Assembly: GCF_003018255.1 (NCBI RefSeq)
Contig: NZ_CP027440.1
Reading direction: 5' to 3' (one strand)
Length of the DNA stretch: 64,000 nucleotides
Origin: Escherichia coli
GTDB taxonomy: Bacteria; Pseudomonadota; Gammaproteobacteria; Enterobacterales; Enterobacteriaceae
Shown: positions 1 to 64,000 of the stretch, piece by piece
Layout: each line of letters begins with the position of its first letter
Numbering within the stretch: position 1 is the first letter of the stretch
Made by a program: the position numbers and the translations under genes
The notes under the pieces: model-generated
What the model was told of the DNA's origin: nothing
The model's database searches: none
What the model saw: only the letters and a program-made list of their open reading frames with translations

Positions 1-11383: not shown

Positions 11384-12301
11384 TTAGCTCACCAATTGCC
11401 ACTGCCTTTTTTCCATCACTGGAGAACTCATCACTGACATTAACAACTCTTTCACTGCTTGCGCCTGTGGTGATAAGTTCGCTCTGGCGGGTAAATTTAA
11501 TGACAAAGAGAGACTCATGGAAGGTGTGGTAATGCGTGACATCCACCCGTTTACTGCGCCACATAACGAACGCGCGGCCGATTCGGGTAATACTGCAACG
11601 CCCATGCCGCTGGCAATCGCTGCGGTAAGCGTGGCAATAGACTCAATTTCACCAATGACTTTTGCCGTGAGTCGCCGTAGGGAAAAAGCCTCATCAACAC
11701 GAAGTCTAATAGCACTGTAATCACTGGGGAGAAAGAGGTTCATTTGCGCAATAGCATTAACATCAACGCTTTGCCCCGGGCAATCTTGAGTTCCTACCAG
11801 AAAAAGATCTTCTTTCAGTAAAGCCTGACTGGATACACCAGCCACAGGGGAATGCTCATAAATCACCGCCATATCGAGTTGATGATTTATCAGTTTTTCG
11901 TTAAGTACTGCACCGCTATTTTCATGAAGATAGATAACGACCTCAGGGAATTCAGCGCGAACCGCCTGTAATAAGGGCATGGTGATGGATGACGCAGCGG
12001 TTCCTGGCGCAAAGCCAATCGAGACTTGCCCCGATAATGCCTGACCAACGTTATGCACCGCCAGTTGGGCCTGCTCACACTGACGTAAAATGGCCCGCGC
12101 ATGGGTATAGAGAATTTTTCCGGCGTCAGTTGGCGTAACGCCCCGTTTTGTGCGAATCAAAAGTTGTTGATTTAACTCACCTTCCAGTGTGGCAACCTGC
12201 TGACTGAGCGCTGGTTGTGCGATATGCAATACTTCAGCAGCCTGGGTCAGGCTACCAATATCTACAATTTTTACGAAGTATTTCAGGCGTCTGAAGTTCA
12301 T
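11384..12301 (-). CDS. nac: Nitrogen assimilation control protein, LysR family
   Basis: 305 aa from MNFRRLKYFVKIVDIGSLTQAAEVLHIAQPALSQQ; the listed ORF has a 10-codon upstream extension. Confidence 0.9.
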   Translation of the reverse strand: MNFRRLKYFVKIVDIGSLTQAAEVLHIAQPALSQQVATLEGELNQQLLIRTKRGVTPTDAGKILYTHARAILRQCEQAQLAVHNVGQALSGQVSIGFAPGTAASSITMPLLQAVRAEFPEVVIYLHENSGAVLNEKLINHQLDMAVIYEHSPVAGVSSQALLKEDLFLVGTQDCPGQSVDVNAIAQMNLFLPSDYSAIRLRVDEAFSLRRLTAKVIGEIESIATLTAAIASGMGVAVLPESAARSLCGAVNGWMSRITTPSMSLSLSLNLPARANLSPQAQAVKELLMSVMSSPVMEKRQWQLVS

Positions 12302-12580
12302 GTTGCCTCCGGTTTTTAAGAATCGGCCCAAGTGCCGCCATTACTTACAACCAGATTGCAAGATGCTTGCCAGTTTTATTTTGGCGTTGATGTACAAGCT
12401 AAGCAACTGTCAAATAAGAGATTATGATAGGTTCGTCATTGGCTCTTTTTATCAGCTGTCGCGTTCCCCTGCCCTATAAAAGGAGGGTATGCACCACGAT
12501 GGTTCATTACCCAATAAGATTGAAAGCTCACCACTTTGTTGAAATTGACAGCAAACAAACAAAAAAATGCATTTCACCCT

Positions 12581-12609
12581 TTGACATCACCATGCACTGC
12601 CATTAATAT
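12581..12609 (+). promoter_or_regulatory. sigma70 promoter of asnV
   Basis: TTGACA at 12581-12586, 17-bp spacer, TAATAT at 12604-12609, then GCGCC discriminator. Confidence 0.6.
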
Positions 12610-12627
12610 GCGCCCCGTTCACACGAT

Positions 12628-12703
12628 TCCTCTGTAGTTCAGTCGGTAGAACGGCGGACTGTTAATCCGTATGTCACTGGTTCGAGTCCAGTCAGAGGAG
12701 CCA
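12628..12703 (+). tRNA. asnV: tRNA-Asn (GUU)
   Basis: Identical 76-nt tRNA-Asn sequence. Confidence 0.95.
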
Positions 12704-12710
12704 GATTCAA

Positions 12711-12737
12711 AAAAGCCTGCTTTCTAGCAGGCTTTTT
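12711..12737 (+). terminator. Rho-independent terminator of asnV
   Basis: Hairpin aaaagcctgc-tttcta-gcaggctttt. Confidence 0.7.
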
Positions 12738-12758
12738 GCTTTCTAATTACCAACGCTC

Positions 12759-13694
12759 TTAAAACATCTGTCTTGAACCAGAACTAATTTGCACAGGCAT
12801 TCCCGATCGACGTTGCAACGCAGCATTTGCGCGATTCACATCAACTTCTTGCCCGTTGATAAACGCCCGCAAAGATGGGGTTACCGGCAATGGCACTTTT
12901 CGGTCAGACTCATATTCAGCACGATTGCGCGATAGCGGCTCATGAACTTCCAGCCACTTTGAACCATCCGGTTCCGTTGTGTATTTCACTGGCTGGTCGA
13001 TAATTTGCACACGAGTACCTACAGGAACATTATCAAACAGATATTTGATATCGTCATTGCGCAGACGAATACAGCCCTGACTTACCCGGAGCCCAATACC
13101 AAAATTGGCATTGGTACCGTGGATGGCATACAACCTGCCAATATAAATCGCGTACAGCCCCATGGGATTATCGGGCCCCGCAGGAACAAATGCGGGCAAA
13201 CTCTCCCCTCGTTTCGCATATTCGCGCCGGGTGTTCGGCGTTGGCGTCCAGGTTGGTGCTTCTTGTTTACGTTCAACGGTAGTCACCCAGTTACGCGGGG
13301 TTTCTCGCCCAGCCTGGCCGATACCAATAGGAAAGACTTCCACAGTATTACTGTCTGGTGGGTAGTAATAAAGACGCATCTCAGCGACGTTAACCACAAT
13401 CCCTTTACGAATAGTGGCGGGCAAAATCAGTTGCTGCGGAATGGTGAGTTGCGAGCCTGACTTCGGCAAGAAAACATCAGCGCCCGGATTCGCTTCCAGC
13501 ATGTTACTTAACCCTTGCCCGTATTGTGCGGCAAAAGTCTCCAGCGGCTGGGTATTGTGATCAGGAACAGTTACAGTAAGCGACTGTCCCACTAAACGGC
13601 TACCCTCTGGAGGTAATGGATAAGTTACCGCCAGGCTATTATGGCTGGCAAAAAGTAGAGCAAATGAGCAAAAAATATTTACACGACGCATCAT
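12759..13694 (-). CDS. ldtA: L,D-transpeptidase (YkuD domain)
   Basis: 311-aa protein with signal peptide and a catalytic region containing HGT...SQGCIRL, the YkuD active-site signature. Confidence 0.9.
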
Positions 13695-13755
13695 GTCCCT
13701 TTCCTAAGTCGCGAAAGCTATCGGTTAAGTATAGCTTTTATCAGACTTTTCGTTT

Positions 13756-14835
13756 TTAACTGTTCAAATCAGAAGTCGTATTCCCCGGTAGAACAATATT
13801 ACTGGCAGCAAGTTCGCCCATGTTGTTGTATATCGCACAAGCAGCTTCGATGATGGGCATCGCCAGAGCTGCGCCACTCCCCTCACCTAAACGCATCTCC
13901 ATATTGAGATAAGGCTCCAGCCCCAAATGCGACAGCGCTATACGCGCCCCTTTTTCTGCCGACAGGTGAGAAGGAATGAGATACGGTTTGATTGCAGGAG
14001 ACATCTGGCAGGCTGCGAGCGCAGCAGCATAAGAAAGAAATCCATCCAGCAACACGGGTAAACCGCAGGACGCAGCGCCTAACATCACGCCAGCCATTCC
14101 GACCAAATCAAATCCACCCACTTTTGCCAGGACATCAACGCCATCCTGCGTATTTGGTTGATTCAACGTAATCGCCCGGCGCACAACATCAATTTTATTA
14201 GCCAGTTTATCTGTCGGCAGGTTTGCGCCAATCCCAACCACTTCTTCAGGAGCCCGACCAGTGATTGTGCTCACTATCGCCGCTGCCGGTGTCGTGTTTG
14301 CCATCCCCAATTCACCTACACCAAACAGCGTGACACCGTTTTTTGCCAGATCCCGCGTATAGCATATGACGTCCAAAAGCAACGTTTCAGCCTGACGGCG
14401 ACTCATTGCCGGAGCTGAAGCAATATTGTCGCTACCTCGTGCGACACGCATGTTGATAAGCCCGGGGATAGGCTCAGCAGTATCAATACCAACATCAATT
14501 ACGTGGACGCTAGCGCCCGCTTGTGCTGCCAGCACACACACGCCGGTTGTTCCGCGGGTCATATTTTCAGCCTGAATGGCTGTCACTTCTTTTGGGGAAA
14601 TAGCGACCCCTTCCTCCCAGACGCCGTGATCGGCACACATAACCAGTACCGCTTTTTTGCCCACATGCGGTATGCCATTCAACCCCGGCATTCCCGCCAG
14701 TTGTACGCCAAGCGCCTCCAGCCTTCCCAGGCTACCAACAGGTTTGAGTAACCCGTCAATATGCCGTTGTGCACGCGACATAGCGGCAGGATCGATGGCA
14801 GGGATCGTATTCAGTAAATTGGCAAGTGTTTGCAT
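13756..14835 (-). CDS. cobT: Nicotinate-nucleotide--dimethylbenzimidazole phosphoribosyltransferase
   Basis: 359-aa protein of the CobT family; last gene of the cobUST operon. Confidence 0.9.
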
Positions 14836-14846
14836 GTCACGTCTCT

Positions 14847-15590
14847 TTATAGCAGTGCCAGCAGGAAGACCAGTTCACCAAGCTCTATGGCTGCTCCCAG
14901 CGTATCGCCGGTTTGCCCGCCCAGCGTACGTTTGAGAAGCTGACCGAGGATGAAAATCGCCACCATCGTCACCACCATAGCAGCCACACCATGCATACCT
15001 GGCAATAATACAGCAGCAAAAATAGCGGCTAAACCGAGTGTGACGCAGGTTTGTCGCCCATCAATTTTGCCAATGAACACATTGCCAAGCCCTTCTTCCC
15101 GGGCATAACGATGACGATACATCAATAATGCGGCAGTCCCGCGGCTAACCGCGCATGCTGCCGCCAGCGATGCAAGGATCGGTTCGCCACGCAGAGCCAA
15201 TTCGCTTAACACCAGAATCTTTGCCAGTACAACAAAAATCAATGCCAGACCGCCGTGGGTGCCTAAACGGCTATCACGCATGATTTCCAACATGCGATCG
15301 CGGCTACGTGCAGAAAATACGCCATCACAGGTATCGGCGAGGCCGTCCAGGTGGAATCCCCCGGTCATCAGCGCCAGCACCAGCACGCTAAACAGTGCCG
15401 CCAGTGGTACGCCACACCATGCCTGCAGCACCATGAAGACCAGCCCGCTAATCGCGCCAAGCAATAAACCAATTAAAGGAAAAGTAATAATACCGCGAGA
15501 ATAATGCTCGAAATCCAATCCCTGGGACCAGCGACGCGGCACAGGCAGACGCGTAATAAAAGAGAGCATCGCCCAAAATAATTTACTCAT
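14847..15590 (-). CDS. cobS: Adenosylcobinamide-GDP ribazoletransferase (cobalamin synthase)
   Basis: 247-aa membrane protein from [18 protein letters not shown]; its start overlaps the cobU stop. Confidence 0.9.
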
Positions 15591-16132
15591 TTGATTTTTA
15601 CTCCAATACCCGAAACCACCAGCCACACTTCATTTGCCGCAGCGGCCAGCTGCTGATTTACCCGCCCGGCAATATCACGAAAATGTCGTGCCAGACGACT
15701 CTCCGGCACAATCCCCATTCCCACTTCGTTAGTCACTAATACAACCTTTGCGGGGCAACGTTGGCAGGCAGCAATCAACGACTGAATCTCAGCATTAATC
15801 GCCTGTTCCATCGCCTGATAATCCCATTCATCAGGGTCTTTATCTCCGCCATAATCAAACAACAGATTAGTCACCATTGTGGTAACGCATTCCAGCAACA
15901 CAGTTTCATGCGGGTTAATGTCTGCATGAATTAATTCATCAAGATGTTGCCAGCGCTCCACCGTGCGCCAGTGCGCCGGGCGGCCTTGCCGATGATGTTC
16001 TATCCGTGCAGCCATCTCATTATCAAGGATTTGAGAGGTGGCGATATACAGAACCTGTGAAGAGTCCCCAATAAGCGCCTCTGCGTGGCGACTCTTCCCG
16101 CTCCGTGCGCCCCCCGTCACCAAAATCATCAT
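15587..16132 (-). CDS. cobU: Adenosylcobinamide kinase / adenosylcobinamide-phosphate guanylyltransferase
   Basis: 181 aa from [18 protein letters not shown] (P-loop); the listed ORF has an upstream extension. Confidence 0.9.
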
Positions 16133-16264
16133 ACCGACTCCTGATTCAATTGTATGATGGTATTCATTGAACAGAACAATGGATCCCCACCGTTGCTGAC
16201 CGCAAAACATTTACGCGATTAATACTGCGCGTAATACAATTAAAAATCCAGCATTCTCAATCCA

Positions 16265-16771
16265 TTACGAAAGAAGATGGCATTGCGGGATAGCCAGACT
16301 TCCTCGTGTTAACGTACGACAAAATGCGTCATTGACAGCGGTTTCTCTGGAATGACAGATTTCATTCAGATAATGGATTAATGCTACAGCCCCACCAGCC
16401 GGACCAGTCAGCAAACGGGCATTGTGTTCTGCAATCACAATTACCGTCGTTCCTTCAGAATGAGCGAGCCATTCTGGTACGGATATCTCGCTTTCAGCTG
16501 CTATCAATAGCAGCACTGAATAATCGCCATACACATCTGATAACGATTGCACAGGCCCACCGTCAAGAGGCTGGAAATCTTGCTGCCAGTCCTCACCAAC
16601 AAAACAGGTTATTGGCAATATTTCAGCCAGATGTTTCGCCAGGTCCACATCTCCAGATAAGAGGCAAAAAAGAGCTATCGATTCGGGTTTTATCGTTTTC
16701 ATGCCTCTCGCCCTCCACTTAGTTTCCTGTAATGTCGGTCTGGTTGATGAGCCATGAAACAAGATTGCCAC
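16265..16771 (-). CDS. Hypothetical protein (168 codons, GTG start); possibly a decayed cbi remnant
   Basis: Sits where cbi genes would lie between the riboswitch leader and cobU. Two in-frame stop codons separate it from the in-frame upstream ORF 16817-17017. No family recognised. Confidence 0.3.
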   Translation of the reverse strand: MAILFHGSSTRPTLQETKWRARGMKTIKPESIALFCLLSGDVDLAKHLAEILPITCFVGEDWQQDFQPLDGGPVQSLSDVYGDYSVLLLIAAESEISVPEWLAHSEGTTVIVIAEHNARLLTGPAGGAVALIHYLNEICHSRETAVNDAFCRTLTRGSLAIPQCHLLS

Positions 16772-16930
16772 ACCTTAAGTGCAGCCCTGGTGCCTGTCGG
16801 CACTGCGATGAAAGAACTAAATGATGCCGCCATACCCTGATCCTTTCAGGGTGGTAGGGGTATAAAGACGCGCCTGTACTCTACTGGACGCTTCCGGGCA
16901 ACCCACTTCCCACCGAAGTTGTTGGTAATG

Positions 16931-17084
16931 ACTGACTGGCTGGTCTTCTGGCTTAGCGTCATCCTCTCCCGACCTTCCCAATCTCGCGATCAGTGGCATT
17001 TTCGGGTTTGTCAGCATTACAGCAGCGGGGGCTGCGAGGGATTTTCACCCTCTTCCCAGGCACAAATGTGCCACACCTGTCAGC
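16931..17084 (-). ncRNA. Cobalamin (AdoCbl) riboswitch-like leader element
   Basis: Minus-strand sequence contains AGGGTGAAAATCCC, GCAGCCCCCGCTGCTGTAATG, GCCACTG, GGGAAGG and a B12-box-like AAGCCAGAAGACCAGCC, with flanking CTGAC/GTCAG able to form P1; lies just downstream of pocR where the Salmonella cob leader lies. Confidence 0.65.
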
Positions 17085-17186
17085 GTATGTTATGAGCTGA
17101 TTTCACTTTTCCCATAACAGGTAAATAACGTTAATTATTCATTGCAGAGTTTATTTAAACCGTCCTCTTTTTTTGGGGCATTTACT

Positions 17187-18101
17187 CTATACCGTTTCCA
17201 TCGCCGCATTTTCATTCACTTGCTGTCGATACACCTGCGGCGTAACCTGATAAGTCTGACGGAAAACTTTGCAAAAATAACTGGTTTGCGAAAAACCTAA
17301 ATTACGCGCAATGCTGGCGATGCTCCAGTCACTATGGCACAGTAACTCACGAGCGCTGGCCATCCGTTGTTGGTTTACCCACGCATTAAACCCAATCCCA
17401 TGGTATTTCTTAAATAACTTGCTGAAATAATAAGGGCTTAGATAAACGTGCGAGGCGACATCTTCCAGACGCAAATCGTCTGATAAATGCGCATCAATAT
17501 AGCGTAAAGCTTTTTTCATTTTATTGTCGTGGGGACCAGGCGCACGAGTCTGGCGCACCGAATCTGACTGAAATTTGTTCTCTTTAATAACAACAAAATT
17601 GAGTTGTTTTTTGAGGCAATTTTCCACAATCAACTTCAACAAATCAGCAGAGGCCATAACTCTTGAGTAATCCATCTCTGGGACTTTGCGAAATTCATTA
17701 AGTAATTCGGGATCTGCCTGCCAGCAATCATCGACATTCAGAATATCGACCAAATCGACATCATCATTACGCAGACGAACTTGCCCGCACAATACAAAAC
17801 CAACTAAATGTCCGGCGATTACCAGTGGAATAGAGAAATCGGTTAATCCGGCATGACAGCGATAAATACAAGGCTGATCGGATTTAGAGGCTTCCAGGCC
17901 CCCACAACGATCGCTCATGCGACATCGAGTACTCAGCTGAGGGTGTTGCCGCATCATCTGACAAAATGGAGTGAAGTTAAACAGCTCGGAAATTTCATCG
18001 CCGTGAATATTGACCACGACAACCGCAAGGCTGGTCGCCTGCGCAAAATCCTGCGCGATTTTATTAATGAGTTCTGAATTAAGTGTCGCCGCAGAAATCA
18101 T
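17187..18101 (-). CDS. pocR: AraC-family transcriptional activator of the pdu/cob regulon
   Basis: 304-aa protein with a C-terminal AraC HTH domain and an N-terminus close to Salmonella PocR (MISAATLNSELINKIAQDFAQAT...). Confidence 0.9.
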   Translation of the reverse strand: MISAATLNSELINKIAQDFAQATSLAVVVVNIHGDEISELFNFTPFCQMMRQHPQLSTRCRMSDRCGGLEASKSDQPCIYRCHAGLTDFSIPLVIAGHLVGFVLCGQVRLRNDDVDLVDILNVDDCWQADPELLNEFRKVPEMDYSRVMASADLLKLIVENCLKKQLNFVVIKENKFQSDSVRQTRAPGPHDNKMKKALRYIDAHLSDDLRLEDVASHVYLSPYYFSKLFKKYHGIGFNAWVNQQRMASARELLCHSDWSIASIARNLGFSQTSYFCKVFRQTYQVTPQVYRQQVNENAAMETV

Positions 18102-18303
18102 GATAAAACCTCCCAGTTAATTTATTGTTATAGCAAAACAATTGTTTTACATTTAATCTTCACATCATCCTTGATGATTTACTGACGAGAAGCACAAAGG
18201 ACAATAACAAAAGCCTCCGTGAAGCGGGAGACTTTTTAATAAGTTCGGAAAGCAGATCACAAACAGTAAAAAAATAAACGTTTATAACTGCCAGATTATT
18301 TCG

Positions 18304-19113
18304 TTATTCGCTGATTTCTTTAGGCGTTACACTATTGACAGGTAAATTCTTTGCAATGAGATAGCGATAAATCGCCGCACCAACACATGCCCCAATGATC
18401 GGTGCAATAATGGGTACAATGAAATAAGGAATATTGCGTCCACCAGTCATCGCAATTTCCCCCCAACCCGCAAACCAGGTGAAAATTTTAGGTCCAAAAT
18501 CACGCGCTGGATTCATGGCAAAACCGGTTAATGGTCCGGTAGAAGCACCAATAACAGCAACCAGAATACCAATAAGTAAAGGCGCAAGCGGTCCTTTGGG
18601 TACGCCATTACCGTCATCGGTCAACGCCATAATCAACCCCATTAACATGGACGTTATGACCACTTCGACCAACGCAGCTTGCCATACATTAATCGCCGCT
18701 GCCGGATAAGTACTGAAGATACTGGCGAGTTGTAAACTTTCTGCGCTACCACGCACCATATTGTGAGCAGATTCAAAATCGGTAAATAAACTGCTGTAGA
18801 GAGAATATGCCAGAACCGCACCACCAAAGGCACCCGCTAATTGCGCCACACAAAATGGCAGCACTTTACGGGCTGGGAAAGAGGCAAACAGCCACAGAGC
18901 AATGGTAACTGCCGGGTTGAGATGAGCGCCGGAAATACCTGCCGTAAGGTAAACAGCAAGCGAAATCCCTAACCCCCAAATGATACAAATTTCCCACAGT
19001 CCCAGACTTGCCCCGGCAAGTTTCAGGGCGCACAAACAACCAATGCCAAAAAAGAGGAACAGTCCGGTGCCTAAAAACTCGGCAACGCATTGCGCCTTGA
19101 GTGAATCATTCAT
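18304..19113 (-). CDS. pduF: Propanediol diffusion facilitator (MIP/aquaporin family)
   Basis: Two NPA motifs (HLNPAVT, NPARDFGP); probable start MNDSLKAQC, with the listed ORF extended by 13 codons. Confidence 0.9.
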   Translation of the reverse strand: MNDSLKAQCVAEFLGTGLFLFFGIGCLCALKLAGASLGLWEICIIWGLGISLAVYLTAGISGAHLNPAVTIALWLFASFPARKVLPFCVAQLAGAFGGAVLAYSLYSSLFTDFESAHNMVRGSAESLQLASIFSTYPAAAINVWQAALVEVVITSMLMGLIMALTDDGNGVPKGPLAPLLIGILVAVIGASTGPLTGFAMNPARDFGPKIFTWFAGWGEIAMTGGRNIPYFIVPIIAPIIGACVGAAIYRYLIAKNLPVNSVTPKEISE

Positions 19114-19152
19114 AGTGACACCTTCTTTACGGAGTTTTTCTTTATCAGCCAA

Positions 19153-19623
19153 CTATGCGCTGATTGTTGTGTATACCGAGCGTAACTATAAAAAATTGCT
19201 CTGCAGAAAATATTGCCAACATGCATGACAGACTCGTGTAAAAATCGTGCTAACATAACAAATTATTGTCATTGCCGAATCATGCAACACAGCGTTAATC
19301 AGTGTTGAAAGTAATAATTACTGTCAAACTTTCACAATAAAAAATTGCCATCATGATATAATAAAATTGAAACAAATATCACAGTTCCTTCCTCGAACTA
19401 AACTCAACGAAATATTACTCGCGATTAAACTCACTAGCCAACGCAATTAATTCACATTGAAATATCCACAAAACAACTAATAAATTAACAACATATAGTT
19501 CATAAAAGCAATTTTATAATATTTGTTCTCTATTAATTTTCTCATTAGCCGATTAAGTCAGCCATTCTTTTTCCTCGCTTTTTTTTATAGTCATATCGTC
19601 AAAAAAATCCAGGCGAGGTCTTT
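19153..19623. promoter_or_regulatory. AT-rich divergent control region between pduF and pduA
   Basis: 470-bp AT-rich intergenic region between divergent pduF and pduA; regulatory sites inferred from position only. Confidence 0.5.
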
Positions 19624-19908
19624 ATGCAACAAGAAGCGTTAGGAATGGTAGAAACCAAAGGCTTAACTGCCGCCATAGAGGCCGCAGACGCCATGGTGAA
19701 GTCGGCAAATGTTTTGCTGGTCGGCTACGAAAAAATAGGTTCCGGGCTGGTGACCGTCATCGTTCGTGGTGATGTCGGGGCGGTAAAAGCGGCAACAGAC
19801 GCAGGTGCCGCAGCTGCGCGTAACGTCGGCGAAGTAAAAGCCGTACATGTTATTCCCCGCCCACATACCGATGTCGAAAAAATCTTACCAAAGGGAATTA
19901 ACCCATGA
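19624..19908 (+). CDS. pduA: BMC shell protein PduA
   Basis: 94-aa BMC-H domain protein ([30 protein letters not shown]...). Confidence 0.92.
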
Positions 19909-20717
19909 GCAGCAATGAACTGGTCAAACAGATCATGGCGCAGGTCATCGCTCGCGTAGCGACGCCAGAGCATGAGGTTCTCCCGAAAACCACTCATCAA
20001 ATACGAGAGACGGCTATGGCAGAAAAAAGCTGCACGTTAACAGAATTTGTTGGCACCGCTATTGGCGACACTGTAGGTCTGGTCATTGCGAACGTTGATA
20101 GCGCCCTGTTGGACGCGATGAAGCTTGAAAAACGCTATCGTTCCATTGGCATTCTGGGTGCGCGTATTGGCGCAGGGCCACACATTATGGCCGCTGATGA
20201 AGCGGTAAAAGCCACCAACACTGAAGTTATTAGCATTGAACTTCCTCGGGATACTAAAGGCGGTGCCGGACACGGCTCATTGATCCTCTTAGGTGGCAAC
20301 GATGTTTCCGACGTGAAACGCGGTATTGAAGTCGCCCTGAAAGAACTCGATCGGACCTTTGGCGATGTCTATGCCAACGAAGCCGGACATCTTGAGCTGC
20401 AATATACCGCCCGCGCCAGCTATGCACTGGAAAAAGCGTTTGGTGCACCATTGGGACGGGCTTGCGGCGTTATTGTCGGCGCTCCGGCTGCTGTGGGTGT
20501 TCTGATGGCAGACACCGCGCTGAAGTCCGCCAATGTGGATGTTGTGGCATACAGCTCCCCCGCTCAAGGCACCAGCTACAGCAATGAAGTCATTCTGATT
20601 ATCTCGGGTGACTCCGGCGCAGTCCGCCAGGCGGTCATCTCCGCACGCGAAATCGGTAAAACCGTGCTTTCGACTCTCGGCGATACACCGAAAAACGATC
20701 GCCCTTCCTACATCTGA
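19905..20717 (+). CDS. pduB: BMC shell protein PduB (tandem BMC domains)
   Basis: 270 aa; overlaps the pduA stop. Confidence 0.9.
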
Positions 20718-20735
20718 ATTCTCTGAGGCAGATTT

Positions 20736-22400
20736 ATGAGATCGAAAAGATTTGAAGCACTGGCAAAACGCCCGGTCAACCAGGACGGTTTCGTTAAAGA
20801 GTGGATTGAAGAAGGCTTCATTGCGATGGAAAGCCCGAACGATCCTAAACCGTCAATCAAAATTGTTAACGGCGTCGTTACCGAACTGGATGGAAAACCC
20901 GCCAGCCAGTTTGACCTGATCGACCACTTTATCGCCCGCTACGGCATCAATCTCGCGCGCGCCGAAGAAGTCATCGCGATGGATTCGGTAAAACTTGCCA
21001 ATATGTTGTGCGATCCAAATGTCAAACGTAGCGATATCGTTCCCCTTACCACAGCAATGACGCCTGCAAAAATCGTCGAAGTGGTTTCGCAGATGAACGT
21101 GGTAGAGATGATGATGGCGATGCAGAAAATGCGCGCCCGTCGAACACCATCACAACAGGCTCACGTCACCAACGTTAAAGATAACCCGGTACAAATTGCC
21201 GCCGACGCAGCTGAAGGCGCATGGCGCGGGTTTGATGAACAGGAAACCACCGTTGCCGTTGCTCGCTATGCACCGTTCAACGCCATCGCCCTGCTGGTCG
21301 GCTCACAGGTGGGACGTCCGGGCGTCTTGACCCAGTGTTCACTGGAAGAAGCCACCGAACTGAAACTCGGTATGTTAGGCCACACCTGTTACGCCGAAAC
21401 AATTTCTGTCTATGGTACAGAACCTGTTTTCACCGATGGCGATGATACCCCGTGGTCAAAAGGGTTTCTCGCGTCATCCTATGCGTCTCGCGGCTTAAAA
21501 ATGCGCTTTACTTCCGGCTCCGGCTCTGAAGTACAGATGGGTTACGCGGAAGGCAAATCAATGCTTTATCTCGAGGCTCGATGCATTTACATCACCAAAG
21601 CCGCAGGCGTTCAGGGTCTGCAGAATGGTTCGGTAAGCTGTATCGGTGTTCCATCAGCTGTGCCATCAGGCATCCGCGCAGTATTAGCGGAAAACTTAAT
21701 TTGCTCATCGCTGGATCTGGAATGCGCCTCCAGTAATGACCAGACCTTTACCCACTCGGATATGCGCCGTACCGCACGTTTCCTGATGCAATTTCTGCCA
21801 GGTACCGACTTTATCTCTTCCGGTTTTTCCGCTGTGCCGAACTACGACAACATGTTTGCTGGTTCAAACGAAGATGCTGAAGACTTCGATGATTACAACG
21901 TCATTCAGCGTGACCTGAAGGTTGATGGCGGCCTGCGACCAGTACGCGAAGAAGATGTTATCGCTATCCGCAATAAAGCCGCTCGCGCTTTACAGGCTGT
22001 CTTTGCCGGTATGGGACTACCGCCTATTACCGATGAAGAAGTCGAAGCGGCAACCTATGCCCACGGTTCAAAAGATATGCCTGAGCGCAATATTGTAGAA
22101 GACATCAAGTTCGCCCAGGAGATTATCAATAAAAACCGGAACAGCCTGGAAGTGGTGAAAGCCCTGGCGCAAGGCGGTTTTACCGATGTCGCCCAGGACA
22201 TGCTCAACATGCAAAAAGCAAAACTGACCGGCGATTATCTCCATACCTCAGCCATCATCGTCGATGACGGACAAGTGCTCTCTGCGGTCAATGACGTCAA
22301 TGATTACGCCGGACCGGCTACAGGTTACCGCCTGCAAGGGGAACGCTGGGAAGAGATCAAAAATATTCCCGGTGCACTTGATCCCAACGAAATTGACTAA
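20736..22400 (+). CDS. pduC: Propanediol dehydratase large subunit
   Basis: 554 aa, B12-dependent diol dehydratase alpha subunit. Confidence 0.92.
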   Translation: MRSKRFEALAKRPVNQDGFVKEWIEEGFIAMESPNDPKPSIKIVNGVVTELDGKPASQFDLIDHFIARYGINLARAEEVIAMDSVKLANMLCDPNVKRSDIVPLTTAMTPAKIVEVVSQMNVVEMMMAMQKMRARRTPSQQAHVTNVKDNPVQIAADAAEGAWRGFDEQETTVAVARYAPFNAIALLVGSQVGRPGVLTQCSLEEATELKLGMLGHTCYAETISVYGTEPVFTDGDDTPWSKGFLASSYASRGLKMRFTSGSGSEVQMGYAEGKSMLYLEARCIYITKAAGVQGLQNGSVSCIGVPSAVPSGIRAVLAENLICSSLDLECASSNDQTFTHSDMRRTARFLMQFLPGTDFISSGFSAVPNYDNMFAGSNEDAEDFDDYNVIQRDLKVDGGLRPVREEDVIAIRNKAARALQAVFAGMGLPPITDEEVEAATYAHGSKDMPERNIVEDIKFAQEIINKNRNSLEVVKALAQGGFTDVAQDMLNMQKAKLTGDYLHTSAIIVDDGQVLSAVNDVNDYAGPATGYRLQGERWEEIKNIPGALDPNEID

Positions 22401-22409
22401 GGGTGAGAA

Positions 22410-23078
22410 ATGGAAATTAACGAAAAATTACTGCGTCAGATTATCGAAGACGTGCTGGCAGAAATGCAAACCAGCGACAAGCCCGTTTCATTTCGCGCAC
22501 CTGTCTCTGCAACTGCCTCTTCCGCGCCAGATACCGGAAATTTTCTGACCGAAATTGGCGAAGCCCAACAAGGCACTCAGCAAGATGAAGTCATTATTGC
22601 TGTAGGCCCGGCGTTCGGCCTGGCGCAAACCGTCAATATCATCGGTATTCCGCATAAAAACATTTTGCGCGAAGTGATTGCCGGTATCGAAGAAGAAGGC
22701 ATTAAAGCCCGTGTGATTCGCTGCTTTAAATCGTCCGATGTCGCATTCGTAGCAGTCGAAGGCGATCGTCTTAGTGGTTCAGGTATTGCTATCGGTATTC
22801 AGTCGAAAGGCACAACGGTTATCCACCAGCAGGGACTTCCTCCCTTGTCTAACCTGGAACTTTTCCCACAAGCGCCTTTGTTGACGCTGGATACTTATCG
22901 TCAGATTGGCAAAAACGCCGCGCGTTATGCGAAGCGCGAGTCTCCACAACCGGTGCCGACCCTCAACGATCAAATGGCGCGGCCGAAATACCAGGCCAAA
23001 TCTGCCATTTTGCATATTAAAGAGACGAAGTACGTGGTCACTGGCAAAAAACCGCAAGAACTGCGCGTGACGTTTTAA
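22410..23078 (+). CDS. pduD: Propanediol dehydratase medium subunit
   Basis: 222 aa; position after pduC. Confidence 0.9.
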
Positions 23079-23092
23079 CAAAGGAAACCTTC

Positions 23093-23611
23093 ATGAATAC
23101 CGATGCAATTGAGTCGATGGTCAGGGACGTGTTGAACCGCATGAACAGTTTACAGGATGCAGCTCCTGTTTCTGCGGTCCCCAGCGAGTCAATACAGAGC
23201 GCCAAAGTGACGGATTACCCGCTGGCAAATAAACATCCGGAATGGGTTAAAACAGCAACCAATAAAACGCTCGACGATTTCACTCTGGAAAATGTGCTCA
23301 GCGATAACGTCACCGCCCAGGATATGCGCATTACCCCTGAAACATTGCGTATTCAGGCTGCGATTGCCAGAGATGCTGGTCGCGATCGCCTGGCGATGAA
23401 TTTTGAACGCGCCGCTGAGCTTACCTCAGTACCGGATGATCGCATCCTCGAAATCTACAATGCGTTACGCCCTTATCGTTCGACTAAGCAAGAGCTTATT
23501 GCCATTGCTGACGATCTTGAACGGCGTTATCAGGCCAAAATTTGTGCTGCATTTGTCCGTGAAGCTGCGGAACTTTATGTCGAGCGCAAAAAACTGAAAG
23601 GCGACGATTAA
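23093..23611 (+). CDS. pduE: Propanediol dehydratase small subunit
   Basis: 172 aa; position and size. Confidence 0.9.
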   Translation: MNTDAIESMVRDVLNRMNSLQDAAPVSAVPSESIQSAKVTDYPLANKHPEWVKTATNKTLDDFTLENVLSDNVTAQDMRITPETLRIQAAIARDAGRDRLAMNFERAAELTSVPDDRILEIYNALRPYRSTKQELIAIADDLERRYQAKICAAFVREAAELYVERKKLKGDD

Positions 23612-23620
23612 GGACGAACT

Positions 23621-25453
23621 ATGCGATATATAGCAGGCATTGATATCGGCAACTCATCAACAGAGATTGCGCTGGCAACGCTCAGTGCAACTGGAGAGTT
23701 GTCGTTCTTGAGTAGCGCCCTGGCGGAAACCACCGGAATTAAAGGTACGTTGCGTAACGTCCATGGTATTCAGGAGGCGCTCGCACAGGCAACGAAAAAA
23801 GTCGGCATCAATGTTAGCGATATTTCGCTTATTCGTATCAACGAAGCAACTCCGGTCATTGGTGATGTGGCGATGGAAACCATCACTGAAACCATCATCA
23901 CCGAATCAACCATGATCGGTCACAACCCGAAAACTCCGGGCGGAGTTGGGCTGGGCGTAGGGCTCACCATCACTCCGCAAGAGTTATTAACACGCCCGGC
24001 GGACACACCTTACATCCTGGTGGTGTCATCGGCATTTGATTTTGCCGATATCGCAACGATGATAAACGCCTCCGTACGAGCCGGATATCAGCTGACTGGC
24101 GTTATTCTGCAACGCGACGATGGCGTACTGGTCAATAACCGCCTGGAAATTCCTCTCCCTATTGTGGATGAAGTCCTCTACATCGATCGTATTCCGCTCG
24201 GCATGCTGGCTGCAATTGAAGTTGCCGTTCCCGGGAAAGTTATCGAAACCCTGTCTAACCCGTATGGGATTGCCACCGTTTTCGCCCTCAATGCTGAAGA
24301 GACTAAAAATATTGTTCCTGTCGCGCGGGCGCTAATCGGCAACCGTTCAGCAGTGGTAGTGAAAACGCCTTCTGGCGACGTTAAAGCCCGTTCGATACCC
24401 GCCGGAAATATCGAACTGCTTTCTGCCGGGCGCACAACGCGGGTTGATGTAGCTGCTGGTGCCGATGCCATTATGAAAGCGGTCGGTGAGTGCCCAAAAC
24501 TGGAAAACGTGACGGGAGAACCTGGCTCCAACATCGGCGGAATGCTGGAACATGTTCGCCAGACCATGGCTGAACTGACCAACAAACCCAGCAACGAAAT
24601 TTTTATTCAGGATTTGCTGGCGATAGATACCTCTGTCCCCGTCAACGTAACCGGTGGTCTGGCAGGTGAATTTTCACTGGAACAGGCTGTGGGTATTGCC
24701 TCTATGGTGAAATCCGACCGTCTGCAAATGGCGATGATCGCCAGTGAAATTAAGCAAAAACTGCATGTTGATGTTCAGGTCGGAGGCGCAGAAGCAGAAG
24801 CCGCCATTCAGGGGGCCTTGACTACCCCTGGAACCACACGTCCACTGGCAATTCTGGACTTAGGTGCAGGCTCTACCGATGCCTCCATCATCAATCAGAA
24901 AGGGGAAATAGTTGCCACTCACCTTGCGGGAGCGGGCGACATGGTAACGATGATTATCGCTCGTGAGCTGGGCTTAAATGATCGTTATCTCGCAGAAGAA
25001 ATCAAAAAGTACCCGTTGGCAAAAGTAGAAAGCCTGTTCCACTTACGCCATGAAGATGGCAGCGTTCAGTTCTTCCCTACTCCGCTGTCCCCTCATGTAT
25101 TTGCCCGCGTTTGTGTGGTGAAACCTGACGAACTGGTGCCTATTCTCGGTGATTTGACGCTGGAAAAAGTACGTGCTGTCCGTCGTAGTGCGAAAGAGCG
25201 TGTCTTCGTAACTAATGCCCTGCGCGCGCTACGTCAGGTAAGCCCTGCCGGAAATATTCGCGACATTCCGTTCGTCGTTCTGGTGGGTGGTTCTTCGCTG
25301 GATTTCGAAGTACCGCAATTGGTCACCGACGCGCTGGCACATTATCGACTGGTCGCCGGGCGGGGGAATATCCGTGGTAGCGAAGGTCCGCGCAATGCGG
25401 TAGCTACTGGGCTCCTCATCGCCTGGCACAAGGGGGCGATTCATGGAAAGTAA
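23621..25453 (+). CDS. pduG: Diol dehydratase reactivase large subunit
   Basis: 610 aa, ATPase-like reactivase. Confidence 0.9.
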   Translation: MRYIAGIDIGNSSTEIALATLSATGELSFLSSALAETTGIKGTLRNVHGIQEALAQATKKVGINVSDISLIRINEATPVIGDVAMETITETIITESTMIGHNPKTPGGVGLGVGLTITPQELLTRPADTPYILVVSSAFDFADIATMINASVRAGYQLTGVILQRDDGVLVNNRLEIPLPIVDEVLYIDRIPLGMLAAIEVAVPGKVIETLSNPYGIATVFALNAEETKNIVPVARALIGNRSAVVVKTPSGDVKARSIPAGNIELLSAGRTTRVDVAAGADAIMKAVGECPKLENVTGEPGSNIGGMLEHVRQTMAELTNKPSNEIFIQDLLAIDTSVPVNVTGGLAGEFSLEQAVGIASMVKSDRLQMAMIASEIKQKLHVDVQVGGAEAEAAIQGALTTPGTTRPLAILDLGAGSTDASIINQKGEIVATHLAGAGDMVTMIIARELGLNDRYLAEEIKKYPLAKVESLFHLRHEDGSVQFFPTPLSPHVFARVCVVKPDELVPILGDLTLEKVRAVRRSAKERVFVTNALRALRQVSPAGNIRDIPFVVLVGGSSLDFEVPQLVTDALAHYRLVAGRGNIRGSEGPRNAVATGLLIAWHKGAIHGK

Positions 25454-25793
25454 AGAGCGTGCACCAGCCATCGTTGTCATGGAGATCGGTGACTGTATCA
25501 CTACATGGGATGAAGTGCTTCTTGGCATTGAAGAGGAAGGTATTCCCTTTCGCATTCAACACATTCCGTCAGGTGAAGTTATCGATAGCGCCCGGCTGGC
25601 TGCTCGTCAATCTCCCCTGTTGGTTGGCATTGCCTGCGACCAGGAAAAACTGATTGTGCATTACAAAAACTTACCGGCATCAGCGCCACTGTTTACGCTG
25701 ATGTATCAACAAGATAACCATGCCCGGCGCAGCATTGGCTCTAACGCTGCCCGCCTGGTAAAAGGGATTCCCTTCCGGGAACTCAACTCATAA
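25443..25793 (+). CDS. pduH: Diol dehydratase reactivase small subunit
   Basis: 116 aa; overlaps the pduG stop. Confidence 0.88.
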
Positions 25794-25812
25794 TCCACAG
25801 GAGAAATGCAGT

Positions 25813-26088
25813 ATGAACAACGCACTAGGACTGGTTGAAACAAAAGGGTTAGTTGGCGCAATTGAAGCTGCAGATGCCATGGTTAAATCCGCCAACGTGC
25901 AACTGGTTGGCTATGAAAAGATTGGTTCGGGTCTGATTACGGTGATGGTCCGCGGTGATGTTGGTGCAGTAAAGGCCGCCGTTGATGCAGGAAGCGCTGC
26001 GGCAAGCGCAGTTGGCGAAGTGAAATCCTGCCATGTCATCCCGCGCCCACACAGTGATGTTGAGGCTATTTTACCTAAATCGGCATAA
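25813..26088 (+). CDS. pduJ: BMC shell protein PduJ
   Basis: 91-aa BMC-H protein, near-identical core to PduA. Confidence 0.92.
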
Positions 26089-26111
26089 CCCCATTTGCTA
26101 AGGAGCACAGC

Positions 26112-26534
26112 GTGAAGCAATCACTGGGATTACTTGAAGTCAGTGGTCTGGCACTCGCCATCAGTTGCGCAGATGCTATGGCAAAAGCCGCGTCCATCAC
26201 GCTGGTTGGCCTTGAGAAGACCAATGGCTCAGGCTGGACGCTCATCAAAATCACCGGTGACGTCGCCTCGGTTAATGCGGCGATCGCGACGGGAGCCAGT
26301 TTCGCCGGACAGCGAAATGGCCTCGTCGCACACAAAGTGATTGCCCGTCCGGGAGACGGCATTCTGCCCCACACAACTGAAGCATTGACTGTGACGGTTG
26401 AAACAAGCGAAACACCAGCAACAACCGTCATCTCAGAGATTATCAGTTGTAATTTGTGTCTTGACCCGGCATGTCAGCGGCAAAAAGGTGAGCCCCGCTC
26501 ACTTTGCCTGCACGCCAATAAGCGAGGGGAGTAA
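26112..26534 (+). CDS. pduK: BMC shell protein PduK
   Basis: 140 aa, GTG start, BMC domain plus Cys-containing C-terminal tail. Confidence 0.85.
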   Translation: MKQSLGLLEVSGLALAISCADAMAKAASITLVGLEKTNGSGWTLIKITGDVASVNAAIATGASFAGQRNGLVAHKVIARPGDGILPHTTEALTVTVETSETPATTVISEIISCNLCLDPACQRQKGEPRSLCLHANKRGE

Positions 26535-26536
26535 CA

Positions 26537-27169
26537 GTGGATAAACAAACCTTGCAGGAAACAGTGAGCCAGATTCTGGATGAGATGCGCGAGCGCCCTA
26601 TCCCTCTGGGTGTTTCCAGTCGTCATATTCATCTTTCAACAGCGGATTATTTGCGTCTTTTTCCTGAACAACCGATTAGCGAGAAAAAGCCGTTAATGCA
26701 ACCTGGCCAATTCGCTGCTGAACAGGTTGTTACGCTGGAGGGACCAAAAGGCAAATTACACAACGTTCGCTTGTTGGGGCCGCTACGCAATGCAAGCCAG
26801 GTGGAAATTTCCCGGACGGACGCCAGAACGTTAGGGATCACCGCCCCGCTACGCATGTCAGGCGATCTCAGCGGCACTCCGGGGATTCGTTTGATAAGCC
26901 CATTTGCGGAACTGGAGATCACATCTGGCGTCATTGTCGCGCAACGGCATATTCATATGTCTCCGCTGGATGCCCTGATTTATGGCGTTACGCATGGCGA
27001 TAAAGTGGCGGTTGCCATTGAAGGTGATGAGCGAGGACTGATATTCGAAAACGTCACTGTTCGCGTCTCTCCGGATATGCGTCTTGAAATGCATATTGAT
27101 ACCGATGAAGCCAACGCCGCAGGGGCTGATAGCCCTGACGTTTTTGCCACACTGGTGTCAGTGACATGA
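26537..27169 (+). CDS. pduL: Phosphate propanoyltransferase
   Basis: 210 aa. Confidence 0.88.
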   Translation: MDKQTLQETVSQILDEMRERPIPLGVSSRHIHLSTADYLRLFPEQPISEKKPLMQPGQFAAEQVVTLEGPKGKLHNVRLLGPLRNASQVEISRTDARTLGITAPLRMSGDLSGTPGIRLISPFAELEITSGVIVAQRHIHMSPLDALIYGVTHGDKVAVAIEGDERGLIFENVTVRVSPDMRLEMHIDTDEANAAGADSPDVFATLVSVT

Positions 27170-27657
27170 ATAACATGCTGATGCAACGTATTGTTGACGA
27201 AGTGGTTTTTCGCCTTAAACAACGTGCGGGAAAAACACTCGTGCTGACTGTTTTTCAACTGCGAGACGCCAGCGTTCAAGAGAGCGTTCATCAGTATGCG
27301 TCATTACAAATCCGATATGTCGATCTGCCGCTGCTGCGACAACTTGCGGAGAACGAAACGTCAGATCGAGCAGCAATCCAGATACACGAAGCGTTAGCCT
27401 GGGGAATGCACATTCAATTGTCGTTGCAGCGTCATTTCCTGAACGCCATTGAATTGAAGACTCTCGCCCGTCTACCGCTAAGCTGGTGCGACGAACAAGG
27501 GCAACCGATCTACCTACATCATGATCGACTTTTAAGTTATGTCGATATCGCACAGTTAAGCTCGGGAATATTGGTGTTACAGCGGAAATGTTGTGTGACC
27601 GCACTGGCTCGTGAAGCGGCAATTACCCGAAATATTCAGTTAATCAGGCAGGAGTAA
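27166..27657 (+). CDS. pduM: Microcompartment protein PduM
   Basis: 163 aa; position. Confidence 0.85.
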   Translation: MNNMLMQRIVDEVVFRLKQRAGKTLVLTVFQLRDASVQESVHQYASLQIRYVDLPLLRQLAENETSDRAAIQIHEALAWGMHIQLSLQRHFLNAIELKTLARLPLSWCDEQGQPIYLHHDRLLSYVDIAQLSSGILVLQRKCCVTALAREAAITRNIQLIRQE

Positions 27658-27660
27658 CCT

Positions 27661-27936
27661 ATGCATCTGGCTCGAGTCACTGGCGCGGTAGTATCCACGC
27701 AAAAATCACCTTCTCTGATCGGGAAAAAACTGCTGCTGGTTCGCCAGGTCAGTGCTGACGGCGAACTGCCTCTCACGCCATTAACCGGCGACGAAGTTGC
27801 CGTTGATTCCGTCGGCGCAGGCGTTGGTGAGTTGGTACTCCTCAGCAGTGGTTCCAGCGCCAGACATGTGTTTTCCGGCCCTAACGAAGCCATCGACCTG
27901 GCAGTGGTCGGCATTGTCGATACGCTTTCGCGCTAA
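27661..27936 (+). CDS. pduN: BMC vertex (pentamer) protein PduN
   Basis: 91 aa, EutN/CcmL-type ([15 protein letters not shown]...). Confidence 0.9.
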
Positions 27937-27947
27937 GGAGCTGAAAG

Positions 27948-28955
27948 ATGGCAATTTATACCCGAACAGGTGATTCAGGAAGTACGTCTTTATTTACCGG
28001 ACAGCGCGTCAGCAAAACTCATCTACGTGTCGAAACCTATGGCACGCTGGATGAACTGAACGCGACACTCAGTCTGTGTTATTGCGCCACCGCCATCGAA
28101 AGCCATCGCATCTTACTGGAAGCCATTCAACAACAGATATTTTGGTTTTGCGCCGAACTCGCCAGTGAAAGCGAACAGCCGTCAGCGCAGCAGCGTTACA
28201 TCGGTACGGAAGAAATTGCCGCGCTGGAAAACGCGATCGATAGCGCAATGAACGCCGCCCCCCCGGTTCACAGCTTCATTCTGCCTGGTCGATGTGAAGC
28301 TGCAAGCCGCATGCATTTCGCCCGCACGGTGGCTCGACGGGCTGAAAGACGTCTGGTTGAACTGACAACAGAAACCACCGTCCGGAATGTTTTGCTGCAC
28401 TATATCAACCGACTTTCCGATTGCCTGTATGCCCTCGCCCGCGTGGAAGACAACGTTGCTCATCAAAACCTGATGATTCAGGAAATCACAAAACGTTATC
28501 ACGAAGCCAACCACACACCAGCATTGAAGGAACGCACAATGCCGCTCACTTTTCAGGATCTTCACCAGCTCATTCGTAGTGCGGCAATGCGCGCAGATGA
28601 ACTGCATATTCCCGTTGTCATCAGCATTGTCGATGCCAACGGAACAGAAAGTGTTACCTGGCGGATGCCTGATGCCCTGTTGGTCAGCAGTGAACTGGCA
28701 CCGAAAAAAGCCTGGACCGCCGTGGCGATGAAAACGGCAACCCACAAACTTGCTGATACCGTGCAACCCGGCGCGCCGCTTTACGGGCTCGAAAGCCATA
28801 TGCAAGGCAAAGTCGTCACTTTTGGTGGCGGCTTCCCCCTCTGGCGTGACGGAAAATTGCTTGGCGGGCTTGGCATCAGCGGCGGTAGCGTTGAACAAGA
28901 CATGGATATTGCCCAAAGCGCAATGGCGGCAATTAACGTGGGAGTAAACCAATGA
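27948..28955 (+). CDS. pduO: Corrinoid adenosyltransferase PduO
   Basis: 335 aa; PduO-type ATP:cob(I)alamin adenosyltransferase N-domain. Confidence 0.9.
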   Translation: MAIYTRTGDSGSTSLFTGQRVSKTHLRVETYGTLDELNATLSLCYCATAIESHRILLEAIQQQIFWFCAELASESEQPSAQQRYIGTEEIAALENAIDSAMNAAPPVHSFILPGRCEAASRMHFARTVARRAERRLVELTTETTVRNVLLHYINRLSDCLYALARVEDNVAHQNLMIQEITKRYHEANHTPALKERTMPLTFQDLHQLIRSAAMRADELHIPVVISIVDANGTESVTWRMPDALLVSSELAPKKAWTAVAMKTATHKLADTVQPGAPLYGLESHMQGKVVTFGGGFPLWRDGKLLGGLGISGGSVEQDMDIAQSAMAAINVGVNQ

Positions 28956-30337
28956 ATAACTCTGAATTAGAAACACTGATCCGCAATATTCTGCGTGAGC
29001 AGCTTGTCCCCGCTACGCAACGAGCGCAAAGAAACGCTATTTTCCAGACTGTTGATGAAGCGGTCTGCGCAGCACACCAGGCCTTTTTACGCTTTCAACA
29101 GTGCCCGCTTAAAACCCGTAGCGCCATTATCAGCGCCATTCGCGAAGAATTAATGCCCCGCCTTACCGAACTGGCAGAAGAAAGCGCCAAAGAAACGGGG
29201 ATGGGAAATAAAGAAGATAAGTACCTAAAAAACAAAGCGGCACTCGATAACACGCCAGGAATTGAAGATTTAACCACCACTGCACTAACCGGTGATGGTG
29301 GCATGGTTTTGTTTGAATACTCCCCGTTTGGGGTGATTGGCTCGGTCACGCCAAGCACCAATCCCACGGAAACCATCATTAACAACAGCATCAGCATGCT
29401 GGCAGCAGGTAATAGCGTCTACTTCAGTCCACACCCGGGAGCCAAATACGTTTCGTTAAAACTGATTACCACAATCGAAGACATCGCGTTTCGCTGTAGT
29501 GGCATTCACAACCTGATCGTTACCGTATCTGAACCAACCTTTGCCGCAACCGAACAAATGATGGCGCACCCTAAAATCAGCGTTCTGGCGATTACCGGTG
29601 GCCCGGGGATCGTCGCCATGGGAATGAAAAGTGGCAAGAAAGTGATTGGTGCCGGTGCGGGTAACCCACCCTGCATTGTCGATGAAACGGCGGATATTGT
29701 GAAAGCCGCCGAAGATATCATCAACGGCGCTTCATTTGATTACAACCTGCCGTGTATCGCTGAAAAAAGCCTGATTGTCGTAGCATCAGTGGCAGAGTAT
29801 TTAATTCAGCAGATGCAAAGTTTTGGCGCGCTTCTTCTTAACTATGAGCAAACGGAGAAATTGCGTGCAATTTGCCTGCCAGACGGTAGCGCCAACAAAA
29901 AACTGGTTGGGAAAAGCCCATCAGCCTTGCTGGAAGCAGCGGGCCTCCCTTTGCCCGCAAAAGCGCCGCGCCTACTGATTGCTGTTGTTGACGCCGATGA
30001 TAGTTGGGTTACTTGTGAACAACTGATGCCAATGCTGCCCATTGTGAAGGTCAACGATTTTGACAGCGCTCTCGCCCTGGCGTTGAAAGTGGAAGACGGC
30101 TTGCACCACACGGCAATTATGCACTCGCAGAACGTCTCACGACTCAACCTTGCCGCGCGCGTTATGCAAACCTCAATCTTTGTCAAAAACGGCCCCTCCT
30201 GGGCGGGTATTGGCGTCGGCGGCGAAGGCTTTACGACCTTTACCATTGCAACACCGACTGGAGAGGGTACAACGTCAGCACGGACTTTTGCCCGCTCACG
30301 ACGCTGCGTGTTAACCAGCGGCTTTTCCATTCGCTAG
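28952..30337 (+). CDS. pduP: CoA-acylating propionaldehyde dehydrogenase
   Basis: 461-aa aldehyde dehydrogenase-family protein. Confidence 0.9.
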   Translation: MNNSELETLIRNILREQLVPATQRAQRNAIFQTVDEAVCAAHQAFLRFQQCPLKTRSAIISAIREELMPRLTELAEESAKETGMGNKEDKYLKNKAALDNTPGIEDLTTTALTGDGGMVLFEYSPFGVIGSVTPSTNPTETIINNSISMLAAGNSVYFSPHPGAKYVSLKLITTIEDIAFRCSGIHNLIVTVSEPTFAATEQMMAHPKISVLAITGGPGIVAMGMKSGKKVIGAGAGNPPCIVDETADIVKAAEDIINGASFDYNLPCIAEKSLIVVASVAEYLIQQMQSFGALLLNYEQTEKLRAICLPDGSANKKLVGKSPSALLEAAGLPLPAKAPRLLIAVVDADDSWVTCEQLMPMLPIVKVNDFDSALALALKVEDGLHHTAIMHSQNVSRLNLAARVMQTSIFVKNGPSWAGIGVGGEGFTTFTIATPTGEGTTSARTFARSRRCVLTSGFSIR

Positions 30338-30347
30338 AGAAACGGAA

Positions 30348-31460
30348 ATGAAAACTTTTTCACTGCAGACGCGTTTATACAGCGGAACGGGAAGTCTCAA
30401 CATACTGAACCGTTTCACGAATAGGCACATCTGGATTATTTGCGACGTCTTTCTGGCACACTCACCACTCATTGACACGTTGCATCAGGCGCTGCCCGAC
30501 AGTAATCGTCTCAGTATTTTTAGCGAAATAACGCCCGACCCAACTATCCAGACCGTGGTGAAAGGCATTGCGCAAATGCAGACTTTACGCCCGGATGTGG
30601 TTATCGGTTTTGGCGGCGGTTCTGCCCTGGACGCTGCAAAAGCGATTGTCTGGTTTGGTCGCCAGTGTGGCATTGAAATTGAAACCTGCGTAGCCATTCC
30701 TACCACCAGCGGTACCGGTTCCGAAGTGACCAGTGCTTGTGTCATCAGCGATCCTGAGAAAGGGATTAAATATCCCCTTTTCGATAATGCACTTTATCCG
30801 GATATCGCGATCCTTGATCCATCTTTGGTCGTCAGCGTGCCACCGGCGATAACGGCCAATACCGGGATGGATGTTTTAACCCATGCGCTTGAAGCTTATG
30901 TTTCTCCCCGCGCCAGCGACTTCACGGATGCACTGGTCGAAAAAGCCGTGCAAATTGTTTTTCAATACCTGCCCACTGCAGTGAAGAAAGGCGATTGTCT
31001 TTCCACCCGTGGCAAAATGCATAATGCATCGACGCTTGCAGGAATAGCCTTTAGCCAGGCCGGACTCGGTTTAAACCATGCACTTGCTCATCAACTCGGC
31101 GGACAGTTTCATCTGCCGCACGGCCTGGCGAATGCGCTCCTGCTCACGGCGGTAATCCGCTTTAATGCTGGCGATCCGCGCGCAGCCAAACGCTACGCCC
31201 GGCTGGCGAAAACGTGCCATTTATGCCCGGACAACGCCAATGACACCGCCAGCCTGAATGCACTTATTCAACATATTGAACAGCTTAAAACAACCTGTAC
31301 GCTGCCAACACTTGCCAATGCGCTGAAAGAAAAAAAAGCAGAATGGTCAATACGCATACCAGATATGGTTCAGGCAGCGCTGGCGGATGCAACGTTGCGT
31401 ACCAACCCGCGTGCGGCTGATGCCTCCGCGATTGCAGAACTGCTCGAGGAGTTGTTATGA
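30348..31460 (+). CDS. pduQ: 1-propanol dehydrogenase (iron-containing ADH)
   Basis: 370-aa Fe-ADH family protein. Confidence 0.9.
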   Translation: MKTFSLQTRLYSGTGSLNILNRFTNRHIWIICDVFLAHSPLIDTLHQALPDSNRLSIFSEITPDPTIQTVVKGIAQMQTLRPDVVIGFGGGSALDAAKAIVWFGRQCGIEIETCVAIPTTSGTGSEVTSACVISDPEKGIKYPLFDNALYPDIAILDPSLVVSVPPAITANTGMDVLTHALEAYVSPRASDFTDALVEKAVQIVFQYLPTAVKKGDCLSTRGKMHNASTLAGIAFSQAGLGLNHALAHQLGGQFHLPHGLANALLLTAVIRFNAGDPRAAKRYARLAKTCHLCPDNANDTASLNALIQHIEQLKTTCTLPTLANALKEKKAEWSIRIPDMVQAALADATLRTNPRAADASAIAELLEELL

Positions 31461-32800
31461 ACGTCGAGTTAACCTCCTGCGATGACCAGACCATCCGCGA
31501 GCGAGTACAAGCAGCAGGTGTCGTGGGTGCTGGCGGCGCAGGTTTTCCAACCCATATTAAGCTACAAGCGCGTGTTGACACGTTCCTGGTGAATGCGGCG
31601 GAATGCGAACCAATGTTGAAAGTGGATCAACAGTTAATGGTGCAGCAAGCCAGCCGCCTGCTTCGCGGTGTTCACTATGCTATGAAAGCCACCGGGGCCA
31701 GTAGCGGAATCATCGCGCTGAAAGAAAAATATCAACGGGCAATAAACGCACTCACACCCCTATTACCACCGGATATCCGCCTGCATATTTTGCCCGATGT
31801 TTACCCCGCAGGAGACGAAGTGCTGACCATCTGGATGGCAACTGGTCGCCGCGTCCCACCCGCGGCATTACCCGTTAGCGTCGGTGTGGTGGTCAATAAT
31901 GTTCAAACCGTACTTAATATTGCCAGAGCCGTCGAGCAACAGTATCCAGTGACGCGCCGCACACTCACTATTAATGGTGCAGTGGCGAAACCAATAACGG
32001 TAACCGTCCCCATCGGCATGTCTTTACGTGAAGTCCTGGCGCTGGCGGGCGGCGCAACAGTAGATGCGCCTGGTTTTATCAATGGCGGGCCGATGATGGG
32101 AAGTTTGATCACATCGCTCGACACCCCCGTCAGCAAAACCACTGGCGGCTTGCTGGTTTTACCCAACTCTCATTCACTGATCCAACTTCGAATGCAGAAT
32201 GACCGCAGCGTACTTACCGTCGCGAAAACTGTTTGTGAGCAATGCCGCTTGTGTACCGATCTCTGCCCACGTCATTTAGTCGGTCACGAACTGGCCCCCC
32301 ATTTATTAGTACGTGCGGTTAACTACCAACAGCTCGCTACGCCACAACTGTTACTGACGGCGCTCACCTGTTCGGAGTGCAACGTCTGCGCCAGCGTCGC
32401 CTGTCCGGTAGGAATTTCACCAATGCGCATAAACCGCCTGCTTAAGCAGGAATTACGCGCACAAAATCTCCGCTACGAAGGTGCCTTAAATCCTGCTGAT
32501 CCCATGGCAAATTATCGACTGATTCCCGTAAAACGGCTGGTAACCAGACTGGGCCTAATCCCGTGGTATCAGGATGCGCCATTGTCTGAACAGGTGCCTC
32601 AGACCGAAAAAGTGACGTTATTGTTACGCCAGCACATCGGTGCCAGCGCAATTGCGTGTGTACAAAAAGGCGATCGCGTCGTTCATGGGCAATGTGTAGG
32701 TCAAATTCCACACGGCACATTAGGTGCCCCGATTCATGCCAGTATTGATGGCATGGTCAGCGATGTGACAGAAAACGCAATTACGCTTGTGAGAGGTTAA
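31457..32800 (+). CDS. pduS: Cobalamin reductase PduS (Fe-S flavoprotein)
   Basis: 447 aa with two Cys clusters ([25 protein letters not shown]). Confidence 0.9.
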
Positions 32801-32802
32801 CC

Positions 32803-33357
32803 ATGTCGAAAGCGGTAGGTATTTTAGAACTTAGCAGTATCGCGAAAGGGATGGAAACCGGCGACGCCATGCTGAAAAGCGCCAACGTTGAGTTACTGGT
32901 CAGCAAAACGCTATGCCCCGGAAAATTTCTGCTGATGCTCGGTGGCGATGTGGGCGCGGTGCAACAGGCCATCAACAGCGGTGCTTCCGTTGCTGGTGAA
33001 ATGCTGGTCGACAGTCTTGTCCTGCCGAATATTCATCCCAGTCTCCTTTCTGCAATCAGCGGACTGAACCATGTTGAGCAGCACCGGGCTGTCGGCGTAG
33101 TCGAAACCTGGAGTGTCGCTGCCTGCATTGACGCTGCCGATTGTGCTGTCAAAGCTGCGAATGTCATTCTCGTTCGCGTACATATGGCTTTTGGCATTGG
33201 CGGAAAATGCTACATGGTGGTTGCTGGCGATATTTCAGATGTTAATAACGCGGTCTCTGTCGCCAGCGAGCGTGCGGGAGAAAAAGGTTTGTTGGTCTAT
33301 CGGTCGGTGATTGCCCGTCCACATGAAGCCATGTGGCGTCAGATGGTGGAGGGATAA
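32803..33357 (+). CDS. pduT: BMC shell protein PduT (tandem BMC)
   Basis: 184 aa. Confidence 0.9.
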
Positions 33358-33707
33358 TGACAACTCAGCACACAACTGAACGGATGATTCAGGAATATGT
33401 CCCTGGTAAGCAGGTCACGCTGGCACATGTCATCGCCAATCCAGGGAAGGATCTGTTTAAGAAATTGGGTTTACCAGACACCGTTTCTGCTATTGGCATT
33501 CTGACGATTACCCCCAGCGAAGCATCTATCATCGCATGCGATATCGCCACAAAATCAGGCGCTGTAGAGATCGGTTTTCTTGATCGTTTTACCGGTGCCG
33601 TAGTGCTGACTGGTGATGTTTCTGCTATTGAATATGCACTTAGCCAGGTTACCCGTACGCTGGGTGAAATGATGCGCTTTACCGCCTGCCCCATTACGCG
33701 GACCTGA
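33357..33707 (+). CDS. pduU: BMC shell protein PduU
   Basis: 116 aa from [18 protein letters not shown]; start overlaps the pduT stop (taATG). Confidence 0.88.
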
Positions 33708-33711
33708 CGTT

Positions 33712-34155
33712 ATGCAACGTATGATGCTTATCGGCCCCAGCCAGTGCGGAAAAACGTCACTCACGCAATGTCTGCGTGGCGAAAATATCCATTATCAGAA
33801 AACGCAGGCAATCGTCTGGTCCCCGACCACCATTGATACACCAGGCGAATACCTCGAAAACCGCAGCCTTTACAGTGCATTGTTGGTCAGTGCCTGCGAA
33901 GCAGACATTATCGCACTGGTACTTAATGCGGACGCACCGTGGTCACCTTTTTCGCCAGGCTTTACCTCGTCAATGAATCGCCCGGTCATTGGAGTAGTAA
34001 CCAAAGCAGATTTAGCCAGTATGGAACAAATATCTTTGGTGAAATGTTGGTTACGGGAAGCTGGAGCGCACAACGTGTTAGTAACCAGTGCGGTTAATAA
34101 CAATGGAGTTACAGAACTTTTTGCCTTGCTGCATACAGAAGAAGGCTGTCGCTAA
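33712..34155 (+). CDS. pduV: Small GTPase-like protein PduV/EutP family
   Basis: 147 aa with P-loop [10 protein letters not shown]. Confidence 0.88.
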
Positions 34156-34255
34156 TTTCGATAGGTTCTCAGATGAGAATGATGACGGTGATACACAGAT
34201 AAGAATCAATGAGCAATGAGGGTTGCCGGGCAACCCTCATTGAATAAAACAGGAA

Positions 34256-34585
34256 TTACTTCGCTTCGCCGTTTTTCATTTCGCCCATAGCTTTCAGCTT
34301 TTTGGAGATATCGCGGCGTTCTTTGGAGAGCTCGGCATTTTTGATGATGTAATCGTCAACGCGATCTTCATAGTCACCTTTCATGCTGGCGATGATGCCC
34401 TGGATTGCTTCAACGCTCATCCCTGGCTTGATGTAATCGCTCAGGTTGTCCAGCAGCAGGACGCGCTTCTGGTTGTCACGGATCTTTTTCTCAACGTCCT
34501 GAATTTCACGTTGCAGTTTGTTCTTACGACGGAACAGACGAACAAATTCCAGTACGTCCTGGAATGAAGGCTTGGTAGTTTCCAT
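34256..34585 (-). CDS. yeeX: DUF496 family protein YeeX
   Basis: 109 aa from [30 protein letters not shown]; the listed ORF is extended upstream. Confidence 0.88.
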
Positions 34586-34756
34586 TTTTATACCCCTGAT
34601 AATGTGAGAGTCGGATTCGTTTAAGCAACCGCTATTCGTTAGGGCCAACATTACTCATAGCTGCCGCAGATGACAATGCTTTTATCCCTTTTCACTATCA
34701 TACCCTTTATCCTTGCTGAATCGAAGCAGCAGCAAGATGATTCTGAAGTTCAGGAA

Positions 34757-35815
34757 TTATTTGCGCAAGGCCCGGCAAATCAGATTCGATAGCAACTCAA
34801 GCTGATGTGCCGTTTCCATGTTCAGCCACACATAACCATAGATTGGTGTTTCCACAACCTTCAGGTCATGGTGGTTATCGAGCAACTGACGCAGCTCTTC
34901 CACAGCATCGTTCAATTTTTCCGTATTGGCAAAAACCGGCTGCGGATTACCTTCGTACAGCGCATGAACAAGGCTCAGCAGTATTTGCTGCATCATGTGC
35001 TGGGTATCACGAAGTTTTTGCGCGTTCAATAACACGAAATGGCTGGGGCGCGTGGCCCAGTATGCATTGATTTGCAACTCCAGCATACAAACCAGATTGC
35101 GATTAATGGTCTGGATACCTTCATATATCGATTTGGGAATACGGGTTTCTTTGCTGGCGGGCGCAATCAGCCCACGCATTTTCACGGCATCGGTCAGGAG
35201 TTTTTGTAGATGGCTTTCCAGACGTGGGCGTTCGAGTAAGTTCGGTGAGAATGCAGATTGATAGACCCGATTATACTCGGTCAGACTTTTCGCCAGTTGA
35301 ATGCGCCAGTGGATGAACGCCCGTTGTGGCCAGATACCGGTAAACAACATTGCCAGTAAAGAGCCGAGGATCACATCGCCGCTTCGCCATAACGCCGTAT
35401 CAATTTCACCTGTCGGGGAACCCACAACAATTGCCAGCGTCACCCCAATCAATAATCCTTGATACGGTTTCTTGCCCAGCGCCAGCCAACCGCAAAGAAA
35501 CATCGCCGCCGCGCACCAGACTAACATCAGCGGTAACGAAATTAACTCCAGTTGCAGAGCGATAAGACCTAAAATCGACCCCAACACCGTACCGCCAATA
35601 CGTTCGAAGGCACGAGGGACAACGTTCCCCCAGAACGAGATTGGCCCCATAATCACCACCATGGTGACCAGCGGCCAGGTGCTTTCCGGGATAGTAAACA
35701 GGCGGATAATGAGAAAAGTGAGCAGGAATGCCAGCGCGACCCGAGTACCATGCACAATGCGATAATGGCGGTATACCCGGATTTCAAACGGGCTTAATGA
35801 CTTATCGGCACGCAC
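34757..35815 (-). CDS. yeeA: Inner membrane protein YeeA (putative efflux/FUSC-like)
   Basis: 352-aa protein with a multi-TM N-terminal half. Confidence 0.85.
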   Translation of the reverse strand: MRADKSLSPFEIRVYRHYRIVHGTRVALAFLLTFLIIRLFTIPESTWPLVTMVVIMGPISFWGNVVPRAFERIGGTVLGSILGLIALQLELISLPLMLVWCAAAMFLCGWLALGKKPYQGLLIGVTLAIVVGSPTGEIDTALWRSGDVILGSLLAMLFTGIWPQRAFIHWRIQLAKSLTEYNRVYQSAFSPNLLERPRLESHLQKLLTDAVKMRGLIAPASKETRIPKSIYEGIQTINRNLVCMLELQINAYWATRPSHFVLLNAQKLRDTQHMMQQILLSLVHALYEGNPQPVFANTEKLNDAVEELRQLLDNHHDLKVVETPIYGYVWLNMETAHQLELLSNLICRALRK

Positions 35816-36012
35816 GCAGAAACTCCGTAATGAAGATTAAAAGCGCTCATAACTCATCTGTCGGCCAGAAGGCGCGCCTCTGAATTATCCGACGGACAAA
35901 CCGGGAACAGTGTAATTTCCCGGCAGGAGCGAAAAAATTGAAAGGCGCATCTTACTCTTTTCGCTTTCAAAAAAAGAGTGGTCTTCGCGTCAACACACCG
36001 CCCTGAGATGAA

Positions 36013-36486
36013 TTAGTGATGTTTTGGCTGCACCGCAACATACATTTCGATATCCCAGTACCCATCTTCCGCGCCATTGTTCAAGTAAACCTCGAAGCAG
36101 GGCTTTGGTAACATTTCATAAGCACTGTCCTGCAAGAGGCTATTAAAGAACTGATACCAGGGTTTAGCAAAATCATCACCGACTACACGAGCCACCGCCA
36201 CCGCATACTGACCACCTGAAATTTCTGTCAGAATGACGCCCTCACTGTTTTCGGGGAGCGTAAAGTTATTCGGTACCGTCACGACGGTGTCGCAGCGTAA
36301 TTTTTCGGCGGGTGTTTCATCTGGATTGTCGTAATAGACAGCAACCCACTCCTTCGGCACAATATTTTTGCTATCTATCCACATCATCAACTGCTCAAAA
36401 CCTTTCTTTACCGTCTGCTCCCACGGGCCAACAAGATGGAAACCTGCAACGGTACGTTTCTCTTCCTGCTTAATCTCGTAGTTCAT
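36013..36486 (-). CDS. sbmC: DNA gyrase inhibitor SbmC/GyrI
   Basis: 157 aa ([38 protein letters not shown]...). Confidence 0.9.
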
Positions 36487-36502
36487 GACGCCTCCATTAA
36501 CA

Positions 36503-36518
36503 CTGTTTTTATATACAG
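36503..36518. promoter_or_regulatory. LexA (SOS) box upstream of sbmC
   Basis: ctgtttttatatacag matches CTG-N10-CAG with an AT-rich core, 17 bp upstream of the sbmC start codon. Confidence 0.7.
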
Positions 36519-36604
36519 TATAGTTGCAATATTAAAACCACAAGGAATGAGTGTTGATTATGCGAGCAGACTCGCACTCCTGCCAGTCTGCTGCAAAAGA
36601 AAGG

Positions 36605-37777
36605 TCAGGCCTTATGGTGGAAATAATCACTCAGGCGGGAAAACATGCCGCCTTCCCCGACAGATTCCAGGGTAACCAGCGGCCAGTGCGCCACCTGTTT
36701 ATCACGGTCGTAAAGTTCAATTTCCCCTACCCGCTGATGGGCGCTAATTGGCGCGGTGAGCTCTTTACCATCAAGGGTATATTTGGCTTTGATATGTGGA
36801 ATTTCGGCTTTCGGTAGCACCATCCAGAACTCTTGTTCCGTTCCCAGGTCGATATTTTCTTTATCGCCATACCAGATGCGTTCCGTTCCGACCTTTTTCC
36901 CACGGTGCAAAATTTGCACCGTAGTAAAGTTTTGTTGCCCCCAACGCAGTAATTTTCTTGCCTCTTCCTCACGACCTTTTGCACTGTCAGCCCCCATTAC
37001 CACTGCAATGAGACGACGCTGCCCATCTACAGCCGAAGCAATGAGATTAAACCCGGCACCAGAAGTATGACCCGTTTTCAGGCCGTCAACATTCATGGTT
37101 TTATCCCACAACAACCCGTTACGGTTTTGCTGGGTGATACCGTTCCAGGTGAGGCTTTTCTCACTGTACATATGATAAAACTCGGGCTCGCCGTGGATGA
37201 TAGCGCGAGAAAGCACAGCTAAATCATAAGCCGAGCTATGCTGGCCAGGTGCATCCAGACCATGCACTGTTTCAAAATGCGTATCCTTGAGATGCAGCTT
37301 CTCGGCATAGTTGTTCATCATTGCAACAAACTGCCGTTGCCCACCGGCAATATAGTCAGCCAGTGCAACACAAGCATCATTTCCGGAATCCACAATTAAA
37401 CCACGGCTTAAATCACGTACCGATACGCGATCGCCCTCTTTCAAAAACATCAGTGAAGAACCGACAAACACTGGATTATCTTTCGCCCACGCATCGCGCC
37501 CTACGGTGACAATATCGTCTGGCGTAATTCGATGACTATCGATAGCGCGATCCACGACATAACCCGTCATCAGCTTTGTCAGGCTGGCGGGATTGCGCTG
37601 TTGATGCTCATTACCCGCGGTGAGGATCTGTCCGGTGGTGTAATCCATCAATACCCAGGACCCGGCATGAATCTCTGGAGGCTGAGGTGAAAAAGGAATG
37701 TTTTCCGCCGCAAAACCAGACGATAAGTTAAAAACGAACAAAGAAGCAGCAATAATAAGACGGCGTTTCAACAGCAA
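36605..37777 (-). CDS. dacD: D-alanyl-D-alanine carboxypeptidase (PBP6b)
   Basis: 390-aa class A low-molecular-weight PBP with signal peptide and a SxxK active-site motif. Confidence 0.9.
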   Translation of the reverse strand: MLLKRRLIIAASLFVFNLSSGFAAENIPFSPQPPEIHAGSWVLMDYTTGQILTAGNEHQQRNPASLTKLMTGYVVDRAIDSHRITPDDIVTVGRDAWAKDNPVFVGSSLMFLKEGDRVSVRDLSRGLIVDSGNDACVALADYIAGGQRQFVAMMNNYAEKLHLKDTHFETVHGLDAPGQHSSAYDLAVLSRAIIHGEPEFYHMYSEKSLTWNGITQQNRNGLLWDKTMNVDGLKTGHTSGAGFNLIASAVDGQRRLIAVVMGADSAKGREEEARKLLRWGQQNFTTVQILHRGKKVGTERIWYGDKENIDLGTEQEFWMVLPKAEIPHIKAKYTLDGKELTAPISAHQRVGEIELYDRDKQVAHWPLVTLESVGEGGMFSRLSDYFHHKA

Positions 37778-37979
37778 ACCCTCAGGAGTTTCAAATAGCT
37801 GTTCTTTTTACGGAAATACTTATGAACTGGCTGGAATAAAGTGCAAGAAAATGTGACTAACCTCTCATTTTTATCTGACATGATCTGTTGCCACTCGCTG
37901 CCAAATTGTGGCGCTAAAGCTGATTAGCACGGTGATATTTGATACTCTGGCAGACAGCAGAGATAACGGATTTAACCTA

Positions 37980-39407
37980 ATGATGAATGACGGTAAGCAA
38001 CAATCTACCTTTTTGTTTCACGATTACGAAACCTTTGGCACGCACCCCGCGTTAGATCGCCCTGCACAGTTCGCAGCCATTCGCACCGATAGCAAATTCA
38101 ATGTCATCGGCGAACCCGAAGTCTTTTACTGCAAGCCCGCGGATGACTATTTACCCCAGCCTGGAGCAGTATTAATTACCGGTATTACCCCGCAGGAGGC
38201 ACGGGCGAAAGGAGAAAACGAAGCCGCGTTTGCCGCCCGTATTCACTCGCTTTTTACCGTACCGAAGACCTGTATTCTGGGCTACAACAATGTGCGTTTC
38301 GACGACGAAGTCACACGCAACGTTTTTTATCGTAATTTCTACGATCCTTACGCCTGGAGCTGGCAGCATGATAACTCGCGCTGGGATTTACTGGATGTTA
38401 TGCGTGCCTGTTATGCCCTGCGCCCGGAAGGAATAAACTGGCCTGAAAATGATGACGGTCTACCGAGCTTTCGCCTTGAGCATTTAACCAAAGCGAATGG
38501 TATTGAACATAGCAACGCCCACGATGCGATGGCTGATGTGTACGCCACTATTGCGATGGCGAAACTGGTAAAAACGCGTCAGCCACGCCTGTTTGATTAT
38601 CTCTTTACCCATCGTAATAAACACAAACTGATGGCGTTGATTGATGTTCCGCAGATGAAACCCTTGGTTCACGTTTCCGGAATGTTTGGGGCATGGCGCG
38701 GCAATACCAGCTGGGTGGCACCGCTGGCGTGGCATCCTGAAAATCGCAATGCCGTAATTATGGTGGATTTGGCAGGAGACATTTCGCCATTACTGGAGCT
38801 GGATAGCGACACATTGCGCGAGCGTTTATATACCGCAAAAGCCGATCTTGGCGATAACGCCGCCGTTCCGGTTAAGCTGGTGCATATCAATAAATGTCCG
38901 GTACTGGCCCAGGCGAATACGCTACGCCCGGAAGATGCCGACCGACTGGGAATTAATCGTCAGCATTGCCTCGATAACCTAAAAATTCTGCGTGAAAATC
39001 CGCAAGTGCGTGAAAAAGTGGTGGCGATATTCGCGGAAGCCGAACCGTTTACGCCTTCAGATAACGTGGATGCACAGCTTTATAATGGCTTTTTCAGTGA
39101 CGCCGATCGTGCAGCAATGAAAATTGTGCTGGAAACCGAGCCGCGTAATTTACCGGCACTGGATATCACTTTTGTTGATAAACGAATTGAAAAACTGTTG
39201 TTCAATTATCGAGCGCGCAACTTCCCGGGGACGCTGGATTATGCCGAGCAGCAACGCTGGCTGGAGCACCGCCGCCAGGTCTTCACGCCAGAGTTTTTGC
39301 AGGGCTACGCTGATGAATTGCAGATGCTGGCACAACAGTATGCTGATGACAAAGAGAAAGTGGCGCTGTTAAAAGCGCTTTGGCAGTACGCGGAAGAGAT
39401 CGTCTGA
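37980..39407 (+). CDS. sbcB: Exodeoxyribonuclease I
   Basis: 475 aa from MMNDGKQQSTFLFHDYETFG (DEDDh exonuclease motif); the listed ORF has a 24-codon upstream extension. Confidence 0.9.
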   Translation: MMNDGKQQSTFLFHDYETFGTHPALDRPAQFAAIRTDSKFNVIGEPEVFYCKPADDYLPQPGAVLITGITPQEARAKGENEAAFAARIHSLFTVPKTCILGYNNVRFDDEVTRNVFYRNFYDPYAWSWQHDNSRWDLLDVMRACYALRPEGINWPENDDGLPSFRLEHLTKANGIEHSNAHDAMADVYATIAMAKLVKTRQPRLFDYLFTHRNKHKLMALIDVPQMKPLVHVSGMFGAWRGNTSWVAPLAWHPENRNAVIMVDLAGDISPLLELDSDTLRERLYTAKADLGDNAAVPVKLVHINKCPVLAQANTLRPEDADRLGINRQHCLDNLKILRENPQVREKVVAIFAEAEPFTPSDNVDAQLYNGFFSDADRAAMKIVLETEPRNLPALDITFVDKRIEKLLFNYRARNFPGTLDYAEQQRWLEHRRQVFTPEFLQGYADELQMLAQQYADDKEKVALLKALWQYAEEIV

Positions 39408-39415
39408 AACAAAAA

Positions 39416-39442
39416 AGCCGGAGCGACAAACTCCGGCTTTTT
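39416..39442. terminator. Bidirectional Rho-independent terminator (sbcB / plaP)
   Basis: Hairpin agccggag-cgacaaa-ctccggct flanked by A and T runs in the 73-bp gap between convergent genes. Confidence 0.7.
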
Positions 39443-39480
39443 GAGATTTACCGGATGATTATGTCATCCGGTTTGTAAGA

Positions 39481-40839
39481 TTACGCTACGTCTTCGTACT
39501 GCGGAACCGGGTTACGGAAACTCTTGGTTACGCAAGCCAGGTAAATCAGACCGATAGCAGCCCAGATCAGACCCAGAACCATTGAGCTTTCTTCCAGGTT
39601 AACCCACAGCGCACCAACGGTCAGCGCACCACACATCGGCAGGAACAGATACTGGAAGTGATCTTTCAGCGTCTTGTTACGCTTCTCACGGATCCAGAAC
39701 TGCGAGATGACCGACAGGTTAACGAAGGTGAACGCCACCAACGCACCAAAGTTAATCAGCGCCGTAGCCATTACCAGGTCGAAGTTGATTGCCAGCAGGG
39801 CAATCGCGCCAACCAGGATGATGTTCATCGCCGGAGTACGCCATTTCGGGTGTACATAACCGAAGAAGCTTTTCGGGAACACGCCGTCACGACCCATTAC
39901 GTACATCAGACGCGCTACGCCTGCGTGCGCCGCCATACCGGACGCCAGTACGGTAATGGTGGAGAAGATCAGCGCGCCAACCTGGAACGCTTTACCCGCA
40001 ACGTACAGCATGATTTCAGGCTGTGACGCATCCGGATCTTTAAAGCGAGAGATATCCGGGAAGTACAGCTGCAGGAAGTAAGTTGCAAAGATGAAGATCA
40101 TGCCGCCGATCAGCGCGGTCAGGAAAATCGCACGCGGGATCACGCGCTCTGCATCTTTGGTTTCTTCCGACAGGTTGCTGATGCCGTCAAAACCGGTAAA
40201 GGAGAAGCACAGGATTGTCGCCCCGGTAATCATCGGGATAACATGCGCATCGCCAGACCAGAACGGACGAGTGCTCGCCAGCGTACCAGCGCCTTCACCT
40301 TCAAATACGCCATAAACAACCATGCCCAGAATCACCGCGATCAGCACTACCTGCAACACGACGATTACAGTGTTGAAGTTCGCTACGGATTTCAGACTAC
40401 GCAGGTTAAAGGCGGTCATAAAGGCCACCAGCGCCACCACAAACATCCACGATGGAATGGAAGGCACCAGAGCTTCAAAATAGATTTTCGCCAGCAGAAT
40501 GTTGATCATCGGCGCGAACAGATAGTCGAGCAGAGAAGACCAACCCACCATAAAGCCGACAGTCGGGCTAATGGATTTCTGGGCGTAAGTGTATGCAGAG
40601 CCAGCAGAAGGATAGCGGCGAACCAGCTTCCCGTAGCTCAGAGCCGTAAACAGGATCGCAATCAATGCGAACGCATAGGCTGTCGGCACATGACCATCCG
40701 TGAGGCCTGAAACGATACCAAAAGTATCAAACAGCGTCATCGGCTGCATATAGGCTAGACCCATCATTACAACCGGAACTAACGTAAGCGTTTTACGCAA
40801 TTCCACGCGAGAGGTGTTTGGAGTAACGTTATGCGACAT
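39481..40839 (-). CDS. plaP: Putrescine importer (APC family amino-acid/polyamine transporter)
   Basis: 452 aa from [31 protein letters not shown], 12-TM APC-family layout. Confidence 0.9.
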
Positions 40840-41105
40840 GGTCATTCTCCTTTACGGTGATAACCGTCGCGTAAGCAAAAAATTGCCCCATTTTTTTGGA
40901 TTCCTCAGCGACAACAACTGTCGATTTTTAGTAAATATCTATCCGGTACGAAGCCCGGCCTCTTGGTATGAATGATTGGTTTGAAGCAAAAAATAACCGA
41001 CGCTAATTAAACGTCGGTTTTTAGTCATTTTTTGACAGCGGCGCATTGTGCCTAAATGGGGGGGAAATGACAAGAGAATGAGAGGCTTGTCATAATAATT
41101 TTTCT

Positions 41106-42035
41106 TTAAATGGCTGATTTTCCGTCATCAGATTTTGCATAAACACCGGCGATCGCACTATTTGCTAAAATTTCATCTCGCCACCAGCCGCTGGCAAGCC
41201 CTGCGGTCTGTTCGTTCCAGCCAATCCAGACGGGTTCAAAGAGAGTTTGGGCGACTACTTTCTTCTCGATTAACGCGCCACTATCGAGAAAACGTTGCGC
41301 CAGATAACGGGGTAAATAGCCGCAGCCAAGGCCGCTAATTTGCAGCTCCAGTTTGGTTTTAAAATCGAAAACGGTAATGGCTTCTTGTTCGTCGAGAAGT
41401 TGTGAGGCCGTAGAAGCGCCTGCCTGCGCAGTGTCCCCCACCACAATCGCCCGATATCGTTTAATGATACGACGGTTTAACGGTTCTTCTTCCTGGGCTA
41501 ACGGATGATGAGGCGCGACCGCAAAGACTTGTTCAAGATCGCCCAACCGCGAGAAACCAAACTCACTGGAAGATGGTGGCTCATGCATCGCGCCAACAAT
41601 AATATCCGCTCGCCCCTGAGTCAGTGCATCCCAGGAACCACCGAGTACGCCATTGATAAACTTCAGGCGCGTCACGCTATGATGTTGATAAAAAGCCTCA
41701 ATGAGAGGCGCAAGCAGAGAAAAAGGAAACGTGTCGTCCACGCCAATCACCAGCTCATTTTCCCAGCCTTCATGCAGTTTGATAGCCTGCTTTTCCAGTT
41801 CTCGCACGGTATGCAGAACTTCCCGCCCTTTCTCTAATAACATTTTTCCGGTGCGGGTGAATTTAGCGCGGTGACCGCTACGATCAAGCAATTGAATATT
41901 AAGGTCGCTTTCCAGCTTGTGAACGGTATAACTCAGAGCGGACGGCGTCTTGTAGAGTTTAGCCGACGCCGCCGCAAAACTGCCTTCTTTTTCTAAGGCA
42001 TCGAGGATCATCAACACATCCAGCAGTGGTTTCAT
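41106..42035 (-). CDS. yeeY: LysR-family transcriptional regulator
   Basis: 309 aa with N-terminal HTH and LysR substrate-binding domain. Confidence 0.88.
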   Translation of the reverse strand: MKPLLDVLMILDALEKEGSFAAASAKLYKTPSALSYTVHKLESDLNIQLLDRSGHRAKFTRTGKMLLEKGREVLHTVRELEKQAIKLHEGWENELVIGVDDTFPFSLLAPLIEAFYQHHSVTRLKFINGVLGGSWDALTQGRADIIVGAMHEPPSSSEFGFSRLGDLEQVFAVAPHHPLAQEEEPLNRRIIKRYRAIVVGDTAQAGASTASQLLDEQEAITVFDFKTKLELQISGLGCGYLPRYLAQRFLDSGALIEKKVVAQTLFEPVWIGWNEQTAGLASGWWRDEILANSAIAGVYAKSDDGKSAI

Positions 42036-42080
42036 ACACGCCCCCTTGCAGTGTATGCGGCGTCCTGCTGGCGTGATCGT

Positions 42081-42905
42081 TTACTCCAGCGGCATTACCA
42101 GCGGATCGGGATACTGGTATTCAAATCCCAGTTCATTACAAATCCGACTGCCATCAATAATCTTACCTTTGCCGCTGTCCAGACTATTTCTGAACTGCGG
42201 AGGTTCCAGCCCCAGTAAACGGGCCATCTGCGGATAGAAAACATTACGCGCAGGGTGAGCTGGCGCACATATATTATAGATGTGTCCGCCTTTAGGTGCC
42301 TGTAACAACAGAGTGATAGCACCAATAACATCTTCTAAATGGACTAAATTAACACCATGTTCACCATCAGGGGCGGTTTTTCCGGCAAAGAAGCGTCCGG
42401 GATGACGTCCCGGTCCGACCAGCCCCGCAAGACGCAGAATATCGACCGAAGTACCGGGTAAATTGTGCAGCCAGTCTTCGAGTTCTTCTAATACTCGTCC
42501 ACTGTTGGTCACCGGATTACGCGGGGTGGTTTCTTTCACCGTGCCTTGCGCGTCGCCATAGACAGATGTTGAGCTGGTAAAAATAATTCGGGGAATACGA
42601 TGGGCCAGCGCGCTATCCACTAACTCTTGTACCGCTTGTAAATAGAACTCATCGCCGGGGCCGCTACGACGTGCCGGAAGCGTAATGACCAGCGCGTCGG
42701 CATCCATCAGGGCATCCAGATCGTCAGAATCGCAAACTAACTCAGGCTCCATGCGAAGCAGATAGCTATCAATGCCACTCATTCGGGCCGCTTCGACACC
42801 ATCTTGTGTGGTTTTACTCCCGGTGACTTGCCAGCCTCGCGCTGAAAGTGACATCGCCAGCGGCATGCCTAACCACCCTAACCCGACAATTGCGACCTTT
42901 TTCAT
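42081..42905 (-). CDS. yeeZ: NAD-dependent epimerase/dehydratase-family protein
   Basis: 274 aa with Rossmann motif VAIVGLGWLG. Confidence 0.88.
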   Translation of the reverse strand: MKKVAIVGLGWLGMPLAMSLSARGWQVTGSKTTQDGVEAARMSGIDSYLLRMEPELVCDSDDLDALMDADALVITLPARRSGPGDEFYLQAVQELVDSALAHRIPRIIFTSSTSVYGDAQGTVKETTPRNPVTNSGRVLEELEDWLHNLPGTSVDILRLAGLVGPGRHPGRFFAGKTAPDGEHGVNLVHLEDVIGAITLLLQAPKGGHIYNICAPAHPARNVFYPQMARLLGLEPPQFRNSLDSGKGKIIDGSRICNELGFEYQYPDPLVMPLE

Positions 42906-43009
42906 CCGTTATCTCCTGATACACCTTAGATCTATAAGGCTACGCTAGCGTATCAAAACTGACAATTCATTCTATGAATGAAATCGAAACGGTTAGCAAA
43001 TATACCATT

Positions 43010-43038
43010 GCCTGATGCGCTCCGCTTATCAGCCCTAC
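43010..43038. repeat. REP (repetitive extragenic palindromic) element
   Basis: gcctgatgcgctccgcttatcagccctac, typical REP consensus. Confidence 0.7.
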
Positions 43039-43072
43039 AAAAACATCAATATATTGAATTTAGGCAACATTT

Positions 43073-43109
43073 GTAGACCTGATAAGGCATTCACGCCGCA
43101 TCCGGCAGG
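43073..43109. repeat. REP element in inverted orientation (with the previous one forms a BIME-like pair)
   Basis: gtagacctgataaggcattcacgccgcatccggcagg. Confidence 0.7.
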
Positions 43110-43328
43110 AACAAAGCCCACTTTAGTTACAGAACACAATGTTCTTGAGGATTTAATGACATATTTTCACGATTACTTTTTTAACCTAGTCACTCTTAGC
43201 CCCTCCTTACCCCGCTCATTCATTAAACAAATCCATCGCCATAAAATATATAAAAAAGCCCTTGCTTTCTAACGTGAAAGTGGTTTAGGTTAAAAGACAT
43301 CAGTTGAATAAACATTCACAGAGACTTT

Positions 43329-43379
43329 TATGACACGCGTTCAATTTAAACACCACCATCATCACCATCATCCTGACTA
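43329..43379 (+). CDS. hisL: his operon leader peptide
   Basis: ATG ACA CGC GTT CAA TTT AAA followed by seven consecutive His codons, then CCT GAC TAG. Confidence 0.95.
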
Positions 43380-43443
43380 GTCTTTCAGGCGATGTGTGCT
43401 GGAAGACATTCAGATCTTCCAGTGGTGCATGAACGCATGAGAA

Positions 43444-43480
43444 AGCCCCCGGAAGATCACCTTCCGGGGGCTTTTTTATT
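43444..43480 (+). terminator. his attenuator terminator
   Basis: GC-rich hairpin agcccccggaag-atcac-cttccgggggct followed by a T-run, between hisL and hisG. Confidence 0.9.
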
Positions 43481-43525
43481 GCGCGATTGATAACGGTTCA
43501 GACAGGTTTAAAGAGGAATAAGAAA

Positions 43526-44425
43526 ATGACAGACAACACTCGTTTACGCATAGCTATGCAGAAATCCGGCCGTTTAAGTGATGACTCACGTGAATTGCTG
43601 GCGCGCTGTGGCATTAAAATCAATCTTCACACCCAGCGCCTGATCGCGATGGCAGAAAACATGCCGATTGATATTCTGCGCGTGCGTGACGACGACATTC
43701 CCGGTCTGGTAATGGATGGCGTGGTAGACCTTGGGATTATCGGCGAAAACGTGCTGGAAGAAGAGCTGCTTAACCGCCGCGCCCAGGGTGAAGATCCGCG
43801 CTACTTTACCTTGCGTCGTCTGGATTTCGGCGGCTGCCGCCTTTCGCTGGCAACGCCGGTTGATGAAGCCTGGGACGGCCCGCTCTCCTTAAACGGTAAA
43901 CGTATCGCCACCTCTTATCCTCACCTGCTCAAGCGTTATCTCGACCAGAAAGGCATCTCTTTTAAATCCTGCTTACTGAACGGTTCTGTTGAAGTCGCCC
44001 CGCGTGCCGGACTGGCGGATGCGATTTGCGATCTGGTTTCCACCGGTGCCACGCTGGAAGCAAACGGCCTGCGCGAAGTCGAAGTTATCTACCGCTCGAA
44101 AGCTTGCCTGATCCAACGCGATGGCGAAATGGAAGAATCCAAACAGCAGCTGATCGACAAACTGCTGACCCGTATTCAGGGCGTGATCCAGGCGCGCGAA
44201 TCAAAATACATCATGATGCACGCACCGACCCAACGTCTGGATGAAGTCATCGCCCTGCTGCCAGGTGCCGAACGCCCAACCATTCTGCCGCTGGCGGGTG
44301 ACCAACAACGCGTAGCGATGCACATGGTCAGTAGCGAAACCCTGTTCTGGGAAACGATGGAAAAACTGAAAGCGCTGGGTGCCAGTTCAATCCTGGTCCT
44401 GCCGATTGAGAAGATGATGGAGTGA
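43526..44425 (+). CDS. hisG: ATP phosphoribosyltransferase
   Basis: 299 aa from [17 protein letters not shown]. Confidence 0.92.
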
Positions 44426-44430
44426 TCGCC

Positions 44431-46801
<2,371 letters not shown>

Positions 46802-46802
<1 letters not shown>

Positions 46803-47868
46803 TGAGTCAGAAGTATCTTTTTATCGATCGCGATGGAACCCTGATTAGCGAACCGCCGAGTGATTTTCAGGTGGACCGTTTTGACAAACTCGCCTTTGAA
46901 CCTGGCGTGATCCCGGAGCTGCTGAAGCTGCAAAAAGCGGGATATAAGCTGGTGATGATCACTAATCAGGATGGTCTTGGAACACAAAGTTTCCCGCAGG
47001 CGGATTTCGATGGCCCGCACAACCTGATGATGCAGATCTTCACCTCGCAAGGCGTGCAGTTTGATGAAGTGCTGATTTGCCCACACCTGCCCGCCGATGA
47101 GTGCGACTGCCGTAAGCCGAAAGTAAAACTGGTGGAGCGTTATCTGGCAGAGCAAGCGATGGATCGCGCCAACAGTTATGTGATTGGCGATCGCGCGACC
47201 GACATTCAACTGGCGGAAAACATGGGCATTAATGGTTTACGCTACGACCGTGAAACCCTGAACTGGCCGATGATTGGCGAGCAACTCACGAAACGCGATC
47301 GTTATGCCCACGTGGTGCGCAACACCAAAGAGACGCAGATTGACGTTCAGGTGTGGCTGGATCGCGAGGGTGGCAGCAAGATTAATACCGGCGTTGGCTT
47401 CTTTGATCACATGCTGGATCAGATTGCCACTCACGGCGGTTTCCGTATGGAAATCAACGTTAAAGGCGACCTCTATATCGACGATCACCACACTGTCGAA
47501 GATACCGGTCTGGCGCTGGGCGAAGCGTTAAAAATAGCACTTGGCGACAAACGCGGTATTTGCCGCTTTGGTTTTGTGCTGCCGATGGACGAATGCCTTG
47601 CCCGCTGTGCACTGGATATCTCTGGTCGCCCGCACCTGGAATATAAAGCTGAATTTACCTACCAGCGCGTGGGCGATCTCAGCACTGAAATGATCGAGCA
47701 CTTCTTCCGTTCGCTCTCTTACACTATGGGTGTGACGCTCCACCTGAAAACCAAAGGTAAAAACGATCACCACCGTGTAGAGAGCCTGTTCAAAGCCTTT
47801 GGTCGCACCCTGCGCCAGGCCATCCGCGTGGAAGGCGATACCCTGCCCTCGTCGAAAGGAGTGCTGTA

Positions 47869-47869
<1 letters not shown>
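46802..47869 (+). CDS. hisB: Bifunctional histidinol-phosphatase / imidazoleglycerol-phosphate dehydratase
   Basis: 355 aa from [15 protein letters not shown] (HAD motif). Confidence 0.92.
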
Positions 47870-49947
<2,078 letters not shown>

Positions 49948-49954
<7 letters not shown>

Positions 49955-50559
49955 CAGAACAACAACGTCGCGAACTGGACTGGGAAAAAACCGACGGACT
50001 GATGCCGGTGATTGTGCAACACGCGGTATCTGGCGAAGTGCTAATGCTGGGCTATATGAACCCGGAAGCCTTAGGCAAAACCCTCGAAAGCGGCAAAGTC
50101 ACCTTCTTCTCGCGCACTAAACAGCGACTGTGGACCAAAGGCGAAACGTCGGGCAATTTCCTCAATGTGGTGAGTATTGCCCCGGACTGCGACAACGACA
50201 CGTTACTGGTACTGGCGAATCCCATCGGGCCAACCTGCCACAAAGGCACCAGCAGCTGCTTCGGCGACACCGCTCACCAGTGGCTGTTCCTGTATCAACT
50301 GGAACAACTGCTCGCCGAGCGCAAATCTGCCGACCCGGAAACCTCCTATACCGCCAAACTGTATGCCAGCGGCACCAAGCGCATTGCGCAGAAAGTGGGC
50401 GAAGAAGGCGTGGAAACCGCACTGGCAGCAACGGTACATGACCGCTTTGAGCTGACCAACGAGGCATCTGACTTGATGTATCACCTGCTGGTATTGTTGC
50501 AGGATCAGGATCTGGATTTAACGACGGTAATTGAGAACCTGCGTAAACGGCATCAGTGA
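49948..50559 (+). CDS. hisI: Bifunctional phosphoribosyl-AMP cyclohydrolase / phosphoribosyl-ATP pyrophosphatase
   Basis: 203 aa. Confidence 0.92.
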
Positions 50560-50606
50560 GTTGCGGGTGATCAGATGCGATGTTGTTGTCGCATCCGGCA
50601 AAAAAA

Positions 50607-50637
50607 ACGGGCAAGGTGTCACCACCCTGCCCGTTTT
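50607..50637. terminator. Bidirectional terminator between hisI and wzzB
   Basis: A-run, then hairpin acgggcaagg...cctgcccgt, then T-run, in the gap between convergent genes. Confidence 0.7.
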
Positions 50638-50653
50638 CTTTAAAACCAAAAGA

Positions 50654-51634
50654 TTACTTCGCGTTGTAATTACGCAGAGCGTTACGCCCCAGCACAATCC
50701 CCGCGCCAACCATGCCGCCCAGCAGCACTGCCAGAATCAAGGTAATTGCCTTTTTCGGGCTATCGCGACGAATAGGTAACGTCGGTTTCATCACATAACG
50801 GTAAGCATGAATATCAAGATCATCAACCTTTAAGCTTTCGATATCCAGCAGGTTTTGACGTGTCTGATAGTAGTTTGGTGAGAATACCAACGGACGGGTC
50901 GCCTCGTGCTTAATCATCGACTCCAGCGCTTCGCTCCCCAAAAGGAACAACGTATCTTGTGTCACATCTTCAGTCTGCTGAACCTGTGGCTTTGTCACCT
51001 GCGCCTGATTCGCATACTGCAACGCTTCCTGAATCTGACGGATACGCAGATCTTTCTGCTCCTGCGCGACTACTTCCTGAGTTTTCAGAGAATCCTGCAA
51101 GTTTTTCATACGCAGCGCGATGTTGTCTTTCAGGTCTTTTTCCAGTTCTTCGTTTACCTGGTCGTCAACTTGCTGGATATACTTCGCCAGCTGCTTCTGA
51201 GCACCTTCAGGTGTTTCACCAACATAAGACACCGCTAAAGGTAATGACTGATTTTTAACGGTAGGCTCAATGGTCAGCTTTTCTGCTTCTTCCTGATTAT
51301 CCAGCGTTTCCGCTAATGCTGAAAATGCAGTGCTGTAACGTCCGATAAGTGAAGCCTGAATGTCGGAGACTTTCGGTACAGCCGATCCGTAGATCACATT
51401 CATCGCGTTGGTATAACCAGCGATTTGCCCCACATCAGGTTGAGTAACGATAGCTGTGGAAGTCCACTTTTCTTTGGCAACGGCCAGATACCCTATAGCC
51501 AGGGCAATAGCCACAATGACAGAGATGATAATTGTCATCTTGCCACGCCACAACTGCACCAGTAAATCAATCAAATCAATCTGTTCCGGGTCATGGTTTT
51601 GCCCAGAAACATTATTATTTTCTACTCTCATCAT
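50654..51634 (-). CDS. wzzB: O-antigen chain-length determinant (polysaccharide co-polymerase)
   Basis: 326 aa from MRVENNNVSGQNHDPEQIDLIDLL; N- and C-terminal TM segments with a coiled periplasmic domain. Confidence 0.9.
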   Translation of the reverse strand: MMRVENNNVSGQNHDPEQIDLIDLLVQLWRGKMTIIISVIVAIALAIGYLAVAKEKWTSTAIVTQPDVGQIAGYTNAMNVIYGSAVPKVSDIQASLIGRYSTAFSALAETLDNQEEAEKLTIEPTVKNQSLPLAVSYVGETPEGAQKQLAKYIQQVDDQVNEELEKDLKDNIALRMKNLQDSLKTQEVVAQEQKDLRIRQIQEALQYANQAQVTKPQVQQTEDVTQDTLFLLGSEALESMIKHEATRPLVFSPNYYQTRQNLLDIESLKVDDLDIHAYRYVMKPTLPIRRDSPKKAITLILAVLLGGMVGAGIVLGRNALRNYNAK

Positions 51635-51777
51635 TACCCTAACGGACGAAATAATTTTAAGTCGCCATAGTTTAGCGATAATCACCATGAATGCTATAGG
51701 ATAAATGATAAAAAGAATGAATTATTACAAAGGGAACATAAGAGAATCAGGGCGAAAATCGCCCTGATAACAGGATG

Positions 51778-52944
51778 TTAGTCACTGCCAAAGAGATCGC
51801 GGGTGTAGACCTTATCTGCCACATCCTTAAGCTCTTCTGCCATACGGTTGGAAATAATGACGTCGGCTTGTTGTTTGAAGGTGGCGAGATCACGTTCCAG
51901 ACGAGAGTTGAAGAATGAGTCTTCTTTCATCACCGGCTCGTAGATGATCACCTCAACGCCTTTAGCCTTAATACGTTTCATAATCCCCTGAATGGAAGAC
52001 GCGCGGAAGTTATCTGAACCGCTCTTCATAATCAGGCGATAAATACCCACCACTTGCGGTTTGCGTGACAAAATGGCATCGGCAATAAAATCTTTACGCG
52101 TGCGGTTTGCATCGACAATTGCCGAGATCAGGTTATTCGGCACAGACTGGTAGTTCGCCAGTAACTGCTTGGTATCTTTCGGTAGACAATAACCACCATA
52201 GCCAAACGACGGATTGTTGTAATGGTTGCCAATACGCGGATCGAGACAAACGCCTTCGATAATCTGGCGAGTATTCAGCCCTAAACTTTCTGCATAGCTA
52301 TCCAGTTCATTAAAGTATGCTACGCGCATCGCCAGATAGGTATTAGCGAAAAGTTTAATCGCTTCTGCTTCAGTGGAGTCGGTAAACAGGGTTGGGATAT
52401 TTTGCTTAATCGCGCCTTCCTGTAATAACGCCGCAAAACGTTCTGCGCGTTCCGAACGCTCACCGATGACAATACGTGACGGATGAAGGTTATCGTAAAG
52501 GGCTTTACCTTCGCGGAGGAATTCGGGGGAGAAAATAAGGTTATCGATACCCAGACGTTCTTTAATTGATTTGGTGAAACCTACCGGAATTGTAGATTTA
52601 ATCACCATTACCGCGTTGGGATTAATTTCTGTCACATCGCGAATGACCGCTTCCACGCTTGAGGTATTAAAATAATTTGTTTTTGGGTCATAATCGGTAG
52701 GCGTGGCAATAATAACGTAATCGGCATTTTTATACGCGTCATACTTATCTGTCGTAGCGCGGAAATTGAGATCTTTAGTCGCCAGATACTCTTCAATCTC
52801 CTTATCAACAATCGGTGACTGCTTCTTGTTAAGCATGTCCACTTTGGCCTGAACGATATCCAGTGCAACCACTTCGTGGTTTTGCGCAATCAGAATACCA
52901 TTTGAAAGACCAACATAACCTGTTCCTGAAATTGTTATTTTCAT
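51778..52944 (-). CDS. ugd: UDP-glucose 6-dehydrogenase
   Basis: 388 aa from [16 protein letters not shown]. Confidence 0.92.
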
Positions 52945-53142
52945 TAGCTCTGACTTCTTCCGGTTAAACATTTAGAGTGGTCATTAATCCACCACCACAG
53001 CTTCATCTACTGCGGGATTTTTAACGCTGATGTAGATGAACTGTCAAGGCAGCGATCCTGCTGTGCGGCTCTGTATTATATCGCTTTTTTAACCATAAAT
53101 TATAAAAAAAGGCCATAACCTGCCGCTTTGTATAATAAAAAA

Positions 53143-53163
53143 GCCCGGAGGGTTTCTCCGGGC
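53143..53163 (-). terminator. Rho-independent terminator of gnd
   Basis: Hairpin gcccggag-ggtttc-tccgggc with a T-run on the minus strand. Confidence 0.7.
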
Positions 53164-53192
53164 CTTGCATTGATTAATTGATTTAAATCAGA

Positions 53193-54599
53193 TTAATCCA
53201 GCCATTCGGTATGGAACACACCTTCTTTATCAATGCGCTTATAAGTATGCGCACCGAAATAGTCACGCTGTGCCTGGATCAGATTCGCAGGCAAAACAGC
53301 GGCGCGGTAGCTGTCATAATAGGCAACCGCAGCGGCGAATGTCGGAACCGGGATACCGTTCTGCACTGCATAAGCAACGACATCACGCAGCGCCTGCTGA
53401 TAGTCATCGGCGATTTGCTTAAAGTACGGAGCCAGCAGCAGGTTAGCGATCTGCGGATTTTCGGCGTATGCATCGGTGATTTTCTGCAGGAACTGCGCAC
53501 GGATGATGCAGCCAGCACGGAAAATCTTCGCGATTTCGCCGTAGTTCAGATCCCAGTTGTATTCTTCAGACGCAGCACGCAACTGAGAGAAGCCCTGAGC
53601 GTAAGAAACGATTTTGCCCAGATAAAGCGCACGACGAACTTTTTCGATAAACTCAGCCTTATCGCCTGCTGGCTGTGCTTGCGGGCCAGAGAGAACTTTA
53701 GATGCGGCAACACGCTGATCTTTCAGAGAAGAGATATAACGTGCAAACACAGACTCGGTAATCAGCGACAGCGGTTCGCCGAGATCAAGCGCACTCTGGC
53801 TGGTCCATTTGCCCGTACCTTTGTTTGCTGCTTCATCCAGAATCACATCAACCAGGTAGTTACCGTCTTCATCTTTTTTGGTGAAGATATCTTTGGTGAT
53901 GTCGATCAGGTAGCTGCTCAGTTCACCGTTATTCCACTCGGTAAACGTCTGCGCCAGTTCTTCGTTGGAAAGATTCAGGCCACCTTTAAGCAGAGAATAG
54001 GCTTCAGCAATCAGCTGCATATCGCCGTATTCAATACCGTTGTGAACCATCTTCACATAGTGACCTGCACCATCGGCACCGATATAGGTAACGCATGGCT
54101 CACCGTCTTCAGCTACTGCGGCGATTTTGGTCAGGATCGGCGCAACCAGTTCATAGGCTTCTTTCTGCCCACCAGGCATAATGGAAGGACCTTTCAGCGC
54201 GCCTTCTTCACCACCGGAGACACCGGTACCAATGAAGTTAAAGCCTTCGGCAGAAAGCTCACGGTTACGACGAATGGTGTCCTGGAAGAAGGTATTACCA
54301 CCATCAATGATGATGTCACCTTTATCGAGGTATGGCTTGAGGGAATCAATAGCAGCATCCGTGCCTGCACCTGCTTTCACCATTAACAGGATGCGACGAG
54401 GCGTTTCCAGAGATTCAACAAACTCTTTCACCGTATAGTAAGGAACCAGTTTCTTGCCTGGATTTTCGGCAATCACTTCTTCGGTCTTTTCACGGGAACG
54501 GTTGAAAATAGAGACGGTATAACCACGGCTTTCGATATTGAGCGCAAGGTTGCGCCCCATCACTGCCATACCGACGACACCGATCTGTTGCTTTGACAT
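53193..54599 (-). CDS. gnd: 6-phosphogluconate dehydrogenase (decarboxylating)
   Basis: 468 aa ([27 protein letters not shown]...). Confidence 0.95.
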
Positions 54600-54706
54600 T
54601 GTTTACTCCTGTCAGGTGGAAAACTAAATACTTTTAGAGTTAGCGTTATATTAACTGATATCATTTGATGATAGTAGATAATATTATGATAAATACTGAC
54701 TCAGTA

Positions 54707-55723
54707 TCACTCAGAATATCCATTCGGATTTTTATTTTGCCATCTCCAAGCATCAGTAATCATATCCTCAAGTGTACGCTTTGCTTCCCAATGAAGCTCT
54801 TTAATAGCTAAATCTGGTTTTGACCAACATTCAGCGATATCTCCAAGCCTTCGCTCAGAAATAACATAAGGTATTTTTATTCCGGTTATTTTTTGAAAGG
54901 CATCAATAATCTCTTTTACTGAATATCCTTTACCTGTGCCTAGGTTATAATAACGTAACCCACCGTATATATTTTGTTTTTTTAGCGCTGCAATATGACC
55001 TTCCGCTAAGTCCATAACATGTATGTAATCTCTAACTCCGGTGCCATCAACCGTAGGATAATCCCCCCCATATATGGTCAACTTCTCAAGTTTCCCAACA
55101 GCAACCTGTGTTAAATAGGGAAAAAGGTTGCTTGGTACACCATTAGGATCCTCACCAATTAAACCAGAATAATGTGCGCCTACAGGATTAAAATATCTCA
55201 AGCAAGTTGCATTAAATTTAAATTCATAATTGGTTATATCTTCAAGCATTCTTTCAACAATATATTTTGTCGTCCCATATGGATTTGTTGTTCCTCCTGT
55301 ACTGCAATTTTCGTGCACCGGAATAGCTGTAGGATTGCCATATACTGTTGCGGATGAACTAAAAATAAAATTGTAAATTTTATTTTTTAACATCGAGTCA
55401 ATTAAATGCAAAGTTCCAATAACATTATTCTCATAATACTGAATGGGTTTTTTAATTGATTCCGAAACAGATTTTAGCGCAGCAAAATGAATAACAGCCT
55501 CGATATCATTATTTGCAAACACAGAATCAATCAAGTCAATGTTGCGTATATCTCCTTCATATATAATTATTTTCTTAGAAGTCAAATACTCCACTCTTTT
55601 TAAAGCAATCTTTGAAGAGTTACTAAAATTATCAATAACAATAACATCATAGTTATGATTTAAAAGTTGCAATACTGTATGTGAACCAATATATCCTGCC
55701 CCACCAGTCACGAGAACAGCCAT
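54707..55723 (-). CDS. UDP-hexose 4-epimerase (GalE/Gne family) of the O-antigen cluster
   Basis: 338-aa SDR protein with VTGGAGYIGSH and YxxxK; low-GC; next to gnd. Could be a UDP-GlcNAc/GalNAc epimerase. Confidence 0.8.
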   Translation of the reverse strand: MAVLVTGGAGYIGSHTVLQLLNHNYDVIVIDNFSNSSKIALKRVEYLTSKKIIIYEGDIRNIDLIDSVFANNDIEAVIHFAALKSVSESIKKPIQYYENNVIGTLHLIDSMLKNKIYNFIFSSSATVYGNPTAIPVHENCSTGGTTNPYGTTKYIVERMLEDITNYEFKFNATCLRYFNPVGAHYSGLIGEDPNGVPSNLFPYLTQVAVGKLEKLTIYGGDYPTVDGTGVRDYIHVMDLAEGHIAALKKQNIYGGLRYYNLGTGKGYSVKEIIDAFQKITGIKIPYVISERRLGDIAECWSKPDLAIKELHWEAKRTLEDMITDAWRWQNKNPNGYSE

Positions 55724-55756
55724 ACCCTCTCCTTTAAAAACATTTTTTATAAGAAA

Positions 55757-56734
55757 CTATCTGTTTTTTACTTGATACAAGAAATGATAAACTGGAAAGA
55801 ATTTTTTAATCAACAACAAGCGAAACGCATAATACATACCAAAAGCCTGTTCGCAATTCATTTTCTGCTCTATGTTTTTCGGCAAAACTATTTTATTTTT
55901 TTTACATAAAAGGAATATATAAATCAAAAAATCATTGTATCTTTTCTTAAGATAATACTTGACCAATCTATTCTTTGTTGTTTGTATAATACATCTATAG
56001 GTTTTTAATACTTCCAGATAACCAATTATATTGCGAGAGCTAATTTTACTTGTCATTATTGAGTTTTCCCTTACCCTTCGGTAAAAATAAATCTCATCGG
56101 TACAATAACACAACTTAGAATCTAAAATAATCCTAGGTAAGTACTCTTCATCCTCATGAACTATATTTTTAAAAAATGAATTTCGCATTAATAATTCAGT
56201 TCTAAATACATTAATGCAAACAGATGAAAAGTAAGAATTGGTTGAAAATAATCTTTCTAAAAAAACATCACCAGACTTACAAATTTGAAATTTAGTTCGT
56301 TTATATGAAGGAATTTTACCTGCCAAATTAGAAGGGAGCCCTAATATTGATCCTGAAAATGCTATAATGTCTAACTCTTTATAATTAGTCAATATTTCAT
56401 TAATATCCCTTATAAACATTGGACTCAAAGCATCATCAGAGTCAAAAAAATAGACGTATGGTGTGCTAACTTTTGTCAGACCATAATTCCTAGCACTGCT
56501 TAAACCACCATTTTCTTTAGAAAATATCTTATAATTATCCTTACCCTCTATTCTTTTTTTAAGGAGAGGTATCGAATCATCACTAGAACCATCATCCACG
56601 ATGATAACTGAATGTGGTTGCATAGACTGATTTATAATAGAATCTATAGCCTCAACAATATAATCTTGGACATTGTACACAGGCATAACAATTGATATTA
56701 ATTTGGAAATCTCATTTTCTTTTTGGCAAAGCAT
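55757..56734 (-). CDS. Glycosyltransferase family 2
   Basis: 325 aa with N-terminal GT-A motif ISIVMPVYN...VIIVDDGSSD; low GC. Confidence 0.8.
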   Translation of the reverse strand: MLCQKENEISKLISIVMPVYNVQDYIVEAIDSIINQSMQPHSVIIVDDGSSDDSIPLLKKRIEGKDNYKIFSKENGGLSSARNYGLTKVSTPYVYFFDSDDALSPMFIRDINEILTNYKELDIIAFSGSILGLPSNLAGKIPSYKRTKFQICKSGDVFLERLFSTNSYFSSVCINVFRTELLMRNSFFKNIVHEDEEYLPRIILDSKLCYCTDEIYFYRRVRENSIMTSKISSRNIIGYLEVLKTYRCIIQTTKNRLVKYYLKKRYNDFLIYIFLLCKKNKIVLPKNIEQKMNCEQAFGMYYAFRLLLIKKFFPVYHFLYQVKNR

Positions 56735-58145
56735 TGTTTAATAATCCCACAATGGTATTTTTATCAATAATAAACATAAGACAAACATAACTCCCTGCAC
56801 CTATAACGATATAATAAATCAAAGATAATAATTCCATATTATTAGATTGAGTTATAAAATTATTTTTAGCAATCAGTATCAAAATTAGCATGCAAACACT
56901 ACAAAACAAAGGTTTACATGTTATACATAAAATGTTTTTTATGTTACCTTGGAGCAATCTCATGACGTAATAAAAGCAGATGTAAAATATTAATACATTC
57001 GCACAAAGATATAACTGGCAGAATATAACGATATTGAAGCATGCCCCAATAACAAATGACATAACTTGAATTATTGCACTCACACAACCAATCCTTGCCA
57101 GCAACTTAACGTTACCTAAAGATAAAAAAACTACTCCTGTAGTGCTCGTGAGTGCTTGGATAATCCCAACAGGTGCCAACCATTTTAAAAGAAGAGCAGC
57201 ATTATCCCAATTTTTACCAAACAGAAAAAAAACTAACTCGTTACTTAACGAAGCGAGCCCAATCATGGCAGGAATTGACAAAACTGCAATGAACTTTAGC
57301 GAGTCTAAATATATTCTTTTTTTTGTTATAATATCTTTTGAATGACTTAGCTTAGGCAATAAAGCTCTATTAAATATATAAGTTATATTTTGAACTGGAA
57401 ATAACATAAGTCTATATGCTAATGCATAATTACCTAAAACATACTGCCCAAAAATTTTTCCAACTATAATATTATCAGCGTTACGTGAGAAATAATTCAC
57501 CATATTAAATGACATTACATTAACACAATAGCCAAATATTAATTTTATATATTTCATCCGCCAAGAAAATTTATATTTTCTTCTATTTTTAAGGCTCAAT
57601 AAAAAAACAACAATAACTGCATACAAAAGGGCCTGTAGAGACACAGCATAAAGTCCAAAGCCCATGGCAATTACTATAAAAACAACAATGATTGAAATCG
57701 ATAATGATATCAACTCTATGAGAGCAGTAATATTGAACTGTTGGTTTCGTTCTAATAAAGCAAAATTAAAAGCAATAAAACTTTGTAAAGGAAATGAAAA
57801 AGAGATGATCAATATTAATAGAAACAACCTTGTGTCATTGTAAAAAAGGGATATTGGATAAGCTAATAATGTCATTACGATAAAAATAACGAGACCGCTT
57901 ATAAAGTTTAATGTGTATGTGGATTTAATAAAATTTTCACTTATTCTTCTCCGTTGAATTAATATTGATGACGTCCCCATATCTCTAAAGAGCATGGCAA
58001 ATGCAGCCACTACGCTTACAATGGAAATCAAACCATAGTCATAAGGCGTTAAATAACGAGCCAGTACAAAGATCAAAACTAATTGGCTCAGAGCTCTTGC
58101 AATTTGAGATAAAGCGACCCATTTTACTCCTGTTATCAAAAGCAT
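56712..58145 (-). CDS. wzx: O-antigen flippase Wzx (MOP superfamily)
   Basis: 477-aa polytopic protein with about 12 predicted TM segments, typical Wzx size and hydropathy; low GC. Confidence 0.75.
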   Translation of the reverse strand: MLLITGVKWVALSQIARALSQLVLIFVLARYLTPYDYGLISIVSVVAAFAMLFRDMGTSSILIQRRRISENFIKSTYTLNFISGLVIFIVMTLLAYPISLFYNDTRLFLLILIISFSFPLQSFIAFNFALLERNQQFNITALIELISLSISIIVVFIVIAMGFGLYAVSLQALLYAVIVVFLLSLKNRRKYKFSWRMKYIKLIFGYCVNVMSFNMVNYFSRNADNIIVGKIFGQYVLGNYALAYRLMLFPVQNITYIFNRALLPKLSHSKDIITKKRIYLDSLKFIAVLSIPAMIGLASLSNELVFFLFGKNWDNAALLLKWLAPVGIIQALTSTTGVVFLSLGNVKLLARIGCVSAIIQVMSFVIGACFNIVIFCQLYLCANVLIFYICFYYVMRLLQGNIKNILCITCKPLFCSVCMLILILIAKNNFITQSNNMELLSLIYYIVIGAGSYVCLMFIIDKNTIVGLLNNALPKRK

Positions 58146-58152
58146 TTTATTA

Positions 58153-59049
58153 TTATCTCACTCTTTTTTTAAAATGGTTTTCATAAACTTTTTGCTTCAA
58201 ATATATAATGCCAGGGAACGCTCTTTTGAGTAGCAACTTAGTTGCAAATAATGTCCAGTATTGTTTTTTTGCTATAAAAGAAAATATAATTTTAATTTTT
58301 AAACATCTTAACATCATTAACCTAAACAGGTTATAATTCTTTGTATCATTGTACATTATATTCTTATATTTAAAATAATACTTCCGATATGCCACATAAT
58401 CTTTAATATTCTTGGTTATTCTAACACCTTCATGAGAAATATCCATATAGTAAGTATTAGCGTTTAACCTCCTGGCACTCCCATAAACTTGAATAAGTTT
58501 AGTCCAAACATCTTGATCTTGTAACCGTTTAAAATCAATAGAAAATCCTCCAACTGATAACAAACGCTCTCGCTCAACTAAAATCTGGTTACCAGCTTCA
58601 TTTTCCTTGAGTATACTTTGTAAATCAATGATACATTCTCTTTGAAATCGTGCATGATTATTTGTTCCAGTCACTATTATATAGTTATCGCAGATAAAGG
58701 AAAATTCCTTGTTATAATGATTAACCAGAATCTGTAACCTATCTTCTTTGAAATAATCATCATCATCCAACCCTGTAATGAAGAAACCTTTTGCATGCTT
58801 TAATCCTCTATTTCTAGAAAAATTAGCCCCCATATTTCTTGGGTTTTTCTTATATATAAAATTCTTAATATTTGGTGTTGCTACTTCTTGCAATTCTTTT
58901 ACAATCAAGTCAACTTCATAACTAGAGTTATCATCGACTACGATTAATTCTATTTTTGAATAAGTTTGATTAAATACTGATAATATTGCTCTGCGCAACA
59001 GCAAAGGGCGATTATAAGATGTTATAAGAACGCTTACTAATTTTTCCAT
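58153..59049 (-). CDS. Glycosyltransferase family 2
   Basis: GT-A motif VSVLITSYNRP...IVVDDNS; probable start MEKLVSV, with the listed ORF extended. Confidence 0.8.
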   Translation of the reverse strand: MEKLVSVLITSYNRPLLLRRAILSVFNQTYSKIELIVVDDNSSYEVDLIVKELQEVATPNIKNFIYKKNPRNMGANFSRNRGLKHAKGFFITGLDDDDYFKEDRLQILVNHYNKEFSFICDNYIIVTGTNNHARFQRECIIDLQSILKENEAGNQILVERERLLSVGGFSIDFKRLQDQDVWTKLIQVYGSARRLNANTYYMDISHEGVRITKNIKDYVAYRKYYFKYKNIMYNDTKNYNLFRLMMLRCLKIKIIFSFIAKKQYWTLFATKLLLKRAFPGIIYLKQKVYENHFKKRVR

Positions 59050-60407
59050 TTCTTTTTCAAAACCATCAACAAAGTAATTATAACCAAAGAATAGATCCAC
59101 AGCGGGAATATGCCATTAAGCCCTGCTCTTGGTAAAAAGCCTATCCTATATGCTGTTATAACTGATAATGCAGTAATATAAAGCCCCTTAGAGTTACCTC
59201 TATTTTCTGCTAAACTTAAAAACACCCCAAATAAGCAAGCAACAATAATCATAGCTCCAACATTTTTATTACACAGCAAAACTATATCATTGACAAAACT
59301 CCAGCCAACACCATAACCACTTTTGAATAACGCTGGATTTAATAAATCGGATAGATACGCAGAAGAGCTATTGTATAATATAGTGTGTTCTGCAAACATG
59401 TTATATATAGCATTAGCTCCAGGGATAAAGTTTTGAGCTAATAAATAGCCAGGAAAATTATCTATATATTTAGTGAAATAGATGACATGTAATGTCACTC
59501 CTTGTTGAAATAAGAATGAGAAGTAATGTTCGAACAAATTTATATTTGAATTACTATAATCCGCTCTAAATAATAACAATGTTTGGGAGAAAACTATAGC
59601 AATACCACCTATTATAACTAACCTAAGGAGGGGTATTTTCTTAATGTACTTATTTCTATACCAAAGATAAAATAAAAAGAATGATAATAATGGACCTCGC
59701 TGACCGATAAAAGCCAACATTAAAGAGTTCATCAATAAAACGCACAGATAAAAATTAGTGTTCTTTTTATTGTCAGTTGATATTGATATAGACAAAAAAA
59801 CAGTCGCTATCGTAATTCCTAAAGAATAAAGATTTGGTATAATACTTCCTTTCTCCAATAATTCTAAATTTTTTGTATAAAATGAAAGATATCCGCCTGA
59901 ATTTACTGCCTCTAAACCTGAATATATATATGGAAAAACAAGGCAACCGACCAAAAATAAAACTGGTCCATTAGGCAACCTCAGATTATATGTTACTACA
60001 TTGACGTTTTTATTCTTATTTTCAATACACTGAGTAAAAAAATACCCTAAAAGAATTGAATATATTATTATCCCAATCGTCAATAACAAATTCACAGAAT
60101 CAAGTGAACTTATAGTCGTGGTATAAAAAAGCGTTACTGTATAGTAATCCATTTCAGAGTATAATAAATATGAAAATATGCGCCCAAAAATAAATATACT
60201 TATTGTCATTATAAAAAGCGATATTATGCTTAGTACCCCTGATAAAAGTGCCGTTTGTAAATATGCAAATGCTATAAATAAAAAACAACTTATTGCTAAT
60301 GTGTAATAGTCAACACTAACAAAACCGGCCTCATTTAATAAATAACCAACAATAAAAAAGGCAATAATAATAGAATCGACGAATACTATTATCGCAGAAT
60401 TATTCAT
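59037..60407 (-). CDS. wzy: O-antigen polymerase Wzy
   Basis: 456-aa very hydrophobic, AT-rich polytopic protein with about 10-12 TM segments, typical of Wzy. Confidence 0.7.
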   Translation of the reverse strand: MNNSAIIVFVDSIIIAFFIVGYLLNEAGFVSVDYYTLAISCFLFIAFAYLQTALLSGVLSIISLFIMTISIFIFGRIFSYLLYSEMDYYTVTLFYTTTISSLDSVNLLLTIGIIIYSILLGYFFTQCIENKNKNVNVVTYNLRLPNGPVLFLVGCLVFPYIYSGLEAVNSGGYLSFYTKNLELLEKGSIIPNLYSLGITIATVFLSISISTDNKKNTNFYLCVLLMNSLMLAFIGQRGPLLSFFLFYLWYRNKYIKKIPLLRLVIIGGIAIVFSQTLLLFRADYSNSNINLFEHYFSFLFQQGVTLHVIYFTKYIDNFPGYLLAQNFIPGANAIYNMFAEHTILYNSSSAYLSDLLNPALFKSGYGVGWSFVNDIVLLCNKNVGAMIIVACLFGVFLSLAENRGNSKGLYITALSVITAYRIGFLPRAGLNGIFPLWIYSLVIITLLMVLKKKWKN

Positions 60408-61177
60408 TTTATTTTTTCCATAAAAAATATCATAAGCCGATAAACAAAGTAGTATAAAGACATTACCATTATTAATAGACTAAGCTCAGAAAGGCTATTT
60501 AAGTATACACATAATGAGGTAAAAAAAATAAAAAGATAATAGCGGCATCTTAACAATGAATGATTTTTAAATAACTCTCGCTGAAAATAATACAACTCAA
60601 ATCTTTTCTCACCACACCTCTCGATCACATTTATAATTGAGAAACATATTGTAAATATTATTATGCTACGCAAATCCCCTGTACAAACAACTAATGGTGA
60701 AGAGTACCTGATTGTAACTAATATAAAATGCAATAAAAGATTTAATCGATTTCTTATTGAATTATATATCGCATACATCGGGATAAGTAACCATGGATAC
60801 CAGAGAAACTCTCCACCTAACTTGTAAACACAAAAAGTGACAACAACAGATACAAATAATCTAAAGATATATATTGTCTTTTTATTACCCTCATAATAGC
60901 GTATTTCTTTTTCAGAAAGCCGCAGAGTAGGTTTTATTTCTTTTTTTATTGTTTCTGCATCATTGTAGATATATCCTAATTCATACAGATTATATGTTAG
61001 TACTATAGTTAATCCCAGTTGCCCCCATAACTCAACACTCTCTTTAGTGCTTTCAAATAAAAAAAACAGCAACAAAACTGGAAATAGATAAATTAGGCAC
61101 CAAGAAATTGTTTTAGCACGCGTTTTAGTTCTTGTTTCAATAAAATATAAAAATGGGATATAAAATTTGCACCACAT
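60404..61177 (-). CDS. Polytopic membrane protein of unknown function (O-antigen cluster)
   Basis: 257-aa hydrophobic protein; start overlaps the stop of the upstream gene by 1 nt (translationally coupled). A weak NDxxTxxxE segment resembles but does not match the UbiA-family NDxxDxxxD motif. Confidence 0.5.
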   Translation of the reverse strand: MWCKFYIPFLYFIETRTKTRAKTISWCLIYLFPVLLLFFLFESTKESVELWGQLGLTIVLTYNLYELGYIYNDAETIKKEIKPTLRLSEKEIRYYEGNKKTIYIFRLFVSVVVTFCVYKLGGEFLWYPWLLIPMYAIYNSIRNRLNLLLHFILVTIRYSSPLVVCTGDLRSIIIFTICFSIINVIERCGEKRFELYYFQRELFKNHSLLRCRYYLFIFFTSLCVYLNSLSELSLLIMVMSLYYFVYRLMIFFMEKIK

Positions 61178-61178
61178 A

Positions 61179-61784
61179 CTACACCTTAATTATTTTTTCA
61201 ATGCCATTTCTTACCCAATAAACAACTGCTTTTTTATTATTAGCCACAGCTATGGCCACATCGCATTTTTTCATCATATTAAGATCACCAAAATTATCAC
61301 TTATCATTGTGAATGATTTATTAACATCACTAATTATATTTATAATATTTTCCTTATTATTTAATAAATCCACTTTTATCTTCCCAGTTGCAACACTATC
61401 AAGATAATCCAAGCAAGTAGCATAAAAACCATTATAGTTAAGTTCTGAATAAAACTCTTCCGCGATGAAATCAAGCGTTGCTGAAACTATATATATCTCA
61501 TCAAAATCTTCCTTTTCAATTAAATTTAATACCGCGTCATTATAATGGCATTCTTTCACAAATATTTTAGCTTGTTTTCGCAGTATAGTTTTGGGAACAC
61601 CTTTAAGTTTTGCTATTGCCCAGCGCCTTAAAAGATCAAATTTCGTGAATTTATAAATTAAATATAAAGAAATAAAAATAAGAGATTTCCTTCTGACATA
61701 ATCAAATCGTTCAAGAAAAGCAAAAGTCGTATTTTCTTTAACCAAAGATCCACATAGATCCAATAATAGAATTTTTTTCTTCAT
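61179..61784 (-). CDS. HAD-superfamily hydrolase-like protein (O-antigen cluster)
   Basis: 201 aa; N-terminal LLLDLCGSL resembles HAD motif I (DxDG[TS]L) but has Cys at the Asp+2 position. Confidence 0.5.
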   Translation of the reverse strand: MKKKILLLDLCGSLVKENTTFAFLERFDYVRRKSLIFISLYLIYKFTKFDLLRRWAIAKLKGVPKTILRKQAKIFVKECHYNDAVLNLIEKEDFDEIYIVSATLDFIAEEFYSELNYNGFYATCLDYLDSVATGKIKVDLLNNKENIINIISDVNKSFTMISDNFGDLNMMKKCDVAIAVANNKKAVVYWVRNGIEKIIKV

Positions 61785-62599
61785 TTGCGTAAGAACTGAT
61801 TATAGATAGATGATAATAATTGTTTAGGTAATAGCCTGACTAATGAACGACCTAAAAATATTAATTTTGCACTTACCCCTTTATTAATGCCTAAATCAAC
61901 AATAAGTTTATAAAGTTCATATTCACTTTTGATATATTTTAATCCTTTTCTTCTATTGATCATTTCTTCGCCGGCACGTGCTAAAACTAATACATCATTA
62001 ACATTATCCATAGCGAAACCTGCGGCATAACAACGAAGCCACAAGTTATAGTCTTCCATAAGATAATGGTGGTTATAACCACCAATCTCAATAATTTTTT
62101 GTTTTCTAAACATTACAGTCATGTGATTAAAAGGATTTCGTTTTGCTATTGTTTTACTAATATTATCATAACCACATGGTACTTTTTTTAATTTACGTAT
62201 ATTGTTTTTTTCTGTAAACTCATCAACTGCCCCGCCAATTATTACTAATTCCGGATTACGAATAAACATCTTTATTTGTTTTTCGAATCGCTCAGGTAGA
62301 CAAATGTCATCAGTATCCATTCGTGCGACCAAATCATTCGAACATGCCTGTAGGCCAGCATTTAATGCCTTACCTAATCCAACATTCTCATTGAGTTCAA
62401 CTATTTTTAAAGGCAATTCTCTATCCCATTTTCTAACTACTCTCCATAATCCATTACTGATCGGACCGTCAATAACTGCAACTACTTCATCGATCATTGT
62501 TTTTTGTATCGCAAGACTTTTAAATGCCTCATCAAGATAAATTTCGTTTTCTTTAAAATATATAGATAATAAAACTGATATTTTTTCTATCTTTTGCAC
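61781..62599 (-). CDS. Glycosyltransferase family 2 (first gene of the O-antigen operon)
   Basis: 272 aa; GT-A-like N-terminus ISVLLSIYF...; the only in-frame start is a GTG at 62597-62599 that lies inside the ops element; contains a DTDD motif. Confidence 0.7.
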   Translation of the reverse strand: MQKIEKISVLLSIYFKENEIYLDEAFKSLAIQKTMIDEVVAVIDGPISNGLWRVVRKWDRELPLKIVELNENVGLGKALNAGLQACSNDLVARMDTDDICLPERFEKQIKMFIRNPELVIIGGAVDEFTEKNNIRKLKKVPCGYDNISKTIAKRNPFNHMTVMFRKQKIIEIGGYNHHYLMEDYNLWLRCYAAGFAMDNVNDVLVLARAGEEMINRRKGLKYIKSEYELYKLIVDLGINKGVSAKLIFLGRSLVRLLPKQLLSSIYNQFLRK

Positions 62600-62635
62600 G
62601 CTACCGCCCTTGGCTTAACAGCTACCAACACACTC
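62597..62635 (-). promoter_or_regulatory. JUMPstart element with ops (RfaH recruitment) site
   Basis: Minus-strand GGTAGCTGTTAAGCCAAGGGCGGTAGCGTG; exact 12-bp ops GGCGGTAGCGTG at 62597-62608. Confidence 0.85.
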
Positions 62636-62759
62636 AAAAACCAATGCCACATTATTTAAATACTTGTTAATATTTAAAAAACTAAGACGATAATGAGAAA
62701 ATGCTTCATAATTTTCATACTACCGCCTATTTCCGCTATTAAACTAACGCAAATCTTAC

Positions 62760-63653
62760 TTATTTTAGCAAAGTATCTTCAATAGCTTTACGGAACTTCG
62801 CCCCTTCTTTCAGGTTGCGTAATCCATACTTCACAAACGCCTGCATATAGCCCATTTTTTTACCACAGTCGTAGCTGTCACCAGTCATCAGCATGGCATC
62901 AACGGACTGTTTTTTCGCCAGTTCGGCAATAGCATCAGTCAGCTGAATACGCCCCCATGCACCAGGTTGAGTGCGTTCAAGTTCCGGCCAAATATCGGCA
63001 GAAAGCACATAGCGACCAACGGCCATGATGTCTGAGTCCAGCGTCTGCGGCTGATCCGGTTTTTCGATAAATTCGACGATGCGGCTGACTTTACCTTCGC
63101 GATCCAGTGGTTCTTTGGTCTGGATGACGGAGTATTCAGAGAGGTCACCCGGCATACGTTTTGCCAGCACCTGACTGCGGCCCGTTTCGTTGAAGCGCGC
63201 AATCATGGCAGCAAGGTTGTAGCGCAGCGGGTCGGCGCTGGCGTCGTCGATCACTACGTCTGGCAGTACCACGACAAATGGGTTGTCACCAATGGCAGGT
63301 CGCGCACATAAAATGGAGTGGCCTAAACCTAAAGGTTCACCCTGACGCACGTTCATAATGGTCACGCCCGGCGGACAGATAGATTGTACTTCCGCCAACA
63401 GTTGACGCTTCACGCGCTGCTCAAGGAGAGATTCTAATTCATAAGAGGTGTCGAAGTGGTTTTCGACCGCGTTCTTGGACGCGTGAGTTACCAGGAGGAT
63501 TTCTTTGATCCCTGCAGCCACAATCTCGTCAACAATGTACTGAATCATTGGCTTGTCGACGATCGGTAGCATCTCTTTGGGAATCGCCTTAGTGGCAGGC
63601 AACATATGCATCCCAAGACCTGCTACCGGTATAACTGCTTTTAAATTCGTCAT
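62760..63653 (-). CDS. galF: UTP--glucose-1-phosphate uridylyltransferase-like regulatory subunit
   Basis: 297 aa ([30 protein letters not shown]...). Confidence 0.92.
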
Positions 63654-63898
63654 TATTTTCCTACCTCTAAGTGGCTGATAGTGCGTAAATTATTGCCATA
63701 GGTTAGCCAAACGTTATGGCTATATACCAAAGCTTAGTTCCGCATAACTTTGATTAAACCTTGCGATAACACTACACACCATCAGCATCTGGGTTACTCG
63801 GATTACTCGGAAATCCACATACTGATAATTTAATCAGTACCTCTTTCCGAATAATCGTAGTCCAACCTGGTCCTTTTTTCTCTGACTCGTCTGCATTA

Positions 63899-64000
63899 CT
63901 CAGAAACAAACGTTATGTCGTCTTTTTTGGCATGGACGAATTCATACTGCAGAGTTCGATCCAGACCTTGCGACAGCGTGTACGGTGCCACAAAACCTGA
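63899..64000 (-). CDS. Partial CDS (3' end only), possibly the last colanic-acid cluster gene
   Basis: Open minus-strand frame running off the window edge and ending ...VHAKKDDITFVSE-stop at 63899; the wcaM assignment is by position only. Confidence 0.35.

Follow-up and report, generated by a model that had tools for sequence, protein, structure and literature searches.

Two adjacent genes within the O-antigen cluster of E. coli O185, one for a HAD-family phosphatase and the other for a polytopic membrane protein of the WbuO family, appear to encode a two-component ribofuranosyltransferase for the O185 O unit, in which WbuO would carry out direct transfer and the HAD protein the subsequent dephosphorylation; we put the probability of this reading at about 0.6. 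At even odds stands the broader proposition that WbuO is the founder of a widespread family of UbiA-fold, PRPP-using glycosyltransferases that ribosylate a lipid-linked oligosaccharide directly, with a Cys-type HAD as partner.

The genes lie in a 64,000-nucleotide stretch of E. coli DNA (contig NZ_CP027440.1; hereafter the window), in a galF–gnd-type cluster with 98–98.6% identity to E. coli O185 and a GC content of about 0.29, against about 0.5 in its flanks. As judged from open reading frames, NCBIfam matches and RefSeq, gene order runs galF, GT2, HAD, membrane gene, wzy, GT2, wzx, GT2, galE/gne, gnd (Table 1), in agreement with a preliminary description of the sequence, which had listed wzx, wzy, three GT2 genes and an epimerase and had placed both ORFs of the pair, which are on the minus strand, correctly. 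The start of the HAD gene overlaps the stop of the upstream GT2 gene (ATGA), the ATG of the membrane gene follows the HAD stop after a single base, and the wzy start overlaps the membrane-gene stop. The O185 Wzy protein (BAQ02048.1) is classed in CAZy as GT134. For the GT2 gene between wzy and wzx, RefSeq gives a product of 298 aa versus 315 aa for the longest ORF, and translation probably begins downstream of the first codon of that ORF. The membrane gene is left unannotated in some RefSeq genomes.

Table 1. [quoted passage not shown]
Feature	Position	Strand	Basis
galF, upstream cluster boundary	62760..63653	-	ORF; RefSeq annotation of homologous locus
GT2 glycosyltransferase, first gene after galF	61781..62599	-	NCBIfam GT2-type matches; ATGA overlap; RefSeq 'glycosyltransferase'
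WbuN-like HAD-IB phosphatase, 201 aa	61179..61784	-	ORF; NCBIfam, Pfam; PDB profile match; AlphaFold; conserved motifs
WbuO-family membrane protein, 257 aa, 8 TM, remote UbiA-type fold	60404..61177	-	ORF; AlphaFold
Wzy O-antigen polymerase (O185 family)	59037..60407	-	TIGR04370; RefSeq 'O185 family O-antigen polymerase'
GT2 glycosyltransferase	58153..59100	-	NCBIfam WcaA-like match
Wzx flippase (O185 family)	56712..58145	-	NF007773 MOP flippase E 1e-63; RefSeq 'O185 family O-antigen flippase'
GT2 glycosyltransferase	55757..56734	-	NCBIfam GT2 matches; RefSeq 'glycosyltransferase family A protein'
GalE/Gne-type UDP-hexose 4-epimerase	54707..55723	-	NF007956 and TIGR01179, both above cut-off
gnd, downstream cluster boundary	53193..54599	-	ORF; RefSeq annotation

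The HAD protein, whose N-terminus begins MKKKILLLDLCGSL, matches the NCBIfam HAD-IB model TIGR01490 at E 7.6e-9, below the family cut-off, and Pfam PF12710 at E 0.0019; although weak by these standard models, the assignment holds. Its AlphaFold model (pLDDT 90) shows helices inserted between motifs I and II. With Foldseek the model retrieves phosphoserine-phosphatase-type HAD-IB structures at E 1e-9 to 1e-11, SerB-type structures aligning at a TM score of about 0.7. A profile search of the PDB returned only phosphoserine phosphatases (1f5s, E 7e-9) and P-type ATPase fragments, and a single-sequence search (phmmer) returned no match. The catalytic positions D9, T13, S101, K144, D163 and D167 are conserved among 57 partner HADs, the nucleophile Asp D9 being invariant and motifs II–IV (S101, K144, D163/D167) being kept. 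Motif I, D-L-C-G-S, departs from the DxDx(T/V) pattern with its general acid at Asp+2, as the preliminary description had noted in calling the protein HAD-like with Cys at that position (DLCGSL), a class now confirmed by NCBIfam, Pfam and AlphaFold/Foldseek; the substitution is a trait of the family rather than peculiar to this copy, Cys occupying the site in 50 of 56 partner HADs and Asp in the other 6. Two features of the protein count against a part in ribofuranosylation: its closest relatives are phosphoserine phosphatases, and most members have Cys in place of the Asp+2 general acid.

At 90% identity the neighbouring membrane protein clusters with BAQ02047.1, the O185 reference protein that bears the name WbuO, and it matches the cluster representative at 98% identity. 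It yields no Pfam match even at E ≤ 10, no NCBIfam match, and no PDB sequence match by phmmer or profile search even at E ≤ 10. The AlphaFold model and the positive-inside rule give it eight TM helices, with both termini cytoplasmic, and so bear out its earlier classing as polytopic. The modelled fold is UbiA-type: the best Foldseek matches are UbiA enzymes and prenyl synthases, with DPPRS (8j8j) among them, all at E-values above 0.1, and soluble prenyl synthases match the model as well as UbiA enzymes do. On this model the relationship of WbuO to UbiA is one of fold only. The canonical NDxxDxxxD motif is lost, its place being taken by the acidic motif N-D-x-E/x-T-x-x-x-E (N72-D73-x-x-T76-x-x-x-E80 in the window copy), and the conserved polar residues of the family all face the cytoplasm, the compartment that holds PRPP, in the positive-inside topology. 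Predicted fold and topology fit a cytoplasm-facing enzyme of the PRPP-dependent kind.

The pair is a widely conserved and obligate unit. Of 52 genome loci, 47 have the HAD gene immediately upstream of wbuO on the same strand; in three more, and in two other metagenome proteins, the two are fused, the soluble HAD domain standing at the cytoplasmic N-terminus of WbuO. A Pfam scan revealed a GT4–HAD fusion directly upstream of WbuO in two Paludibacteraceae loci, and a third is alike by ORF size. This adjacency and these fusions uphold the earlier view that the genes work as a pair outside the minimal Wzx/Wzy set. The WbuO family numbers 903 or more representative sequences, spread over Proteobacteria, Bacteroidota, Firmicutes, Spirochaetes, and archaeal and CPR MAGs; the 903 homologues and the conserved synteny rule out a chance ORF. 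A few members (as in locus L005) lie outside obvious polysaccharide loci.

The preliminary description could match the pair to no characterised O-antigen gene. The membrane protein is in fact O185 WbuO, and equivalent pairs have been described in the clusters of E. coli O114 (wbuN/wbuO, AY573377) and O5 and of Salmonella Pomona O28; we found another in that of E. coli O153/O178. Nucleotide searches with the Citrobacter youngae pair (distant blastn against E. coli genomes) and with the Enterobacter-type locus L008 gave no E. coli match, and serogroups were therefore identified via protein clusters. Homology to characterised genes had been given there as what would overturn its observation: named homologues do exist, but their functions were never characterised, including that of wbuN/wbuO in O114. 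One paper on a homologous pair says that its function 'has not been determined', and published labels clash, ranging over phosphoserine phosphatase, acyltransferase and serine transferase.

What the serogroups with the pair have in common is D-ribofuranose (Ribf). The O antigens of O5, O114 and O153/O178 contain it, and a 2020 review of E. coli O antigens names O185 among nine serogroups that do, as a serogroup listing rather than a full structure; our literature and database searches found no O185 repeat-unit structure. According to the same review, no donor-synthesis or transferase gene is known for D-Ribf in E. coli clusters, and O5, O153 and O178 each fall one glycosyltransferase short of structural need. 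Hafnia alvei PCM1222 likewise has Ribf, is one glycosyltransferase short and carries a HAD and 'acyltransferase' gene pair, which we liken to WbuN/WbuO by description. The pair occurs in the Ribf serogroups checked (O5, O114, O153/O178, O185). The O153/O178 locus (L062) has three glycosyltransferases and the pair between galF and gnd, a count that fits the five-sugar unit of the published structure.

This shared sugar bears on the suggestion, made in the preliminary description, that the pair serves to attach or process a non-sugar group, for instance an acyl, seryl or glycerol phosphate substituent. Homologues labelled 'O-antigen acyltransferase' or 'serine transferase', the likeness of the HAD protein to phosphoserine phosphatases, and the N-acetyl-L-seryl group borne by O114 speak for it, but the labels are annotation guesswork, the membrane protein matches nothing in Pfam or NCBIfam, including their acyltransferase models, and the fold of WbuO is that of pyrophosphate-displacing enzymes. 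Moreover, the review's amino-acid examples give serine only for O114, whereas O5, O153/O178 and O185 have the pair too, and it is Ribf that they share. We consider a non-sugar substituent highly improbable. The 'acyltransferase' and 'serine transferase' labels were dropped, given the lack of a family match and the prenyltransferase-type folds recovered in the fold search.

That the pair handles something else, such as polyprenyl diphosphate or phosphate, acting as a lipid-carrier phosphatase or in prenyl transfer, with the Ribf enzyme encoded elsewhere, seems to us very unlikely. The fold is indeed common to prenyl-diphosphate-binding enzymes, a lipid phosphate could be the substrate of the HAD, and the few members beyond obvious polysaccharide loci would suit such a role; but a housekeeping function would not be confined to serotype-specific clusters, in which these genes lie and vary by serotype, WbuO identity between serogroups (O153/O178, another E. 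coli O type, Enterobacter) being 36–45%, and the presence of the pair in the Ribf serogroups checked would account for the missing glycosyltransferase.

The established route to beta-Ribf is PRPP-dependent transfer followed by the action of a HAD phosphatase. In the ribofuranosyltransferase reading, WbuO would bind Mg-PRPP at its cytoplasm-facing motifs N72-D73...E80, N139/R142, E186 and R210 and would displace pyrophosphate, transferring ribose-5-phosphate directly to a hydroxyl group on a sugar of the O-unit intermediate while this is attached to undecaprenyl diphosphate; the product would be beta-linked Ribf-5-P, from which the adjacent WbuN-like HAD-IB phosphatase would strip the 5-phosphate. 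The GT2 enzymes of the cluster would then finish the unit, for Wzx to flip and Wzy to polymerise. The lipid-linked step which had earlier been offered as the alternative to a non-sugar substituent keeps its place: it is probably on a lipid-linked intermediate that the membrane protein acts. Against the scheme tell the fold-only kinship of WbuO to UbiA and the loss of the canonical acidic motif; nor do we know of a UbiA-superfamily enzyme that glycosylates a sugar hydroxyl.

A different reading would make WbuO a divergent member of the PPPRS/DPPRS group of polyprenyl-phosphate phosphoribosyltransferases, synthesizing Und-P-ribose-5-P from PRPP for the HAD protein to convert to Und-P-Ribf, which another enzyme would transfer to the O antigen. 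By gene logic the closest characterised analogue of the pair is C. youngae ORF15, with its N-terminal HAD phosphatase and C-terminal UbiA-fold PPPRS, a domain order that the natural HAD–WbuO fusions keep; DPPRS 8j8j ranks with the best fold matches, and a UbiA-fold enzyme is expected to take a polyprenyl phosphate acceptor. WbuO, however, is without sequence similarity to UbiA or PPPRS proteins, has eight TM helices versus nine, and carries an altered acidic motif. The surrounding genes also speak against a lipid-linked donor: the galF–gnd interval of the window, like that of three related enterobacterial clusters (L002, L008, L062), encodes neither a GT-C enzyme nor a further flippase (MATE or SMR), and in all four Wzx and Wzy are the sole polytopic proteins besides WbuO; the locus of C. 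youngae ATCC 29220 likewise has only wzx and wzy besides WbuO; and glycosyltransferase counts leave no spare transferase for such a donor. Known three-component systems yield alpha side chains. The Ribf of O5 is beta-linked and internal, bearing Quip3NAc on O3; its addition must therefore precede the action of a cytoplasmic nucleotide-sugar glycosyltransferase, and does not fit a post-polymerisation step in the periplasm. We regard a PPPRS/DPPRS-like role as unlikely, and a periplasmic three-component route was rejected as the main reading on the grounds of the internal O5 Ribf and the lack of a GT-C enzyme or second flippase in the clusters examined. Those two observations indicate that transfer is probably direct rather than by way of a lipid-linked donor.

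If direct ribofuranosylation by WbuN/WbuO is correct, WbuO would be the missing ribofuranosyltransferase of Wzx/Wzy-dependent polysaccharides, the pair would close the Ribf-transferase gap for O5, O114, O153/O178 and O185, and the same would apply to many capsule and O-antigen loci of Enterobacter, Citrobacter, Morganella, Vibrio, Acinetobacter, Pasteurellaceae, Bacteroidales and clostridia. WbuO would be the first UbiA-superfamily glycan glycosyltransferase, giving the UbiA fold a new class of acceptor. In practical terms, the pair would offer a sequence marker from which the presence of ribofuranose in an unknown glycan could be predicted, allow misleading annotations to be corrected, and provide a part for glycoengineering Ribf-containing vaccine antigens. 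A search of the accessible literature, to which Kelly et al. (2022, Nat Chem Biol) does not belong, turned up neither biochemical nor genetic tests of a WbuN/WbuO member; a role for WbuN/WbuO in ribofuranosylation may already have been proposed in that paper.

Among known systems, the wbuN/wbuO genes of O114, O5, O153/O178 and Salmonella Pomona O28 are direct homologues, a HAD gene followed by an eight-TM gene in Wzx/Wzy clusters, differing by the divergence between serogroups given above. The window HAD conforms to HAD-IB phosphatases in motifs II (S/T), III (K) and IV (DxxxD) and in its helical C1 cap. WbuO has no detectable sequence similarity to AfUbiA (4TQ3), UBIAD1 or DGGGP synthase; UbiA prenyltransferases use a prenyl donor, and the context in the window gives no reason to expect one. 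Among UbiA-fold enzymes that use PRPP are the mycobacterial DPPRS Rv3806c (8J8J) and ORF15 of C. youngae O1 (PRP–PPPRS), whose acidic motif is cytoplasmic and which the window pair resembles; WbuO shares the UbiA fold of these systems but not their Pfam UbiA match, NDxxDxxxD motif or nine TM helices. The known dual-domain ribofuranosyltransferases are the gPRT–PRP enzymes (Klebsiella pneumoniae O4/O7, T. composti 7SHG, Salmonella STM0726, Haemophilus influenzae Bcs3, Campylobacter jejuni Cj1432). Unlike these, the putative transferase of the window is an eight-TM UbiA-type membrane protein, with no soluble gPRT ORF or domain in the cluster; the two activities would reside on separate polypeptides; and the HAD is SerB-like, of type IB, with Cys at Asp+2. 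No sequence link was found between this HAD and 7SHG, which was matched by neither phmmer nor profile search and was absent from the Foldseek top 50, and word-index homologue searches with the HAD returned single-domain HADs only and brought up no PRP domain joined to a gPRT or UbiA partner. Yet the HAD partner shares with the gPRT–PRP enzymes a catalytic Asp nucleophile (D9), the GT4–HAD–gPRT arrangement of Cj1432 is mirrored by the Paludibacteraceae GT4–HAD plus WbuO, and by analogy the pair would also share the PRPP donor, the beta-Ribf-5-P intermediate, a HAD-family phosphatase as second step and cytoplasmic action on the growing glycan. We infer that its scheme is most likely a variant of the known two-step logic of ribofuranosylation.

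Both genes of the pair, the WbuN-like HAD gene and the gene for a hydrophobic membrane protein, lie on the minus strand within the O-antigen cluster, where the preliminary description had placed them. GC content is ~0.29 in the cluster block against ~0.5 in the flanks, and the order of genes is galF, GT2, HAD, membrane gene, wzy, GT2, wzx, GT2, galE/gne, gnd. They are translationally packed: a single base separates the pair, and ATGA overlaps are found at the GT2/HAD and membrane gene/wzy junctions. Six complete E. coli genomes match the segment at 98.0–98.6% identity (megablast), with wzx and wzy labelled 'O185 family'. Since the RefSeq products of two GT2 genes are shorter than the longest ORFs, their actual starts are probably internal. 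Judged by the epimerase genes gnu and galE/gne, the O unit may start with GalNAc and contain Gal or GalNAc at another position.

Coordinates of the pair, its neighbours and homologous loci (window positions unless a locus is named)
Feature	Position	Strand	Detail
HAD gene (WbuN-like)	61179-61784	minus	201-aa ORF, begins MKKKILLLDLCGSL
Membrane gene (WbuO)	60404-61177	minus	257-aa ORF
GT2 ORF	58153-59100		longest-ORF start 64 nt into wzy; RefSeq product 298 vs 315 aa
GT2 ORF	55757-56734		longest-ORF start 23 nt into wzx; RefSeq product 309 vs 325 aa
galE/gne	54707-55723		inside cluster
gnu (Und-PP-GlcNAc 4-epimerase)	L001 11482-12477		upstream of galF in O185 genomes, just past window end
Membrane ORF, strain MB10	L001 8001-8774		NZ_CP073988.1; intact, 257 aa; equivalent of WbuO in window
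wbuO, published O5 annotation	8628-8879		252 bp (PMC4309606 Table 2)
HAD(N)–WbuO(C) fusions	L048 941-2275; L051 6503-7789; L060 1340-2779		single chain
HAD–WbuO fusion P0087	L005 2688-4091		467 aa, metagenome
GT4–HAD fusions, Paludibacteraceae MAGs	L041 5002-6963; L038 363-2036		HAD C-terminal (Pfam)
Third Paludibacteraceae locus	L045 5106-6929		alike by ORF size only

The preliminary description had not matched the pair to a characterised O-antigen gene. Named homologues do exist, though the names come without tested function. In 90%-identity clustering, the membrane protein groups with BAQ02047.1, which UniRef calls WbuO and whose gene directly precedes that of the O185 reference Wzy (BAQ02048.1). 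Published accounts of the E. coli O114 cluster, of E. coli 101-1 and of Salmonella Pomona O28 describe genes wbuN and wbuO, wbuN being labelled 'phosphoserine phosphatase' and wbuO encoding eight TM segments, without conserved domain, whose 'function has not been determined'; in the E. coli O5 cluster, HAD-like ORF9 is followed by a wbuO labelled 'serine transferase'. Further homologous pairs occur in a cluster with wzx and wzy annotated 'O153/O178 family' (L062) and in an unnamed E. coli O type. Nowhere in the literature searched is WbuN or WbuO named as a ribofuranose (Ribf) transferase.

Annotation of the membrane gene is uneven. In O5 the annotated wbuO is short and 540 bp lie open between it and the HAD gene; the annotation has probably cut the gene off, and this may explain why O5 was counted one transferase short. 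RefSeq/PGAP leaves the MB10 ORF unannotated, and over the equivalent region of the unnamed O type no products are listed but 'HAD family hydrolase' and 'O-antigen polymerase' (hits H7-H12); the WbuO family is thus under-called in public annotation.

The pair behaves as an obligate module. Searching 1.84 billion proteins with a profile built from 21 homologues gave 903 representatives at E<=1e-3, or 427 at E<=1e-30, nearly all 240–290 aa long. Scanning one genome per species gave 52 loci, in Enterobacterales, Pasteurellaceae, Acinetobacter, many Bacteroidales, Clostridium, Treponema, Helicobacter, Paenibacillus, Pelagibacter, Chitinophagaceae, an archaeal MAG and a CPR MAG. With custom HMMs, a HAD gene of the same subfamily was found as the immediate upstream neighbour, on the same strand, in 47 of these, and fused to WbuO in 3/52. 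The HAD is N-terminally fused also in P0087, outside the 52 loci; its neighbours on a 4.5-kb contig are a TPP-dependent enzyme and a luciferase-like monooxygenase, with no obvious polysaccharide context. Two sequences close to O185 WbuO, one at 98% protein identity in a 'Thomasclavelia sp.' Firmicutes MAG (L010, NZ_JAGHEW010000383.1, 4.7-kb contig) and a partial 'Campylobacter jejuni' protein in its 90% cluster (WP_265610815.1, cluster 1), look like mis-binned or contaminating sequence and not like genes gained by transfer.

What the pair-carrying serogroups have in common is ribofuranose. The reference review of E. coli O antigens lists D-Ribf for O5, O20, O54, O105, O114, O153, O178, O183 and O185, with no activated donor or pathway genes known for it in these clusters, and finds O5, O153 and O178 one glycosyltransferase below the expected number. 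The pair is present in O5, O114, O153, O178 and O185, hence in five of the nine (O20, O54 and O105 lay outside the check); for O183 the review puts down a different gene, wbaM, as a putative phosphoribosyltransferase. Addition of a non-sugar substituent, which the preliminary description had entertained, is very unlikely given this common factor. Hafnia alvei PCM1222, with Ribf in its O antigen, also carries a HAD gene paired with an 'acyltransferase' gene, by description a possible counterpart of WbuN/WbuO, and its cluster falls one GT short. At the O153/O178 locus, the stretch from galF to gnd contains three GTs besides the pair. With WecA these fit the O153/O178 O unit, which we take to be five-sugar. 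For O185 we predict, from three GT2 genes and the pair, a unit of five residues including one Ribf.

The HAD protein is a subfamily IB enzyme, as judged from matches to TIGR01490/TIGR01488 (below their cut-offs), a profile hit on the phosphoserine phosphatase of M. jannaschii (E 7e-9), and the AlphaFold model (pLDDT 90), which is most like SerB-type phosphatases, 3fvv and cytosolic 5'-nucleotidase III. Its catalytic set (D9, T13, S101, K144, D163, D167) is kept across 57 partner HADs. The DLCGSL motif remarked on earlier is genuine: C11 stands at Asp+2, the place of the general acid, where a HAD phosphatase does not usually have Cys; the residue there is Cys in 50/56 family members and Asp in 6/56 (alignments A3, A4), making DLCGSL a family signature. 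Sequence and profile searches, and the top 50 fold matches, showed no specific link to the PRP (HAD phosphatase) domain of the solved Ribf transferase 7SHG.

The membrane protein matched nothing in Pfam even at E<=10, nothing in NCBIfam, and no PDB sequence at E<=10 even as a 144-sequence profile. Its predicted fold is of UbiA/isoprenoid-synthase type, remotely related, judging by matches to AfUbiA 4tq3 (score 10.1), UBIAD1 (9.9), mycobacterial decaprenyl-phosphate phosphoribosyltransferase 8j8j (9.7), DGGGP synthase (9.4) and soluble trans-prenyl synthases (8–10), with Foldseek probabilities of 0.94 for 8j8j and 0.92 for 4tq3 at E-values >0.1. According to the model and the positive-inside rule, the protein has eight TM helices and its N- and C-termini are cytoplasmic, mean K+R being 1.7–3.6 per cytoplasmic segment against 0.1–0.2 per periplasmic loop. 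Invariant or near-invariant polar residues all lie at cytoplasmic helix ends: E66, N72, D73, E80 and R86 after TM2, N139 and R142 after TM4, E186 and R192 after TM6, and R210 and R247. UbiA enzymes carry an NDxxDxxxD motif and a second acidic motif (background that draws also on the description of C. youngae ORF15); by motif position, N72-D73-x-x-T-x-x-x-E80 occupies the place of the first and E186 that of the second.

Two routes to Ribf in bacterial glycans are established. In one, cytoplasmic, a soluble PRPP-dependent transferase (gPRT) takes ribose-5-P from PRPP and attaches it to the glycan, after which a HAD-type PRP strips the phosphate, giving beta-Ribf. In the other, a fusion of PRP to PPPRS, a UbiA-fold polyprenyl-phosphate phosphoribosyltransferase, makes Und-P-Ribf, which a MATE flippase exports for a GT-C to add as alpha side chains in the periplasm. 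The pair shares a HAD phosphatase with both routes and a membrane UbiA-fold partner with the latter, three-component one; even so, an Und-P-Ribf donor seems improbable, because GT-C and a second flippase are absent between galF and gnd in the window, in L062 and in two other enterobacterial clusters (L002, L008), and the GT count leaves no spare GT for a lipid donor. For the same reasons we favour direct cytoplasmic transfer, in which the pair would place Ribf onto the Und-PP-linked O unit by PRPP-then-phosphatase chemistry. O5 Ribf, which is beta-linked, internal and bears Quip3NAc on O3, and so must already be there when a nucleotide-sugar GT acts, also argues for direct transfer, as do the GT4–HAD fusions directly upstream of the membrane gene, which tie the phosphatase to cytoplasmic chain assembly. 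Their order, GT4, HAD, WbuO homologue, is the GT4–HAD–gPRT order of C. jejuni Cj1432, where GT4, HAD phosphatase and soluble PRPP-dependent ribosyltransferase act in sequence.

The proposed chemistry follows the known PRPP-then-phosphatase logic. The Whitfield group has searched with the PRP domain as its marker, remarking on 'sequence-based outliers', and accounts for all beta-Ribf residues by the PRPP-using enzymes of its 2022 paper, in which the pair may already have been proposed. WbuO differs in fold from the characterised gPRT and has only a remote fold link to PPPRS; if the proposal is true, the transferase would represent a new, unclassified family.

Follow-up and report, generated by a model that had tools for sequence, protein, structure and literature searches.

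An Escherichia coli O185-type O-antigen cluster in which the ops element ends in the probable start codon of the first gene

The locus and its genes

The DNA analysed here, called the window in what follows, is a single stretch of 64,000 nucleotides from Escherichia coli (NZ_CP027440.1). Towards its end, and read throughout on the minus strand, lie galF, the conserved gene that precedes the O-antigen cluster (62760-63653), an AT-rich spacer of 124 nt that separates the galF stop from the next feature (62636-62759), a JUMPstart element of 39 nt (62597-62635) and a first O-antigen gene coding for a glycosyltransferase of 272 residues (61781-62599). The identity of galF comes from the list of open reading frames and from its homologue in the O185 strain MB10, to which PGAP gives that name. 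Six complete E. coli genomes, MB10 included, match this region at 98.8% identity, while over 11.3 kb the window and MB10 are 97.9% identical; the polymerase and the flippase of MB10 are both named 'O185 family' by PGAP. Judged by sequence, the locus is the head of an E. coli O185-type O-antigen gene cluster.

The side of galF differs from what is usual in such clusters. From the galF stop to the first base of ops there are 151 nt, where most galF-linked clusters have about 285 nt. Compared with the O127 and LP5-1 clusters, the spacer between galF and JUMPstart is some 110-130 nt shorter, and about 100 nt that directly follow galF in these two clusters are missing from the window; short galF-to-ops spacers are also present in three other clusters (L181, L182 and L195). 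Within the spacer, a consensus scan pointed to a candidate sigma-70 promoter (TTTAAA, 16 nt, AATAAT; 62651-62678, minus strand; 9 of 12 matches) which, if used, would start transcription about 45 nt before the ops pause. Promoter and terminator scans of the leader region returned weak consensus matches only, and the three sigma-70-like sites found, against 1.6 expected after shuffling, are not above chance. Base composition marks a sharper boundary: GC content is 0.51 in galF, 0.56 in JUMPstart and 0.31 in the first gene, and the switch falls exactly at the end of ops. Since GC content drops from 0.56 to 0.31 at that point, this suggests that the serogroup-specific, low-GC DNA was joined immediately at the ops 3' end.

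Homologues, profiles and PDB chains all place the first gene product among the GT2 glycosyltransferases of the GT-A fold, in the vicinity of EpsE, AmsE and WbbD. Its homologues carry PF00535, its N-terminal strand and helix can be aligned with theirs, and the acidic, DxD-type motif MDTDD of the window protein aligns with MDADD in a paralogue. Matches to specific equivalogs (EpsE, TuaG, WcaE and others) stay below threshold, the best of them, EpsE, reaching 96 bits for an NCBIfam cut-off of 450, and the gene is assigned at the level of the GT2 family only. The protein belongs to a protein cluster of 77 members.

Two further genes follow closely. The second codes for a HAD-IB phosphatase (61179-61784, minus strand), and directly after it comes a third, coding for a polytopic membrane protein of 257 residues (60404-61177, minus strand) that has no match in Pfam or NCBIfam. 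This protein has 25 detectable homologues, every named one of which is called hypothetical, and an invariant motif, YE.GYI.ND...E; in E. coli MB10 and a15 the open reading frame is left unannotated by PGAP. Its AlphaFold model is a confident one (mean pLDDT 93.9). The structures closest to it, a membrane phosphoribosyltransferase of mycobacteria (8j8k/8j8j) and UbiA (4tq3), are only weakly similar, with TM scores of 0.46-0.53 and Foldseek E values above 0.1. The O185 antigen contains D-ribofuranose, for which the precursor genes were reported not to be found (PMC7685785), and a fused HAD-UbiA enzyme is known to make polyprenyl-phosphate ribofuranose (PMC11127046). Given this sugar and this precedent, it is plausible that the phosphatase and the membrane protein together form a split, highly divergent polyprenyl-phosphate ribofuranose synthase. 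The same pair makes up the first two genes of another E. coli cluster type, here called the L131 type, which is considered below. Further down lies a second GT2 gene (58153-59100, minus strand). The longest frame opens at a GTG at 59100, which gives 315 residues and shares 64 nt with the end of wzy; for the MB10 homologue PGAP chose a start 17 codons further in (298 residues), and NCBIfam alignments, which begin at residues 16-23, fit this shorter form.

The JUMPstart/ops element and its terminal GTG

Read from 62635 to 62597 on the minus strand, the 39-mer is GAGTGTGTTGGTAGCTGTTAAGCCAAGGGCGGTAGCGTG. The Rfam model RF01707 matches these coordinates at 56.1 bits (gathering score 35, E=3.9e-12), from position 1 to position 38 of its 38 positions. 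A consensus was built from 119 other JUMPstart sites, out of at least 120 listed, and the window copy was compared against it: 33 of 39 positions agree, the range for individual sites being 30-39. A fixed 39-mer consensus, searched in the window with up to three mismatches, gave no match, owing to the variability of the element in its 5' third. The element ends in ops, GGCGGTAGCGTG, at 62608-62597, the only exact copy in the 64-kb window. The first-pass annotation had reported an exact 12-bp ops inside a JUMPstart-like 39-mer on the minus strand, and both the exact match and the Rfam hit, at identical coordinates, bear it out. The site conforms to the 12-nt GGCGGTAGnnTG: both the bases at its centre through which RfaH is contacted and the T11-G12 dinucleotide at which RNA polymerase pauses are present, the base requirements described for ops (PMC5995543). 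When one mismatch is allowed, the window holds a single further match, GGCGGTAGCGTT, at 28881-28892 on the plus strand, for a chance expectation of 0.15. It sits near the 3' end of an open reading frame of 335 residues (27948-28955), in the coding sequence GISGGSVEQDMD; lying within a coding frame and without JUMPstart context, it was dismissed as a second ops and is most likely due to chance.

The hairpin of JUMPstart RNA is also present. As placed by the structure line of the Rfam alignment, it extends over 62610-62628 (minus strand), with a stem of 5 bp in which the 5' arm UUGGU (62628-62624) pairs with the 3' arm GCCAA (62614-62610), where the family pairs its GGTAGC region with GCCAG. The outer pair is thus U-A in the window against C-G in most copies: among the 120 sites listed, 91 have C-G, 13 T-A, 12 T-G and 4 a non-pair, and 13 of the 15 listed sites with A at the outer position have the matching T. 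At ops positions 10-12, GTG is found in 113 and ATG in 6 of the 120 listed sites. Finally, galF precedes the element and the cluster's first gene follows it, all three on one strand. By every sequence feature compared the element is a member of the JUMPstart/ops family, with a single exception: it is not confined to an untranslated leader, its final 3 nt being the start codon of the first gene.

That start codon is a GTG at 62597-62599, that is, ops positions 10-12. An in-frame TAA within JUMPstart (62617-62615) closes the frame five codons before it, and it is the sole ATG, GTG or TTG from this TAA to codon 35, an ATG at 62497-62495. A downstream start would accordingly cost 34 N-terminal residues, one more than the 33 counted in the first-pass annotation. 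In nearly all of the best 120 homologues, of 264-283 residues, a conserved strand FSVLMSLYxKE lies 1-7 residues (rarely 15) from the methionine, and its counterpart in the window protein, ISVLLSIYFKE, occupies residues 7-17. NCBIfam alignments reach the N-terminus (EpsE, residues 6-238 to profile positions 2-233; TuaG, 3-237 to 4-232; PRK10073, 1-115 to 2-113), as do solved GT-A structures (3bcv, 2-100 to 2-97; 5tze, 6-105 to 2-101). A paralogous GT2 protein, 32% identical and coded by the first gene of a metagenomic cluster (L163) that has its own ATG, aligns by its residue 4 with residue 3 of the window protein, and its N-terminus is of the same length from that ATG as that of the window protein from the GTG. 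Starting at codon 35 would leave the GT-A fold without its first strand and helix. Because homologues, profiles and structures all align from the N-terminus, residues 1-34 must be translated and, codon 35 being the first canonical alternative, only the GTG can be the start. PGAP places the start of the MB10 homologue (WP_233131175.1, 819 nt) at the same GTG, and the alignment shows no difference between the two strains over a stretch that begins 35 nt before JUMPstart and runs through the first 57 nt of the gene. The earlier view that the GTG forming the last three bases of ops is the only usable in-frame start is thereby upheld by the upstream TAA, by the N-termini of the homologues and by PGAP, and we consider it highly probable that translation of the first gene begins there, even though GUG is a weaker start codon than AUG.

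Two other accounts of the gene's beginning have to be weighed against this one. The ribosome might use, in place of the GUG, a near-cognate AUA, at codon 4 (62590-62588) or codon 7 (62581-62579). Both codons precede the conserved first strand, so that the fold would be kept, and most of the best 120 homologues have only 2-3 residues ahead of that strand. However, AUA is a very poor start codon in E. coli, whereas the GUG is preceded by a predicted, correctly spaced Shine-Dalgarno-like pairing and gives the N-terminal length of the L163 paralogue, which makes an AUA start very unlikely. It could also be argued that the gene is a relic truncated at its 5' end, starting at Met35 or not at all, in which case the overlap would be the meaningless scar of a deletion. 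The short galF-to-ops spacer, 151 nt in place of the usual 285 nt or so, does suggest some rearrangement in the region. Against this, the frame is intact from the GTG, the conserved strand and helix with which the GT-A fold opens are encoded in its first 34 codons, and the first genes of the window and of MB10 differ by 6 synonymous and 0 non-synonymous changes. Moreover, the arrangement is kept in MB10, the region is found in five further complete genomes, the protein has its cluster of 77 members, and O185 is a serologically expressed antigen (PMC7685785). A relic is, to us, barely credible.

A Shine-Dalgarno-like stretch, AGGGCGGUA (62602-62610, minus strand), overlaps the 5' part of ops and is predicted to form with the 3' tail of 16S rRNA a duplex of -8.2 kcal/mol, equal to that of galF's own site; for the other five cluster genes the predicted duplexes are weaker, from -1.3 to -6.5 kcal/mol. 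In this pairing GGCGGU of ops acts as GGAGGU with one mismatch, ending 3 nt before the GUG, and is helped by an AGG further upstream. None of this is special to O185: the pairing belongs to every JUMPstart, the consensus giving -8.1 kcal/mol. Two bases of the stretch fall within the JUMPstart stem, and the fold predicted for the leader RNA is unremarkable (minimum free energy -15.6 kcal/mol, z-score -0.67), with no strong structure over the site. It had been proposed that the AAGGG of JUMPstart serves as the ribosome-binding site. The idea of a Shine-Dalgarno-like pairing survives as a prediction, centred on AGGGCGGUA of ops, while AAGGG itself is a variant of the stem. Its G-to-A change is the 3' partner of the outermost stem pair and covaries with the opposite base, so that it is best seen as a compensated stem variant. 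For this reason, and since the same variant occurs among the listed sites in JUMPstarts with distant start codons, AAGGG was rejected as an adaptation that would create a ribosome-binding site. To be sure, the genes controlled by RfaH are described as lacking canonical Shine-Dalgarno elements (PMC5995543), and the predicted pairing may, on that ground, be irrelevant in vivo.

From ops to the first gene in other clusters

JUMPstart is widespread. A megablast search found a near-identical core of 37 nt in 1130 E. coli genomes, and a more sensitive search found JUMPstart-like matches in 5425 of 5426, with a median of three places in each. The E. coli leaders controlled by RfaH (O-antigen rfb, waaQ, kps, colanic acid wza, hlyCABD) share with the O185 leader the same 39-nt element, the stem, the 12-nt ops, the orientation and the expected loading of RfaH at U11, and in the rfb leaders of O-antigen clusters JUMPstart has the same position after galF. 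The difference is in what follows: in these operons ops comes first and the start codon only after it, while in O185 the gap is -3. Annotated E. coli cases have gaps of 28 nt (kpsM), 37 nt (galE of O127), 60 nt (a cluster of the sialic-acid type) and 178 nt (wza); for hlyC the distance from ops to the gene is 634 bp (PMC6775461), and the working statement in the field is that the start lies 'within 100 nts downstream' (PMC11001881).

How unusual the overlap is was judged from several samples. In a scan for the JUMPstart core, limited to one genome per species and yielding at least 120 sites, the nearest possible start of a downstream open reading frame of at least 120 residues mostly lies about 20-200 nt after ops among the 120 sites listed. 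At four of these (L006, L031, L095 and L056) a long frame is open from the ops GTG itself. Chance read-through explains three of them: the true beginning of wzx in L006 is MSLIKN, 48 nt beyond ops, and in L031 and L095 the real GTG of waaQ comes some 45-50 nt after ops, all of these starts being backed by homology. The fourth, L056, the only true start at ops among the 120 listed sites, is a copy of the same O185 cluster. The shortest genuine gaps among these sites are 20-27 nt, each with a Shine-Dalgarno sequence of its own. In an evenly spaced sample of 60 E. coli genomes, a coding sequence on the same strand overlaps JUMPstart in the O185 genome only. Features annotated as 'hypothetical protein' under the JUMPstart of some E. 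coli were set aside as antisense mini-frames or pseudogenes of group-1 capsule loci.

The contig L056 is filed under a metagenome-assembled genome of Thomasclavelia, yet it carries the same O185 first gene. It is one of five places (L056, L021, L034, L062 and L078) in which an enterobacterial JUMPstart, together with polysaccharide genes, appears under the name of a non-enterobacterial genome or metagenome-assembled genome, the names being Thomasclavelia, Erysipelotrichia, Arthrobacter, Flavobacterium psychrophilum and Peptococcaceae. Contaminated or wrongly binned public assemblies are the likely reason.

A scan of metagenomes anchored on the 3' end of galF, which is unbiased with respect to JUMPstart, gave a view of the shorter gaps. 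Over its 70 distinct ops contexts the minimal gap has a median of 74 nt, and its lower tail comprises gaps of 5 (or 17), 9, 10, 10, 13, 18 and 19 nt. In the 5-nt case the start can be placed at either 5 or 17 nt after ops; of the N-termini that go with short gaps, those at 10 nt are both consistent with profile alignments, and the one at 9 nt had no family match. Five of these clusters (L177, L195, L163, L180 and L190) resemble O185 in that their first gene, wzx or a GT2 gene, starts only 5-13 nt after ops, and thus leaves no room for a separate Shine-Dalgarno sequence. They differ from it in having their own ATG outside ops, the ops GTG itself being used by the O185 type only. The notion that JUMPstart usually lies well upstream of the first gene thus agrees with the median of 74 nt, but has to be relaxed, since gaps of 5-13 nt recur.

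A different kind of overlap is seen in the L131 type of E. coli cluster, found in L131, L134 and L200. There, as in O185, JUMPstart and the first reading frame overlap; the element is genuine (Rfam, 49.9 bits) and lies within the first coding sequence annotated by PGAP (6343-7011 in L131, 544-1212 in L134, and likewise in L200). Unlike that of O185, its ops, GGCGGTAGCATT, is degenerate at position 12, and its first gene codes for a HAD phosphatase. Only two in-frame starts are available, an ATG 5 nt upstream of JUMPstart, which is the choice of PGAP, and a TTG made of ops positions 11-12 and the next base; in the coding sequence as annotated, JUMPstart itself encodes the N-terminal 14 residues. 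Annotation pipelines, then, sometimes put JUMPstart inside a coding sequence.

The comparison with the 5' regions of other O-antigen clusters, which the first-pass annotation had proposed as a check, therefore yields an overlap that is rare, matched among the 120 listed sites by a copy of the same cluster alone. It is the extreme, zero-spacer end of a natural continuum of gaps and not a singular oddity, while the O185 type is the only case found in which the canonical ops GTG would unambiguously be the start codon. No account of a start codon overlapped by ops or JUMPstart was found in the searchable literature, of which the coverage was incomplete.

Proposed RfaH recruitment and translation initiation at ops

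What is known of RfaH allows one to propose an order of events. RNA polymerase pauses with the 3' end of the RNA at U11 of ops, and a hairpin in the non-template strand recruits RfaH, the C-terminal domain of which then refolds and binds ribosomal protein S10 (PMC5995543, PMC11001881); the ribosome so coupled has been proposed to scan toward the start codon (PMC11001881). By match to ops, the expected U11 pause in the window is position 62598, which is the U of the GUG. We consider it probable (about 0.8) that the arrangement as a whole is an ordinary RfaH-dependent JUMPstart/ops leader of an O185-type operon, whose terminal GTG would start the GT2 gene. Transcription would begin within the 124-nt spacer between galF and JUMPstart, or arrive by read-through from galF. 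The polymerase would then pause at U11, and the ops hairpin of the non-template strand would recruit RfaH. At this stage the start codon would still be incomplete and the Shine-Dalgarno-like stretch only 10-14 nt behind the RNA 3' end, within the hybrid or the exit channel; with both still inside the polymerase, no ribosome could engage at the pause. After escape, AGGGCGGUAGC-GUG would emerge some 25-35 nt further on, and a 30S subunit would engage through the Shine-Dalgarno-like pairing, through the contact between RfaH-KOW and S10, or through both, and start at the GUG.

That RfaH recruitment and translation initiation are placed on the same bases, as the first-pass annotation had put it, is literally true of the letters, with the reservation that different molecules, DNA and mRNA, are involved at different times. 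Recruitment takes place on non-template DNA at the pause and initiation on mRNA later; for this reason no interference between them is expected. The only cost of the overlap is that the first codon and the bases of ops are locked together.

RfaH is thought to hand the ribosome over to mRNAs that have no normal ribosome-binding site, and in O185 nothing stands between ops and the start. Since this operon is natural, evidently functional and devoid of a spacer, it would appear that neither a spacer nor scanning is needed. The O185 layout could in this way serve as a minimal native template for ribosome loading by RfaH, in which the question of spacer and scanning becomes directly testable. For O-antigen biology, it is an ordinary leader element before an ordinary glycosyltransferase.

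A more general view would see in JUMPstart a built-in translation initiation region, with AGGGGCGGU or GGGCGGU as Shine-Dalgarno-like sequence and the GUG of ops as start, used in every leader controlled by RfaH: ribosomes tethered to RfaH would translate a short leader frame and then reach the first gene, which in O185 alone would be fused directly to the site. Several observations speak in its favour, beginning with the pairing of -8.1 kcal/mol, which is the same in the consensus JUMPstart, and with the GTG (113) or ATG (6) of positions 10-12 in the 120 listed sites. If the O185 glycosyltransferase is made, such a site must work at least in O185, and the end of the leader frame in L008 overlaps the first gene by ATGA. 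However, among the listed sites the frames opened from the NTG of ops have the same length in all three phases (medians of 10, 12 and 10 codons), which lends no support to a conserved leader peptide with the ops GTG as its start, and the TG of positions 11-12 already has an explanation, as the dinucleotide of the pause (PMC5995543). We hold this general view to be unlikely. Were it true, it would explain at what site and by what means ribosomes are captured past ops, in a field that has no settled account of where they are loaded (PMC11001881).
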